DNA from: Eukaryota sp. TZLM1-RC
Taxonomy: Eukaryota; Protista; Metamonada: BaSk clade
DNA length: 64,000 nucleotides
Assembly: GCA_040285825.1 (NCBI GenBank)
Contig: JAUPSS010000004.1
Location: 6,043,784-6,107,783 of the forward strand
Reading direction: 5' to 3'
Below are positions 1 to 64,000 of this stretch, piece after piece. The translations under genes were made by a program, and so were the position numbers. Under the pieces are notes generated by a model. That model saw only the letters and a list, made by a program, of their open reading frames with translations, did not search any database and was not told where the DNA came from. How positions within the stretch are numbered: the first letter of the stretch is position 1; each line of letters starts with the position of its first letter.

Positions 1-532
1 CAATAAAAATAATCATTTACAAAATTAAATCATGGCTTTAGCTCGATTAGATTAGATTTGTAAATCGAGTATTACAGTATTAGCAAAAGACCACTTTGTT
101 AACGAAAATTACTGTACCAGAAAATACTGTGACCATCAAACGTCAGGAATAAAGGTTGTCCTGTATCAGGTTTCATATAAGAAGTTCATAACTGATTAAC
201 AATGATGAAATTGGATTCGAGAACGCCATAGGAAGATAATCAATTTCTTGTTGTTATCAGTTGAAAGATTACTTAGAAGTCGTTCAAGCAATTGCCTGAC
301 TCAAAAAATAGTGTTAATAAATACAAGTTGTGTGATTCTGTCAGGATTAGATATTTCAATATCATATTCTAAAGATCTATAGTGTTCTTAGATTTGAAGT
401 TAAATGTACCTACATGATTAAATTTCCTTCTTGGAGTTTATATACAATATAAATGAAACTCAGAATGTTACATTAATCTCATAAAATAAAGATCATTAGA
501 GATTCTGCATAAGCATGCAACAAGTGGATGCT

Positions 533-1250
533 TTAATGACACGCCCAACCAAAACTAAACTCAGTGACACAATTGGGACACTGTTGCAATTGACCACTGC
601 CACTATCACCAAACATGAAGTCTACATTACATTCACTTTCGATGTTAAATATGTGCCGTTTTTGAGTGCCACATATCTTACACTTTGAATACTCTGGACC
701 CTGAACAAAAGCTGGAGCACTACAGTCAGTTGAAATAAAATCCATACCCCAAAAGTTTATCCATTACCTGAGGGTAAGCTAAATCTTCTTCTGATTCAAC
801 AATAGTTTCGAGTTCATCGGGATATAGGATGTCCCAGAATTCTGCGTCTTCCCATGCACGATAGTCTGCGAAAGGTTTCCAATCAATTATGAACTTCTCC
901 TTATAGCCTTCTGAAATAACGACATCATGACTAACATGTTCAGATCTTGGGACAAAATATCTACAGAGTTGACCTTCACCATCGTGCTCATACGAACCCA
1001 GGTCACGATCATAGAATAGCTGAATGTAACCAGTGTCCAAATTGAGTACTTTTTTGGCTTCGTCTGGTAAAGTATCAACGTGTAGCTGAAGCATAAGAGG
1101 ATATTTTGGAGGAGGATGGTCTTCATCTGCAAAGGCCTTTCCACCAAACTTGCTCTGAGATGGACTTTTTCCAATAACTGGTTCATAGCCCGTAACTCGA
1201 AGTTCAGGGTAATCGTAGCCAGCTTCTTTCAGATTGTCTTTTATTGTCAT
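533..1250 (-). CDS. DUF1963/YwqG-family protein, 2 exons (intron 720-747)
   Basis: ORFs 726..1250 and 533..745 join through a 28-bp GTATGG...CTGACTGTAG intron to give SKFGG...LMLQL...IQLFYD...DKLLGAPAFVQGPEYSKCKICG...FMFGDSGSGQLQQCPNC...FGWACH, the YwqG/DUF1963 pattern. Confidence 0.75.
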
Positions 1251-1507
1251 AAAATATACAGATAGTGAAAATGGTGTTCTCCATAATTTTCATCTCAGTT
1301 TCGTTTTCATCACGTTATTTCAAAATTACAATCACAGTAAAAACTCTCCAATGGAAATCGGTGAACCACATTCTGTTTCAACTGAGAAGAGGTTCAATAG
1401 CCGAGATTTTATTGATATTTGCATTATCCAGACAATCTGGAACATTTTCAAATCATTGATTTCTCGTTAAAATTTTTTTATCAAATTTTATTACCAAACA
1501 TGTTATA

Positions 1508-1608
1508 TTTATTGAATTTGCACACTTAATTAAATTAACTCATAACTAATGGGACGACTATCATTGAACCAAGATTTCCTCTACAAAATCTTGATCTGCT
1601 TGCTGCTT
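1508..1608 (-). mobile_element. ~100-bp 3'-terminal fragment of CRE-like non-LTR family B
   Basis: Reverse complement matches 16895-16990; flanked by ACATGTTATA (1498-1507) / ACATGATATA (1609-1618), a probable TSD. Confidence 0.8.
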
Positions 1609-1890
1609 ACATGATATACTAGTTCAAAATTTAAAAGTGTATTCAGATATTTGAACCCGTTCTAAATCAACTATTTCAGACCCTTCTGTAAAAGCATGAA
1701 ATATTCTGCAAGTGTTTTTCTTACGAGCGCTTGTCCACATTTTCTTTTTCTCGAGTTCTTTTGTACATTAAAAGTCAATTTCCATGAGAAGAGAGTGCAA
1801 TGTTCTTTGGTACCAATACCCTCCAGTGTTGGCACTTATTCATTTTGTTCAGATCATTGAAAAGATTACAAATATAATTCAGATATTCAA

Positions 1891-2515
1891 TTGTATACCA
1901 ACAATGGTGGGAAGATTGTTATCCCAGATAGTTTAAAAAAGCAGACTTTAACTATCATTCATGGACTTGCAAATGTTGGTCATCCTAGGGTGACGACTAG
2001 CGTAAGGAAATTACTCGATAGTGATTACTTTTGGCCAAACATGCGCAAAGACATGATCAATCATATTAAGAGATGTCCAGCATGTCAAAAGACGGCCCAT
2101 GTGCCTAAAAATGTCATTGAATCATCTGGCTCTCTTTGGGCAGATCGTCCTGTTGCTCGAATAAACGCAGACACTATTGGACCATTACAACATGATGATA
2201 ATGGATTAAAGTATTTAATAGTTTTTGTAGATTCGTTCACTAGATGCACGATCATTTGCCCTGCAAAGGAATTGAATTCAGTGGAGCGACCATCCACCTC
2301 CTATGGAGTGTAGTATCAATTTTTGGTATCCCACTGTTGATTCATAGGTATTGAATTTGCAAATGCCATATTCAAAGGGTTATGCGATTTATTAAACATT
2401 GAAGTAAGTCGTCCACTAACTGGTTTTGTACAAAGCAATGGGTTAGTAGAAATACGTCTCAGAGACATTTTACAAAGTGTGAGAAAGATTTTGGTGGACC
2501 CTGACGATTATAGCA
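1891..2515 (+). pseudogene. Ty3/gypsy integrase fragment (H2C2 zinc domain + degraded DDE core)
   Basis: H..GHP...YFWPNM...CPACQK, ADTIGPL, LIVFVDSFTR; after a frameshift SIFGIP...EFAN...QSNGLVE. Confidence 0.85.
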
Positions 2516-2620
2516 AAAAACCTGACAAAAACCTGATTTTGGCATGGTAAAGTAAATTGGCACTGATAATCAGCTCAATTGTTTTGAGGACATCCCAAGG
2601 ATAATCCCATTGAAATTTCT

Positions 2621-2902
2621 CTAATTACTTTTATTTGCCAATGTGGGTGCTTTAGAAGCTGCCATGATTTTTGATAATGAATTAGGAGTGATACTATTGG
2701 GGTAAGTCAGTGGGTTCTTAGGAGAAAGGCTAAGAGCGAATGTGGTTAGCGTACTATTGTTAGTTAGGAACGACACAATTGTAAGTGTAAGGGAGTCAGA
2801 AATGTTGTTTCCGCTGATGTTGAGGGAAGTTAAGGAGACAGGACAAGACATGATCGTAGATGTATTATGGTCACGAAGGATGTTGTCACTGAGAGATATC
2901 AC
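2621..2902 (-). pseudogene. Leucine-rich repeat (RI-like) fragment
   Basis: ISLSDNIL, LTSLNISGNNISD, FLTNNSTLTTF; no clear start. Confidence 0.45.
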
Positions 2903-3302
2903 ACCACTGTGTGGATAAGTGTTTTTCCATGTATTGCGTACCTGTACGCGTATTGTGATCTTGCTGCTTTAACTATCATTTGATCGTGATATCATATAGT
3001 GACAGAACTAAAGTAAGCTTAACGTCTATCAAGATTGCATGAATTGCTCAAAAGCCAGAAGTGCGTTTTGATAGAAATTCACAATAACTTATTGAAGGAA
3101 ACTACCAACTTTTATTCCATCGCAAACTCTTTTCCACTTTCTGTGTTCCTTATTGCGCATTATGCTTCACAACTTTGATTTTCTAATTCAATGATTTTGC
3201 ATTCAGTCTATTCTTTATGTAACAATTGGATCCGGCAATATGTTCACCAACACTTTTTTTAGATGTTGATAATTCTTTAATTGTATTAGATGTATGTGGA
3301 TG

Positions 3303-3388
3303 AAGATTTTGTAGAGTAAATCTTGGTCAATGAATTTCGTCCCATTAGTTATGAGTTTAATTTGTTAAGTTCACAAGATCAATAAATC
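3303..3388 (+). mobile_element. Short diverged 3'-terminal fragment of non-LTR family B
   Basis: AAGATTTTGTAGAG..AAATCTTGG...CGTCCCATTAGTTATGA...TCAATAAA matches the 3' end of the 15907-16992 element. Confidence 0.7.
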
Positions 3389-3743
3389 AAAAACAACAAT
3401 TTATGTGTCTCATATACCTTCTTCACAAATGATTTTTGCGATCCATACATACAGATGGATTGTTGTCTTCAGTGTTTCTGAGTTTTGTGTGAAGTAGTCA
3501 AAGCATCAAGAGCTCTGACCTTGCTGTCTTCACTTGCTGCCACTATGAGGGAAGATATATCTACCCCAGAAAAAAGGTGATCAGTTTTTAGAGGCATTAA
3601 TTAATTTTGATCAGAATCAGAGGTGAATGGAATGGGAATGGTGATTCACCAAACTTGCAATTCACAGTTGAACATCTTTGGTGGAGTGTCTTCTTCCATC
3701 AGCCCACTTCTAATCGTCCTTTACACCTTGCTATAACCAATAA

Positions 3744-4603
3744 ATGCCTAAATTCCTAGATGTTCCTCCTCCCAAAACTGCTCCTATTTTTGATCGTTTT
3801 ACTGATGAATGGCTACTGGAACTTGAAGAGCTTAAAACATCCCCTTCCATAAAAGACGGTTATACGTTTAATCAAGAGTGGAATGAGCGAACCACCACCA
3901 TACAGTTCATTTTAACCGCTGCCAACAAGCTGAATTTGTTTGTAGTGTTGTTTCTCTAACAGCAGACCTCCTGCCACATCTCACACGGCATGTGTTTATT
4001 TCCATCGTTTTTTCACTAGGTGGTCACTTAAACTCTATACCCCATCAGTTTGTTTTATATTTCCTTCACTAATTCTAGTTTGCTGTTTCAGCCTGCCTTT
4101 TTGTGGCTTGCAAGCATTGTGATACTTCCATGAAGCTCGAGCACATTGTTAAACACGTCGAAGTGCTCAATCATCATTACAAGCGACAAGTTCCTCCAGA
4201 ATTCACACCAGATAAACTACATGAACTGTGTAGCCTTGCTCTTAGGTATGAACGACAATTACTCTACACTTTAGCGTTTAAAACTGAAGTCAAGCACCCT
4301 TCGACTATCATTGCAGAGTTCATCAAAGATACGCCTCTCAACAGGAAGAGTGATCCAAAGCGAAAGTTTGTCTCTATATGTAATAAGTTTCTACATGATT
4401 CATATCAAACACCACTATGCTTGCTTTATCCCCCTGAGTTTATAGCAGCAACCTGTATCTTTTTAGCTGTGTCTTACACCAAAGGTTCATTTGAAGATAT
4501 TGGAGGACCTTCTTGGTTTACAACACTGCATCCAGAGCTGAATAGGCATGATCTTGATAGGGCATCAGTGATATTGTTGAAATTATATGAGCAGTCGTCT
4601 TGA
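3744..4603 (+). CDS. Transcriptional cyclin (cyclin K/T/L-like), 3 exons (introns 3938-3965, 4048-4078)
   Basis: Spliced frame gives KLNLPPATSHTACVYFHRFF...SACLFVACK...ERQLLYTLAF...HP...DSYQTPLCLLYPPEFIAATCIFLA (two cyclin boxes). Confidence 0.85.
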
Positions 4604-4740
4604 TTTAGTGGTATTTTAGTTTAAGTTGTTTGTGAACGTAGAAGTTTTCAATGTTTTCCAAAAATTTTTACTTCCTTAACGTTTTTCCAGGTTTTTTTGT
4701 GCAATACATTATTGTTTAAATCATTATAATTTGATGATAA

Positions 4741-4800
4741 GTGGGAAATTCCCCAATTCAAATAGTAACTTGTTTAGATTGTGGGAAATTCCCATATTCA
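4741..4800. repeat. Direct repeat GTGGGAAATTCCC..ATTCA x2 (40-bp period) upstream of XRCC4
   Basis: 4741-4760 and 4781-4800 are near-identical; the core GGGAAATTCCC is quasi-palindromic. Confidence 0.6.
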
Positions 4801-4890
4801 CACGATCAATTTTCGTGCGGAATAATTACAAACAGCCTGAGATCAGGTAAACCCCCTTCTTACTTCATTTTCTCATCATAACACTTATAC

Positions 4891-5589
4891 ATGGATCAAT
4901 TATTACATGGACCTCTTGTTGGGGTGGTCACATCTGAATTTGATCGCTTTATATTGAGCTTATCTGGAAATCCTGACAACTCCCTTCTTAAGATTGTTCA
5001 CAGGGAAAGGGTCTTGAGTTATGAAGGGCAAATACGTGATCATGTTTTCAATTCCTTATCCAAAGTAATCACTGTCGGCCTTTCTGAAGACTCTTCCTTG
5101 TTGTTATATGATGAAGATCTCGAGTTCATAACCACTATTCAAGGAATAAAATGCAAGTTTACGTTGACGCTAAAAATTGTGGATACAGACCCCTTTGAGT
5201 GCCTATTAGATCTAATGGCCAACTGTACAACTACTTTGAGACAAGTACATAGTGATCTTGAGACTATTAAACAAGAAAATGTTTTTCTCAAATCTGACAG
5301 TATTAAAGTTCTTGAGCTGAAAGACAAAGTTGTAACAGAAACTACAAACTTGGAGAAGGAAATGATGGCTAAGTTTTGTCTCTTGCTCAATGAGAAGAAG
5401 GCTAAGATTACCTCACTTGTCAAAGAAAATGAGGACTTAAAATCTACTATTGAATCATTAGAAAAGCCCACAGTCAATTTATTTGAGGAAGACCATGTGG
5501 ATAGCATGGTTCTTTCCAGTCAAAGCAAGGTACCGAGTAGGACCAAGGGGAGAGGCATTGCTGCATTGAAACGTTCTGCTTTGCGTTGA
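4891..5589 (+). CDS. XRCC4: XRCC4-like NHEJ protein
   Basis: Beta-rich head then coiled coil with EKEMMAKFCLLLNEKKAKITSL, like the XRCC4 ligase IV-binding segment (F.LVLNEKK.KIR.L). Confidence 0.75.
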   Translation: MDQLLHGPLVGVVTSEFDRFILSLSGNPDNSLLKIVHRERVLSYEGQIRDHVFNSLSKVITVGLSEDSSLLLYDEDLEFITTIQGIKCKFTLTLKIVDTDPFECLLDLMANCTTTLRQVHSDLETIKQENVFLKSDSIKVLELKDKVVTETTNLEKEMMAKFCLLLNEKKAKITSLVKENEDLKSTIESLEKPTVNLFEEDHVDSMVLSSQSKVPSRTKGRGIAALKRSALR

Positions 5590-5839
5590 AGGTTTTTTAT
5601 TGTTACTAGTTTTTATGTCTGTTCTGATGAGATTTTGTGAAAATATTCTATTTGGTGGAGTGGACTGAGGAATACTTGGAAACCATTCTTTAGTAACTTT
5701 TTTTTGTTTCATCATTAATTCTCTTTATTTTTTCCCTTTCGTTAATTTCTATTAGCTGCTCTCATGTAGTTTACTTCATTATTCACCGTTTTCAGTGAGT
5801 TCAATGGTAAAACATTATTTTATTTTGTAAAACATTAGG

Positions 5840-5968
5840 TTTGACAACAGAGGTTCCAAAGAAAGATTCATCTCTATGAGACTTACACATACAATATAAT
5901 TGGTCTCTTACAGCAACGTGAACATTGCTTCTAAAAGTAATAAAATGTTTACAATTTAACAAATGAGT
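5840..5968 (-). mobile_element. Internal fragment (Zn knuckle/HDAVRD region) of CRE-like family A, inverted, at the left edge of the array
   Basis: Translates THLLNCKHFITFRSNVHVAVRDQLYCMCKSHR; near-identical to ~31057-31185. Confidence 0.85.
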
Positions 5969-6028
5969 CATTGTTTTGCCAATTTTGTAACTAAAACTGT
6001 TTAAGTTCTCATCTGATACTTTACAAAT

Positions 6029-6147
6029 GGATGCGGCCATACTTGGTCTATAGCACCGGATCCCATTCCGAATTCCGAAGTTAAACGGCCACAGGCCTGG
6101 TCAGTAGTTGGGTGGGAGACCACCAGCGAACACTGGGTGCTGCATCC
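6029..6147 (+). rRNA. 5S: 5S rRNA
   Basis: 119 nt; 9-bp helix I GGAUGCGGC/GCUGCAUCC; conserved GGCCAUAC, GAUCCCAUUCCGAA, GAAGUUAA, AGUA, GGGAGACC; followed by a TTTT Pol III terminator. Confidence 0.95.
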
Positions 6148-6411
6148 TTTTAACAATATGTTTGTTAAAAAATTGTTTTTCAAGAAATTGTCTATTGATC
6201 AAGTTTATTCAACTGGGAATTCATTTTTTAAACATGATCATTGTTTTTAATTGTAATGATAAAAATTAATGAAGAGAATGAAATACAACATCATCCTTTT
6301 TAACTAAAATTGTTTTTTAATGGTAATGGTAGCTACAGTTTCCCAACAACATTTTTTTGCCAATTTTGTAACTAAAAAAATGTTTAAATTCTCATCTGAT
6401 ATTTTACAAAT

Positions 6412-6530
6412 GGATGCGGCCATACTTGGTCTATAGCACCGGATCCCATTCCGAATTCCGAAGTTAAGCGGCCACAGGCCTGGTCAGTAGTTGGGTGGGA
6501 GACCACCAGCGAACACTGGGTGCTGCATCC
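6412..6530 (+). rRNA. 5S: 5S rRNA
   Basis: array copy. Confidence 0.95.
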
Positions 6531-6794
6531 TTTTAACAATATGTTTGTTAAAAAATTGTTTCTCAACAAATTGTCAATTGATCAAGTTTATTCAACTTGG
6601 AATTCATTTTTTAAATATGATCATTGTTTTTAATTGTAATGATAAAAATTAATGAAGAGAATGAAATACAACATCATCCTTTTTAACTAAAATTGTTTTT
6701 AAATGGTAATGGTAGCTACAGTTTCCCAACAACATTTTTTTGCCAATTTTGTAACTAAAAAAATGTTTAAATTCTCATCTGATACTTTACAAAT

Positions 6795-6913
6795 GGATGC
6801 GGCCATACTTGGTCTATAGCACCGGATCCCATTCCGAATTCCGAAGTTAAGCGGCCACAGGCCTGGTCAGTAGTTGGGTGGGAGACCACCAGCGAACACT
6901 GGGTGCTGCATCC
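6795..6913 (+). rRNA. 5S: 5S rRNA
   Basis: array copy. Confidence 0.95.
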
Positions 6914-7173
6914 TTTTAACAATATGTTTGTTAAAAAATTGTTTCTCAACAAATTGTCAATTGATCAAGTTTATTCAACTTGGAATTCATTTTTTAAATA
7001 TGATCATTGTTTTTAATTGTAATGATAAAAATTAATGAAGAGAATGAAATACAACATCATCCTTTTTAACTAAAATTGTTTTTAAATGGTAATGGTAGCT
7101 ACAGTTTCCCAACAACATTTTTGCCAATTTTGTAACTAAAAATGTTTAAATTCTCATCTGATACTTTACAAAT

Positions 7174-7292
7174 GGATGCGGCCATACTTGGTCTATAGCA
7201 CCGGATCCCATTCCGAATTCCGAAGTTAAGCGGCCACAGGCCTGGTCAGTAGTTGGGTGGGAGACCACCAGCGAACACTGGGTGCTGCATCC
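7174..7292 (+). rRNA. 5S: 5S rRNA
   Basis: array copy. Confidence 0.95.
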
Positions 7293-7552
7293 TTTTAACA
7301 ATATGTTTGTTAAAAAATTGTTTTTCAAGAAATTGTCTATTGATCAAGTTTATTCAACTGGGAATTCATTTTTTAAACATGATCATTGTTTTTAATTGTA
7401 ATGATAAAAATTAATGAAGAGAATGAAATACAATATCATCCTTTTTAACTAAAATTGTTTTTAAATGGTAATGGTAGCTACAGTTTCCCAACAACATTTT
7501 TGCCAATTTTGTAACTAAAAATGTTTAAATTCTCATCTGATATTTTACAAAT

Positions 7553-7671
7553 GGATGCGGCCATACTTGGTCTATAGCACCGGATCCCATTCCGAATTCC
7601 GAAGTTAAGCGGCCACAGGCCTGGTCAGTAGTTGGGTGGGAGACCACCAGCGAACACTGGGTGCTGCATCC
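7553..7671 (+). rRNA. 5S: 5S rRNA
   Basis: array copy. Confidence 0.95.
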
Positions 7672-7934
7672 TTTTAACAATAGGTTTGTTAAAAAATTGT
7701 TTTTCAACAAATTGTCAATTGATCAAGTTTATTCAACTGGGAATTCATTTTTAAATATGATCATTGTTTTTTTAATTGAAATGATAAAAAAATTAATGAA
7801 GAGAATGAAATACAATATCATCCTTTTTAACTAAAATTGTTTTTAAATGGTAATGGTAGCTACAGTTTCCCAACAACATTTTTGCCAATTTTGTAACTAA
7901 AAATGTTTAAATTCTCATCTGATACTTTACAAAT

Positions 7935-8053
7935 GGATGCGGCCATACTTGGTCTATAGCACCGGATCCCATTCCGAATTCCGAAGTTAAGCGGCCACAG
8001 GCCTGGTCAGTAGTTGGGTGGGAGACCACCAGCGAACACTGGGTGCTGCATCC
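7935..8053 (+). rRNA. 5S: 5S rRNA
   Basis: array copy. Confidence 0.95.
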
Positions 8054-8314
8054 TTTTAACAATATGTTTGTTAAAAAAATTGTTTTTCAACAGATAGTCA
8101 ATTGATCAAGTTTATTCAACTGGGAATTCATTTTTTAAATATGATCATTGTTTTTAATTGTAATGATAAAAATTAATGAAGAGAACGAAATACAACATCA
8201 TCCTTTTTAACTAAAATTGTTTTTAAATGGTAATGGTAGCTACAGTTTCCCAACAACATTTTTGCCAATTTTGTAACTAAAAATGTTTAAATTCTCATCT
8301 GATATTTTACAAAT

Positions 8315-8433
8315 GGATGCGGCCATACTTGGTCTATAGCACCGGATCCCATTCCGAATTCCGAAGTTAAGCGGCCACAGGCCTGGTCAGTAGTTGGGTG
8401 GGAGACCACCAGCGAACACTGGGTGCTGCATCC
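8315..8433 (+). rRNA. 5S: 5S rRNA
   Basis: array copy. Confidence 0.95.
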
Positions 8434-8692
8434 TTTTACAACATGTTTGTTAAAAAATTGTTTTTCAACAAATTGTCAAGTGATCAAGTTTATTCAACTG
8501 GGAATTCATTTTTTAAATATGATCATTGTTTTTAATTGTAATGATAAAAATTAATGAAGAGAATGAAATACAACATCATCCTTTTTAACTAAAATTGTTT
8601 TTAAATGGTAATGGTAGCTACAGTTTCCCAACAACATTTTTGCCAATTTTGTAACTAAAAATGTTTAAATTCTCATCCGATACTTTACTAAT

Positions 8693-8811
8693 GGATGCGG
8701 CCATACTTGGTCTATAGCACCGGATCCCATTCCGAATTCCGAAGTTAAGCGGCCACAGGCCTGGTCAGTAGTTGGGTGGGAGACCACCAGCGAACACTGG
8801 GTGCTGCATCC
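8693..8811 (+). rRNA. 5S: 5S rRNA
   Basis: array copy. Confidence 0.95.
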
Positions 8812-9074
8812 TTTTAACAATATGTTTGTTAAAAAATTGTTTCTCAACAAATTGTCAATTGATCAAGTTTATTCAACTTGGAATTCATTTTTTAAATATG
8901 ATCATTGTTTTTAATTGTAATGATAAAAATTAATGAAGAGAATGAAATACAACATCATCCTTTTTAACTAAAATTGTTTTTAAATGGTAATGGTAGCTAC
9001 AGTTTCCCAACAACATTTTTTTGCCAATTTTTGTAACTAAAAATGTTTAAATTCTCATCTGATATTTTACAAAT

Positions 9075-9193
9075 GGATGCGGCCATACTTGGTCTATAGC
9101 ACCGGATCCCATTCCGAATTCCGAAGTTAAGCGGCCACAGGCCTGGTCAGTAGTTGGGTGGGAGACCACCAGCGAACACTGGGTGCTGCATCC
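9075..9193 (+). rRNA. 5S: 5S rRNA
   Basis: array copy. Confidence 0.95.
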
Positions 9194-9460
9194 TTTTAAC
9201 AATATGTTTGTTAAAAAAATTGTTTTTCAACAAATTGTCAGTTGATCAAGTTTATTCAACTTGGAATTCATTTTTTTAAAATATGATCATTGTTTTTTTA
9301 ATTGTAATGATAAAAATTAATGAAGAGAATGAAATACAACATCATCCTTTTTAACTAAAAATTGTTTTTTAAATGGTAATGGTAGCTACAGTTTCCCAAC
9401 AACATTTTTGCCAATTTTGTAACTAAAAATGTTTAAATTCTCATCTGATACTTTACAAAT

Positions 9461-9579
9461 GGATGCGGCCATACTTGGTCTATAGCACCGGATCCCATTC
9501 CGAATTCCGAAGTTAAGCGGCCACAGGCCTGGTCAGTAGTTGGGTGGGAGACCACCAGCGAACACTGGGTGCTGCATCC
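9461..9579 (+). rRNA. 5S: 5S rRNA
   Basis: array copy. Confidence 0.95.
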
Positions 9580-9839
9580 TTTTACAATATGTTTGTTAAA
9601 AAATTGTTTTTCAACAAATTGTCAATTGATCAAGTTTATTCAACTGGGAATTCATTTTTTAAATATGATCATTGTTTTTAATTGTAATGATAAAAATTAA
9701 TGAAGAGAATGAAATACAACATCATCCTTTTTAACTAAAATTGTTTTTAAATGGTAATGGTAGCTACAGTTTCCCAACAACATTTTTGCCAATTTTGTAA
9801 CTAAAAATGTTTAAATTCTCATCTGATACTTTTACAAAT

Positions 9840-9958
9840 GGATGCGGCCATACTTGGTCTATAGCACCGGATCCCATTCCGAATTCCGAAGTTAAGCGGC
9901 CACAGGCCTGGTCAGTAGTTGGGTGGGAGACCACCAGCGAACACTGGGTGCTGCATCC
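9840..9958 (+). rRNA. 5S: 5S rRNA
   Basis: array copy. Confidence 0.95.
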
Positions 9959-10224
9959 TTTTTAACAATAGGTTTGTTAAAAAAATTGTTTTTCAACAAA
10001 TTGTCAATTGATCAAGTTTATTCAACTTGGAATTCATTTTTTAAAATATGATCATTGTTTTTAATTGTAATGATAAAAATTAATGAAGAGAATGAAATAC
10101 AACATCATCCTTTTTAACTAAAAATTGTTTTTAAATGGTAATGGTAGCTACAGTTTCCCAACAACATTTTTGCCAATTTTGTAACTAAAAAAATGTTTAA
10201 ATTCTCATCTGATACTTTACAAAT

Positions 10225-10342
10225 GGATGCGGCCATACTTGGTCTATAGCACCGGATCCCATTCCGAATTCGAAGTTAAGCGGCCACAGGCCTGGTCAGT
10301 AGTTGGGTGGGAGACCACCAGCGAACACTGGGTGCTGCATCC
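10225..10342 (+). rRNA. 5S: 5S rRNA
   Basis: array copy, 1-nt deletion (possible read error). Confidence 0.9.
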
Positions 10343-10612
10343 TTTTTAACAATATGTTTGTTAAAAAAATTGTTTTTCAACAAATTGTCAATTGATCAAG
10401 TTTATTCAACTTGGGAATTCATTTTTTTAAATATGATCATTGTTTTTTTAATTGTAATGATAAAAATTAATGAAGAGAATGAAATACAACATCATCCTTT
10501 TTTTAACTAAAAATTGTTTTTTTAAATGGTAATGGTAGCTACAGTTTCCCAACAACATTTTTGCCAATTTTGTAACTAAAATGTTTAAATTCTCATCTGA
10601 TACTTTACAAAT

Positions 10613-10730
10613 GGATGCGGCCATACTTGGTCTATAGCACCGGATCCCATTCCGAATTCGAAGTTAAGCGGCCACAGGCCTGGTCAGTAGTTGGGTGGGA
10701 GACCACCAGCGAACACTGGGTGCTGCATCC
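10613..10730 (+). rRNA. 5S: 5S rRNA
   Basis: array copy, 1-nt deletion. Confidence 0.9.
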
Positions 10731-10999
10731 TTTTAACAATAGGTTTGTTAAAAAAATTGTTTTTTTCAACAAATTGTCAATTGATCAAGTTTTATTCAAC
10801 TTGGGAATTCATTTTTTTAAATATGATCATTGTTTTTTAATTGTAATGATAAAAATTAATGAAGAGAATGAAATACAACATCATCCTTTTTAACTAAAAA
10901 TTGTTTTTTAAATGGTAATGGTAGCTACAGTTTCCCAACAACATTTTTGCCAATTTTGTAACTAAAAATGTTTAAATTCTCATCTGATACTTTACAAAT

Positions 11000-11117
11000 G
11001 GATGCGGCCATACTTGGTCTATAGCACCGGATCCCATTCCGAATTCGAAGTTAAGCGGCCACAGGCCTGGTCAGTAGTTGGGTGGGAGACCACCAGCGAA
11101 CACTGGGTGCTGCATCC
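11000..11117 (+). rRNA. 5S: 5S rRNA
   Basis: array copy, 1-nt deletion. Confidence 0.9.
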
Positions 11118-11385
11118 TTTTTAACAATATGTTTGTTAAAAAAATTGTTTTCTCAACAAATTGTCAATTGATCAAGTTTATTCAACTGGGAATTCATTTT
11201 TTTAAATATGATCATTGTTTTTTAATTGTAATGATAAAAATTAATGAAGAGAATGAAATACAACATCATCCTTTTTAACTAAAATTGTTTTTAAATGGTA
11301 ATGGTAGCTACAGTTTCCCAACAACATTTTTTTGCCAATTTTGTAACTAAAAATGTTTAAATTCTCATCTGATACTTTACTAAAT

Positions 11386-11504
11386 GGATGCGGCCATACT
11401 TGGTCTATAGCACCGGATCCCATTCCGAATTCCGAAGTTAAGCGGCCACAGGCCTGGTCAGTAGTTGGGTGGGAGACCACCAGCGAACACTGGGTGCTGC
11501 ATCC
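11386..11504 (+). rRNA. 5S: 5S rRNA
   Basis: array copy. Confidence 0.95.
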
Positions 11505-11770
11505 TTTTAACAATAGGTTTGTTAAAAAAATTGTTTTTCAACAAATTGTCAATTGATCAAGTTTATTCAACTTGGGAATTCATTTTTTTAAATATGATCA
11601 TTGTTTTTTTAATTGTAATGATAAAAATTAATGAAGAGAATGAAATACAACATCATCCTTTTTAACTAAAATTGTTTTTAAATGGTAATGGTAGCTACAG
11701 TTTCCCAACAACATTTTTGCCAATTTTGTAACTGAAAAATGTTTAAATTCTCATCTGATACTTTACAAAT

Positions 11771-11889
11771 GGATGCGGCCATACTTGGTCTATAGCACCG
11801 GATCCCATTCCGAATTCCGAAGTTAAGCGGCCACAGGCCTGGTCAGTAGTTGGGTGGGAGACCACCAGCGAACACTGGGTGCTGCATCC
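11771..11889 (+). rRNA. 5S: 5S rRNA
   Basis: array copy. Confidence 0.95.
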
Positions 11890-12154
11890 TTTTTAACAAT
11901 ATGTTTGTTAAAAAAATTGTTTTCTCAACAAATTGTCAATTGATCAAGTTTATTCAACTTGGAATTCATTTTTTAAATATGATCATTGTTTTTAATTGTA
12001 ATGATAAAAATTAATGAAGAGAATGAAATACAACATCATCCTTTTTAACTAAAATTGTTTTTAAATGGTAATGGTAGCTACAGTTTCCCAACAACATTTT
12101 TGCCAATTTTGTAACTAAAAAAATGTTTAAATTCTCATCTGATACTTTACTAAT

Positions 12155-12273
12155 GGATGCGGCCATACTTGGTCTATAGCACCGGATCCCATTCCGAATT
12201 CCGAAGTTAAGCGGCCACAGGCCTGGTCAGTAGTTGGGTGGCAGACCACCAGCGAACACTGGGTGCTGCATCC
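12155..12273 (+). rRNA. 5S: 5S rRNA
   Basis: array copy (GGCAGA variant). Confidence 0.93.
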
Positions 12274-12536
12274 TTTTAACAATAGGTCTGTTAAAAAATT
12301 GTTTTTCAACAAATTGTCAATTGATCAAGTTTTTCAACTTGGGAATTCATTTTTTTAAATATGATCATTGTTTTTTTAATTGTAATGATAAAAATTAATG
12401 AAGAGAATGAAATACAACATCATCCTTTTTAACTAAAATTGTTTTTAAATGGTAATGGTAGCTACAGTTTCCCAACAACATTTTTGCCAATTTTGTAACT
12501 GAAAATGTTTAAATTCTCATCTGATACTTTACAAAT

Positions 12537-12655
12537 GGATGCGGCCATACTTGGTCTATAGCACCGGATCCCATTCCGAATTCCGAAGTTAAGCGGCCAC
12601 AGGCCTGGTCAGTAGTTGGGTGGGAGACCACCAGCGAACACTGGGTGCTGCATTT
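12537..12655 (+). rRNA. 5S: 5S rRNA
   Basis: array copy (3' CC>TT variant). Confidence 0.9.
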
Positions 12656-12915
12656 TTTTAACAATATGTTTGTTAAAAAATTGTTTCTCAACAAATTGTC
12701 AATTGATCAAGTTTATTCAACTTGGAATTCATTTTTTAAATATGATCATTGTTTTTAATTCTAATGATAAAAATTAATGAAGAGAATGAAATACAACATC
12801 ATCCTTTTTAACTAAAATTGTTTTTAAATGGTTATGGTAGCTACAGTTTCCCAACAACATTTTTGCCAATTTTGTAACTAAAAATGTTTAAATTCTCATC
12901 TGATATTTTACAAAT

Positions 12916-13034
12916 GGATGCGGCCATACTTGGTCTATAGCACCGGATCCCATTCCGAATTCCGAAGTTAAGCGGCCACAGGCCTGGTCAGTAGTTGGGT
13001 GGGAGACCACCAGCGAACACTGGGTGCTGCATCC
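12916..13034 (+). rRNA. 5S: 5S rRNA
   Basis: array copy. Confidence 0.95.
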
Positions 13035-13299
13035 TTTTAACAATATGTTTGTTAAAAAAATTGTTTTCTCAACAAATTGTCAATTGATCAAGTTTATTCA
13101 ACTTGGAATTCATTTTTTTAAATATGATCCTTGTTTTTAATTGTAATGATAAAAATTAATGAAGAGAATGAAATACAACATCATCCTTTTTAACTAAAAA
13201 TTGTTTTTTAAATGGTAATGGTAGCTACAGTTTCCCAACAACATTTTTGCCAATTTTGTAACTAAAAATGTTTAAATTCTCATCTGATACTTTACTAAT

Positions 13300-13418
13300 G
13301 GATGCGGCCATACTTGGTCTATAGCACCGGATCCCATTCCGAATTCCGAAGTTAAGCGGCCACAGGCCTGGTCAGTAGTTGGGTGGCAGACCACCAGCGA
13401 ACACTGGGTGCTGCATCC
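13300..13418 (+). rRNA. 5S: 5S rRNA
   Basis: array copy (GGCAGA variant). Confidence 0.93.
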
Positions 13419-13528
13419 TTTTAACAATATGTTTGTTAAAAAATTGTTTCTCAACAAATTGTCAATTGATCAAGTTTATTCAAGTTGGAATTCATTTTTT
13501 AAATATGATCATTGTTTTTAATTGTAAT

Positions 13529-14626
13529 TGATGCCGTTAGGCAGAAATACCAAAGAAGTAAAGAGAGAAAAGAGGTTTATTAATAGAAATACTTGTTTTT
13601 GAACAAGTGCCACGTCATCATGTAAATTCCTCATCTGTTTAGCAAGATAGTTAATCAGTAACAACAACACTACTTCTTCCCATTTTCTTTCAACAGTTTC
13701 GTGAACCATTTAGCATAATGAAGAAAGGGGATTTGTGAGATACTGAGGCACGTGGCGTAAATGATTGACTTCGTGCTTAACTTTTGAGGGGCAATCACGA
13801 GCTAGATGACCTTTCTGGTGACATTTGAAACATGTCCCTTCAGTCAAATTGCGAGACCTATGGGATGAACGAGACTTCATACCAGCTTGACGCACAGAGT
13901 CGGTATTTTCAGAAACAGTCTTTGAAGACCTGTTCCAAGAAGCTACTCGCGTGCAATCAAGTAGTTCATCCTCTGCGGTATTTACCAATGTAGGAAAATC
14001 GGGGAATACCTCATCCCGAATTCGAGAAATCAGAGATTTCTGCAGTCCTAATGGAAGAATACCCTTTGCGAATCTGATCATGAAGGCTGAGTCAGGCAGT
14101 TTCAGTCCGGAAGCCCTGCTTTTCGCCTGAAGAAAACGTCTCAGGTAGCAGGACATACGTTCACGGACGTCGCCCTTACGGACATCAACCTTCAACTCAG
14201 ACATCACCAAGTTGAATTCCTCGTACGAGGAAAACGAGGTGGAGGATCTTAAATGATCCAGAAACACCTCATCGGATGAATCGACCCCAGGTCTTGTGAG
14301 AACCAATGATTCTAACAAGAAGGGGTCAACGAGGAGCCTTGCTGGAACAAGGTCCTTTTTCGGTGTAACAGAAGAGTACACCTTCCACTGTTGTAGGAAC
14401 AACAGAACATCATCCACTTCCATAGAAGCAAGGGACGGATGTAGTACGTGTGTAGATTTCATCTGCAATGAGGGCCAATAATTATTGATGCCGTTAGGCA
14501 GAAATACCAAAGAAGTAAAGAGAGAAAAGAGGTTTATTAATAGAAATACTTGTTTTTGAACAAGTGCCACGTCATCATGTAAATTCCTCATCTGTTTAGC
14601 AAGATAGTTAATCAGTAACAACAACA
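13529..14626 (-). mobile_element. Non-autonomous Gag-only LTR retrotransposon inserted in a 5S spacer
   Basis: 141-bp LTRs 13529-13669 and 14486-14626, identical by eye, TG...CA ends; 4-bp TSD TAAT (13525-28, 14627-30); purine tract AAAGAAAATGGGAAGAAGTAG before the 3' LTR; no pol. Confidence 0.93.
13710..14462 (-). CDS. gag: Gag-like protein with CCHC zinc knuckle (~250 aa)
   Basis: First ATG after the 5' LTR at 14462; CFKCHQKGHLARDC knuckle; helical capsid-like region. Confidence 0.8.
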   Translation of the reverse strand: MKSTHVLHPSLASMEVDDVLLFLQQWKVYSSVTPKKDLVPARLLVDPFLLESLVLTRPGVDSSDEVFLDHLRSSTSFSSYEEFNLVMSELKVDVRKGDVRERMSCYLRRFLQAKSRASGLKLPDSAFMIRFAKGILPLGLQKSLISRIRDEVFPDFPTLVNTAEDELLDCTRVASWNRSSKTVSENTDSVRQAGMKSRSSHRSRNLTEGTCFKCHQKGHLARDCPSKVKHEVNHLRHVPQYLTNPLSSLC

Positions 14627-14780
14627 TAATGATAAAAATTAATGAAGAGAATGAAATACAACATCATCCTTTTTAACTAAAATTGTTTTTAAATGGTAAT
14701 GGTAGCTACAGTTTCCCAACAACATTTTTGCCAATTTTGTAACTAAAAATGTTTAAATTCTCATCTGATACTTTACTAAT

Positions 14781-14899
14781 GGATGCGGCCATACTTGGTC
14801 TATAGCACCGGATCCCATTCCGAATTCCGAAGTTAAGCGGCCACAGGCCTGGTCAGTAGTTGGGTGGCAGACCACCAGCGAACACTGGGTGCTGCATCC
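14781..14899 (+). rRNA. 5S: 5S rRNA
   Basis: array copy (GGCAGA variant). Confidence 0.93.
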
Positions 14900-15159
14900 T
14901 TTTAACAATATGTTTGTTAAAAAATTGTTTCTCAACAAATTGTCAATTGATCAAGTTTATTCAAGTTGGAATTCATTTTTTAAATATGATCATTGTTTTT
15001 AATTGTAATGATAAAAATTAATGAAGAGAATGAAATACAACATCATCCTTTTTAACTAAAATTGTTTTTAAATGGTAATGGTAGCTACAGTTTCCCAACA
15101 ACATTTTTGCCAATTTTGTAACTAAAAATGTTTAAATTCTCATCTGATACTTTACTAAT

Positions 15160-15278
15160 GGATGCGGCCATACTTGGTCTATAGCACCGGATCCCATTCC
15201 GAATTCCGAAGTTAAGCGGCCACAGGCCTGGTCAGTAGTTGGGTGGGAGACCACCAGCGAACACTGGGTGCTGCATCC
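15160..15278 (+). rRNA. 5S: 5S rRNA
   Basis: array copy. Confidence 0.95.
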
Positions 15279-15538
15279 TTTTAACAATATGTTTGTTAAA
15301 AAATTGTTTCTCAACAAATTGTCAATTGATCAAGTTTATTCAACTTGGAATTCATTTTTTAAATATGATCATTGTTTTTAATTGTAATGATAAAAATTAA
15401 TGAAGAGAATGAAATACAACATCATCCTTTTTAACTAAAATTGTTTTTAAATGGTAATGGTAGCTACAGTTTCCCAACAACATTTTTGCCAATTTTGTAA
15501 CTGAAAATGTTTAAATTCTCATCTGATACTTTACAAAT

Positions 15539-15657
15539 GGATGCGGCCATACTTGGTCTATAGCACCGGATCCCATCCCGAATTCCGAAGTTAAGCGGCC
15601 ACAGGCCTGGTCAGTAGTTGGGTGGGAGACCACCAGCGAACACTGGGTGTTGCATCC
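15539..15657 (+). rRNA. 5S: 5S rRNA
   Basis: array copy, 2 substitutions. Confidence 0.92.
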
Positions 15658-15906
15658 TTTTAACAATATGTTTGTTAAAAAATTGTTTCTCAACAAATTG
15701 TCAATTGATCAAGTTTATTCAACTGGGAATTCATTTTTTAAACATTATCATTGTTTTTAATTGTAATGATAAAAATTAATGAAGAGAATGAAATACAATA
15801 TCATCCTTTTTAACTAAAATTGTTTTTAAATGGTAATGGTAGCTACAGTTTCCCAACAACATTTTTGCCAATTTTGTAACTAAAAATGTTTAAATTCTCA
15901 TCTGAT

Positions 15907-16992
15907 TCTTCCACTGTTTTTGCATTAAATGAAGAAATTTCAAGAATTGATGTAGAAAAATGGGGTCGATGTTTTCCCCAATCATTCAATGGCAATATTC
16001 CAGAAAAAAATGTTTTAAATTTGAAGTACACTCTTCGAACATTACAGAAAAGATTGACTGGAATGTATGAAAAAGATCTTTATAATAATATTTGCAGCTC
16101 GGCTGTTTTAAATCAAGATCTTCACTCATTGTTATTGGAAAAGGGTGTTTGTGAAAACAAGGTGTCAGATTCTTCAATTTTTGTAACCATTGTACCACGA
16201 AGATTTGGATTGTGTGCTACTAATGAAGCATTTGTAACAAAAATGAGATTATATTTGAACATCCCCATTAACCAATTATTATCAAAAGAAAAAAATGTAT
16301 TTGTTCGAATTCACCTCAACTCACTTTGCGCCATGCTCTAAATTGCTCTAAATTGATAACTTATCGTTCTTCATTACATGATGCTGTTAGAGACACTGTT
16401 TTCAATATGGCACAAACTGCAAGGATATCGTGTATCAAAGAGCCCCTGCTGAAAGAAACACTTTCTCTGAATAATTTTTGGTTCTGATGATAGAGGTGAT
16501 GTATACTGTGATTGGATTGACAATTCTGAAGCTATTGTTGACTTTGTCTCATGTAATGTTGCAAACGATACTTTGGTTCACAGAAGAAAACTTAATCCTG
16601 TGGCTGCTCTGGATTTTTAAAGCAAAAAGAAAAAAACATAGAAAAATATGATAAAGAAATTGAAGATGCAAATATCGATAGAAATACACAGCTGGTTTTT
16701 ATTGCTTTTCCATTTTCGATAAATGGAAGATTATCAGTTGAAGCAGAAACTTTTTTGGATGACTTCCAAAAAATGGTGAAAGAAAAAACAATGAAAAGAT
16801 TTGATATTTTTTTATGGCGTTCACGGATTCAATTTGCCATTATTAATAGATTACCGCGGTTTTTCAATCGAATTAGAGAAGCTTTAGCTAGACAGCAAGC
16901 AAATCAAGATTTTGTAGAGGAAATCTTGGTTTAATGATAGTCGTCCCATTAGTTATGATTTAATTTAATCAAGTGTGCAAATTCAATAAATT
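15907..16992 (+). mobile_element. 5'-truncated CRE-like RLE non-LTR retrotransposon (family B)
   Basis: Encodes, with homopolymer frameshifts, CIC...HALNC, RSSLHDAVRD, EPLL, RGDV, VDF, KHRKY, FPFSINGRL; 14-bp TSD AATTCTCATCTGAT (15893-15906, 16993-17006). Confidence 0.92.
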
Positions 16993-17017
16993 AATTCTCA
17001 TCTGATACTTTACAAAT

Positions 17018-17136
17018 GGATGCGGCCATACTTGGTCTATAGCACCGGATCCCATTCCGAATTCCGAAGTTAAGCGGCCACAGGCCTGGTCAGTAGTTGG
17101 GTGGGAGACCACCAGCGAACACTGGGTGCTGCATCC
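17018..17136 (+). rRNA. 5S: 5S rRNA
   Basis: array copy directly downstream of the family B insertion. Confidence 0.93.
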
Positions 17137-17396
17137 TTTTAACAATATGTTTGTTAAAAAATTGTTTCTCAACAAATTGTCAATTGATCAAGTTTATTCA
17201 ACTTGGAATTCATTTTTTAAATATGATCATTGTTTTTAATTGTAATGATAAAAATTAATGAAGAGAATGAAATACAACATCATCCTTTTTAACTAAAATT
17301 GTTTTTAAATGGTAATGGTAGCTACAGTTTCCCAACAACATTTTTGCCAATTTTGTAACTAAAAATGTTTAAATTCTCATCTGATACTTTACAAAT

Positions 17397-17515
17397 GGAT
17401 GCGGCCATACTTGGTCTATAGCACCGGATCCCATTCCGAAATCCGAAGTTAAGCGGCCACAGGCCTGGTCAGTAGTTGGGTGGGAGACCACCAGCGAACA
17501 CTGGGTGCTGCATCC
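17397..17515 (+). rRNA. 5S: 5S rRNA
   Basis: array copy; terminator TTTT>TATT. Confidence 0.9.
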
Positions 17516-17775
17516 TATTAACAATATGTTTGTTAAAAAATTGTTTTTCAACAAATTGTCAGTTGATCAAGTTTATTCAACTTGGAATTCATTTTTAAAA
17601 TATGATCATTGTTTTTAATTGTAATGATAAAAATTAATGAAGAGAATGAAATACAACATCATCCTTTTTAACTAAAATTGTTTTTAAATGGTAATGGTAG
17701 CTACAGTTTCCCAACAACATTTTTGCCAATTTTGTAGCTAAAAATGTTTAAATTCTCATCTGATACTTTACAAAT

Positions 17776-17894
17776 GGATGCGGCCATACTTGGTATATAG
17801 CACCGGATCCCATTCCGAATTCCGAAGTTAAGCGGCCACAGGCCTGGTCAGTAGTTGGGTGGGAGACCACCAGCGAACACTGGGTGCTGCATCC
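17776..17894 (+). rRNA. 5S: 5S rRNA
   Basis: array copy. Confidence 0.93.
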
Positions 17895-18157
17895 TTTTAA
17901 CAATATGTTTGTTAAAAAATTGTTTCTCAACAAATTGTCAATTGATCAAGTTTATTCAACTTGGAATTCATTTTTTAAATATGATCATTGTTTTTAATTG
18001 TAATGATAAAAATTAATGAAGAGAATGAAATACAACATCATCCTTTTAACTAAAATTGTTTTTAAATGGTTATGGTAGCTACAGTTTCCCAACAACATTT
18101 TTTTGCCAATTTTGTAACTAAAAAAATGTTTAAATTCTCATCTGATACTTTACTAAT

Positions 18158-18276
18158 GGATGCGGCCATACTTGGTCTATAGCACCGGATCCCATTCCGA
18201 ATTCCGAAGTTAGGCGGCCACGGGCCTGGTCAGTAGTTGGGTGGGAGACCACCAGCGAACACTGGGTGCTGCATCC
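18158..18276 (+). rRNA. 5S: 5S rRNA
   Basis: array copy (variant X). Confidence 0.92.
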
Positions 18277-18534
18277 TTTTAACAATAGGTCTGTTAAAAA
18301 ATTGTTTTCAACAAATTGTCAATTGATCAAGTTTTTTCAACTTGGAATTCATTTTTAAATATGATCATTGTTTTTAATTGTAATGATAAAAATTAATAAA
18401 GAGAATGAAATACAACATCATCCTTTTTAACTAAAATTGTTTTTAAATGGTAATGGTAGCTACAGTTTCCCAACAACATTTTTGCCAATTTTGTAACTAA
18501 AAATGTTTAAATTCTCATCTGATACTTTACTAAT

Positions 18535-18653
18535 GGATGCGGCCATACTTGGTCTATAGCACCGGATCCCATTCCGAATTCCGAAGTTAAGCCGCTACAG
18601 GCCTGGTCAGTAGTTGGGTGGGAGACCACCAGCGAACACTGGGTGCTGCATCC
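18535..18653 (+). rRNA. 5S: 5S rRNA
   Basis: array copy (variant Y). Confidence 0.92.
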
Positions 18654-18913
18654 TTTTAACAATATGTTTGTTAAAAAATTGTTTCTCAACAAATTGTCAA
18701 TTGATCAAGTTTATTCAACTTGGAATTCATTTTTTAAATATGATCATTGTTTTTAATTGTAATGATAAAAATTAATGAAGAGAATGAAATACAACATCAT
18801 CCTTTTTAACTAAAATTGTTTTTAAATGGTTATGGTAGCTACAGTTTCCCAACAACATTTTTGCCAATTTTGTAACTAAAAATGTTTAAATTCTCATCTG
18901 ATACTTTACTAAT

Positions 18914-19032
18914 GGATGCGGCCATACTTGGTCTATAGCACCGGATCCCATTCCGAATTCCGAAGTTAGGCGGCCACGGGCCTGGTCAGTAGTTGGGTGG
19001 GAGACCACCAGCGAACACTGGGTGCTGCATCC
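18914..19032 (+). rRNA. 5S: 5S rRNA
   Basis: array copy (variant X). Confidence 0.92.
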
Positions 19033-19292
19033 TTTTAACAATAGGTCTGTTAAAAAATTGTTTTTCAACAAATTGTCAATTGATCAAGTTTTTTCAACTT
19101 GGAATTCATTTTTTAAATATGATCATTGTTTTTAATTGTAATGATAAAAATTAATAAAGAGAATGAAATACAACATCATCCTTTTTAACTAAAATTGTTT
19201 TTAAATGGTAATGGTAGCTACAGTTTCCCAACAACATTTTTGCCAATTTTGTAACTAAAAATGTTTAAATTCTCATCTGATACTTTACTAAT

Positions 19293-19411
19293 GGATGCGG
19301 CCATACTTGGTCTATAGCACCGGATCCCATTCCGAATTCCGAAGTTAAGCCGCTACAGGCCTGGTCAGTAGTTGGGTGGGAGACCACCAGCGAACACTGG
19401 GTGCTGCATCC
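19293..19411 (+). rRNA. 5S: 5S rRNA
   Basis: array copy (variant Y). Confidence 0.92.
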
Positions 19412-19671
19412 TTTTAACAATATGTTTGTTAAAAAATTGTTTCTCAACAAATTGTCAATTGATCAAGTTTATTCAACTTGGAATTCATTTTTTAAATATG
19501 ATCATTGTTTTTAATTGTAATGATAAAAATTAATGAAGAGAATGAAATACAACATCATCCTTTTTAACTAAAATTGTTTTTAAATGGTTATGGTAGCTAC
19601 AGTTTCCCAACAACATTTTTGCCAATTTTGTAACTAAAAATGTTTAAATTCTCATCTGATACTTTACTAAT

Positions 19672-19790
19672 GGATGCGGCCATACTTGGTCTATAGCACC
19701 GGATCCCATTCCGAATTCCGAAGTTAGGCGGCCACGGGCCTGGTCAGTAGTTGGGTGGGAGACCACCAGCGAACACTGGGTGCTGCATCC
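19672..19790 (+). rRNA. 5S: 5S rRNA
   Basis: array copy (variant X). Confidence 0.92.
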
Positions 19791-20050
19791 TTTTAACAAT
19801 AGGTCTGTTAAAAAATTGTTTTTCAACAAATTGTCAATTGATCAAGTTTTTTCAACTTGGAATTCATTTTTTAAATATGATCATTGTTTTTAATTGTAAT
19901 GATAAAAATTAATGAAGAGAATGAAATACAACATCATCCTTTTTAACTAAAATTGTTTTTAAATGGTAATGGTAGCTACAGTTTCCCAACAACATTTTTG
20001 CCAATTTTGTAACTGAAAATGTTTAAATTCTCATCTGATATTTAACAGTT

Positions 20051-20169
20051 GGATGCGGCCATACTTGGTCTATAGCACTGGATCCCATTCCGAATTCCGA
20101 AGTTAAGCGGCCACAGGCCTGGTCAGTAGTTGGGTGGGAGACCACCAGCGAACACTGGGTGCTGCATCC
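20051..20169 (+). rRNA. 5S: 5S rRNA
   Basis: array copy. Confidence 0.93.
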
Positions 20170-20429
20170 TTTTAACAATACGTTTGTTAACAAATTGTTT
20201 TTCAACAGATAGTCAATTGATCAAGTTTATTCAACTTGGAATTCATTTTTTAAATATGATCATTGTTTTTAATTGTAATGATAAAAATTAATGAAGAGAA
20301 TGAAATAGAACATCATCCTTTTTAACTAAAATTGTTTTTAAATGGTAATGGTAGCTACAGTTTCCCAACAACATTTTTGCCAATTTTGTAACTAAAAATG
20401 TTTAAATTCTCATCTGATACTTTACAAAT

Positions 20430-20548
20430 GGATGCGGCCATACTTGGTCTATAGCACCGGATCCCATTCCGAATTCCGAAGTTAAGCGGCCACAGGCCTG
20501 GTCAGTAGTTGGGTGGGAGACCACCAGCGAACACTGGGTGCTGCATCC
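20430..20548 (+). rRNA. 5S: 5S rRNA
   Basis: array copy. Confidence 0.95.
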
Positions 20549-20809
20549 TTTTAACAATATGTTTGTTAAAAAATTGTTTCTCAACAAATTGTCAATTGAT
20601 CAAGTTTATTCAACTTGGAATTCATTTTTTAAATATGATCATTGTTTTTTTAATTGTAATGATAAAAATTAATGAAGAGAATGAAATACAACATCATCCT
20701 TTTAACTAAAATTGTTTTTAAATGGTAATGGTAGCTACAGTTTCCCAACAACATTTTTGCCAATTTTGTAACTAAAAATGTTTAAATTCTCATCTGATAC
20801 TTTACAAAT

Positions 20810-20927
20810 GGATGCGGCCATACTTGGTCTATAGCACCGGATCCCATTCCGAATTCGAAGTTAAGCGGCCACAGGCCTGGTCAGTAGTTGGGTGGGAGAC
20901 CACCAGCGAACACTGGGTGCTGCATCC
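20810..20927 (+). rRNA. 5S: 5S rRNA
   Basis: array copy, 1-nt deletion. Confidence 0.9.
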
Positions 20928-21185
20928 TTTTAACAATAGGTTTGTTAAAAATTGTTTTTCAACAAATTGTCAATTGATCAAGTTTATTCAACTGGGAATT
21001 CATTTTTAAATACGATCATTGTTTTTAATTGTAATGATAAAAATTAATGAAGAGAATGAAATACAATATCATCCTTTTTAACTAAAATTGTTTTTAAATG
21101 GTAATGGTAGCTACAGTTTCCCAACAACATTTTTGCCAATTTTGTAACTGAAAATGTTTAAATTCTCATCTGATACTTTACAAAT

Positions 21186-21304
21186 GGATGCGGCCATACT
21201 TGGTCTATAGCACCGGATCCTATTCCGAATTCCGAAGTTAAGCGGCCACAGGCCTGGTCAGTAGTTGGGTGGGAGACCACCAGCGAACACTGGGTGCTGC
21301 ATCC
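21186..21304 (+). rRNA. 5S: 5S rRNA
   Basis: array copy. Confidence 0.93.
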
Positions 21305-21567
21305 TTTTTAACAATAGGTTTGTTAAAAATTGTTTCTCAACAAATTGTCAATTGATCAAGTTTATTCAACTTGGAATTCATTTTTAAATATGATCATTGT
21401 TTTTAATTGTAATGATAAAAATTAATGAAGAGAATGAAATACAACATCATCCTTTTTAACCAAAAATTGTTTTTAAATGGTTATGGTAGCTACAGTTTCC
21501 CAACAACATTTTTTTGCCAATTTTGTAACTAAAAATGTTTAAATTCTCATCTGATACTTTTACAAAT

Positions 21568-21686
21568 GGATGCGGCCATACTTGGTCTATAGCACCGGAT
21601 CCCATTCCGAATTCCGAAGTTAAGCGGCCACAGGCCTGGTCAGTAGTTGGGTGGGAGACCACCAGCGAACACTGGGTGCTGCATCC
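21568..21686 (+). rRNA. 5S: 5S rRNA
   Basis: array copy. Confidence 0.95.
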
Positions 21687-21944
21687 TTTTAACAATATGT
21701 TTGTTAAAAAATTGTTTCTCAACAAATTGTCAATTGATCAAGTTTATTCAACTTGGAATTCATTTTTAAATATGATCATTGTTTTAATTGTAATGATAAA
21801 AATTAATGAAGAGAATGAAATACAACATCATCCTTTTTAACTAAAATTGTTTTTAAATGGTAATGGTAGCTACAGTTTCCCAACAACATTTTTGCCAATT
21901 TTGTAACTAAAAATGTTTAAATTCTCATCTGATACTTTACAAAT

Positions 21945-22063
21945 GGATGCGGCCATACTTGGTCTATAGCACCGGATCCCATTCCGAATTCCGAAGTTAA
22001 GCGGCCACAGGCCTGGTCAGTAGTTGGGTGGGAGACCACCAGCGAACACTGGGTGCTGCATCC
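21945..22063 (+). rRNA. 5S: 5S rRNA
   Basis: array copy. Confidence 0.95.
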
Positions 22064-22204
22064 TTTTAACAATATGTTTGTTAAAAAATTGTTTCTCAAC
22101 AAATTGTCAATTGATCAAGTTTATTCAACTTGGAATTCATTTTTTAAATATGATCATTGTTTTTAATTGTAATGATAAAAATTAATGAAGAGAATGAAAT
22201 ACAA

Positions 22205-22250
22205 CAGTAGTTGGGTGGGAGACCACCAGCGAACACTGGGTGCTGCATCC
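22205..22250 (+). pseudogene. 5'-truncated 5S rRNA (3' 46 nt only)
   Basis: Spacer ...AATACAACA joined directly to 5S nt 74 onward (CAGTAGTTGGG...); ~190-bp deletion. Confidence 0.9.
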
Positions 22251-22513
22251 TTTTAACAATATGTTTGTTAAAAAATTGTTTTTTAACAAATTGTCAATTG
22301 ATCAAGTTTATTCAACTGGGAATTCATTTTTAAATATGATCATTGTTTTTAATTGAAATGATAAAAATTAATGAAGAGAATGAAATACAACATCATCCTT
22401 TTTAACTAAAATTGTTTTTAAATGGTAAAGGTAGCTACAGTTTCCCAACAACATTTTTTTGCCAATTTTTGTAACTGAAAAATGTTTAAATTCTCATCTG
22501 ATACTTTACAAAT

Positions 22514-22632
22514 GGATGCGGCCATACTTGGTCTATAGCACCGGATCCCATTCCGAATTCCGAAGTTAAGCGGCCACAGGCCTGGTCAGTAGTTGGGTGG
22601 GAGACCACCAGCGAACACTGGGTGCTGCATCC
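22514..22632 (+). rRNA. 5S: 5S rRNA
   Basis: array copy. Confidence 0.95.
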
Positions 22633-22891
22633 TTTTAACAATAGGTTTGTTAAAAAATTGTTTTTCAACAAATTGTCAATTGATCAAGTTTATTCAACTG
22701 GGAATTCATTTTTAAATACGATCATTGTTTTTAATTGTAATGATAAAAATTAATGAAGAGAATGAAATACAACATCATCCTTTTTAACTAAAATTGTTTT
22801 TAAATGGTAATGGTAGCTACAGTTTCCCAACAACATTTTTGCCAATTTTGTAACTGAAAATGTTTGAATTCTCATCTGATACTTTACAAAT

Positions 22892-23010
22892 GGATGCGGC
22901 CATACTTGGTCTATAGCACCGGATCCCATTCCGAATTCCGAAGTTAAGCGGCCACAGGCCTGGTCAGTAGTTGGGTGGGAGACCACCAGCGAACACTGGG
23001 TGCTGCATCC
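22892..23010 (+). rRNA. 5S: 5S rRNA
   Basis: array copy. Confidence 0.95.
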
Positions 23011-23270
23011 TTTTAACAATAGGTTTGTTAAAAATTGTTTTTCAACAAATTGTCAATTGATCAAGTTTATTCAACTGGGAATTCATTTTTAAATACGATC
23101 ATTGTTTTTAATTGTAATGATAAAAATTAATGAAGAGAATGAAATACAACATCATCCTTTTTAACTAAAATTGTTTTTAAATGGTAATGGTAGCTACAGT
23201 TTCCCAACAACATTTTTTTGCCAATTTTGTAACTGAAAATGTTTAAATTCTCATCTGATACTTTACAAAT

Positions 23271-23389
23271 GGATGCGGCCATACTTGGTCTATAGCACCG
23301 GATCCCATTCCGAATTCCGAAGTTAAGCGGCCACAGGCCTGGTCAGTAGTTGGGTGGGAGACCACCAGCGAACACTGGGTGCTGCATCC
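23271..23389 (+). rRNA. 5S: 5S rRNA
   Basis: array copy. Confidence 0.95.
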
Positions 23390-23652
23390 TTTTAACAATA
23401 GGTTTGTTAAAAAATTGTTTTTCAACAAATTGTCAATTGATCAAGTTTATTCAACTGGGAATTCATTTTTTTAAATACGATCATTGTTTTTTTAATTGTA
23501 ATGATAAAAATTAATGAAGAGAATGAAATACAACATCATCCTTTTTAACTAAAATTGTTTTTAAATGGTAATGGTAGCTACAGTTTCCCAACAACATTTT
23601 TGCCAATTTTGTAACTGAAAATGTTTGAATTCTCATCTGATACTTTACAAAT

Positions 23653-23771
23653 GGATGCGGCCATACTTGGTCTATAGCACCGGATCCCATTCCGAATTCC
23701 GAAGTTAAGCGGCCACAGGCCTGGTCAGTAGTTGGGTGGGAGACCACCAGCGAACACTGGGTGCTGCATCC
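23653..23771 (+). rRNA. 5S: 5S rRNA
   Basis: array copy. Confidence 0.95.
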
Positions 23772-24033
23772 TTTTAACAATAGGTTTGTTAAAAAATTGT
23801 TTTTCAACAAATTGTCAATTGATCAAGTTTATTCAACTGGGAATTCATTTTTAAATACGATCATTGTTTTTAATTGTAATGATAAAAATTAATGAAGAGA
23901 ATGAAATACAACATCATCCTTTTTAACTAAAATTGTTTTTTAAATGGTAATGGTAGCTACAGTTTCCCAACAACATTTTTTTGCCAATTTTGTAACTGAA
24001 AATGTTTAAATTCTCATCTGATACTTTACAAAT

Positions 24034-24152
24034 GGATGCGGCCATACTTGGTCTATAGCACCGGATCCCATTCCGAATTCCGAAGTTAAGCGGCCACAGG
24101 CCTGGTCAGTAGTTGGGTGGGAGACCACCAGCGAACACTGGGTGCTGCATCC
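24034..24152 (+). rRNA. 5S: 5S rRNA
   Basis: array copy. Confidence 0.95.
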
Positions 24153-24410
24153 TTTTAACAATAGGTTTGTTAAAAATTGTTTTTCCACAAATTGTCAGTT
24201 GATCAAGTTTATTCAACTGGGAATTCATTTTTAAATATGATCATTGTTTTTAATTGAAATGATAAAAATTAATGAAGAGAATGAAATACAACATCATCCT
24301 TTTTAACTAAAATTGTTTTTAAATGGTAAAGGTAGCTACAGTTTCCCAACAACATTTTTGCCAATTTTGTAACTGAAAATGTTTAAATTCTCATCTGATA
24401 CTTTACAAAT

Positions 24411-24529
24411 GGATGCGGCCATACTTGGTCTATAGCACCGGATCCTATTCCGAATTCCGAAGTTAAGCGGCCACAGGCCTGGTCAGTAGTTGGGTGGGAG
24501 ACCACCAGCGAACACTGGGTGCTGCATCC
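24411..24529 (+). rRNA. 5S: 5S rRNA
   Basis: array copy. Confidence 0.93.
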
Positions 24530-24788
24530 TTTTAACAATAGGTTTGTTAAAAAATTGTTTTTCAACAAATTGTCAGTTGATCAAGTTTATTCAACTGGGA
24601 ATTCACTTTTAAATATGATCATTGTTTTTAATTGTAATGATAAAAATTAATGAAGAGAATGAAATACAACATCATCCTTTTTAACTAAAATTGTTTTTAA
24701 ATGGTAAAGGTAGCTACAGTTTCCCAACAACATTTTTGCCAATTTTGTAACTGAAAATGTTTAAATTCTCATCTGATACTTTACAAAT

Positions 24789-24907
24789 GGATGCGGCCAT
24801 ACTTGGTCTATAGCACCGGATCCCATTCCGAATTCCGAAGTTAAGCGGCCACAGGCCTGGTCAGTAGTTGGGTGGGAGACCACCAGCGAACACTGGGTGC
24901 TGCATCC
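24789..24907 (+). rRNA. 5S: 5S rRNA
   Basis: array copy. Confidence 0.95.
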
Positions 24908-25167
24908 TTTTAACAATAGGTTTGTTAAAAAATTGTTTCTCAACAAATTGTCAATTGATCAAGTTTATTCAACTTGGAATTCATTTTTTAAATATGATCA
25001 TTGTTTTTAATTGTAATGATAAAAATTAATGAAGAGAATGAAATACAACATCATCCTTTTTAACTAAAATTGTTTTTAAATGGTAATGGTAGCTACAGTT
25101 TCCCAACAACATTTTTGCCAATTTTGTAACTGAAAATGTTTAAATTCTCATCTGATATTTTACAAAT

Positions 25168-25286
25168 GGATGAGGCCATACTTGGTCTATAGCACCGGAT
25201 CCCATTCCGAATTCCGAAGTTAAGCGGCCACAGGCCTGGTCAGTAGTTGGGTGGGAGACGACCAGCGAACACTGGGTGCTGCATCC
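25168..25286 (+). rRNA. 5S: 5S rRNA
   Basis: array copy, helix I mismatch (GGATGAGG). Confidence 0.88.
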
Positions 25287-25546
25287 TTTTAACAATAGGT
25301 CTGTTAAAAAATTGTTTTTCAACAAATTGTCAATTGATCAAGTTTATTCAACTTGGAATTCATTTTTTAAATATGATCATTGTTTTTAATTGTAATGAAA
25401 AAAATTAATGAAGAGAATGAAATACAACATCATCCTTTTTAACTAAAATTGTTTTTAAATGGTAATGGTAGCTACAGTTTCCCAACAACATTTTTGCCAA
25501 TTTTGTAACTAAAAATGTTTAAATTCTCATCTGATACTTTACAAAT

Positions 25547-25661
25547 GAATGCGGCCATACTTGGTCTATAGCACCGGATCCCATTCCGAATTCCGAAGTT
25601 AAGCGGCCACAGGCCTGGTCAGTAGTTGGGAGACCACCAGCGAACACTGGGTGCTGCATCC
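25547..25661 (+). rRNA. 5S: 5S rRNA, probably defective
   Basis: G2A plus a 4-nt deletion in the GGGTGGGAG (box C) region. Confidence 0.8.
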
Positions 25662-25921
25662 TTTTAACAATATGTTTGTTAAAAAATTGTTTTTCAACAA
25701 ATTGTCAATTGATCAAGTTTATTCAACTTGGAATTCATTTTTAAAATATGATCATTGTTTTTAATTGTAATGATAAAAATTAATGAAGAGAATGAAATAC
25801 AACATCATCCTTTTTAACTAAAATTGTTTTTAAATGGTAATGGTAGCTACAGTTTCCCAACAACATTTTTGCCAATTTTGTAACTAAAAATGTTTAAATT
25901 CTCATCTGATACTTTACTAAT

Positions 25922-26040
25922 GGATGCGGCCATACTTGGTCTATAGCACCGGATCCCATTCCGAATTCCGAAGTTAAGCGGCCACAGGCCTGGTCAGTAG
26001 TTGGGTGGGAGACCACCAGCGAACACTGGGTGCTGCATCC
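25922..26040 (+). rRNA. 5S: 5S rRNA
   Basis: array copy. Confidence 0.95.
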
Positions 26041-26299
26041 TTTTAACAATAGGTTTGTTAAAAAATTGTTTTTCAACAAATTGTCAATTGATCAAGTTTA
26101 TTCAACTGGGAATTCATTTTTTAATACGATCATTGTTTTTAATTGTAATGATAAAAATTAATGAAGAGAATGAAATACAACATCATCCTTTTTAACTAAA
26201 ATTGTTTTTAAATGGTAATGGTAGCTACAGTTTCCCAACAACATTTTTGCCAATTTTGTAACTGAAAATGTTTAAATTCTCATCTGATACTTTACAAAT

Positions 26300-26418
26300 G
26301 GATGCGGCCATACTTGGTCTATAGCACCGGATCCCATTCCGAATTCCGAAGTTAAGCGGCCACAGGCCTGGTCAGTAGTTGGGTGGGAGACCACCAGCGA
26401 ACACTGGGTGCTGCATCC
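26300..26418 (+). rRNA. 5S: 5S rRNA
   Basis: array copy. Confidence 0.95.
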
Positions 26419-26681
26419 TTTTAACAATAGGTTTGTTAAAAAATTGTTTTTCCACAAATTGTCAGTTGATCAAGTTTATTCAACTGGGAATTCATTTTTA
26501 AATATGATCATTGTTTTTAATTGAAATGATAAAAATTAATGAAGAGAATGAAATACAACATCATCCTTTTTTTAACTAAAATTGTTTTTAAATGGTAAAG
26601 GTAGCTACAGTTTCCCAACAACATTTTTTTGCCAATTTTGTAACTGAAAATGTTTAAATTCTCATCTGATACTTTACAAAT

Positions 26682-26800
26682 GGATGCGGCCATACTTGGT
26701 CTATAGCACCGGATCCTATTCCGAATTCCGAAGTTAAGCGGCCACAGGCCTGGTCAGTAGTTGGGTGGGAGACCACCAGCGAACACTGGGTGCTGCATCC
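26682..26800 (+). rRNA. 5S: 5S rRNA
   Basis: array copy. Confidence 0.93.
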
Positions 26801-27060
26801 TTTTAACAATAGGTTTGTTAAAAAAATTGTTTTTCAACAAATTGTCAGTTGATCAAGTTTATTCAACTGGGAATTCACTTTTAAATATGATCATTGTTTT
26901 TAATTGTAATGATAAAAATTAATGAAGAGAATGAAATACAACATCATCCTTTTTAACTAAAATTGTTTTTAAATGGTAAAGGTAGCTACAGTTTCCCAAC
27001 AACATTTTTGCCAATTTTGTAACTGAAAATGTTTAAATTCTCATCTGATACTTTACAAAT

Positions 27061-27178
27061 GGATGCGGCCATACTTGGTCTATAGCACCGGATCCCATTC
27101 CGAATTCCGAAGTTAAGCGGCCACAGGCCTGGTCAGTAGTTGGGTGGGAGACCACCAGCGAACACTGGTGCTGCATCC
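27061..27178 (+). rRNA. 5S: 5S rRNA
   Basis: array copy, 1-nt deletion. Confidence 0.9.
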
Positions 27179-27440
27179 TTTTAACAATAGGTTTGTTAAA
27201 AAAATTGTTTCTCAACAAATTGTCAATTGATCAAGTTTATTCAACTTGGAATTCATTTTTTTAAATATGATCATTGTTTTTAATTGTAATGATAAAAATT
27301 AATGAAGAGAATGAAATACAACATCATCCTTTTTAACTAAAATTGTTTTTAAATGGTAATGGTAGCTACAGTTTCCCAACAACATTTTTGCCAATTTTGT
27401 AACTGAAAATGTTTAAATTCTCATCTGATATTTTACAAAT

Positions 27441-27559
27441 GGATGAGGCCATACTTGGTCTATAGCACCGGATCCCATTCCGAATTCCGAAGTTAAGCGG
27501 CCACAGGCCTGGTCAGTAGTTGGGTGGGAGACGACCAGCGAACACTGGGTGCTGCATCC
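27441..27559 (+). rRNA. 5S: 5S rRNA
   Basis: array copy, same variant as 25168. Confidence 0.88.
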
Positions 27560-27821
27560 TTTTAACAATAGGTCTGTTAAAAAATTGTTTTTCAACAAAT
27601 TGTCAATTGATCAAGTTTATTCAACTTGGAATTCATTTTTTAAATATGATCATTGTTTTTAATTGTAATGAAAAAAATTAATGAAGAGAATGAAATACAA
27701 CATCATCCTTTTTAACTAAAAATTGTTTTTAAATGGTAATGGTAGCTACAGTTTCCCAACAACATTTTTGCCAATTTTGTAACTAAAAATGTTTAAATTC
27801 TCATCTGATACTTTTACAAAT

Positions 27822-27936
27822 GAATGCGGCCATACTTGGTCTATAGCACCGGATCCCATTCCGAATTCCGAAGTTAAGCGGCCACAGGCCTGGTCAGTAG
27901 TTGGGAGACCACCAGCGAACACTGGGTGCTGCATCC
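27822..27936 (+). rRNA. 5S: 5S rRNA, probably defective
   Basis: same G2A + 4-nt deletion as 25547. Confidence 0.8.
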
Positions 27937-28198
27937 TTTTAACAATATGTTTGTTAAAAAATTGTTTTTCAACAAATTGTCAATTGATCAAGTTTATTCA
28001 ACTTGGAATTCATTTTTAAAATATGATCATTGTTTTTAATTGTAATGATAAAAAAATTAATGAAGAGAATGAAATACAACATCATCCTTTTTAACTAAAA
28101 TTGTTTTTAAATGGTAATGGTAGCTACAGTTTCCCAACAACATTTTTGCCAATTTTGTAACTAAAAATGTTTAAATTCTCATCTGATACTTTACTAAT

Positions 28199-28317
28199 GG
28201 ATGCGGCCATACTTGGTCTATAGCACCGGATCCCATTCCGAATTCCGAAGTTAAGCGGCCACAGGCCTGGTCAGTAGTTGGGTGGGAGACCACCAGCGAA
28301 CACTGGGTGCTGCATCC
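28199..28317 (+). rRNA. 5S: 5S rRNA
   Basis: array copy. Confidence 0.95.
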
Positions 28318-28581
28318 TTTTAACAATATGTTTGTTAAAAAATTGTTTTTCAACAAATTGTCAATTGATCAAGTTTATTCAACTTGGAATTCATTTTTAA
28401 AATATGATCATTGTTTTTAATTGTAATGATAAAAATTAATGAAGAGAATGAAATACAACATCATCCTTTTTAACTAAAATTGTTTTTAAATGGTAATGGT
28501 AGCTACAGTTTCCCAACAACATTTTTTTGCCAATTTTGTAACTAAAAAAATGTTTAAATTCTCATCTGATACTTTACTAAT

Positions 28582-28700
28582 GGATGCGGCCATACTTGGT
28601 CTATAGCACCGGATCCCATTCCGAATTCCGAAGTTAAGCGGCCACAGGCCTGGTCAGTAGTTGGGTGGGAGACCACCAGCGAACACTGGGTGCTGCATCC
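28582..28700 (+). rRNA. 5S: 5S rRNA
   Basis: array copy. Confidence 0.95.
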
Positions 28701-28785
28701 TTTTAACAATAGGCTTGTTAAAAAATTGTTTTTCAACAAATTGTCAATTGATCAAGTTTATTCAACTGGGAATTCATTTTTAAAT

Positions 28786-31686
28786 ATGATCAATGTTTTT
28801 GTGAAAGGTGCTGAAAATAATGTTTCTGACGATCAACATTTGAATGCTTCTAGTGCTCATTCTTCTTCCCCTTCTGAAAACAGTAATTTTTGTTGTCCAT
28901 TTTGCAAAAAAGATGTTACAGATTCCAGAAATGGTCGAAAACTTCTGTTTTGTGCCAATTGTAAAGCCGTTGATACCGTAAGACCCCCGATCCAGATCCC
29001 AGTAGAAATTAGCCCCGCCAGCACAATTCCCTTCTCAATGGAAATGAGAAATTTTACTTCTGAATTGAAAAATAATAAGTGGAATATTTCATCCTTCTGG
29101 AAATATTTTGCTCGAAAAAACAAAAATTGTTTTAAAAAAAATTTTGGAAATAGAAAAATTGTAAAATCAAAAATTTGCCGAAAATTGTGCTTACGTGGTT
29201 GTTATGGTGCCGCAAAGCAGTCCTTGTTTTCCTCTTCTTTGGCTGATGCAAACTCTGATACCCTTGAAAAACTTCAAAAGTTGCATCCTCAAGAAAATTT
29301 CAAGTGCAGCAAGCCTGATGTGTGTCCTTTTTGGATTGAAAATCCTATTACTGCAATTGAAGTTCTTAAAGCTATTCAAAAATTACCAAAGGGGAAAGCA
29401 GCAGGCCCATCTGGAATTTCTTTTGATCTCTTAAAAATAGCGTGTTCCAGTGCTCCCGAAATTGCTGATGATCTAGCCCATTATTTTCAACAATTAATTG
29501 TTTTGAAAATTAATCCTCCATTTGAATTACTCGCTGCACGTCTGATTGCTTTAGTAAAGCCTGGAAACGGCATCAAACCTGATGGAATACGCCCAATTGC
29601 TGTTGGTGAATCTCTTTCTCGTTTGCTGGCATCAACTGTCTTCGATCGTGTCAAAGACAAAGCTTCTACATTTTTGAATCCTCATCAATTTGGAATCAAA
29701 ACAATTGATGGTGCTTCTGTTGCTGCTATTGCCTCTGATACCTTTTTTAATGCAGAGAAAAATAATTTTATTTTTTATCTCGACTTTAAAAATGCTTTTA
29801 ATTCTGTAAAACGAGAAGCAATTTTTGAAGTTATTAAATCTGATTTTCCTGAGCTATCGAGTTTTTTCTACCATTTTTATGGGAAAGAATCAGATTTAGT
29901 TTTTAATTCATTTGCTCTTAAATCATCTTCTGGAGTGAAGCAGGGAGATCCTTTAGGCCCATTATTGTTTTGTTTAGCTATTCACAAAACTTTAAATATC
30001 ATTAAGCAAAAATACCCATCTTTAAAAATAGTTGCTTATATGGATGATATATCCTTGATTGGTTCATTTGATTTACTAGAATTGGTTGCTCAAGAAATTG
30101 CCGATTCATATGAAAATATTGGGCTTCATCTTAATGCGAGCAAATGCCTTCTGATTGGCTTTTCTGCTCAAGATCTCGTGATAAACGATTCTATTATCCC
30201 TTTTACTAATTATAGTAGTGATGCTTTTAAGTTCCTTGATTGTTGGTTAGGAAACGTGCCTCAAATTCAGAATGAATTGCAAGTTATTTTGGAAAAAATG
30301 AAAATTGAACTTGATTCAATTTCTTCTTTAGATATAGAAAAGCATATTAAATTTTTCATGCTTGAACTTTGCTACACTGGGAGAATAACCCACATTTTGA
30401 GATCTTGTGCTCCTTCCATAGCATTAGATTTTTGTCGTTCATTTAATTCATTGAGAACAGAATTTTTTGCTGATTTATTGGATGTAGAACCAGGAATGTT
30501 GAAAAATCACTTATTTTCTTCAGCAAATTTCGGTGGTATTGGATTTACTAAATCTTCAATTTTGTGTCAATCAGCATTCTTGGGTGGTGGCAAAAATTTT
30601 ATTTATGAATTTTCTCGTAGATTTCCTGATAATTCTCATCTGTTAGTTCCCAATTGCAGTCCCTATTTGTATGAGTTATCATGTGAACTTGAAAAATGGC
30701 CGCCACAAATTTGGACCAAATGTTTTCCTCAATCAATTCAAGAAATTCCAAACCGATCTCTTTTTAATTTACAGTTTTGCTGTAAAAAGCTTCAACAAAA
30801 ATTGTCAAAGATTTTTGAAAGCCTGGATTTTGATGTTAGACTTGGCTTGGCCAAGAAAAAGAATCCCGCTTTTGCAAATCTTTTACAAGATATGTGTGAC
30901 AGTACTTCTTCTGCCTTAGTAACAACAATTCCACAAGTTTATGGTACTCTCTTAACCGATTCTGCTTGGACTCTGAATATGAGATTTCGTTCCTTTATCT
31001 GGCCTGATAATTTACCTCATAATTTAATTTGTAAATGTTCTCGAGAAATTACAACTACTCATTTGTTAAATTGTAAACATTTTATTACTTTTAGAAGCAA
31101 GGTTCATGATGCTGTAAGAGACCAGTTATATTGTATGTGTAAATCTCATAGAATTGAATCCTTCTTGGAACCTCTGTTGTCAAATCTGTTTGATGCTGAA
31201 GATGATTTTCATAAGAATAATAGAGGTGATGTTATATTACCTGGATTAGATGGAAGTTTCATTTTATTGGATGTAATGTCTGTTGATCCTTGTAATGCCT
31301 CAAATGAAAGGCTTGTTAATTCTGAAATTCATAATCCTCTTTCTAATGCTGAAAATTTCAAACTCAAAAAATACAATGAACCTTTGTCCAAATTGGCCAA
31401 TCTACAGCATGCAAAATACAATTTGTATCCATTTGTATTTTCCCTTTTTGGTTCACTTGCACCAACTGCTTTACGTTTTTTGGATGATTTTGAATTGATT
31501 GTAAAGAGAAGAACTGGGAGAAATTTCAACAGATTGTTTTGGCAAAATAGAATTGTGTTTTCTATTTTTAAGGGGATGTTGAAGATGGTTTCTGATGCTT
31601 TGCTGTCTCTTGGTTCTCAATATGAGAGAGTTGCATCTAGTGTTTTTGTTTTGGGAGAGATGGATTTTTTAGATGTTGATTTATAG
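28786..31686 (+). CDS. Reverse transcriptase + CCHC knuckle + restriction-like endonuclease, N-terminal C4 zinc motif
   Basis: CPFC...CANC; KAAGPSG, RPIAVGE, QFG, LDFKNAFNS, GVKQGDPLGP, YMDD, GLHLNASK, GGIG; CKC..HLLNC; HDAVRD; RGD..LDV..KLKKY. The first in-frame ATG (28786) lies in the 5S spacer. Confidence 0.93.
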   Translation: MINVFVKGAENNVSDDQHLNASSAHSSSPSENSNFCCPFCKKDVTDSRNGRKLLFCANCKAVDTVRPPIQIPVEISPASTIPFSMEMRNFTSELKNNKWNISSFWKYFARKNKNCFKKNFGNRKIVKSKICRKLCLRGCYGAAKQSLFSSSLADANSDTLEKLQKLHPQENFKCSKPDVCPFWIENPITAIEVLKAIQKLPKGKAAGPSGISFDLLKIACSSAPEIADDLAHYFQQLIVLKINPPFELLAARLIALVKPGNGIKPDGIRPIAVGESLSRLLASTVFDRVKDKASTFLNPHQFGIKTIDGASVAAIASDTFFNAEKNNFIFYLDFKNAFNSVKREAIFEVIKSDFPELSSFFYHFYGKESDLVFNSFALKSSSGVKQGDPLGPLLFCLAIHKTLNIIKQKYPSLKIVAYMDDISLIGSFDLLELVAQEIADSYENIGLHLNASKCLLIGFSAQDLVINDSIIPFTNYSSDAFKFLDCWLGNVPQIQNELQVILEKMKIELDSISSLDIEKHIKFFMLELCYTGRITHILRSCAPSIALDFCRSFNSLRTEFFADLLDVEPGMLKNHLFSSANFGGIGFTKSSILCQSAFLGGGKNFIYEFSRRFPDNSHLLVPNCSPYLYELSCELEKWPPQIWTKCFPQSIQEIPNRSLFNLQFCCKKLQQKLSKIFESLDFDVRLGLAKKKNPAFANLLQDMCDSTSSALVTTIPQVYGTLLTDSAWTLNMRFRSFIWPDNLPHNLICKCSREITTTHLLNCKHFITFRSKVHDAVRDQLYCMCKSHRIESFLEPLLSNLFDAEDDFHKNNRGDVILPGLDGSFILLDVMSVDPCNASNERLVNSEIHNPLSNAENFKLKKYNEPLSKLANLQHAKYNLYPFVFSLFGSLAPTALRFLDDFELIVKRRTGRNFNRLFWQNRIVFSIFKGMLKMVSDALLSLGSQYERVASSVFVLGEMDFLDVDL

Positions 31687-31720
31687 GTTTTGAATAAAAT
31701 TAAAATACTTGAAAAAAAAA
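28801..31720 (+). mobile_element. CRE-like RT-RLE non-LTR retrotransposon family A, copy 1
   Basis: Single ORF, short 3' UTR and A-tail (31712-31720); TSD TGTTTTT (28794-28800) / TGTGTTT (31721-31727); normal spacer resumes after it. Confidence 0.95.
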
Positions 31721-31886
31721 TGTGTTTAATTGTAATGATAAAAATTAATGAAGAGAATGAAATACAACATCATCCTTTTTAACTAAAATTGTTTTTAAAT
31801 GGTAATGGTAGCTACAGTTTCCCAACAACATTTTTGCCAATTTTGTAACTAAAAATGTTTAAATTCTCATCTGATACTTTACTAAT

Positions 31887-32004
31887 GGATGCGGCCATAC
31901 TTGGTCTATAGCACCGGATCCCATTCCGAATTCCGAAGTTAAGCGGCCACAGGCCTGGTCAGTAGTTGGGTGGAGACCACCAGCGAACACTGGGTGCTGC
32001 ATCC
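31887..32004 (+). rRNA. 5S: 5S rRNA
   Basis: single unit between the two family A copies; 1-nt deletion; terminator TTTT>TATT. Confidence 0.88.
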
Positions 32005-32104
32005 TATTAACAATAGGTTTGTTAAAAAATTGTTTTTCAACAAATTGTCAATTGATCAAGTTTATTCAACTGGGAATTCATTTTTAAATATGATCAATGT
32101 TTTT

Positions 32105-35033
32105 GTGAAAGGTGCTGAAAATAATGTTTCTGACGATCAACATTTGAATGCTTCTAGTGCTCATTCTTCTTCCCCTTCTGAAAACAGTAATTTTTGTTGT
32201 CCATTTTGCAAAAAAGATGTTACAGATTCCAGAAATGGTCGAAAACTTCTGTTTTGTGCCAATTGTAAAGCCGTTGATACCGTAAGACCCCCGATCCAGA
32301 TCCCAGTAGAAATTAGCCCCGCCAGCACAATTCCCTTCTCAATGGAAATGAGAAATTTTACTTCTGAATTGAAAAATAATAAGTGGAATATTTCATTCTT
32401 CTGGAAATATTTTTGCTCGAAAAAAACAAAAAAATTGTTTTTAAAAAAAATTTTGGAAGTAGAAAAATTGTAAAAATCAAAAATTTGCCGAAAATTGTGC
32501 TTACGTGGTCGTTATGGTGCCGCAAAGCAGTCCTTGTTTTCCTCTTCTTTGGCTGATGCAAACTCTGATACCCTTGAAAAACTTCAAAAGTTGCATCCTC
32601 AAGAAAACTTCAAGTGCAGCAAGCCTGATGTGTGTCCTTTTTGGATTGAAAATCCTATTACTGCAATTGAAGTTCTTAAAGCTATTCAAAAAAATTACCA
32701 AAGGGGAAAGCAGCAGGCCCATCTGGAATTTCTTTTTGATCTCTTAAAAATAGCGTGTTCCAGTGCTCCCGAAATTGCTGATGATCTAGCCCATTATTTT
32801 TCAACAATTAATTGTTTTGAAAATTAATCCTCCATTTGAATTACTCGCTGCACGTCTGATTGCTTTAGTAAAGCCTGGAAACGGCATCAAACCTGATGGA
32901 ATACGCCCAATTGCTGTTGGTGAATCTCTTTCTCGTTTGCTGGCATCAATTGTCTTCGATCGTGTCAAACACAAAGCTTCTACATTTTTGAATCCTCATC
33001 AATTTGGAATCAAAACAATTGATGGTGCTTCTGTTGCTGCTATTGCCTCTGATACCTTTTTTAATGCAGAGAAAAATAATTTTATTTTTTATCTCGACTT
33101 TAAAAATGCTTTTAATTCTGTAAAACGAGAAGCAATTTTTGAAGTTATTAAATCTGATTTTCCTGAGCTATCGAGTTTTTTCTACCATTTTTATGGGAAA
33201 GAATCAGATTTAGTTTTTAATTCATTTGCTCTTAAATCATCTTCTGGAGTGAAGCAGGGAGATCCTTTAGGCCCATTATTTTTTTGTTTAGCTATTCACA
33301 AAACTTTAAATATCATTAAGCAAAAATACCCATCTTTAAAAATAGTTGCTTATATGGATGATATATCCTTGATTGGTTCATTTGATTTACTAGAATTGGT
33401 TGCTCAAGAAATTGCCGATTCATATGAAAATATTGGGCTTCATCTTAATGCGAGCAAATGCCTTCTGATTGGCTTTTCTGCTCAAGATCTCGTGATAAAC
33501 GATTCTATTATCCCTTTTACTAATTATAGTAGTGATGCTTTTAAGTTCCTTGGTTGTTGGTTAGGAAACGTGCCTCAAATTCAGAATGAATTGCAAGTTA
33601 TTTTGGAAAAAATGAAAATTGAACTTGATTCAATTTCTTCTTTAGATATAGAAAAGCATATTAAATTTTTCATGCTTAAACTTTGCTACACTGGGAGAAT
33701 AACCCACATTTTGAGATCTTGTGCTCCTTTCATAGCATTAGATTTTTGTCGTTCATTTAATTCATTGAGAACAGAATTTTTTGCTGATTTATTGGATGTA
33801 GAACCAGGAATGTTGAAAAATCACTTATTTTCTTCAGCAAATTTCGGTGGTATTGGATTTACTAAATCTTCAATTTTGTGTCAATCAGCATTCTTGGGTG
33901 GTGGCAAAAATTTTATTTATGAATTTTCTCGTAGATTTCCTGATAATTCTCATCTGTTAGTTCCCAATTGCAGTCCCTATTTGTATGAGTCATCATGTGA
34001 ACTTGAAAAATGGCCGCCACAAATTTGGACCAAATGTTTTCCTCAATCAATTCAAGAAATTCCAAACCGATCTCTTTTTAATTTACAGTTTTGCTGTAAA
34101 AAGCTTCAACAAAAATTGTCAAAGATTTTTGAAAGCCTGGATTTTGATGTTAGACTTGGCTTGGCCAAGAAAAAGAATCCCGCTTTTGCAAATCTTTTAC
34201 AAGATATGTGTGACAGTACTTCTTCTGCCTTAGTAACAACAATTCCACAAGTTTATGGTACTCTCTTAACCGATTCTGCTTGGACTCTGAATATGAGATT
34301 TCGTTCCTTTATCTGGCCTGATAATTTACCTCATAATTTAATTTGTAAATGTTCTCGAGAAATTACAACTACTCATTTGTTAAATTGTAAACATTTTATT
34401 ACTTTTAGAAGCAAGGTTCATGATGCTGTAAGAGACCAGTTATATTGTATGTGTAAATCTCATAGAATTGAATCCTTCTTGGAACCTCTGTTGTCAAATC
34501 TGTTTGATGCTGAAGATGATTTTCATAAGAATAATAGAGGTGATGTTATATTACCTGGATTAGATGGAAGTTTCATTTTAATGGATGTAATGTCTGTTGA
34601 TCCTTGTAATGCCTCAAATGAAAGGCTTGTTAATTCTGAAATTCATAATCCTCTTTCTAATGCTGAAAATTTCAAACTCAAAAAATACAATGAACCTTTG
34701 TCCAAATTGGCCAGTCTACAGCATGCAAAATACAATTTGTATCCATTTGTATTTTCCCTTTTTGGTTCACTTGCACCAACTGCTTTACGTTTTTTGGATG
34801 ATTTTGAATTGATTGTAAAGAGAAGAACTGGGAGAAATTTCAACAGATTGTTTTGGCAAAATAGAATTGTGTTTTCTATTTTTAAGGGGATGTTGAAGAT
34901 GGTTTCTGATGCTTTGCTGTCTCTTGGTTCTCACTATGAGAGAGTTGCATCTAGTGTTTTTGTTTTGGGAGAGCTGGATTTTTTAGATGTTGATTTATAG
35001 GTTTTGAATAAAATTAAAATACTTGAAAAAAAA
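32105..35033 (+). mobile_element. CRE-like RT-RLE non-LTR retrotransposon family A, copy 2
   Basis: Same 5' junction (CAATGTTTTT|GTGAAAGG) as copy 1, A-tail, perfect TGTTTTT TSD (32098-32104, 35034-35040); frameshifts only at homopolymers 32400-32800. Confidence 0.95.
32817..35000 (+). CDS. RT-RLE ORF of family A copy 2 (5' part split by homopolymer frameshifts)
   Basis: Same RT and RLE motifs as copy 1; keeps FLG in RT motif 7. Confidence 0.85.
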   Translation: MKINPPFELLAARLIALVKPGNGIKPDGIRPIAVGESLSRLLASIVFDRVKHKASTFLNPHQFGIKTIDGASVAAIASDTFFNAEKNNFIFYLDFKNAFNSVKREAIFEVIKSDFPELSSFFYHFYGKESDLVFNSFALKSSSGVKQGDPLGPLFFCLAIHKTLNIIKQKYPSLKIVAYMDDISLIGSFDLLELVAQEIADSYENIGLHLNASKCLLIGFSAQDLVINDSIIPFTNYSSDAFKFLGCWLGNVPQIQNELQVILEKMKIELDSISSLDIEKHIKFFMLKLCYTGRITHILRSCAPFIALDFCRSFNSLRTEFFADLLDVEPGMLKNHLFSSANFGGIGFTKSSILCQSAFLGGGKNFIYEFSRRFPDNSHLLVPNCSPYLYESSCELEKWPPQIWTKCFPQSIQEIPNRSLFNLQFCCKKLQQKLSKIFESLDFDVRLGLAKKKNPAFANLLQDMCDSTSSALVTTIPQVYGTLLTDSAWTLNMRFRSFIWPDNLPHNLICKCSREITTTHLLNCKHFITFRSKVHDAVRDQLYCMCKSHRIESFLEPLLSNLFDAEDDFHKNNRGDVILPGLDGSFILMDVMSVDPCNASNERLVNSEIHNPLSNAENFKLKKYNEPLSKLASLQHAKYNLYPFVFSLFGSLAPTALRFLDDFELIVKRRTGRNFNRLFWQNRIVFSIFKGMLKMVSDALLSLGSHYERVASSVFVLGELDFLDVDL

Positions 35034-35199
35034 TGTTTTTAATTGTAATGATAAAAATTAATGAAGAGAATGAAATACAACATCATCCTTTTTAACTAAA
35101 ATTGTTTTTAAATGGTAATGGTAGCTACAGTTTCCCAACAACATTTTTGCCAATTTTGTAACTAAAAATGTTTAAATTCTCATCCGATACTTTACTAGT

Positions 35200-35318
35200 G
35201 GATGCGGCCATACTTGGTCTATAGCACCGGATCCGATTCCGAATTCCGAAGTTAAGCGGCCACAGGCCTGGTCAGTAGTTGGGTGGCAGACCACCAGCGA
35301 ACACTGGGTGCTGCATCC
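35200..35318 (+). rRNA. 5S: 5S rRNA
   Basis: array copy, 2 substitutions. Confidence 0.9.
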
Positions 35319-35578
35319 TTTTAACAATATGTTTGTTAAAAAATTGTTTCTCAACAAATTGTCAATTGATCAAGTTTATTCAACTGGGAATTCATTTTTT
35401 AAATATGATCATTGTTTTTAATTGTAATGATAAAAATTAATGAAGAGAATGAAATACAACATCATCCTTTTTAACTAAAATTGTTTTTAAATGGTAATGG
35501 TAGCTACAGTTTCCCAACAACATTTTTGCCAATTTTGTAACTGAAAATGTTTAAATTCTCATCTGATACTTTACAAAT

Positions 35579-35697
35579 GGATGCGGCCATACTTGGTCTA
35601 TAGCACCGGATCCCATTCCGAATTCCGAAGTTAAGCGGCCACAGGCCTGGTCAGTAGTTGGGTGGGAGACCACCAGCGAACACTGGGTGCTGCATCC
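35579..35697 (+). rRNA. 5S: 5S rRNA
   Basis: array copy. Confidence 0.95.
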
Positions 35698-35957
35698 TTT
35701 TAACAATATGTTTGTTAAAAAATTGTTTCTCAACAAATTGTCAATTGATCAAGTTTATTCAACTTGGAATTCATTTTTTAAATATGATCCTTGTTTTTAA
35801 TTGTAATGATAAAAATTAATGAAGAGAATGAAATACAACATCATCCTTTTTAACTAAAATTGTTTTTAAATGGTAATGGTAGCTACAGTTTCCCAACAAC
35901 ATTTTTGCCAATTTTGTAACTAAAAATGTTTAAATTCTCATCTGATACTTTACTAAT

Positions 35958-36076
35958 GGATGCGGCCATACTTGGTCTATAGCACCGGATCCCATTCCGA
36001 ATTCCGAAGTTAAGCGGCTACAGGCCTGGTCAGTAGTTGGGTGGGAGACCACCAGCGTACACTGGGTGCTGCATTC
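35958..36076 (+). rRNA. 5S: 5S rRNA
   Basis: array copy, 3 substitutions. Confidence 0.88.
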
Positions 36077-36336
36077 TTTTAACAATATGTTTGTTAAAAA
36101 ATTGTTTCTCAACAAATTGTCAATTGATCAAGTTTATTCAACTTGGAATTCATTTTTTAAATATGATCATTGTTTTTAATTGCAATGATAAAAATTAATG
36201 AAGAGAATGAAATACAACATCATCCTTTTTAACTAAAATTGTTTTTAAATGGTAATGGTAGCTACAGTTTCCCAACAACATTTTTGCCAATTTTGTAACT
36301 GAAAATGTTTAAATTCTCATCTGATATTTTACAAAT

Positions 36337-36455
36337 GGATGCGGCCATACTTGGTCTATAGCACCGGATCCCATTCCGAATTCCGAAGTTAAGCGGCCAC
36401 AGGCCTGGTCAGTAGTTGGGTGGGAGACCACCAGCGAACACTGGGTGCTGCATCC
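36337..36455 (+). rRNA. 5S: 5S rRNA
   Basis: array copy. Confidence 0.95.
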
Positions 36456-36714
36456 TTTTAACAATAGGTTTGTTAAAAAATTGTTTTTCAACAAATTGTC
36501 AATTGATCAAGTTTATTCAACTGGGAATTCATTTTTAAATACGATCATTGTTTTTAATTGTAATGATAAAAATTAATGAAGAGAATGAAATACAACATCA
36601 TCCTTTTTAACTAAAATTGTTTTTAAATGGTAATGGTAGCTACAGTTTCCCAACAACATTTTTGCCAATTTTGTAACTAAAAATGTTTAAATTCTCATCT
36701 GATACTTTACAAAT

Positions 36715-36833
36715 GGATGCGGCCATACTTGGTCTATAGCACCGGATCCCATTCCGAATTCCGAAGTTAAGCGGCCACAGGCCTGGTCAGTAGTTGGGTG
36801 GGAGACCACCAGCGAACACTGGGTGCTGCATCC
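36715..36833 (+). rRNA. 5S: 5S rRNA
   Basis: array copy. Confidence 0.95.
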
Positions 36834-37092
36834 TTTTAACAATAGGTTTGTTAAAAAATTGTTTTTCAACAAATTGTCAATTGATCAAGTTTATTCAACT
36901 GGGAATTCATTTTTAAATATGATCATTGTTTTTAATTGAAATGATAAAAATTAATGAAGAGAATGAAATACAACATCATCCTTTTTAACTAAAATTGTTT
37001 TTAAATGGTAATGGTAGCTACAGTTTCCCAACAACATTTTTGCCAATTTTGTAACTGAAAATGTTTAAATTCTCATCTGATATTTTACAAAT

Positions 37093-37211
37093 GGATGCGG
37101 CCATACTTGGTCTATAGCACTGGATCCCATTCCGAATTCCGAAGTTAAGCGGCCACAGGCCTGGTCAGTAGTTGGGTGGGAGACCACCAGCGAACACTGG
37201 GTGCTGCATCC
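37093..37211 (+). rRNA. 5S: 5S rRNA
   Basis: array copy (GCACTGG variant). Confidence 0.93.
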
Positions 37212-37471
37212 TTTTAACAATATGTTTGTTAAAAAATTGTTTCTCAACAAATTGTCAATTGATCAAGTTTATTCAACTTGGAATTCATTTTTTAAATATG
37301 ATCATTGTTTTTAATTGCAATGATAAAAATTAATGAAGAGAATGAAATACAACATCATCCTTTTTGACTAAAATTGTTTTTAAATGGTAATGGTAGCTAC
37401 AGTTTCCCAACAACATTTTTGCCAATTTTGTAACTGAAAATGTTTAAATTCTCATCTGATATTTTACAAAT

Positions 37472-37590
37472 GGATGCGGCCATACTTGGTCTATAGCACC
37501 GGATCCCATTCCGAATTCCGAAGTTAAGCGGCCACAGGCCTGGTCAGTAGTTGGGTGGGAGACCACCAGCGAACACTGGGTGCTGCATCC
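37472..37590 (+). rRNA. 5S: 5S rRNA
   Basis: array copy. Confidence 0.95.
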
Positions 37591-37848
37591 TTTTAACAAT
37601 AGGTTTGTTAAAAAATTGTTTTTCAACAAATTGTCAATTGATCAAGTTTATTCAACTGGGAATTCATTTTTAAATACGATCATTGTTTTTAATTGTAATG
37701 ATAAAAATTAATGAAGAGAATGAAATACAACATCATCCTTTTAACTAAAATTGTTTTTAAATGGTAATGGTAGCTACAGTTTCCCAACAACATTTTTGCC
37801 AATTTTGTAACTAAAAATGTTTAAATTCTCATCTGATACTTTACAAAT

Positions 37849-37967
37849 GGATGCGGCCATACTTGGTCTATAGCACCGGATCCCATTCCGAATTCCGAAG
37901 TTAAGCGGCCACAGGCCTGGTCAGTAGTTGGGTGGGAGACCACCAGCGAACACTGGGTGCTGCATCC
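37849..37967 (+). rRNA. 5S: 5S rRNA
   Basis: array copy. Confidence 0.95.
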
Positions 37968-38226
37968 TTTTAACAATAGGTTTGTTAAAAATTGTTTTTC
38001 AACAAATTGTCAATTGATCAAGTTTATTCAACTGGGAATTCATTTTTAAATATGATCATTGTTTTTAATTGAAATGATAAAAATTAATGAAGAGAATGAA
38101 ATACAACATCATCCTTTTTAACTAAAATTGTTTTTAAATGGTAATGGTAGCTACAGTTTCCCAACAACATTTTTTGCCAATTTTGTAACTGAAAATGTTT
38201 AAATTCTCATCTGATATTTTACAAAT

Positions 38227-38345
38227 GGATGCGGCCATACTTGGTCTATAGCACTGGATCCCATTCCGAATTCCGAAGTTAAGCGGCCACAGGCCTGGTC
38301 AGTAGTTGGGTGGGAGACCACCAGCGAACACTGGGTGCTGCATCC
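38227..38345 (+). rRNA. 5S: 5S rRNA
   Basis: array copy (GCACTGG variant). Confidence 0.93.
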
Positions 38346-38606
38346 TTTTAACAATATGTTTGTTAAAAAATTGTTTCTCAACAAATTGTCAATTGATCAA
38401 GTTTATTCAACTTGGAATTCATTTTTTTAAATATGATCATTGTTTTTAATTGCAATGATAAAAATTAATGAAGAGAATGAAATACAACATCATCCTTTTT
38501 GACTAAAATTGTTTTTAAATGGTAATGGTAGCTACAGTTTCCCAACAACATTTTTGCCAATTTTGTAACTGAAAATGTTTAAATTCTCATCTGATATTTT
38601 ACAAAT

Positions 38607-38725
38607 GGATGCGGCCATACTTGGTCTATAGCACCGGATCCCATTCCGAATTCCGAAGTTAAGCGGCCACAGGCCTGGTCAGTAGTTGGGTGGGAGACCA
38701 CCAGCGAACACTGGGTGCTGCATCC
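38607..38725 (+). rRNA. 5S: 5S rRNA
   Basis: last copy; downstream spacer diverged and truncated. Confidence 0.95.
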
Positions 38726-38904
38726 TTTTAACAATATGTTGGCTGAAAAATCCTTTTTCAACAAATTGTCAATTGATCAAGTTTATTCAATTCGGGTTTT
38801 AATTTTTTTAAACGTGATCTTTGTTTTTGTGTTATGACGATTGTCGAAGACATTGAATTTCTGACTCATCCTAATTTTCCTAAATTTGTATTAATGACAT
38901 CTTA

Positions 38905-39620
38905 TCAATCTAGTACAACGTCGATTTCGACAGCTTCTCTCGCATCCCTTCCAAATAGCATTTCTATCAATGTGAGATTGAATTCAAATATGGTAGCCAT
39001 TCCCTTGCTTGTCAAGACGTTCTCGTCAATGACAAAGATGTCATCACTGATCTCCTTGGCATTGACTCTATGCTTCAGTGCAGATGGCACTGCAGCTTTG
39101 TGATTAGCAGTGATACCCAGTTCTGACAGGACCACCAATCCTGTGCAACAACCTGCTATTATTTTGCCTTTCTTATAGTGACGGTTAACAAAGCTTTTTG
39201 CATCATCACAGTCTAGTATGGTGGTGGCATGTCTACCTCCTGGTACAACAATACAGTCAAAGATGTCATCCTCTGCTGTGATAAGATTATAACATCATTA
39301 TTTCAAACCAATGTTATCAAAGCAGTTCTCAGCACGCATTCTTATGTTATGTAGTCCAATTACTTCCGAGTCCTGTAGTCAATGGTTCAAGTAGATCATA
39401 CTTCACAACTGCATTTAATAGTAGTTACTCTTGAGTTAGCTCAATAAACACCACTGTTTTCATACGCTATTCCTGCTCTTCGTAATAAGTCGATTGAACA
39501 CACTGCTTCAACTTCTTCTACACCATCGTACATTAGAACTGCAGCACTTGGTTGTCCTGAGCGAATATCTACAACAAAAGCTCTTTCTGGAGATCCAATT
39601 GGTCTGTTTGCTTGTTCCAT
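38905..39620 (-). CDS. DJ-1/PfpI (YajL-like) protein, 4 exons (introns 39430-39465, 39373-39401, ~39273-39308)
   Basis: Spliced: DGVEEVEAVCSIDLLRRAGI...DCIVVPGG...IIAGCCTG (nucleophile Cys)...NVLTSKGMATIFEFNLTLIEMLFG; mostly missed by the ORF track. Confidence 0.88.
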
Positions 39621-40123
39621 GCCTATTCAGTAAATGCTTTCGTTAAAACATGGCCTAAGAAAAAATATCAGGATATCTCTTTTATGGTGAAACCTTATTG
39701 AATGACCTTTAAAACCTTTTTTTAAAGGAATAATAATAGAAGATATATCACACAAGTTGATTTCTTGAAACAATTCAATAAACCGATTGTGCGTAAAGCA
39801 AAACACTTTTGTAGAACCAATAGATTAATCACCGACTCAAGCATGTTATCATCATTTGTGTTTTTGTAAGTGATGAGTTAAGTGTGCTATTGAATAGAAA
39901 ATTATTTTCTCACAATTGCTCGTGTGGATGTGATTAACTGAGTATTTAGTGGTGAGGATTTCTTCATTGGTTAAGTCAAATCATTCTTTAAATGAAACTC
40001 AAATGGCACGTTGCGTAAGATTATTCCATGTTGTTCTTAATTTAGTCGAATTCTAAACGAAGTTGGTCCAGTTCGTTGTTTGTTAAGGGGATAAGTTCTC
40101 AATTGATGCAAATTAATTACCTT

Positions 40124-40234
40124 TGTTGCATTCCACAGCAGTGACCAAAGGAAAAGCTTTATTAATTAACAGAAAATAAACTTCAACTATTGCCACGTCA
40201 TCGCACGTGATTTGATGTTATCCAAAACCTAACA
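40124..40234. mobile_element. Probable solo LTR related to the Gag element LTR
   Basis: TG...CA ends, flanking 4-bp duplication CCTT (40120-23, 40235-38); shares ACCAAAG, TTTATTAAT, AGAAA and TGCCACGTCATC in the same order as LTR 13529-13669. Confidence 0.65.
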
Positions 40235-41334
40235 CCTTTAATTGAACAAAGACAGGAATTATGTCACAAACAACTAAAGATCCACATCCTCAAACCCTCA
40301 CCCCTTAACATAGACAGAGTTTGTAATTAGAGATTCTCCAAGATGACCAAAAGTTGATATCGAATGAGAAATTAAATTTATCATTCACTCATTTTACTTC
40401 GAAAACACAATTCTATCTTACCAATCACTATGAGTAATAAATCTTCCAGTTCTTTCATGACAATAACGCCAGGGTCTTCAAAGAGTGCCAAAGCAGCCTT
40501 ACCTAAAGATGTCAGCAAATATCAAACAAAGGGATTGATATTGAATTGGGCTTGGGGATTGTGGATAGAAAAGATGGGTGTCACGTGTATAGCAATTTTT
40601 GTATTTTTCCCAGCAAGAAAATATTATTTACACTTAAATTAATTGAATTTTCCTTTAAAGAATTACAGGGTCAATAGACATAATATTTAAAAAAATACAC
40701 TTCTAGATAAAAACAAGAACACCCAAATCTCCTACTGTCAAACCCATAAATGCTCTGATGTAACGAGTACTAACGATGTTGAGGACATAAAGAATTAACC
40801 TTGGTAAAAATGCTTCTAAAAAGTGATCTACTGGATCAGAGTGACACGTAAGTTAAGTGTGGCCTCTGTCATTATTATTCACCTCACTCTTAAAAGTAAT
40901 ACAATGTTCAAAGTTCGAAACATGAGTAAACGAGTGAGATTTTCCACACATTGTCATGTCATAGGCTTATGCCTTTTTGTCAAACAATTCTACATGAACT
41001 TAGTAAATGATTGCTTGGATTGAAATTAAAGCCAATCAATTGGAATCTATATTCTACTCAACAATATATTGTCGATAGACGTGATTCAGGTATTATTATA
41101 CCATATAAACCTACTCAAAAATTACATCATTTTAAACAATTTTAAACTGAAAAATAAAAAACGATAATAGTCTTCAATTCACGACAAAATTGAGTGAAAA
41201 GATGAATGAAATAAAAACTCAACATCCAAATCTGCAACAATAGAAATTTTATGATATTCTGGGGTGGTACGAAAGGAAACTTGAACCGATGGAAGCAACT
41301 TGAACTATTAGTGTTGTTTTAGTGTATTAGAAGC

Positions 41335-41855
41335 CTTTCTCTGAATAATTTTGGTTCTGATGATAGAGGTGATGTATACTGTGATTGGATTGACAATTCT
41401 GAAGCTATTGTTGACTTTGTCTCATGTTGCAAATGATACTTTGGTTCACAGAAGAAAACTTAATCCTGTGGCTGCTCTGGATTTTAAAGCAAAAGAGAAA
41501 CATAGAAAATATGATAAAGATATTGAAGAGGCTAATGTCGATAGAAATACACAGCTGGTTTTTATTGCTTTCCCATTTTCGATAAATGGAAGATTATCAG
41601 ATGAAGCAGAAACTTTTTTGAATGACTTCCAAAAAATGGTGCAAGAAAAAACAATGAAAAGATTTGATATTTTTTTACGGCGTTCACGGATTCAATTTGC
41701 CATTATTAATAGATTACCACGGTTTTTTCAATCGAATAAGAGAAGCTTTAGCTAGACAGCAAGCAGATCAAGATTTTGTAGAGGAAATCTTGGTTCAATG
41801 ATAGACGTCCCATTTGTTATGAGTTAATTTAATTAAGTGTGCAGATTCAATAAAT
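41335..41855 (+). mobile_element. 5'-truncated family B copy (RLE C-terminus)
   Basis: Close match to 16460-16990; possible decayed TSD TATTAGAAGCCT/TATAATAAGCCT; ends ~45 bp before the next ATG. Confidence 0.88.
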
Positions 41856-41900
41856 ATATCTATAATAAGCCTATAATAGTAAACAACTTTTCATAGCATC

Positions 41901-43523
41901 ATGTCACCCATTTCTCCAAAACGTACTGTGTTCGCTGTTGTTGTTCTAAGCTCACTTGTCCTCTCATTCTTTTTTGCAAGTCCTTTTATTACCTTATTCA
42001 GTACCGACTCACCTTCGCAAAATCCGTTAGGAGATGACTACGGCTACAGCGGCACTATCAACGACATCCGTAAACGCCAGTTTCCACAACTGAGTGACAA
42101 TGTGTATTTGGACTACGCCGGTGCCGGAATACCTGCCAAGACTCAGGCACAGCAGCTCTATGACCTTCTTACCACTTCCTCTCTCGGTAACCCACATACT
42201 AGGTCACCGTCCTCACAGCGTTCTACAAAAGGAGTCAACGATGCAAGAAAAGCCGTCATGAAGCACTTTAACCTTAGCCCTGACCAGTATTCTGTCATTT
42301 TTACTTCTGGTACCACCGCTGGTCTCCGCATGATCTCGGAAGGTCTTTCTTTCACATCTGACTCAAACTTTGTCTACACCATAGATAACCATGTGTCAGT
42401 ACTAGGTATGCGAAAAAGTGTTCTTTCCGCTGGTGGTCACTTCAAGGCGCTACATTTTAATGAAGTTTTTGAATATGTTTCCAGCATAAATTCAGAATTA
42501 CAACAATTAAACAAAACCAATGCGATCAATATCTTTGCTTTCCCTGCACAGTCCAACTTTGCCGGCAATCGTTACCCTTTAGATATTATTAATAAAATTT
42601 ACCAAGATTGTGACGAAAAAGGGGTCAGAAGATGGTTAATCACTCTTGACGCCGCATCTATGGTGTCTTGTTGCTGCTTTAACATGTCAAATATAGAATC
42701 ATCACCTGATTTTCTGCCAATATCTTTTTATAAAATGTTTGGCTATCCCACTGGTTTGGGGGCATTAATTGCTAAGAATTCCGCCTTGGATTTAGTTAAT
42801 CCTTCTTATTTTGGCGGTGGTACTGTCACTGCAGTATTACCAGACAGAGATTGGGAGGTTAAAAGAAAATCTCATGCTGCGAGACTGGAATTTGGGACAA
42901 TTTCATTTACAGATATTTCAAGTTTGACTTTTGGCTTGGATTTCATGGAACAGTTGGGAATGGAAAACATTGCCAAACATACAATGAGCTTAACTTATCA
43001 CCTAGCTGAAAATTTGGCCAATTTGACACATTCAAATGGTCAACCATTAGTCTGTCTTTACGGAAACTTTCCTAATTCAACAAAATCAATGCCTGGCTCT
43101 GTGGGTCAAGGACCAATAGTTGCATTCACCCTCAAAAAATCTAATGGAGAAACTATTCCTCACAGTGCCGTACTTAAACACTGCACAAATAATAATATTT
43201 CTATAAGAGCTGGCTGCGTTTGTAATCATGGTTCTTGTTTTTACATGGCCGGGGTCGCGGATGAGGAGGTTTATGCAAGGTTCAAGGCTGGGTGTGAATG
43301 TGACGGCGGTTGTTGTGCTTCAGTTGGAGAGCTTCCAGGCCAAGTCAATCAAAATTTGATTGATAAGTCTTTTGTCAGTCTACGCAGTCAAAATCATTGT
43401 TGGGAAGATTTTTATCCAAGAGGTCAGTTTGCGGGTATTTTACGAGCTTCTATTGGTGCTCCCACAACATTAGAGGATGTCAATGCTTTAGTCGAGGCTT
43501 TAAAATATTTTATCGATAGTTGA
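41901..43523 (+). CDS. Molybdenum cofactor sulfurase-like PLP-dependent cysteine desulfurase (no MOSC domain; N-terminal hydrophobic anchor)
   Basis: VYLDYAG, GNPH, VIFTSG.T, DNH.SVLGMR, FPAQSNF.G, LDAAS, PDF.PISFYKMFGYPTGLGAL, YFGGGTV, IRAGCVCN, RASIG. Confidence 0.88.
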   Translation: MSPISPKRTVFAVVVLSSLVLSFFFASPFITLFSTDSPSQNPLGDDYGYSGTINDIRKRQFPQLSDNVYLDYAGAGIPAKTQAQQLYDLLTTSSLGNPHTRSPSSQRSTKGVNDARKAVMKHFNLSPDQYSVIFTSGTTAGLRMISEGLSFTSDSNFVYTIDNHVSVLGMRKSVLSAGGHFKALHFNEVFEYVSSINSELQQLNKTNAINIFAFPAQSNFAGNRYPLDIINKIYQDCDEKGVRRWLITLDAASMVSCCCFNMSNIESSPDFLPISFYKMFGYPTGLGALIAKNSALDLVNPSYFGGGTVTAVLPDRDWEVKRKSHAARLEFGTISFTDISSLTFGLDFMEQLGMENIAKHTMSLTYHLAENLANLTHSNGQPLVCLYGNFPNSTKSMPGSVGQGPIVAFTLKKSNGETIPHSAVLKHCTNNNISIRAGCVCNHGSCFYMAGVADEEVYARFKAGCECDGGCCASVGELPGQVNQNLIDKSFVSLRSQNHCWEDFYPRGQFAGILRASIGAPTTLEDVNALVEALKYFIDS

Positions 43524-43888
43524 TAGACGTTTTGTTTTTTTTGTTTTGTGCATCTTATAAATTTATTGTAGTATATGTTTTCACTTATCTCAGTAAATTC
43601 TATACTGATGAATTTCCATATCATTTAATCCAAAAATGTGCAGTGAATTCCACAAATACAATGTAATTTTGTTGATTCAAACCATTATTCATCATCAATT
43701 CATGCTTTAGTCACACTTTTCCAATTTTGTTTTTTTGAGAAAATTTCAATTCAATAACATAGAAAATGTGTAACAATAATTACTCAGAAATTGAGTCAAA
43801 AAAGAGATTGGTTTCATGTTCATCAACAAAAATTGAACAAGATGAACTACAGTTTATTGTTAAAAAACTAAAACAAAAAGAAAAAAGT

Positions 43889-44794
43889 TTAAACGCACAA
43901 ATCCCGATCATATAATTCAAAATTATCTGGTACAGTAATTATTTCTGCAGCTTTTTTCAATGCTTTTTTCAAATTTTCCTTCTTCAACACCAAAACCAAC
44001 CTCTCAGTTTTGACATCAAAATCAAATTGACCAGGTTTATCATCTGCAAAGTGATATGGTATGGTGAAAGAATAGCTTGAATGTTGATCAAAGACCTCAT
44101 CCTCGAATTTGGTATAAAAAGGGGTGCAATCAACTTGTGGAACGACTGAACGTTTCTTTTTCTTTTTCTTTCCACCTAATTTGGGAATATCGAGCACTGG
44201 AGTATATTTATATGTTAAATAAATAAAGTATTCAAAATCAAACTCAGCAACCCCATCTTCGACGGCCCATGACAGTTCTTCTTCACAACTCTGCCAGAGG
44301 GGGATGGCGAGTTCGTTTGGAATATTGATCATACGTTCATGGATTAAGAGACCTGTTTTCTCAGAAATTCTCGAGTTTAGTAGTTCATCCAATGTGTCTT
44401 TATACTTTTGAGGACACTTTTTCAGAAGATAAGTGACCAATTGTGACATAAACTCAGTGGAGCGATGTACAGAAACATTGAGACAAGTGAGGAAGGCTAG
44501 AACATCTTCTTCGTCTGATACTCTGATTGTAGATCCAACAAATTCTTGATCTGCTATAGCCATAGCTAATTCTCCTGCAGAAAACGAGTTTTTGTCCAGG
44601 TACCCATTTAAGAACATTCTTATGGTGGATGCATCAACAGGACGAGGCCTAAAGCATTCAAAGGATACCTCAATAGGTCCTGGTTCTTCCGTGTCGGAAT
44701 CATCTTCTTTCTGATCTAGAGAAGGTTCAAGGTTTGAATCACTATCTTCAAGTTCTTCATCAGACTGGGGCCCTGACTGACGCCTCTTGGTCAT
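43889..44794 (-). CDS. BCP1: BCP1/BCCIP family protein
   Basis: Acidic N-terminus, EVSFEC, VGSTIR, AFLTCLN, GLLIHERMINIP.E...PL, Lys-rich loop, Y.KFEDE. Confidence 0.88.
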   Translation of the reverse strand: MTKRRQSGPQSDEELEDSDSNLEPSLDQKEDDSDTEEPGPIEVSFECFRPRPVDASTIRMFLNGYLDKNSFSAGELAMAIADQEFVGSTIRVSDEEDVLAFLTCLNVSVHRSTEFMSQLVTYLLKKCPQKYKDTLDELLNSRISEKTGLLIHERMINIPNELAIPLWQSCEEELSWAVEDGVAEFDFEYFIYLTYKYTPVLDIPKLGGKKKKKKRSVVPQVDCTPFYTKFEDEVFDQHSSYSFTIPYHFADDKPGQFDFDVKTERLVLVLKKENLKKALKKAAEIITVPDNFELYDRDLCV

Positions 44795-45084
44795 TATTGT
44801 AACAAAAAGTGGTGGGGTTGGTTGTGGTTTTGATCAACTACAAAACAAGGTGGTGTTTTGTATTTGTTTTTGTATTACATTGTATTTATACAAAACACAA
44901 ATTACAATGCTATACCCATCATGGGCAAACAGAAACTTTGTTTTAAGAAGCTATTTTCTAATATCGGGTGACAGTGGCAATAAGAAAAAGAATATAAAGG
45001 CTGGGAAATATGAAATTTCACTTGCTCAAACATGAAATAAGAGAATATAAAAGTCAGGGAAAACAATGAAAAAGTAATACTTTT

Positions 45085-46535
45085 AATAAACTTACACAAT
45101 TGACAATAAATCATAACTAATGGGACGAAATTCATGGAACCAAAATTTCCTCTGCAAAATCTGCTTGCTGTCTAGCTAAAGCTTGTCAAGTTCGATTGAA
45201 AAACCGAGGTAATCTGTTTATAATGGCAAATTGAATTCAAGAGCGCCATCAAAAGATATCAATTCTTTTCATTGTTTTTTCTTGAACCATTGTTTTGGAA
45301 ATCATTCAAAAAGGTTTCTGTTTCTGCTAATAGTCTCCCATATATCGAATAGGGGAAAGCAATAAAAACTAGTGCTGTATTTCCACCAGCATTAGCTTCT
45401 TCCATATCTTTGTCATATTTTCTATGTTTTTCTTGGGTCTTAAATTCGAGAGCATCCTCACGATTGAGTTTTCGTCTTTGAACCAAAGTGTCATTTGCAA
45501 CATTACAGGAGACAAAGTCAACATCAGCTTCACAGTTCTCACTTCAATCACAATATTCATTGCCTCTATCATCAGAACCAAAATTATTCAATGACAGTGT
45601 TTCCTTCAGCAGAGGCTCTTTGATACACGAAATTCTTGCAATTCGTGCCACATTAAAACATTGTTTTTAACAGCATCATGTAATGAGAACGATAAGTTAT
45701 CAATTTCGAACAATTCAGAGCATGACGCAAAGTGAGCCGAGGTGAATTCGAACAAATACCTTTTTCTTTTGATAATGATTGATTAATGGGGACATTCAAA
45801 TATAATCTCATTTTTGTTACAAACGCTTCATTGATGTCACACAGTTCAAATGTTTATGTTACAATGGTCACGAACAGTGACGAATCTGATCACAAACACC
45901 TTCTTCCAATAACAAAGGGTGGAGATCTTGATTTAAAAAAGCCAAGCTGCATATATTTTTATAAAGATCATTTTCATACATTCCAGTCAGTCGTTTCTGT
46001 AAAGTTCGAAGAGTCTATTTTAAATTTAAATAATTCTTTTAAGGAAAATTTCCATTGAATTATTGGGGAAAGCATCAACTCCATTTTTCTGCCTCAATTT
46101 TTGAAATTCCTTCATTTAATGCAAAAATAGTAAAGCTTTGCGTTGTCATTAATAAATCTTCCCAATCGGCAAATCTTTTAGAAAACTCAAAAATTGTATT
46201 TCTACATCCACCAATAAAAGCACATGAAGTAAGAATAGAAGCTTTTGTCCAACCTAAACCGCCATAATGTGGACTCAGATAAGCATGATCAGGAATTTGG
46301 AACATTTTACATCTCAGTAATTGTGACAAGACTATTGCACGTAATTCATCAAACTTCTTGGCCAAAGCCCTAGTGATAAGAGGATTTGTAGATTGAAATA
46401 TATGATTAAAGTTGGAACTAAAACACAGTCTTATAATGGTATATTTGATATGTTTTTGTATATCTAAATTCATCATTCGGTCAAGTTTGTCAGAAATTGA
46501 GTTCAATTTTTTCTTAATAAATTCAAATAGGTAAT
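45085..46535 (-). mobile_element. Degenerate family B copy (post-RT thumb region to 3' end)
   Basis: IQKHIKY..IRLC...HIF, YGGLGWTK, AFIGG, then homology to 15907-16990 with stops and frameshifts. Confidence 0.85.
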
Positions 46536-46573
46536 TGTTCTTCAACTTTGTGAGGTGCCAAATTTCTCACATG

Positions 46574-46902
46574 TTAGACTCCAGGGGTTTTGGGTTTGAT
46601 ATCGACTATTCTAGACAACATGTCAGCCCAATGATTCTCCTCGCCTGCGGTGTTGACTACATCAAAATTGAATTCTGACAATATTGGTAGCCATCTCTTC
46701 ACAATTCTGTTCTTTTCAGAAGCTGATATGAAATATACTAAGTTTCTATGATCAGTGAATATAGTTAATTTCCTCGAAAATAAATAATTTTCTAATCTAC
46801 TGTCAGTGAGAATTGGTAAAATTGCATACAACTCTTTCTGAAGTACAGACCAATTCTTTTGTAAAGTTGATAATAATCTGCTAAAGAAGGCAATAGGTAC
46901 TA
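46574..46902 (-). pseudogene. Ty3/gypsy RNase H fragment
   Basis: PIAFFSR...NWS..QKELYAI...IFTDHRNL...RW...LSEFNF.V....GEENHWADMLSR. Confidence 0.85.
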
Positions 46903-47704
46903 CCTAATTAGCGGTCATATTTCCAATTTTTTATCTTAAAATAATTCACTACATTTTTTTCTGTTTTTGACATTTGTTGTCGAAAAGCATAATACTGACC
47001 ACTGCTTTGTGAAACAATTTCACTTTTCAGAATGAAATAGTTGTAATTATACTTTGAAGTGATAACATTGTTGGAAGTCAGTCTATTCCTGCTGGAACAA
47101 GATCACTCACCGCTGATGGAACTATATTTTTTTTACAAAAACCTTCAACCCTGCACAATTGATTGGATGTAACGTCTAAGAATCATAAAAATAATTCAAT
47201 AAACAGTGGCAATCACGGCACAAATGTGCTAATCACCAATATGCACGTTTTACCCAAAATCAATTTACTCAAATAAACTATCATTTTTCAATTCAAGCAA
47301 AAAAACAGCATATGTATGAATTCCTTCATTATTCAATGATCATAGTGTCAACACCGCATCCTAATCAAGGAGGTCACTTAACCTTGTATTTAACCCTACA
47401 TTTTAATAATGAAAATATCTGTCTATTTTTTTAGTAAATGCAAAATTGAAGAACATTCACCGAATGAAACCATTGTGACCGATGTGGCTCAATGAATTCT
47501 ATATTTGATGCCTAAACAGAATGGAAAATTAAACAAACGTAATTGAAAATGCACCAAAGATAATCACAACTATTTGTCAAGCTTCATCATGGTATTTTGT
47601 TTTGAATGATACTGTTGGAAAATGTATCTTTCAAACACCAATCATTTGCCACATGAATGTTGGTGCTGAATCAAAGTAGACATAATTCAGCACTCTATAG
47701 AAAC

Positions 47705-47789
47705 TGCATCTAGTTCTTTTGTCTTGGGAGAGATGAATTATTTGGATGTTGATTTTTAAGTTTTCTGATAGATAAATTTAAATAAAAAA
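47705..47789 (+). mobile_element. Short diverged 3'-terminal fragment of family A
   Basis: TGCATCTAGT..TTTTGT.TTGGGAGAGATG...GATGTTGATTT matches 31632-31710. Confidence 0.75.
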
Positions 47790-48007
47790 CATTATTACAA
47801 AATAGAAATAAGGGACGTCCCCTCTGCAAGATATACTCATGCATTTTTCCTAAAACAGACAAACATTAAAATGAATATGAAAATGCCAGAAAATGTTAAA
47901 ACATATTTAGTTTAATTGATAATTAATAACACCGAATTTATCAATAAATAATCACAATACACAATAACAAATAGTAACTCTCAATGAACGCAAATTGAAG
48001 AAAATCT

Positions 48008-51000
48008 CTAACAATTCCTAATGTACTTACTCATCCCATTTGTTTCAAAGAAATCAATAATTTCCAAACCATTAGACAACTCTTTGATCCCATTGGAAAG
48101 ACCTGGTTTGATCAAAGGCAAAGAATTCAATACAAAATTAACAAAAGATGCAAACCGTTTACAGCAAAAACTGCACTCCTTGACGCATCCACAACCGCAC
48201 TCCTCAGTTTCTGCTGACTGCATTGAATTTAGAGAAAGAAAGAATTGAATAGTAGAAAGAAACGCATTAATAATGTCATTAATGGAGACCAATTCTTTTG
48301 CTAAAAAAGAATTTAAAACTCCACAGAAACGTAGAGTTAGGGTTTGATTACATGTCATGGAGAACAAACCTGTAAATATTTTAAACAGCAACGACTTCCG
48401 CTCACTAGGGGGTGGTAGTAATCGTTTCTGTTCAATAATATTCCTCAACTTCCCTGCACTGTATTGACTCAACATTTGAATAATCTCATTCGCAATAGAA
48501 TCAAGTGTATCTGTAGACTCAACACTTCGAGTTGTAGGAAGTTCTCCATTAAAGACACCACTACTAAGTTTTCCTTTCATTGAATTTGGTATACGACCAA
48601 GGACTGTACCAAACGAATTGTTGTTGATTAGAGTACTAACTATAATGGTCCTAACAAAATGGATAAACCTAATGAAACAATAATTACAACAGCTCAAACA
48701 GCCACAGCGACAATTTTCATTAGCCACTTGGTTCTCACTTGACTTTTGACAACTAGTTATGCAAAATTTCTGGAATCCACTTTCTAAATTTGCAAAATCC
48801 AACAATTCTACCCCACACAACGAGCTCAGTAATTTACCAAAATTTTGAATTGATAGACCAGGGTAATAGGCCTGAAAGAGTGAGGTAAACATCTGAAAAA
48901 CAAAGTCATTTTTATGAGTATTTGACTTGAGAATATCTGCCTCCTGAATAGTTTTTCGAATTTCTTGTGGCTTCTGAGTAATTAAGGACGAAATAGCGAC
49001 TCGAGCTAACTGTTGAAGTGATAACTGATGGTTTGAGGCAGGATTATTAGCTACTTCAGAACCCTTTTTGTTTTTCTTCTTATTCTTATTCTTGTCTTTC
49101 TTGGCATCTTGATGTGAATTATTGAAGGAATTAGATGGCTGCGGTGACATTTGGAGAAGCAATTGGTTGATTGAAGTAGAACTTCCATCAATGATTTCAG
49201 AACCCTTTTTGTTTTTCTTCTTATTCTTCTTCTGCTCTTTCTTGGCATGTTGGTGTAAATTATTCGAGGAATTAGAAGGCTCTACCTCAGTAGAGTCGGT
49301 GAAAGCTAAATAAAGAAGGTTTTTCGATTTCTTGACCGGACCATTTTTCAAAATTTCGATAATTTCGGCATTATAAAAAAAGGAAGCATTTTCAAAGCAT
49401 TTAAGAAACTTCACCAAGCTGTTACTGCAAGATAAACAAGAAACTAGAACATTACAATCACAAGAAGTTTCACTAATATTCATTCCTTCAACATTCAACG
49501 TGTTCGATTTCATGATTTTCTGCTGAGTAAATATTTTCAAAGCAAAACGAATGTCCTTAATTGAAACAATGCAACAGTTGACCAAGCTTTCGATTAATCC
49601 AATAGCTTGGCTGATAGTAGATTGCGAAACATTTTGAACAAAGAGTAGGTCAAGAACTTCACTGATGAAAAGACACCGCATTGAAGAGGTCTCTGAAATA
49701 AGACTTGTCGTGATTGATTTTCTTAAAATTTTGGTCTTAGTAGTGGAAAGCCTTCCGACAATGTCCACGGCAAGGTGATGGAGCTTGTGGAAATAAAACT
49801 CTCTTACATCATTGCTTCGTGGTAGTAAAGATGCTGAATTATTGAGTAAATTTTTGGCGAAATATTGGCGTTGACGGGCAGGAATAGAGGAAAGCATATC
49901 AGAAAAATCAAGAAAAGTAATAGGGCTGACGTTGAAAAACTCTTTCAAAAATTTGACAAATTTCTGGTGACATAGATGACAAGAAGAGATCACTCCACAA
50001 CTACATGATTGCTCTATTTCTGATTCACTTCTTGGACTTTCAACAACACCTTCCTTTGTTGCGTACATTTCAATAACAAATGTTTTACATCCTGCGTACA
50101 GAGAACTTAAAGAAAAAAGGTTCTGGGAGGTTGAGACGGTCAAAAACCGAGAGAAAACATGAACAAGATGTTTCCAGTTTGGTTGAGTAAAGAAATGTTC
50201 CAATAATTCACAAACAAATCTGGAATAATCGGAAAATGAGTTGAAAAACTTATTATTCCTCACTATTTCAATCATTTCGTCAGTTGAATGACCTTCCATT
50301 AGAGAAACAAAGTAATCTTTAGGTGAAGAAGAACTTAAGTAAACTATTCCTTCATTAGTATAACATACAGAACTCTCACATAGGAGATCTGAGTCTGAGT
50401 CTTCTTGATCTGATTTAGAGTTTTTCCTATTGGTATTAGAACCAACATCATCAATTGAGAATAAATTACCAGAAAGTCTACCATCAATGATATTTAATGC
50501 TTTTGTTAACTCGTCCAAAAGCAAGTTTCTTTTTTTGAAGCACCTAGCAGTGTTGAGTGCAGGACTTTTCTGGGATTGGCTTAACATCGGGTCTAGCACA
50601 ACTAGACCTTGGGTTGAAGTTTTGACTTTTTTGGGTAGCGACTTGATTGGAATAGGCCATTCGTGGAGAATTGATATAGCAAAATTTATAAAATCAAAAT
50701 GTAGATAAAAATTGAAAAATCCATATAATAATTGGGTTAAATTAGGTTTTCTCCGTTGTTTGTTCCACTGTTTGCTGAATGAAGCCATTCTTTTGCTCTT
50801 GATAACTGCAGTTATAGAAGAATTCCCAACAATTTCTGACACTGGAGGCAGAATAGGTGATGGCAATTTGTATGATAAATAATGAATTACCATTAAAACA
50901 AGACAATATGAAGTAAATCCACCTTCAAAAGCGCCGGCAAGTTCATGGTCAGCTGCCCAACGTTTAACTAGTTTGCAAAGGTTAATGGCATGGCGTGACA

Positions 51001-51427
51001 TACTGAGATATTCCTTCAAAAACTGTGCAGCGACTGGGCCCTTATCATCCCCTATGGAAAGATCCACTTGTAGATTGGAATGGGGATCGGTAAACTTGAT
51101 GATGGGACACACAGTGGCAGGAACGATAGAGATGTTAGAGAAATAGAGGTCTAGGGAAGATTCAACCTTACGTAGTGCTTTGATTGCTGATTGAGAGCTA
51201 TGCTGACCAATGATACAAAGGTCAAGATCAGAATCAGGTGTAAAGAGACATTCTGTGGCAAAGGAACCAAAGGGAAGGACATTTTCGTTTGGAAAGTGCT
51301 CCTTGATGAGAGATTTGACCAGGTCCATAACATCCTCAACAAGTGAAAAATAAGTAGGAGTAACTTGGAAATGATCAAGTATGGTTTGTAAAGGGATGGA
51401 AAGATGCGACGAACCCAAATGAGTCAT
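48008..51427 (-). CDS. Non-canonical poly(A)/terminal uridylyltransferase (Cid1/Trf4-like) with four C-terminal Cys-rich helical repeats
   Basis: PFGS...DSDLDL, PIIKF, VDLS, GGFTSY, PAP-associated LL.GFF.FY..FDF...ISI...DP...N.AR; first in-frame ATG 51427 (start uncertain). Confidence 0.85.
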   Translation of the reverse strand: MTHLGSSHLSIPLQTILDHFQVTPTYFSLVEDVMDLVKSLIKEHFPNENVLPFGSFATECLFTPDSDLDLCIIGQHSSQSAIKALRKVESSLDLYFSNISIVPATVCPIIKFTDPHSNLQVDLSIGDDKGPVAAQFLKEYLSMSRHAINLCKLVKRWAADHELAGAFEGGFTSYCLVLMVIHYLSYKLPSPILPPVSEIVGNSSITAVIKSKRMASFSKQWNKQRRKPNLTQLLYGFFNFYLHFDFINFAISILHEWPIPIKSLPKKVKTSTQGLVVLDPMLSQSQKSPALNTARCFKKRNLLLDELTKALNIIDGRLSGNLFSIDDVGSNTNRKNSKSDQEDSDSDLLCESSVCYTNEGIVYLSSSSPKDYFVSLMEGHSTDEMIEIVRNNKFFNSFSDYSRFVCELLEHFFTQPNWKHLVHVFSRFLTVSTSQNLFSLSSLYAGCKTFVIEMYATKEGVVESPRSESEIEQSCSCGVISSCHLCHQKFVKFLKEFFNVSPITFLDFSDMLSSIPARQRQYFAKNLLNNSASLLPRSNDVREFYFHKLHHLAVDIVGRLSTTKTKILRKSITTSLISETSSMRCLFISEVLDLLFVQNVSQSTISQAIGLIESLVNCCIVSIKDIRFALKIFTQQKIMKSNTLNVEGMNISETSCDCNVLVSCLSCSNSLVKFLKCFENASFFYNAEIIEILKNGPVKKSKNLLYLAFTDSTEVEPSNSSNNLHQHAKKEQKKNKKKNKKGSEIIDGSSTSINQLLLQMSPQPSNSFNNSHQDAKKDKNKNKKKNKKGSEVANNPASNHQLSLQQLARVAISSLITQKPQEIRKTIQEADILKSNTHKNDFVFQMFTSLFQAYYPGLSIQNFGKLLSSLCGVELLDFANLESGFQKFCITSCQKSSENQVANENCRCGCLSCCNYCFIRFIHFVRTIIVSTLINNNSFGTVLGRIPNSMKGKLSSGVFNGELPTTRSVESTDTLDSIANEIIQMLSQYSAGKLRNIIEQKRLLPPPSERKSLLFKIFTGLFSMTCNQTLTLRFCGVLNSFLAKELVSINDIINAFLSTIQFFLSLNSMQSAETEECGCGCVKECSFCCKRFASFVNFVLNSLPLIKPGLSNGIKELSNGLEIIDFFETNGMSKYIRNC
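49020..49290 (-). repeat. In-frame ~48-codon tandem duplication (PSNS.NN.HQ.AKK..K.NKKKNKKGSE) inside the nucleotidyltransferase gene
   Basis: Two near-identical Lys-rich segments in the translation and the DNA. Confidence 0.8.
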
Positions 51428-52041
51428 TTGTGATGATGGAGAAAATGGTTGATCGAGAAAATTTCGAAAATCATGACTCAAAATTATAGAATTAGAACAT
51501 GCTTAATAGAACGTATTTGAACTTAAATTTTGAATCACTGAAACAATATAGGAGGATACTTTCTTGTATCAATAGATGAGATTGATTCGTTATGTGTCTT
51601 ACCAACGATCCTGATGAGTAATTAACTTGCGTGCAGCTTTGTGCGAATACAAACTTGTCATATGTTGTGGCAGTACAGATCACAATCAGTTTATAAGCAA
51701 TGACACGTCTCCATTAAATTCACTTTATTTTGTGAAATTGTAGACATTTCAATTTTTACAAGGAGAATTTCTTGTGGTGTTGATTACAGTTAGAGATCAG
51801 AAATAAAGATAATGTCACAAAATGACAGAGATAAAGTAAATTTGCTTTGTCCTTATTCTATTTCAGCCTAAAGGCGCCAATACTGCTTGTTCCCTTTTTC
51901 AAAATTAATTAACTATAAACCAATTGATTTATAACTATAAAGACTATAAAAATACAAAATGCTAATAACTAAATTTTAATGTTTTTTATTGTCTAATATT
52001 ATCTCTGCACTGGTTGGGGATTGTACAAACAGTGGTTTTAC

Positions 52042-53110
52042 ATAAGATTGACAATCGATGACCGTGACTCATCTACCATGATATAGAGTTGAGTTTGTAA
52101 CATTAACTGAAAAGGGCCTCTTTCCAAGATCTGTGTGTTTGGTTATTTTGTTGGGTATGCTTTAATCGCTGCATAAAGACGCTCTGCTTCTTTCCTGTTG
52201 CGTAAACGAATACAGTGGTAGTGCCGTTCAGTAAAATTATTATGGAAACGAATCGTGGATTCATTAAAGATAAAAATGATCTAAGTTGCACTAAAACTTT
52301 CAATAAACAAAGTAACAAAGTCCAAAAATCTGAAGGCGTTTTTTGTTGTTAAAGCACTACTTTTTCTACCGAAATTGTTAAAGGAGCAACATCCGTATCC
52401 TTGCTTATGTAATATATTGATGATAAAGGTGGATTCATTACCCGTTACCTCGTAGTGTTCGACTCTATTAGTGTTTGGCTCCATAAAGGAGGGAGCTGCT
52501 CGGATAGAAAGAAGTCTCTTGGCTCGAGTTTAGCCTTTTGCGTCCTTGTCTAAGAATCTGAAGAACGCATCGTTAGCGCCTTTTCCCCTTCCTACTGTTT
52601 AATTGAACGTGTAACTCAATATACCTATCCAACGAAGTAGACTGGGGTGTTTTGAGATTTATATGTCTACCTGTACTTAGCAGTGGGTTTTCATCTCTTG
52701 AGAGAGGAGAGGGTGATAGTTCCATTCTCGTCACCACTTTAAAATTTATTGACTCTTGAACATTTGAGAAAGGAGAGGAAGGCGGATCCGTTCTCGTTAC
52801 CTCTTTCTCAGATGATGTGGAAGGAGAGGGAATTAAGTCCGTTCTAGTTATCCCTTCAACCGCTTTATCTTCAGGAAAAGAGGTCGGATACGGGTCTTGT
52901 ATACTTGTTTCACATGAAAGGGAAACCTCATCCACTTTTCCAACTGAAAATCGGAAAATTTGTTAAAGGAGAATGTGGAAGCTGTGTCCGTTGTCTGTTT
53001 TCTTGTCTTTTTTTGAGCTGCATCTTGTTGAAAGAATGTGCAGTGTCAAGAAAATTTCGCTGAAGGATGTCTGACATGCTGATACCTGCATTTTTTTGAA
53101 TTATGTTCAC
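52042..53110 (-). pseudogene. Degraded ORF of unknown family
   Basis: Consecutive minus-strand ORF pieces linked by frameshifts and in-frame stops; three (V/I)TR.(D/E)...SP repeats. Confidence 0.4.
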
Positions 53111-54497
53111 TGCGGAAGTGTTGTTTGCTGATGTTGTTGGATACTGTATACGTAAGCCTTATTGTAGGCTAATAATTATTGTTGCCTTAAATCGGAGAAT
53201 AAGAATTAAGTTGATTTATTTTTCATTCATATTATATAAGCCCAAGGGCACCAACACCATCTTTAGCTCTATCTCAGTTACCTTTCAAACATTTCGGTGT
53301 CAATTCATGGAAGTATTGCTTACCAGGGTTAAGAACATGAGGTCATTGGTTGTGTTTATTTGTGCGAAAGTATTCTGAATTGAAAAACAAAATACCATGT
53401 TGTGATAGAAAAAGCTTGTAAAGTTGATTTTAGTACATGTATAGACTTTTCGTCTATGATTGTTAATTGGGGCAGGTCATCCATCTAACCCACATATAAC
53501 GAAACGAAAAGTGCAACGACCAAATTGCACACATGCAGCTAAAAATTGGACGTATATAGCAATCCTAAATTAGTAAATGTTTCGCTGTTTTATGAAATTG
53601 TGAATTTATCAACCAATATTCAAAATTTAATATTTATTTATTGATTAAGCCGTAAATGGTGCTTACCTAATGTTATTTTTTCAAAGACTAATCCAGAATA
53701 TTTTATTCAAAATAAACAAACTGACAAATAATTCAAAAACTCAATCAGTATGGTCCAGCCTTGAGCTAGACTAATTTAACCGTTTACTGTAGGAATAGTT
53801 GATCGTAGCTGCCTCACATTTGATTAATGAAATAAAGAGTCCATCCAAATGCTACATTACAACTAGATTTCAGTCAATTAGTTGGTTGGACTTTGAGGAG
53901 AGAAAGCACTACTATAAGGAAGCAAACTTGTAGTTACAATTACTTGTCACTGCTACTATTTTCCAAATGCCTGCACCCCCTGGTTCTTCTAGAAAATGTT
54001 TTAAATTGATATTTGTTGATATCAGAAACATATCAGCGGCGCAAAAACCTTGCAAGCCAACAATTCCATGTTTATTGTAAACTGGAAAAATGATTATTTT
54101 ATTATTAATAAGATGCATTTCAGTCAATTTCGAGAATTATTATTCCAGCAAGGGGTAACAACTAAAAGAACAATATCCTATTGTAAAAATATTTCAACCC
54201 ATAAATTTTGTCATCAGCAAATGTTCTTTAACAGGCAGACTCCTCACTTTTGACTAGCTACGCTACTTGAAATTGGAAGTCATATCCATGAGGAACTCTA
54301 TCTACACTATTCTGATAGACCATGTGTAGGAATACTCAGATCCATGATATCTTTTCTGCAAACAACATCAGACCATATGTGGCTATCGTGATGTCAGATA
54401 TGAATATGATTATCATCATATTGATGTCAGTATTGTCACCTGACGAGAACATTTACAATCAAATCTGTGTTCAACTTGCCATTCTTTTCACGAACTG

Positions 54498-56928
54498 ATG
54501 CCTATTATCGGCATTGATCTTGGTACTACGAATAGCTGTGCGTACACTTGTGAGCGCAATGGAACGTTTGTCAGTTTTGTTATTGACTTCAGCCCTGATC
54601 TTGTTGATATTCAAGGGCAATCCACTCTTCCGTCCATGGTGGCATTATGCGATGGCATTGTAGCGGTTGGCGAGCCAGCTTTGGCTATCCAAGAAGACGA
54701 TCCACATCTAGTCGCCAGAGAGTTTAAAAGACTAATGGGTCGTTCTTTTTCACATCCTTCAGTGCAAGAAGTTCTGAAGAGATTCAACTATACTATTAAA
54801 CCCAGTGAGAAGGGGGACAGTTGTTCTATATTATTAGAAAACCGGACTTTTACTCCTCAAGGTTTGTACCTGACGCTTCTAATTCAAGAACTATCAAGTT
54901 TTGTTCTACGTCGTTTAAAAGAACTTGCAGAAGATCTCCGTGCTGTTCAGTATAACGAAGCTGTGATCACTGTCCCTGCATATTTCAATGATGCCCAGAA
55001 AGATGCAACAAAGCAGGCAGGAGAAATCGCTGGCCTCAAGGTGTTGAGAGTGTTGGAAGAGCCCATTGCTGCCGCTTTAGCCTACCGCCAGGCAAACCCT
55101 GATCTTGATCTTGAAGGTAAAATTATTTTAGTTTTTGATCTGGGAGGTGGAACCTTTGATATCACCCTTGTCAAGGTCAACAAACAATCTCTCGAAGTCA
55201 TTGATACTGATGGTGATGCCATGTTGGGAGGAAGTGATTTTGATGAACTCTTGTTCGAATACTGTCTCAATGCTGCTGATCAAAAATACCCAGATCATAA
55301 TTTACGTAAAAACTCATTGTTTAAGTCAAGGTTACGTAGCAGATCAGAACAAGCTAAAAAGAGACTGTCCACTGAAGAAAACGCCCGTATTTCTCTCAAG
55401 GTTGCTAGATCAGTTACATTTAGCAAAATGATCTATAGAACAGTGTTTGAAGGTCTCTGTCAGCCCAAGTTTGATCAATGTATGAACTTAGTTGCAGGTC
55501 TGCTGAAACGTAGAGGCATGACTTCCGATGATATCGCACAAGTTCTGTTAGTGGGAGGCTCTACCAGAATTGCAAAAATACGTCAAATGCTGAGGGACAC
55601 TTTTGGTAAGGACAAGGTAAAAGGAGACCTCAGAGTAGACGAAATTGTTGGACGTGGAGCTTCCCTTGCCGTCAATAATGCTGGAAATGAGGGAAATGTG
55701 GTGTTACAAACGATTACGGCCCATTCTCTAGGCACAGACTTTATTCGTCAATCTACAACGACATACCACAGCTATTTGATCTTGGACAAATCTGGAAGTA
55801 TGTATTCCAAGAGAGCTACGCCCACAATGGACTGGGTACAGCAGGAAAACATCCTTGGTGCTGTTGTAGAAAATACCATGAAATTTGCTGAAACAAGAGC
55901 CAAAGAATCTCCTCAAGATAGAATCTCGATTATAACGTTCAACTCTTCAGCAAATGTTGTGGTAAACGGTCTTCCTGTTACAGCTCTGGGTGAACTCAGG
56001 GACAAGCTCAATGCGATTATACCTGCAGGAACCACAGACTACCTTTCTGGTCTCTCTACGGCGTTTCAACTTGCAAGTCAGCAGACCGAACTTCAACCGC
56101 TGTTTGTTATGCTCTCTGATGGGTGTGATGGAAGAAGAAGAACTGAGGCTGTTCAATGTGTAGAACAGTATTTTGCTTCTAACATTGGATGCCAAATGCA
56201 TACAATAGGTTTTGGAAATCCTTCAGATTTTAAGCACTTGAAAAACCTTTCTTCAATTGCTGGCGGATCTCATTATCATTCATCTGACTCAATCTCTCTA
56301 GGGAAAGCCTTTGATGGTATCGCAAAGGGTACAGCCACCCCAATGGGAAATCAAACTGAGGAATGCTATCACATCATTCCACGAAGAACGCGCATTCCAG
56401 CTTCTTCTTCTGCCACTTTTGTCAATTGTTTTGATAATCAAAAGGAAATAAGTGTCAAAGTATTGGAAGGAGAGAAGAGGCTTGTTTCAGAAAACCTACT
56501 GCTTGCAGAGTTTGTTTTTGAAATTGACCCAAAGCCAGCCGGTCAGTCCAAGATTGTTGTTGTATTTGAAGTAGACAGCAATGGTTTGTCATCATGTAAT
56601 ATTAACATTAGGGATTTTACAAGTAACTGCGTCTGCAGATGGCCGTTCAAGAGTGGTTCGCATCAATAAGAAACCTGGAGTGCTGAGTGATAACCAGATG
56701 TTCAATGCCCAAAACGACTGTGATGACTTAATGTTGCGCTCTAAGCTTATGTCTCTTTTTGGTGAGCTCAACGAGAAAATAGATACACTTCCGCTCTCCA
56801 AGGTTGAGTCTATTGTGTACAATCGTTTAGTCCAACAAATAGACAATGTTTTGAAGCGCAAAGCTTCTGTAGATGAAATGCAGTTTTTGCTTAATGATTG
56901 TAGATCTGAGTTAGCTTCTCTTGTATAG
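54498..56928 (+). CDS. Hsp70-family protein with a vWA domain inserted in the substrate-binding domain (introns 54566-54592, 54862-54888, 56584-56611)
   Basis: [44 protein letters not shown]; [23 protein letters not shown] (MIDAS); then [30 protein letters not shown]. Confidence 0.9.
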
Positions 56929-57228
56929 TTTATGAATTTTGACAATTGGTTGAATATAAAAGTTTTTGAATGTTAAATTGTCATTTTCAAACTGATACTC
57001 TGGACTACACTGTATCATCACTTCAATGATTTAGAGTGTTGAAAAATTGCTGGGTCGTCTTAAATATTTGTTGCCATTTAATGCTGTTAGACGACAGTTA
57101 TATTTGATGCCAAATACAAAACAATTTTCATTATGTGATGACTACAAACTATTTTTTGATTGTATATTACTAATATATGAAAAATTATCAAATAATCAAT
57201 TGAATTTGTATTTACATCAATATATCAG

Positions 57229-59729
57229 CTAACGACCCAAAAACAACTGTTTCATTATAGATAAGGCAGATGCTCCACCTGACCTCTGTCTCCTTGCTTC
57301 TTGTTTAGGTAACTCTGAGCGCAAAGGAACCAGTTCCTTAGATACTGTTGGCAAAAGTCCATCCAAACAGCGAAGAATTTTGCTTTTAGAAACCTGTTTG
57401 AAACCAATATTCTTGTTTATGGTAAGAAAATTCATAGCCAAGTTATAACAAGGTGCGGACGGTTTGTGCAAAAGCAAGAAAAATGTTAGAAACAACAAGT
57501 CAGCTTCGACAACCTCTTCTAGAAATATCCCATAATGAATGTAATGATGAATTGAATCAAACGAATGTTCAGTTTGAATATGGAATAAAAACAACCTCAT
57601 GACATCATTTTTGAAACAAGATAGGAAGTCGTTGGAAAAGTTGAGAACAGGATTGTTGGAACATTGAACATTTGGTCCAAAATGGGTCAAAAGATGATAA
57701 CTTGCCAGCCTGTTTCTTGTTGAAAAGGAATAATGAATCGCATTTTCAATAGAAAAATCATTGAGATTGTCAGTTGGAGTCTTGATTGTATCAAAAAGTG
57801 AGGAGTACGTAAAAATATCAATTTTGAACAAAACAGTCAGCATTTCCACCATTTTTAATAAAATAAATCTACTTGATGTGTGACTTTCTGCATTCGACAA
57901 ATTTTTGAAATTGCGAATGAGTATTTGTAACTGATAAAGGTCCCTTTTTGCAAGTAACGCTTTGGAGAGATAAAAATACACTGGAAATTGAAAATCAAAG
58001 TTTTGGATAAGGCCCATATATTTTTTGAATCTGGCAATAGCTAGGTCAATGATATTAAAATTATTGATCCTATTTGAAAATTCTGTCAATCCAAATTTCT
58101 CAGCAATAAGCTCTATAGCCACGATGGCAAACTGTTGTGTCTCCCCCAAAACTGTATAACTATCCAAGGCTGATAGTAATTGAAAGATATCGGCCATTGA
58201 CTCGAACTCATTGAATAATCTGTCCAACTGATGGGGATACGACATGCTAGAACGTTCTTCAGCACTCATGATTAATTTTGAGTGATGAATTATTTTTCTA
58301 AAATGACTGAGATCTAAATAGGGCAATCCAGATAAATTTAATGTTTCTAGAAAGTTGTTTGTTAAATTTTTCCAGACCACACAAGGATTCAGTTGAGCAA
58401 ATGGCTGAGTCATCATATATTGAGTCAATTCTTCAGCAAATTCTTCTCTTTCTGCCGCAAAATGTCCAGCTAAACGTTGAACAGAAGAAATTGATCTTGC
58501 TCTATTCTCCAAGTAATCATTTACTGCATGGAAGAAGTTCATTGAAGTACTCAATGGATGCTGTGAAGTGAGATCAGCCTCAATAATATTTGAAAAATTC
58601 AAATTATTGACACTACTGTTCAAATAGGAACAATAGAGGGCAGCGCCTTGATAAACACTTGATTTAAAATCAAAGTTGCGAACATTTACTTCAGGAAAGC
58701 GCTCCATGAGAGTAGACCTGACTTGTTCAATTCTAGAAATACCTCCAGTCAAAATTATAGTGGTACATCTATACAATTCAATTGCTCTTTGAATAATGGT
58801 GAATGCAAAAAAGAACACGTGTTTAATGAGTAAGGGCTCAAATTCGCTGTACTTGATGACCAAAGGTGACACGTCAGCAATACAGTCAAAAAGGTCAAAT
58901 AATAACCTGACCCGTCTTGACCGTTCTCTACAGAATTTTAAGCGAAATTCTTGACATTTTTCCAAAAGCAATCTTCTGGTAACAGCATCAGTGGTCAACT
59001 TTTCAAAACCAAATGGGTCTTCTGTTTGAATATGATCTAGAACCAATTGATAAAGCTCTTGATCGATTGCTTGACCTGAGAATTCGTTAGTTACACTGAA
59101 AGAGTTTTGAATAAATTTGCATTGAGTTCCAACGGCATTAAATGCAACAATATCAGTGAATGAATAACCAAGATTGCAAGCCAAGAAGGTACCGTCTTTA
59201 GGGGCTTCTCTCTCAAAGAACCTGATGGCTACAGATACTGATGCAGGAATGATGGAATGAACTTCGATGCCGGCAGCTTGGAAAGCCAGGAGAAGGAGCG
59301 AAGCACCAGAGTAATGAGGATCCGAGAGAGATGCTGAATGAGAAACCACAGCAGAAACTTTTCCATGATGATTCAGTCTACGTTTCATCTTACATAAGGC
59401 AACGAACAGTGGAAAAATAGCAGGTAAAGAGAGCGGTACTCCGTCGATTGAAACAGCAAGTGTAGAATGTATGTTGTGTGTACTAAAAGGAAGCACAGGT
59501 TCGTCAGTGTGCAGAGAGTTAATGATAATCGTACTGGTGTCGTCGACAAGCTCGACGTCTTCTAAAGATGAAAACTGTTGAACAGAGAATGGTTGGTGAA
59601 GTTGACTTGAGTGAGCACCAAATATGGAGGTACATACTTAAGTGGAAACGATACTGGATCTCTGAAACTACCATTTTCATAGATAGATACGTAAAAATCT
59701 TGACAAGAAATGTCTACTCCAAGCAACAT
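57229..59729 (-). CDS. Highly divergent Hsp70-like NBD plus unknown helical C-terminal region (intron 59606-59637)
   Basis: LLGVDIS, AFQAAGI, ACNLGYSFTD, FSGQAID, IILTGGISRIEQV, VYQGAALY: NBD motifs in order but degenerate. Confidence 0.75.
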
Positions 59730-60068
59730 TGAAGCGTTAACGGATGCACAACACAATGTACTTTCAATGTTGTGTAAAATGAGGGAACAAACAACATAAT
59801 GTCAACAGCCGTCACCAGACAAAATAGACAACCACATCCTCAAGCAAAGATAGGCCCACTTGAGTACTCGAATAATACTGCTATTCAAAACAAGGCACTG
59901 GAAACACAAAGCAAGATGTGATAGATTTGTCATTCATAGATGTTGGGAATGCCAACTTCAACCAAGACAATCAAGATAGAGTTCAAATGTCAATCAATGT
60001 CATCACAAGAGACATGCTGAGACAGAGTACTCTGTACTTTTGATTTCTTCATTGCTCTCGTGTCCTTG

Positions 60069-63000
60069 ATGCCATTCTTTGGGGTGGATCTGGGAGCTGA
60101 CAAATGTCGTCTCTGTTCCTTAGATTCTTATGGAAGGTTTGTACATTGTAATTCGTTCACCAAAGGCCAATTCAAATATCTTCGATCCCCACTGCTGTTG
60201 CCATTTCTAATGGTGTAACTCTTTGTGGTGATGATGCTCTTGATTTACTACAAGAAGAAGCCACAGTTGGAGTTCAAGGATTTAAACTTTTACTTGGACA
60301 GAAATACTGTTCCCCTGAGATCCAGAATGAAGTACCTCATTTGCCATTCATTGTTCAGTCTTCAGACGAAGGTGAGTGTGTCATTGAGCTTGAGAACAAC
60401 CAGTATACGGCCACTGAACTATATGCCATTATTCTGGAAACGCTAAAATCTCAGCATCAATCTGATTATAACACCACCGTTAGCAACGTTGTTCTTTCTG
60501 TACCTTCGTTCTTCAACGACAGACAAAGAACTGCTCTCATAAGTGCTGCTCGCATGACTGACCTAACACCTCTCGGTTTAATTCAGGAATCGTTAGCAGC
60601 CGCTCTAGCGTTTCAACAACACACCTCCTCACGACTTATTGGTAAATCTGTACTTGTCTTTGACCTTGGTGCTAGCAAACTCGACGTCACAATCCTCAAA
60701 GGTGATGATCTTTCAATTCTCTCCAACAGTAGTACTCAAATGGTCTCTTGTTCCAAATTTGATGACGTTATTTTTGATTGGTTTTGCAACCACGCGTCTT
60801 CTCAGCTCCCACAAAGCGTAATTAATAATGTCGATTTCAGACAACAGTTACAACTAAAATCAAGACAGGCGAAGGAAACTCTATCACAAAGTCCATCCGC
60901 TTTTATTTCTATCGAAGGTTCTAGTTTCAAAAAATCAATAAAACTTTCTGATTTTGAAAGGGAATCAGATTTGTTCTTCGTTGCAACAATGCGCATGGTG
61001 AACACTGCTCTCAAATCAGCTGGCTTGAGCGCTGAATGTGTCAATGAGGTTATTATGGTTGGAGCCGGGTCTAATATTCCCAGAATGAAACAAATGCTTA
61101 GAGATAAGTTTGGTAATACTAAAGTTAAGGTTGATTTTCCGAGAGACGTCATGGTGGTAAAGGGTCTTGCCTTGCTGAACAACTTTGCACATTTGGAACG
61201 TCATCTTATTAATATTCCTCAACAGGTACCAAATGAACGAATGGATAAGCATGCTGTGAGAACTTGGAAAAGTCATTTAATACAACTGAGGGATGAACTA
61301 GAGGCGAAAATCTCTGATCCTGGATTAAAACTGTCAAAAGCACAGATTAATCAGTTCAAGAAGATAATTAAAAACATCACCACGGAATTGGGTAATAGAA
61401 ATACTGCAAATAATTTGGCGTCGGTTTACCAAAAAGCTATACAAGATCAGAATGAGAATCTTGGTGCAGATGGTGTTGAAGATCGTCAGTTATTAACTAC
61501 TGCCAGTCCATATAAGTCATCAGGACAATCACTTGTTCATTCAATGTTCAATACAGCAGCTATACCACCAGCAAGTGGTATCAAGGAGCCTCCCAATGAT
61601 CCAAACAATCCTTTTAAATCATCAGGAAAACCACTTGTTCATCAGATATTCAATACTAGGACGAGGCCACAATCAAATGATGCTCGTAGTGAACGAACTG
61701 TTAACCATTCAGATGTTGCGATAGATCTTGATCCTGAATTTAGATTTCTGGCACAAACACCTTCTCCAAAAGCACGAAGACCTGCTTCCAACCCAAATGA
61801 TCAACCAAATAGTGATGAGGACAAAGGTTTGACCCTGGCAAAATCAATCAAAAAATGTAAGGGTTGCTTGTTTTATCTTTTTCTCATATCTATTTTTGTC
61901 TTTCTATTCGTTGGTGTCCCTTTTACCACGACTTTTGATGTTGTATCAACATTATTCTGCCCATCTTCAGTTTTAACCGATGCTGGCCATGTTTCCTTTT
62001 CTCATCGTAATCCTGAGTTCAATCTGCACCATGCATCATTTGGATACTATTTTGAAAGTGAAGTTTATTATAACTATGAATTTGATGAAGTTCCTGAAGT
62101 TTTTGTTGCAATCCTCAATGTTGAAACGTCCAAACAAATCGCCTTTGATGTTAATGTTTCTTATAAAACTAAGACACATTTCCTGTTGATCATTCGAACG
62201 CAAGCTCCTTTGGAATATCCACGAGAAATTTTTCTAGATGGTGTAGGAATCACTTGGGTAGCAGTAGGGACCATGTGTACCAAAGAACAATTAGCTTACA
62301 GTAACTCTCAATTTGCATTTATCAATGGTAATTCAAATTGGAAGCTCAATTCAGTCACGCCTTTTTCCTACCAAAATTCAAATGATATCATTATCTTATC
62401 AGCCTTTCAGGGAGTCTATTTCGAAGGACTTGATGGTTTTAATGATATTCAGCAAGAAACCTCTATTTCAGAGGAACCAAAAAGCCACAATTTAAAAGTT
62501 GATGCTGTATTCACTAGTGAAGGTTCTGTTCAGGAATTTCGACACAATAGTTTAAGCTTTAATTATTCTGAAGCCAGATACAACACAATTGATATAGGCC
62601 AATTTCAAATTAACCAAGGCCTTGGTGACAGTGGTCAATTTGCTTTAAAAGTCGATTTTTCTTTTGAATTCACCAGAGTCCCAAATGTTTTTGTCTTTTT
62701 GGATGGTTTCCAAACCTATAATTCTTCTCTATCATATAGAATTGAAGTCGTTGAAATTCTGTTCACTAGTTTCACAGTAAATATCAATATGTTAAGTGAT
62801 TCACCAATGAAAATTTGGTTTAACTTTATCGCAATTGATGAAAATTTTGACACATTCGATGCTGTAGACCTTATTCTATTTTCAATTTTCCTCTGCTTAC
62901 TCATCACAGCTTTGTTGCTGGAATTGCACAAACCTAACCTTGTTGGAGCTTACAACACTGATGAAGAGCAGTACCATAACCTAGGTGATTATACCCATGT

Positions 63001-64000
63001 GGCCAATTATACACCTCCCAAACCAGAAGAGGTATCCAAAGCTGGTTCATATATACCTCGTGATATTAAGTGGCTTGAATGTCTTACTGAATGGAGAAAT
63101 GTCAAGCAAGATTTTTCAGAAACCAAACGTGACACTTTTGGAATTATATTTTGGATGGTGTTTGGAATGATATTGCTAGTATTTTTACTACTATTTTACA
63201 GGGAATTTATCCTGGCCACCAAGTTCTTCCATTCTGTTCAATCAGTCTATATAACACTGTTTATCCTTGGTCTGGAACATTTCCTCATTGTGTTGGCATT
63301 TTTCACGGTGACGTGGCCTCCACATAGAATGGTAAAGGGTTATAATCACAATCCATCGAACGTTGCAGTGCTTATTGCTAGTCATATGAGTGCTGGTAAA
63401 GATCCACAATTAGTTAAGAAAGACACAAAAAAGAATTTCTTTAAATATGATGAATCAAAGTTAAAAGAAAACCAATCAAATGTACAAGCACAATTCACCC
63501 GTGCTCTCAGACTTGCCTCAGATAGTGTGGCTAATGGCAATGTTTACGTCTGTCACAACACAGGAGATGAAGCTCCCCATCCTACTGATAAGACTGTCAG
63601 GATCATTCGTAATGTAGAGGCTTGGGGAAGGAAGGTCAACTACGTATGTGTTGTTGCAATTGTTCTAACAATCAGGTATATATTCCAGCTGGCAACAAGA
63701 CATTTTGTCTTTACTACGTGTGTTTCATGTCATTTACCTAAACATAGGTGGCCAAAAATATTTTGGGAAATAGAAAAGATATTGATTATGTCGTGATTAT
63801 GGATGATGACGTTGTAATTCCCCGTGATATGAGTTGGCAAACACATAGGCTGAAGAAAGACAATGTCTGTGGTGCTGTCGTTACAATCAGGGCTGATATC
63901 AATGATCCTGAAAAGAGTGGGTTTAGGAGAAGAAAGTTACTTGTATGGTTTCAGGACCTCGAATATTTGCTCTCAGGGTTGATGAAGCAATGTCAGAGCA
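60069..64000 (+). CDS. Fusion: Hsp70-like NBD - TM - H-type-lectin repeats - 3 TM - processive GT2 domain (introns 60137-60165, 63644-63675, 63718-63747; 3' partial)
   Basis: FGVDLG, SVPSFFNDRQR, VFDLGASKLD, KETLS, MVGAGSNIP; V.F...F..VP.VFV repeats; VAVLIASH, YIPAGNK, YVVIMDDDV, FQDLEY after splicing. Confidence 0.8.

Follow-up and report, generated by a model that had tools for sequence, protein, structure and literature searches.

The paired LINEs in the 5S rRNA gene array of Skoliomonas litria very probably go back to one insertion of a family A element into a 5S spacer, later duplicated along with its unit, and family A very probably has no sequence-specific target. Both LINEs, copy 1 at 28801–31720 and copy 2 at 32105–35033 of the window (the whole stretch of 64,000 nucleotides analysed), are near-identical elements with a reverse transcriptase (RT) and a restriction-like endonuclease (RLE). 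A single truncated insertion of a scattered family that was copied with a 5S unit would be an ordinary insertion rather than the work of a 5S-targeting element. This removes a possible new RLE retrotransposon that targets 5S DNA, a result of little weight beyond annotation.

The 5S array in the window comprises 65 genes (Rfam RF00001) between 6029 and 38726, with about 380 bp per unit. Consecutive units are broken at an identical spacer position by the two insertions, each about 2.92 kb. The 5S gene of the insertion-receiving unit is at 28582–28701 (Rfam RF00001, 102 bits) and, like all the features described for the two filled units, is on the plus strand. Copy 1 ends in a 9-A tail (31712–31720) and is flanked by a left target site duplication (TSD), TGTTTTT, at 28794–28800, and by a right TSD with one later change, TGTGTTT, at 31721–31727. 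Copy 2 ends in an 8-A tail (35026–35033) and is flanked by TGTTTTT on both sides, at 32098–32104 and 35034–35040. The earlier note’s description of two insertions of about 2.9 kb, located at one spacer site in neighbouring 5S units, is thus confirmed in its coordinates, with an A-tail and a 7-bp duplication for each. The left TSD was defined by comparison with the empty site, GATCATTGTTTTT followed by AATTG, which was matched 53 times in an ungapped scan of the array. The 5' junction, in which ...ATGATCAATGTTTTT is joined to GTGAAAGG, is common to copies 1 and 2, and at the 3' end both read ...AATAAAATTAAAATACTTG(A)8–9; next come TGTGTTT in copy 1 and TGTTTTT in copy 2, with AATTG after these.

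The filled units also share a T>A change at 28793, immediately 5' of the TSD. Matches to ATGATCAATGTTTTT were at 28786 and 32090 only, and the resulting CAATG flank was present in none of the 53 empty sites from the ungapped scan and in none of the other units compared; the change is, as had been reported, confined to the two filled units. The spacer variant AATAGG, upstream of both copies, was considered as further evidence for duplication and was dropped as a common array haplotype.

The two-copy structure is read from the assembly, and a single inserted copy might have been turned into two by a long-read assembler that wrote the repeat block twice. The assembly was made from 41x Nanopore data with Illumina polishing (PMC11316075), assemblers err on tandem arrays, and the cluster of small insertions in copy 2 resembles unpolished sequence. 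Copy-1-private alleles, moreover, are absent from short-read contigs, though contigs drop rare variants. However, 16 substitutions separate the two copies over 2,908 aligned bases (0.55%), and the 5S gene between them (31887–32005, Rfam, 95.4 bits), inside the duplicated 3,304-bp block, carries variants of its own, namely a 1-nt deletion and, past its end, CCTATT. Because one locus written twice would not yield such substitutions and variants, an assembly artefact is very unlikely.

The 2.9-kb 5S copies are a truncated form of a 3.48-kb element. Full-length family A members, of about 3.48 kb, are found at L003:3914-7393, L008:5918-9386, L009:5917-9397 and L001:3917-7393, the first of which is the reference for the positions given here. 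In these members a leader of 87 bp precedes the ATG, which is at reference position 88, about 480 bp 5' of the start of the 5S copies. Copy 1 is 96.8% identical to the reference from position 569 to position 3477, and copies 1 and 2 begin at the same base, reference position 567–569, with 2 nt of microhomology (TT). Since full-length members start about 567 bp further 5', both 5S copies are 5'-truncated at one identical nucleotide, and they are not the whole 2.9-kb elements that they had been taken for. The truncation has removed the 5' UTR, the true ATG and about 160 codons at the N-terminus, those of a CCHC knuckle among them. In three public runs, compared as assembled contigs and loose ends, full-length family A sequence continues upstream of 28799, and the depth of contigs along the 4,101-letter query climbs toward the 3' end. 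A truncation hot spot was also considered, as the start of one other copy, L007:5587, falls no more than about 10 bp from that of the 5S copies. That copy is from a different sublineage and is flanked by a duplication of its own; the near-coincidence, with an estimated chance of about 0.1 among about 22 copies, was set aside.

Copies 1 and 2 are sister sequences, with support of 0.996–1.0. The changes since their split, 15 non-synonymous to 1 synonymous, fit neutrality (p = 0.22). The FLG>FLD change seen earlier in copy 1 proved to be a substitution at 30239 that is private to that copy. Among the 62 changes common to both copies, 37 are synonymous and 25 non-synonymous, and this synonymous majority indicates that most of them arose in an active source lineage. 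Nearest to that lineage are the L001 copies, which carry 28 of 64 diagnostic alleles and are full length and outside 5S DNA. Private to the 5S pair are 32 alleles, at 16:16 still with a synonymous excess, and the pair also has its own 3' tail variant, ..AAAATACTTG(A)n; the immediate source thus lies outside the sample. Among annotated proteins, none exceeded about 97% identity to copy 1 across a long stretch, and the immediate source copy was thus not among them.

The possibility was weighed that the pair represents a 5S-spacer-specific sublineage, a short form that starts at about 567, uses the spacer ATG and hit one site twice independently. Site and orientation are identical in both copies, the open reading frame (ORF) is in frame with the spacer ATG, the 32 private alleles show signs of purifying selection and come with a distinct 3' tail, and RLE LINE clades are mostly target-specific (PMC4640811). 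Against this, the copies have in common one junction nucleotide and a unique flank mutation, their divergence since the split is neutral, at least 53 sites in the same array are empty and a third copy is absent, and the closest relatives are full-length elements outside 5S DNA. With one junction nucleotide, a unique flank variant and sister sequences, the 5S site gave no sign of independent hits, and we consider such a sublineage extremely unlikely. That the source sublineage outside the sample is itself a 5S-spacer-resident short form using the spacer ATG, marked by the 32 private alleles under purifying selection and by the AAAATACTTG(A)n tail, is likewise improbable in the extreme; if it were so, the same-site pair would represent an RLE LINE that genuinely targets the spacer of a Pol III gene.

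The sample of family A consists of nine other loci on nine contigs, 114 kb, picked via annotated proteins. Repeats were masked ahead of the published annotation (PMC11316075), so that a protein-based sample of nine loci could miss a sublineage resident in some other 5S array. The sample contains 27 further family A 3' ends, all of which end in GAATAAAATTAAA..(A)n, and at the nine loci none of these 27 ends outside the window is in or near 5S DNA. The 5' ends at the sampled loci are scattered from position 1 to position 3337, and the duplications of independent insertions are 7–17 bp long and unrelated in sequence. Across the 27 3' ends, family A thus has the signature of target-primed reverse transcription (TPRT): the 3' end is fixed, the extent of 5' truncation varies and the target is duplicated. 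Eleven reconstructed targets have no motif in common at either nick position, no one target accounts for a majority of the 3' junctions in the nine-locus sample, and no sampled family A copy is at the 28S site used by R2. Every sampled copy is bordered by other LINEs, by unique DNA or by 5S spacer, and most copies lie within other LINEs. At the sampled loci, family A has no sequence-specific target.

The earlier note had proposed a 5S-associated, CRE-like family, and had named as evidence against it a single 5' junction in 5S DNA with most other copies at unrelated sites. This is the pattern found: both 5S copies share one 5' junction, the other 27 sampled 3' ends, on nine contigs, are not in 5S DNA, and all other sampled copies are at unrelated sites. 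The proposal is accordingly given up in favour of the caveat that accompanied it, a single insertion that was duplicated together with its 5S unit and has drifted since; this caveat is borne out by the junction and the flank variant that the copies have in common, by their sister placement and by the neutral change. Identical truncation points elsewhere are confined to local segmental duplications (positions 1466 and 2951, each twice, at L004, and 3270 twice at L006). Three insertions at reference 1107–1126 were considered as a hot spot inside family A and were judged not significant post hoc.

A regional preference without sequence specificity would have family A and the array’s other retroelements drawn to Pol III-transcribed or 5S chromatin, and three different retroelement insertions in one 32-kb array are in keeping with this. 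But the one family A event in 5S DNA is set against 27 sampled 3' ends elsewhere, mostly inside other LINEs, and tolerated insertions build up in any spacer array without targeting. Such a preference is unlikely.

Copy 1 contains a single open frame of 966 codons plus stop (28786–31686, by translation and Pfam), whose ATG comes from the 5S spacer and not from the element; the spacer ATG (ATGATCATT...) is also found in empty units. In copy 2, seven insertions at 32410–32797 disrupt the frame. Because Nanopore homopolymer errors can break frames, frame intactness was not used as evidence for activity. Every protein motif that had been listed for the copies is present in the translation, which carries CxxC...CxxC, RPIAVGE, QGDPL, YMDD, CCHC and RGD..D..KLKKY, and Pfam gives an RVT_1 match with E = 1.7e-21. 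A phmmer search of a PDB set, in which R2 represents the RLE LINEs and L1 is the other LINE, gave matches to the RT regions of R2 and L1 ORF2p, and the ESM Atlas gave generic RVT_1 clusters only. Residues C749, C751, H759, C763 and D829 are invariant in 34 homologues, and at least 90% of them keep R813, E856 and K859. The predicted structure (pLDDT 84.6) matches R2 proteins nearly end to end in a whole-length comparison, C-terminal region included. A LINE RT is followed by a C-terminal CCHC and then a PD-(D/E)xK endonuclease, without an APE domain, and on this modelled architecture the 5S copies are assigned to the RLE-type, single-ORF LINEs.

The history of the pair can be pictured as follows. 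A dispersed, high-copy family A, whose single ORF encodes an N-terminal CCHC knuckle, a C4 zinc finger, the RT, a CCHC and a C-terminal PD-(D/E)xK restriction-like endonuclease, would have inserted once into a 5S spacer by TPRT. Reverse transcription may have halted, or jumped to the target, when about 567 bp remained to the 5' end of the RNA, which would have given a dead-on-arrival copy without promoter, start codon and the first 160 or so codons, the truncated frame meeting the spacer ATG by chance. Unequal crossing-over or a similar recombination within the array would then have duplicated a 3,304-bp block made up of the element and one 5S unit, and both copies, presumably inactive, would have decayed neutrally since. 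The pair would thus offer a dated example of 5S unit duplication, a 3.3-kb block whose copies are now 0.55% apart.

Family A resembles R2 (R2Tg, R2Bm and the Platysternon R2) in its single ORF, which combines zinc-binding motifs at the N-terminus with a LINE RT and a C-terminal CCHC and PD-(D/E)xK, and in its TPRT insertion signature; the family A model aligns to R2 proteins with TM scores of 0.57–0.62 over 950–1030 columns, with a sequence identity of only about 13–17%. Unlike R2, family A is neither at the 28S R2 site nor at any fixed site, its duplications being 7–17 bp, and it ends in a poly(A) tail and carries a gag-like CCHC knuckle at the N-terminus. The CRE, SLACS and CZAR elements, too, are RLE LINEs of protists in which a single ORF is followed by an A-rich tail, the likeness being drawn from these features and not from an RT tree. 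They are specific for spliced-leader genes, whereas family A is without target specificity. Mutsu is an APE-type element of the Tx1 group that is truly specific for 5S genes, whereas family A is RLE-type and probably owes its presence in 5S DNA to a single event. A passage in PMC5340908 places Mutsu, a zebrafish LINE, within 5S rDNA units, and the element is entered in a table of PMC10946416. By insertion behaviour, the best match to family A is with HERO, which includes many non-specific families (PMC4640811), and with other RLE LINEs that are not target-specific, although the host of family A, unlike that of HERO, is a metamonad protist. Family A is an undescribed but conventional LINE family of a free-living metamonad that was sequenced recently; it is non-specific and piles up in other LINEs. 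As another non-specific RLE LINE family, it is relevant to the view that site specificity was universal among early RLE elements (PMC4640811).

The same 32-kb array also holds a second RLE LINE at 15906–16996 and a gag-only LTR element at 13529–14626. At the left edge of the array there is an older family-A-like fragment (5837–5974, minus strand), which meets the spacer at a different position.

The window holds 65 5S rRNA genes on the + strand (Rfam; 6029-38726), spaced at about 380 bp, and this spacing is interrupted by two gaps of about 3.3 kb, after the genes at 28582 and 31887. Junction reading placed one element in each gap, both on the + strand: copy 1 spans 28801-31720, copy 2 32105-35033. 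Both copies are directly preceded by ...ATGATCAATGTTTTT, start with GTGAAAGGTGCTG and end in ...GAATAAAATTAAAATACTTG plus nine (copy 1) or eight (copy 2) A residues. TGTGTTT follows the tail of copy 1 and TGTTTTT that of copy 2, and AATTGTAATG comes next in both. Without an insertion, this spacer position (the empty site) reads GATCATTGTTTTT|AATTG and had 53 matches in an ungapped scan; comparison with the filled units identifies a 7-bp duplication, TGTTTTT, around each copy. An earlier note had described these junctions, two copies and protein motifs correctly, as re-reading confirmed, and had raised the idea of a 5S-associated CRE-like family. The feature is real, and its explanation is ordinary: copies 1 and 2 are one 5'-truncated insertion of a dispersed restriction-like endonuclease (RLE) LINE, family A, later duplicated with its 5S unit.

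The open frame of copy 1 begins at an ATG (28786), ends at a stop (31684-31686) and comprises 966 codons. Its translation contains RVT_1 (Pfam) and all the motifs listed in the earlier note. Copy 2 differs from copy 1 by 16 substitutions and several small, frame-breaking insertions. Alignment with 33 homologues showed C749, C751, H759, C763 and D829 to be invariant and R813, E856 and K859 to be kept in at least 90% of the sequences; these residues belong to the CCHC and PD-(D/E)xK endonuclease motifs. With this alignment as input, AlphaFold2 gave a confident model of the copy 1 protein (pLDDT 84.6, pTM 0.81), and the model's top structural matches were solved R2 proteins (950-1030 columns, TM 0.57-0.62), with LINE-1 ORF2p ranking behind them. 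Given the conserved residues and the R2-like predicted fold, the family A element is an RLE-type LINE. The proteins closest to copy 1 are all from Eukaryota sp. TZLM1-RC itself (GCA_040285825.1), whose assembly was made from 41x Nanopore data with Illumina polishing and whose retrotransposons were not analysed in the genome paper (PMC11316075). The copy 1 frame is the longest among the sampled copies, the others reaching at most 718 codons, and its greater length could be due to homopolymer assembly errors, so ORF intactness carries no weight in this reading.

For comparison, nine loci on nine contigs (114 kb, given L numbers here) were reached by way of annotated proteins whose identity to copy 1 was 90-97%; what follows on dispersal refers to this sample of protein-linked loci. 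Full-length copies (L003:3914-7393, along which reference positions are numbered, L008:5918-9386, L009:5917-9397 and L001:3917-7393) extend about 567 bp upstream of GTGAAAGG. This extra region opens with an 87-bp leader starting (A)TTTTTTTTTCTCCCTCCC, followed by an ATG at reference position 88, and the approximately 160 codons after this true ATG include a zinc knuckle, CSICGISGHNSRTC, which Pfam recognizes weakly. In the 5S copies, the junction with the target falls at reference position 567-569, where a 2-nt microhomology (TT) is present, and contigs from three public runs carry the full-length sequence TTCTCAAATGTTCTGTTCCAGCTGTTGCCG upstream of 28799. Copies 1 and 2 are 5'-truncated. Because empty units read ATGATCATTGTTTTTAATTG..., the ATG at 28786 is spacer sequence, and we read the in-frame start as a coincidence, an accident of the truncated copy's landing place. 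Further upstream, no stop interrupts the copy 1 frame across the spacer and the adjoining 3' end of the 5S gene, giving an ORF at 28690-31686, and some empty units have ACG at the ATG position.

The nine loci contained 27 further family A 3' ends, all of the form GAATAAAATTAAA(T/A)-rich(A)n, and 5' ends ranging from reference positions 1 to 3337. No similarity to the 5S unit was found at any of the nine loci (114 kb compared). Ten independent insertions with both junctions visible had target duplications of 7-17 bp with unrelated sequences: GGTGGAAGTCAC, ATTTGAATTACT, ACTAATGAAGCATT, TTTTAAGGGG, AACCCTTATCTCAGCTA, ATTGTGCCAGA, AAAGTATGCT, AACATTTTGAG and AAATGCTTCATTAG, and about GATTTCC for an insertion in L009. 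Other LINE copies were the targets of most sampled insertions. Family A is dispersed, without site specificity. With these 27 3' ends at non-5S loci, and with both 5S copies coming from a single insertion, the proposed 5S-targeting CRE-like family is not supported. In the assembled contigs from public runs, depth on the window sequence climbs toward the 3' end, as expected for a family made mostly of 5'-truncated copies. An older (about 92%) family-A-like fragment of the CCHC/endonuclease region (5837-5974, minus strand) borders the 5S array on its left and joins the first unit's spacer near unit position 322, a different point from the copies' site. RLE LINE clades are mostly target-specific, and the HERO clade holds many non-specific families (PMC4640811); in its behaviour without a fixed target, family A is like the non-specific RLE LINEs. 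Among the LINEs tabulated in a recent review, only Mutsu of zebrafish is 5S-specific (PMC10946416; PMC5340908), and assorted LINE and LTR insertions are reported from 5S spacers of fish and plants (PMC10946416).

The earlier note had itself cautioned that a single insertion might have been duplicated with its 5S unit, and the common truncation point, a flanking T>A change and the sister relationship of the copies bear this out. The truncation nucleotide is identical in copies 1 and 2; elsewhere, the same truncation point occurs twice only in local segmental duplications with common flanks (in L004, two copies at 1466 and two at 2951; in L006, two at 3270). Only the two filled units carry the T>A change, which sits immediately next to the 5' side of the duplication (28793 in one, 32097 in the other). 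An AATAGG variant farther upstream was dropped as evidence of duplication, being a common array haplotype that is uninformative either way. In trees of the sampled copies, copies 1 and 2 are sisters (support 0.996-1.0), at a distance of 0.55% from each other versus 2.2-3.2% from other sampled copies. After their split, 15 of the 16 substitutions were non-synonymous, in agreement with a neutral expectation of 79% (p = 0.22). The changes that both copies share relative to the family consensus number 62, 37 synonymous and 25 non-synonymous, and this synonymous excess places the origin of most of them in an active source lineage. Of the 64 diagnostic alleles of the 5S pair, 28 also occur in L001:3917, a full-length non-5S copy, and 32 are private to the pair, with the synonymous excess still present. 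The immediate source of the pair lies outside the sample, but its nearest relatives are conventional full-length elements at non-5S sites. We propose that family A, a non-specific RLE LINE, entered a 5S spacer by chance, and that unequal exchange within the array would then have doubled the element together with one 5S unit. The copy-to-copy distance of 3,304 bp, one element plus one 5S unit, fits such an exchange; the two-copy structure, as assembled, rests on the published assembly and the 16 substitutions between copies.

Elsewhere in the array, at 22180-22210, a partial unit duplication joins spacer ...GAATGAAATACAACA directly to mid-5S gene sequence (GTAGTTGGGTGGG...) at about 22206, indicating that irregular recombination occurs within the array. 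Public-run contigs have other neighbours around the 5S gene, TCATTTAATGTTTACATTTGCAACTATCGG before it (28573) and GATATTTGGTTGCCTGACAATTATTGTTTT after it (28704), which shows that those samples contain a second 5S spacer type. A 1.1-kb element at 13529-14626, in another 5S unit and 9 bp downstream of the family A site, has direct terminal repeats of about 145 bp, a minus-strand gag-like ORF with a zinc knuckle (Pfam zf-CCHC) and a 4-bp duplication, TAAT. A second RLE LINE, family B, is present at 15906-16996, just upstream of a 5S gene, as a 3' portion left by 5' truncation, and it has a perfect duplication of 14 bp, AATTCTCATCTGAT. The family B tail is not made of A (...GATAGTCGTCCCATTAGTTATGATTTAATTTAATCAAGTGTGCAAATTCAATAAATT); it also terminates a family A body in L001 and recurs as a short inverted insert inside the same copy (L001:8785-8935, L001:11296-11357), so families A and B seem to exchange 3' tails. 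At L001:2273-11295, family A copies form a head-to-tail stack, and after every copy comes one and the same segment (about 285 bp) of another LINE's endonuclease-coding region; at L003:7394-7682 the same junction is present and the host element simply runs on. These arrangements may stem from unequal crossing-over, from segmental duplication or from 3' read-through. Inside family A copies, reference positions 1107-1126 (around AATCCTATTACTGCAATTGAAG) were hit three separate times within 20 bp, by two family A insertions and one family B fragment (L004:6678, L006:5828, L001:8784-8936); the cluster might mark a weak hot spot, but as a post hoc observation it was judged not significant. To the right of the array, 41901-63796 carries long intron-free host ORFs, encoding a class-V aminotransferase-like protein, a Cid1-type nucleotidyltransferase, an Hsp70-VWA fusion and an Hsp70-H-lectin fusion.

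Follow-up and report, generated by a model that had tools for sequence, protein, structure and literature searches.

The chitin synthases with a myosin motor, known from fungi (class V/VII, such as U. maydis Mcs1 and A. nidulans CsmA) and from molluscs, carry a cytosolic ATPase-fold module at the N-terminal side of a multi-pass GT2, and are, to our knowledge, the only polysaccharide synthases known to be fused to cytoskeletal motors. In bacterial cellulose synthase, the membrane GT2 BcsA is accompanied by BcsB, an extracytoplasmic partner of carbohydrate-binding type with its own transmembrane (TM) helix next to the channel (4p00-type structures). The hyaluronan synthases, such as Xenopus HAS1 (8smm) and Chlorella virus HAS (8snc), display DxD, acid-Asp and W motifs in sequence with flanking TM segments. 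The motor domain of U. maydis Mcs1 tethers vesicles and does not move them (PMC3252574).

Skoliomonas litria, a free-living anaerobic flagellate that eats bacteria, encodes a single gene in which an Hsp70-type nucleotide-binding domain (NBD), lectin modules and a GT2 domain are fused, at the end of a stretch of 64,000 nucleotides of strain TZLM1-RC, called the window hereafter. The gene is a conserved variant of accessory-domain-fused GT2 synthases, and the claim of an earlier note that its architecture is undescribed agrees with the literature searched, where no description of an Hsp70-lectin-GT2 protein was found. It shares with the myosin-motor chitin synthases the position of its ATPase-fold head, and its kinesin-headed paralogues are their direct parallel. 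However, its head is of Hsp70 NBD (or kinesin) type instead of myosin, its GT2 falls outside Chitin_synth_2, the likeness being one of design only, and the myosin-motor enzymes are not known to have an extracellular lectin domain. Unlike in BcsA-BcsB, the extracytoplasmic part belongs to the same chain as the catalytic domain, which it precedes, and its predicted fold is that of a triple H-type lectin; PilZ and c-di-GMP control are absent. The order of the catalytic motifs and the flanking TM segments are similar to those of hyaluronan synthases, but the enzyme has two additional domains and a far greater size, and its W motif reads QRVKSW.

The exon structure was solved against the deposited protein P0001, the product of an RNA-seq-trained annotation pipeline, and a sole combination of GT..AG introns reproduces P0001. 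The gene has six exons, the first four in the region 60069-64000 of the window, and five introns of 29-32 nt each, all of the form GTNTGT..AG; its stop lies at about 64820, i.e. 820 bases beyond the window, and its product has 1532 aa. This structure agrees with the one frame from NBD to GT2 that the earlier note had read in this region. The frame had been given as stop-free from 60166 to 63643; it is open there, but it extends to 63796, and 63643 is the end of an exon. The listed ORF of 1151 codons runs from 60341 to 63796 on the + strand, the same frame being open already from 60167, and a stop-free run of 1159 codons connects the NBD with the GT2 domain. The two tiny introns expected before the GT2 motifs were found, together with a third near the 5' end that is implied by the start at 60069. 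Introns of about 30 nt are also a cause of systematic annotation errors in the sister genome. A single exon of 3.5 kb spans the protein from the NBD over the lectin modules into the GT2 domain, so the fusion is independent of the intron calls. The features are as follows.

60069..60136, + strand: exon 1, start codon and first 23 residues, with the Hsp70 phosphate-1 loop FGVDLGAD (DNA reading, P0001)
60137..60165, + strand: intron 1, 29 nt, GTTTGT..AG (exon solution)
60166..63643, + strand: exon 2, 3478 nt, from the remainder of the NBD through linker, TM1, the three lectin-fold modules and TM2-4 to the first ~100 GT2 residues
63644..63675, + strand: intron 2, 32 nt, GTATGT..CTAAC..AG (exon solution)
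63676..63717, + strand: exon 3, 14 codons, containing the GNK motif
63718..63747, + strand: intron 3, 30 nt, GTGTGT..AG (exon solution)
63748..64082, + strand: exon 4, crossing the window edge at 64000, the remainder outside
equivalent to 64083-64114 and 64315-64344, + strand: introns 4 and 5, both beyond the window
60069..61222, + strand: Hsp70-type NBD, residues 1-~375 (Pfam, structure-sequence matches)
61223..61861, + strand: linker, residues 376-588, helical and of low complexity
61862..61918, + strand: TM1, residues 589-607, after a Lys-rich stretch (hydropathy)
61961..62281, + strand: lectin-fold module 1, residues 622-728 (structure match of the predicted model)
62282..62575, + strand: lectin-fold module 2, residues 729-826, a predicted degenerate six-strand beta-sandwich (AF2 model)
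62576..62851, + strand: lectin-fold module 3, residues 827-918, the strongest Pfam H_lectin stretch
62864..62920, + strand: TM2, residues 923-941 (hydropathy)
63137..63301, + strand: TM3 and TM4, residues 1014-1032 and 1050-1068 (hydropathy)
63350..64000, + strand: N-terminal half of the GT2 catalytic domain, continuing past the window edge
63362-63385, 63691-63699, 63802-63810 and 63949-63966, + strand: GT2 motifs VAVLIASH, GNK, DDD and FQDLEY

The N-terminal domain was identified by Pfam HSP70 (PF00012) on exon 2 alone, with 163.8 bits (cut-off 20.6, E 6.2e-48) over positions 33-370 of the 599 in the profile, and it matches Hsc70 NBD structures at E 7e-33. The end of the Pfam match at position 370 leaves the protein with no substrate-binding domain. 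The helical stretch after the NBD was considered as an Hsp70 lid and rejected, as residues 355-470 match no Hsp70 lid in solved structures. The residues of an intact Hsc70 ATPase site, which we take to be D10, T13/T14, K71, E175, D199, T204 and D206, are partly kept. Alignment to Hsc70 NBD structures retains the equivalents of K71, E175, D199 and D206; D10 is also retained, as judged by eye in the first 28 residues, which lie outside the alignment and in which GTT has become GAD and T13/T14 A/D. Both phosphate loops are altered. GGGT is replaced by GASK and GGSTRIP by GAGSNIP, and the position of T204 is occupied by Lys. The NBD displays a dN/dS of 0.24 as compared to 0.92 for the fast-evolving linker in a GEM-RC1 paralogue pair, a value indicative of purifying selection at the sequence level, and orthologous NBDs are only ~30% identical as against 76% for GT2. 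A neighbouring Hsp70-like gene matches HSP70 weakly (E 1.9e-6).

Hydropathy supports the four segments TM1-TM4 and the predicted topology already suggested for them, in which the NBD and GT2 domain are cytosolic and the lectin modules extracellular. The three N-x-S/T sites and an invariant Cys pair, all located in the ectodomain, also support this arrangement. The pair is formed by C621 and C727, the sole cysteines of the ectodomain, which bracket module 1 and are invariant in 7 homologues.

Pfam H_lectin (PF09458) was detected in two stretches of the ectodomain with 41.8-47.2 bits (cut-off 24; E 1.2e-10 on exon 2 alone). Module 1 aligns with module 3 by hhalign at a probability of 96% (E 2.6e-9), and the module 3 profile matches discoidin I and Helix pomatia agglutinin (HPA) at E 0.008-0.009; modules 1 and 3 are thus H-type lectin as judged by their sequences. 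Module 2 has no sequence similarity to module 1 or 3; as a sequence repeat of them it is undetectable, and it was kept solely as a predicted fold-level copy. In the AF2 model of the ectodomain (pLDDT 77, pTM 0.80), module 1 superposes on HPA (2ccv) with Z 6.9 and rmsd 1.9 Å over 89/99 residues and on discoidin I (2w94) with Z 6.6, SLL-2 being matched as well, and Foldseek gave a probability of 1.00 to 2ce6 and 3wmp. The whole predicted model matches the single-chain trimers 5hzf (Z 8.0) and 4dou (Z 7.9), among them single-chain C1q and adiponectin trimers, as well as the PCSK9 C-terminal domain, and fungal triple-H_lectin proteins superpose on it with TM-scores of 0.71-0.79 over 267-269 residues. 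The loop between TM1 and TM2 is accordingly modelled as a single-chain bundle of three H-type-lectin-fold modules packed like a lectin trimer. The two clear and one degenerate repeats noticed earlier are thus recovered, two by Pfam and module 2 by its AF2 fold.

The ectodomain shares fold and Pfam family with HPA, discoidin I/II, SLL-2 and the fungal triple-H_lectin proteins, and in the model its modules are arranged as in natural H-type lectin trimers, whose sugar sites are located between protomers. As compared to these lectins, it unites three modules, one of them degenerate, in a single chain with a membrane anchor on both sides, and the pocket Trp, Tyr (and Arg) are not conserved. The sugar-pocket residues of HPA, presumably D26, R63, W83, H84 and Y89, agree in position with the HPA sequence in the profile alignment; those of DscA include W235 and Y241. 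In module 3, Arg is replaced by Ser, Trp by Leu and Tyr by Lys, and module 1, aligned through module 3, has neither the pocket Arg nor the Trp. Retention of the GalNAc pocket of HPA was therefore ruled out, and the Gal/GalNAc binding for which H-type lectins were cited in the earlier note is not supported here, the pocket residues of HPA and the discoidins being replaced in the aligned modules. As the H-type lectin pocket residues are not conserved, carbohydrate binding by the ectodomain is only putative. Its dN/dS of 0.27 suggests that the ectodomain sequence is under purifying selection.

The motifs VAVLIASH, GNK, YVVIMDDDV and FQDLEY are all present where they had been read, with DDD as residues 1215-1217. 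The motifs looked for past 64000 were also found, namely GED (residues 1313-1315) and QRVKSW, a variant of the acceptor-binding motif QxxRW that is directly followed by an amphipathic stretch, and then at least three further TM segments by hydropathy. Across 58 aligned family members, N, K, DDD, E, HG, D (including the Asp of GED), QR and W are invariant; thus Q, R and W of QRVKSW are kept in all, while the Arg next to Trp is Ser, and the family as a whole keeps the positions DxD, GED and (Q/R)xx(R/S)W. The Pfam scans proposed earlier were clear for H_lectin and fell short for GT2, where P0001 itself scores below threshold (22.7 vs 27 bits). However, a family profile that finds 526 relatives links P0001 at E <1e-30 with members scoring above threshold for PF13641 and PF13632, the matches among the 58 being PF13641 in 51, PF13632 in 40, Glyco_transf_21 in 11 and Chitin_synth_2 in 6. 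No Myosin_head or Chitin_synth_2 match was found in P0001 by Pfam and no family for it in NCBIfam, where related members reach weak PgaC/IcaA scores.

The AF2 model of the GT2 half (5 sequences) is poor, with pLDDT 48, and only its GT-A core is usable. The best structural matches of this core are the hyaluronan synthases 8smm (Z 14.9) and 8snc (Z 14.6), with 187-188 residues aligned at 13-19% identity, which rank above soluble GT-A enzymes and are followed by BcsA (Z 12.1-13.0, the highest being 13.0). Searched by phmmer and by a 5-sequence profile, the GT2 half matches no solved structure, hyaluronan synthases included; the 58-sequence profile weakly matches chitin synthase among solved structures (E 0.23), an alignment in which QxxEY and QRxxSW of the family face QNFEY and QRRRW of 7stl. 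The GT2 domain is thus shown to belong to a divergent eukaryotic family with the fold and motifs of membrane-embedded polymer synthases of the hyaluronan, chitin and cellulose synthase type, its GT-A domain being cytosolic, between TM4 and at least three C-terminal TM segments.

The same architecture is found in Skoliomonas GEM-RC1, where the GT2 half lies directly downstream with 76% identity and the gene is annotated as two genes, broken within the GT2 domain at tiny introns. P0004, P0005, P0006 and P0008 each combine kinesin, H_lectin and GT2; P0004 is encoded in the same assembly as the Hsp70-headed gene, and the kinesin-headed paralogues belong to this genome and to two other skoliomonad strains. 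The Hsp70-type genes form a 100/99 clade nested in a 100/99 clade that includes the kinesin types. In these sister genes a kinesin motor stands at the position of the NBD, and this shifts what the N-terminal module most likely does. Among named proteins, the closest to the GT2 by profile (E 1e-80 to 1e-90) are uncharacterised Ascomycota proteins of 500-700 aa, such as those from Exophiala, Penicillium and Aspergillus, which are ~25% identical and have GT2 families as their only precomputed Pfam domains. They share the motifs DDD, QD(L/M)EY and QRFxRW, the last of which has Arg at the position of the Ser of QRVKSW. The literature on the mixed-linkage glucan synthase TFT1 and on CpsA/Cps1 gave no basis for linking these fungal relatives to either, and no characterised member of the GT2 family was found.

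These observations suggest that the gene probably encodes a multi-pass GT2 of polymer-synthase type that exports a glycan, with a lectin-fold ectodomain at the exit and an exchangeable N-terminal adaptor which is not a chaperone. The enzyme would make and export a beta-linked surface or wall glycan, and the ectodomain, beside the exit site, may hold the nascent chain or existing matrix glycan, a role comparable to that of BcsB in bacterial cellulose synthase. The ATPase-fold module would be an interchangeable cytosolic adaptor that sets the place or the time at which the synthase is delivered or activated, in a manner parallel to that of the myosin motor domain in fungal class V chitin synthases. 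It would act without chaperone activity; binding of the enzyme's own product and regulation through a chaperone-like module, both put forward earlier, are suppositions only, and the NBD has no substrate-binding domain. We know of no Hsp70 NBD with a partner or a cytoskeletal connection that would resemble that of a kinesin. A bolder reading, of a skoliomonad family of surface-glycan synthases with an exchangeable guidance or gating head (kinesin in some genes, NBD in others), the NBD as a non-chaperone, nucleotide-dependent tether or switch and a single-chain lectin pseudo-trimer capturing the chain outside, is speculative and improbable as it stands; so is its further part, a self-contained 'track, make and hold' machine for wall building, possibly the metamonad cyst-wall glycan enzyme.

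The preferred reading of an adaptor-headed polymer synthase has to be weighed against alternatives that concern its parts. It is highly improbable that the fusion is an annotation artefact in which two or more adjacent genes, Hsp70-like and lectin-GT2, were merged in one model; the GEM-RC1 annotators did split the gene into two calls, but their break is within GT2, at tiny introns that had gone unrecognised, and not between NBD and lectin, three GEM-RC1 copies show the same domain order, and 1159 codons without a stop join the NBD to the GT2 domain. That the NBD is a non-hydrolysing pseudo-ATPase, which would only provide a folded scaffold or a means of oligomerisation and do nothing that depends on nucleotide, is a somewhat doubtful view. 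The GAD, GASK and GAGSNIP replacements, the ~30% identity among orthologues as against 76% in GT2 and the weak HSP70 match of the neighbouring Hsp70-like gene speak for it, whereas the equivalents of D10, K71, E175, D199 and D206 are kept, and kept or conservatively replaced in GEM-RC1, and the low dN/dS of the domain points the other way.

That the ectodomain serves as a receptor or adhesin, with prey bacteria, substrate, neighbouring cells or other foreign or matrix ligands as its targets, or as a purely structural cap appears unlikely. Such a role would be in keeping with the replaced canonical pocket, with the bacterial food of the organism and with the use of H-type lectin folds by phage tail fibres and discoidins for binding protein or bacteria; however, every skoliomonad and Barthelona PCE member examined has the ectodomain cis-fused to the synthase, whichever N-terminal module is present, the dN/dS of the ectodomain indicates purifying selection, and its site beside TM2-4, flanking the catalytic domain, fits product handling. 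A non-processive GT2 of the egghead or glucosylceramide-synthase type, which transfers individual sugars to glycolipids or glycoproteins, is distinctly unlikely. The Glyco_transf_21 matches, the nearest Atlas clusters, of which one is named 'Egghead protein family', the non-canonical QxxRW motif and the unreliable membrane part of the model would allow it, but hyaluronan synthases precede soluble GT-A enzymes among the structural matches, and the three TM segments before the domain, at least three after it and the amphipathic stretch behind the W motif are as in HAS, CHS and BcsA. Moreover, some members reach Chitin_synth_2 and PgaC/IcaA, and a large extracellular domain of carbohydrate-binding type is hard to square with a lipid glycosyltransferase.

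A free-living metamonad would thus have realised the design idea of the myosin-chitin synthases with other parts, a kinesin or Hsp70 NBD inside and a predicted lectin-fold trimer outside. If the parts act as proposed, the protein would offer a compact model for how cells choose the site at which wall or coat polymers are deposited, would put the Hsp70 ATPase fold to a new use outside chaperoning, and would give a first handle on the synthesis of surface and cyst glycans in a lineage sister to Giardia and other fornicates. The cyst-wall link to Giardia drawn in the earlier note is not borne out: no protein of Giardia or other diplomonads is among the best 120 of 244 profile matches (proteins of ~215-684 aa), and cysts are reported for isolate TZLM3-RCL, while the gene described here is from S. 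litria TZLM1-RC. The linker between NBD and TM1 has no relative among solved structures, and it carries a 17-residue motif in two copies, at 61505-61555 and 61607-61657.

The fusion of an Hsp70 nucleotide-binding domain (NBD), H-type lectin modules and a GT2 glycosyltransferase is real and conserved. On the + strand, a 1151-codon ORF extends over 60341-63796 in a frame already open at 60167; the gene starts with the ATG at 60069, and 68 bases on, a 29-nt GTTTGT...AG unit restores the long frame. Two GT..AG units, at 63644 (32 nt) and 63718 (30 nt), flank a 14-codon exon holding GNK, and the exon 3' of the 63718 intron carries YVVIMDDDV and FQDLEY. A protein search retrieved exactly this splicing as P0001, the 1532-residue model deposited for the TZLM1-RC genome by an RNA-seq-trained pipeline (GeneMark-ET, AUGUSTUS, PASA). 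When every GT..AG pair near each junction was enumerated by script and compared with P0001 on the contig piece L001, only one combination reproduced it, with five introns (29, 32, 30, 32 and 30 nt) that each start with GTNTGT; the tiny introns placed before the GT2 motifs by the earlier note are confirmed, and the gene ends about 820 bases past the window. Were intron 2 retained (63644-63796), the frame would read through another 51 codons before meeting the stop at 63796, and the predicted product would comprise the NBD, the lectin modules and four transmembrane segments (TMs) without the catalytic core.

From the NBD through both clear lectin modules and four TMs to the first GT2 strands, the protein is encoded by one stop-free exon, as evident from the ORF and from Pfam run exon by exon on the genomic DNA (other searches used P0001 or parts thereof). 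The fusion is therefore independent of any splice prediction, and the single frame claimed previously stands. The segments, all encoded on the + strand, are as follows (residues of P0001).

Residues 589-607: TM1, by hydropathy
Residues 608-922: ectodomain, between TM1 and TM2
Residues 923-941: TM2, by hydropathy
Residues 1014-1032: TM3, by hydropathy
Residues 1050-1068: TM4, by hydropathy
Residues 1407-1483: C-terminal TMs, at least three segments, by hydropathy

This topology agrees with the proposed placement of the NBD and GT2 in the cytosol and the lectins outside; the only ectodomain cysteines, C621 and C727, both invariant, and three N-x-S/T sites would fit the extracellular position of the lectin modules.

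The orthologue P0002 of Skoliomonas GEM-RC1 has the same domain order as P0001. The P0002 gene is annotated as two models, split within GT2 at unrecognised tiny introns, and tblastn located the rest of the domain directly downstream, with 52% identity in the intron-interrupted middle and 76% in the last 236 residues. In-frame stops of this alignment are confined to intron-like inserts. At both GEM-RC1 loci (L002 8300-9000 and L005 5900-6996) the orthologue is split into two gene models, and several introns of about 30 nt within GT2 are uncalled. Between species, the NBDs are only about 30% identical, compared with 44% in the ectodomain and 76% in GT2. The closest pair of GEM-RC1 copies gave Nei-Gojobori dN/dS values of 0.24 (NBD), 0.92 (linker), 0.27 (ectodomain) and 0.19 (TM/GT2 start); the NBD is thus under constraint similar to that on the other parts, which does not extend to the linker.

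The ectodomain matches Pfam H_lectin in two stretches, and in its AF2 model (seven homologues, pLDDT 77, pTM 0.80) it folds into three six-strand sandwiches. Superposition of module 1 gave Z 6.9 on Helix pomatia agglutinin (HPA; rmsd 1.9 Å, 89/99 residues), 6.6 on discoidin I and 5.9 on SLL-2, and Foldseek assigned HPA and SLL-2 a probability of 1.00. By profile comparison, modules 1 and 3 are homologous (96%, E 2.6e-9), and module 2 has no likeness to either detectable by sequence, being assigned by fold only. These matches, comparisons and superpositions therefore bear out the two clear and one degenerate repeats described at the outset. Four structures top the matches of the whole ectodomain model: two single-chain trimers made by engineering, of the C1q head (Z 8.0) and adiponectin (Z 7.9), the C-terminal domain of PCSK9 with its three lobes (Z 8.0), and the TgPLP1 APC-beta domain (Z 7.0); fungal H_lectin-domain proteins of the ESM Atlas match it with TM 0.71-0.79 over 267-269 residues. 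As modelled, the three modules most likely reproduce the natural H-lectin trimer within a single chain. The Gal/GalNAc specificity suggested by the lectin family is not supported. In discoidin DscA, pocket residues W235 and Y241 are needed for binding; on alignment, module 3 has Leu and Lys where discoidins and HPA have the pocket Trp and Tyr, and Ser at the Arg, and the pocket Arg and Trp are also missing from module 1, as read through its alignment with module 3.

Extension past 64000 yielded the anticipated GED, a W motif (QRVKSW) and the C-terminal TMs. P0001 alone scores below the Pfam threshold against PF13641 (22.7 against 27 bits), NCBIfam has nothing specific for its GT2, and neither phmmer nor a five-sequence profile of the GT2 half picked up a solved structure; the GT2 assignment itself holds at family level. 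A five-sequence skoliomonad profile collected 526 proteins at E ≤0.001, and of 58 aligned members 51 match PF13641, 40 PF13632, 11 GT21 and 6 Chitin_synth_2. Invariant positions in this alignment include DDD, HG, the Lys of GNK, the Glu of QDLEY, the Asp of GED, and Gln, Arg and Trp of QRVKSW; across the family this last motif takes the form QRxx[RS]W, with QRFxRW found in fungi and QRV[KR]SW in protists. The 58-sequence profile gives a weak alignment (E 0.23) of QxxEY/QRxxSW with QNFEY/QRRRW in chitin synthase 7stl. The AF2 model of the GT2 half is poor (pLDDT 48); its GT-A core fits best on hyaluronan synthases (8smm, Z 14.9; 8snc, Z 14.6), then on BcsA (Z 13.0, 12.1) and chitin synthase 8k52 (Z 11.3). 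Among the matches listed (best 120 of 244; proteins of about 215-684 residues), the closest named relatives are uncharacterised Ascomycota proteins and none is from Giardia; the suggested cyst-wall link is not supported. Skoliomonas litria, whose type isolate is TZLM1-RC, is a bacterivorous, free-living anaerobe of soda lakes and belongs to the clade sister to Fornicata; the isolate with described cysts is TZLM3-RCL rather than TZLM1-RC. Five distant skoliomonad and barthelonid family members (P0018, P0024, P0027, P0028, P0029) have 2100-3200 residues, of which 1400-2200 N-terminal ones match no Pfam family.

The main interest is that one synthase core bears one of two heads, a kinesin or an Hsp70 NBD. 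P0004 and P0005 of TZLM1-RC, P0006 of GEM-RC1 and P0008 of TZLM3-RCL have a kinesin motor (Pfam E 1e-52 to 1e-61) in front of a linker, a TM, H_lectin modules, further TMs and this same GT2, 65-68% identical to that of P0001. P0004 and L001 belong to the same assembly.

L004 1001-6302 (contig JAUPSS010000002.1, assembly GCA_040285825.1): P0004 locus

In an ML tree of the TM1-to-GT2-start region, P0001 and three GEM-RC1 copies form a 100/99 clade, nested in a 100/99 clade that also includes the kinesin types; non-exhaustive searches detected no Hsp70-type copy in TZLM3-RCL. Other skoliomonad and barthelonid members have Pfam-less or very long N-terminal regions, and H_lectin is absent from all eight sampled family members of non-clade or unknown origin (including Andalucia, Phalansterium and Telonema). 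A literature search found no paper coupling a kinesin motor domain or H-type lectin with such synthases. Read by eye, the P-loop of P0004 is GGSGAGKS and its switch II DLAAFD in place of DLAGSE, so this motor may attach to microtubules while lacking normal turnover of ATP.

The NBD of P0001 matches Pfam HSP70 (E 6.2e-48) at profile positions 33-370 of 599 only, with no peptide-binding domain following, and Hsc70 NBD structures at E 7e-33. Equivalents of Hsc70 K71, E175, D199 and D206 are retained in the alignment with these structures, and that of D10 as read by eye; the phosphate loops (GTT to GAD, GGGT to GASK) and the adenosine motif (GGSTRIP to GAGSNIP) are altered. No lid-like relative of the following helical segment was found among solved structures. 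That an Hsp70 NBD occupies the kinesin slot speaks for an adaptor or switch rather than a chaperone. The low-complexity linker (residues 376-588) holds a duplicated 17-residue motif, which may be a short linear binding motif; its copies, xP[YF]KSSGxxLVHxxFNT, lie at 61505-61555 and 61607-61657 in fast-evolving surroundings.

The gene is a variant of accessory-domain-fused membrane GT2 synthases. Its reading as a polymer synthase with a product-holding ectodomain and a regulatory head is plausible but only partly supported. The putative synthase would extrude a beta-glycan, and the pseudo-trimeric ectodomain would adjoin the exit and hold the chain or existing matrix, a possible role likened to that of BcsB serving BcsA. 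The cytosolic N-terminal head would control delivery or activation of the synthase; the nearest documented parallel is Mcs1 of U. maydis, in which the myosin domain tethers vesicles before they are exocytosed and is not motile in vitro (PMC3252574).

Two further Hsp70-like genes lie just upstream, at 54498-59729: the + strand neighbour combines HSP70 with a vWA domain, its NBD being 28.7% identical to that of P0001, and the - strand neighbour matches HSP70 weakly and has a helical tail. GEM-RC1 likewise has an HSP70-like gene (L005 290-1327) upstream of P0003, another of its Hsp70-type relatives.
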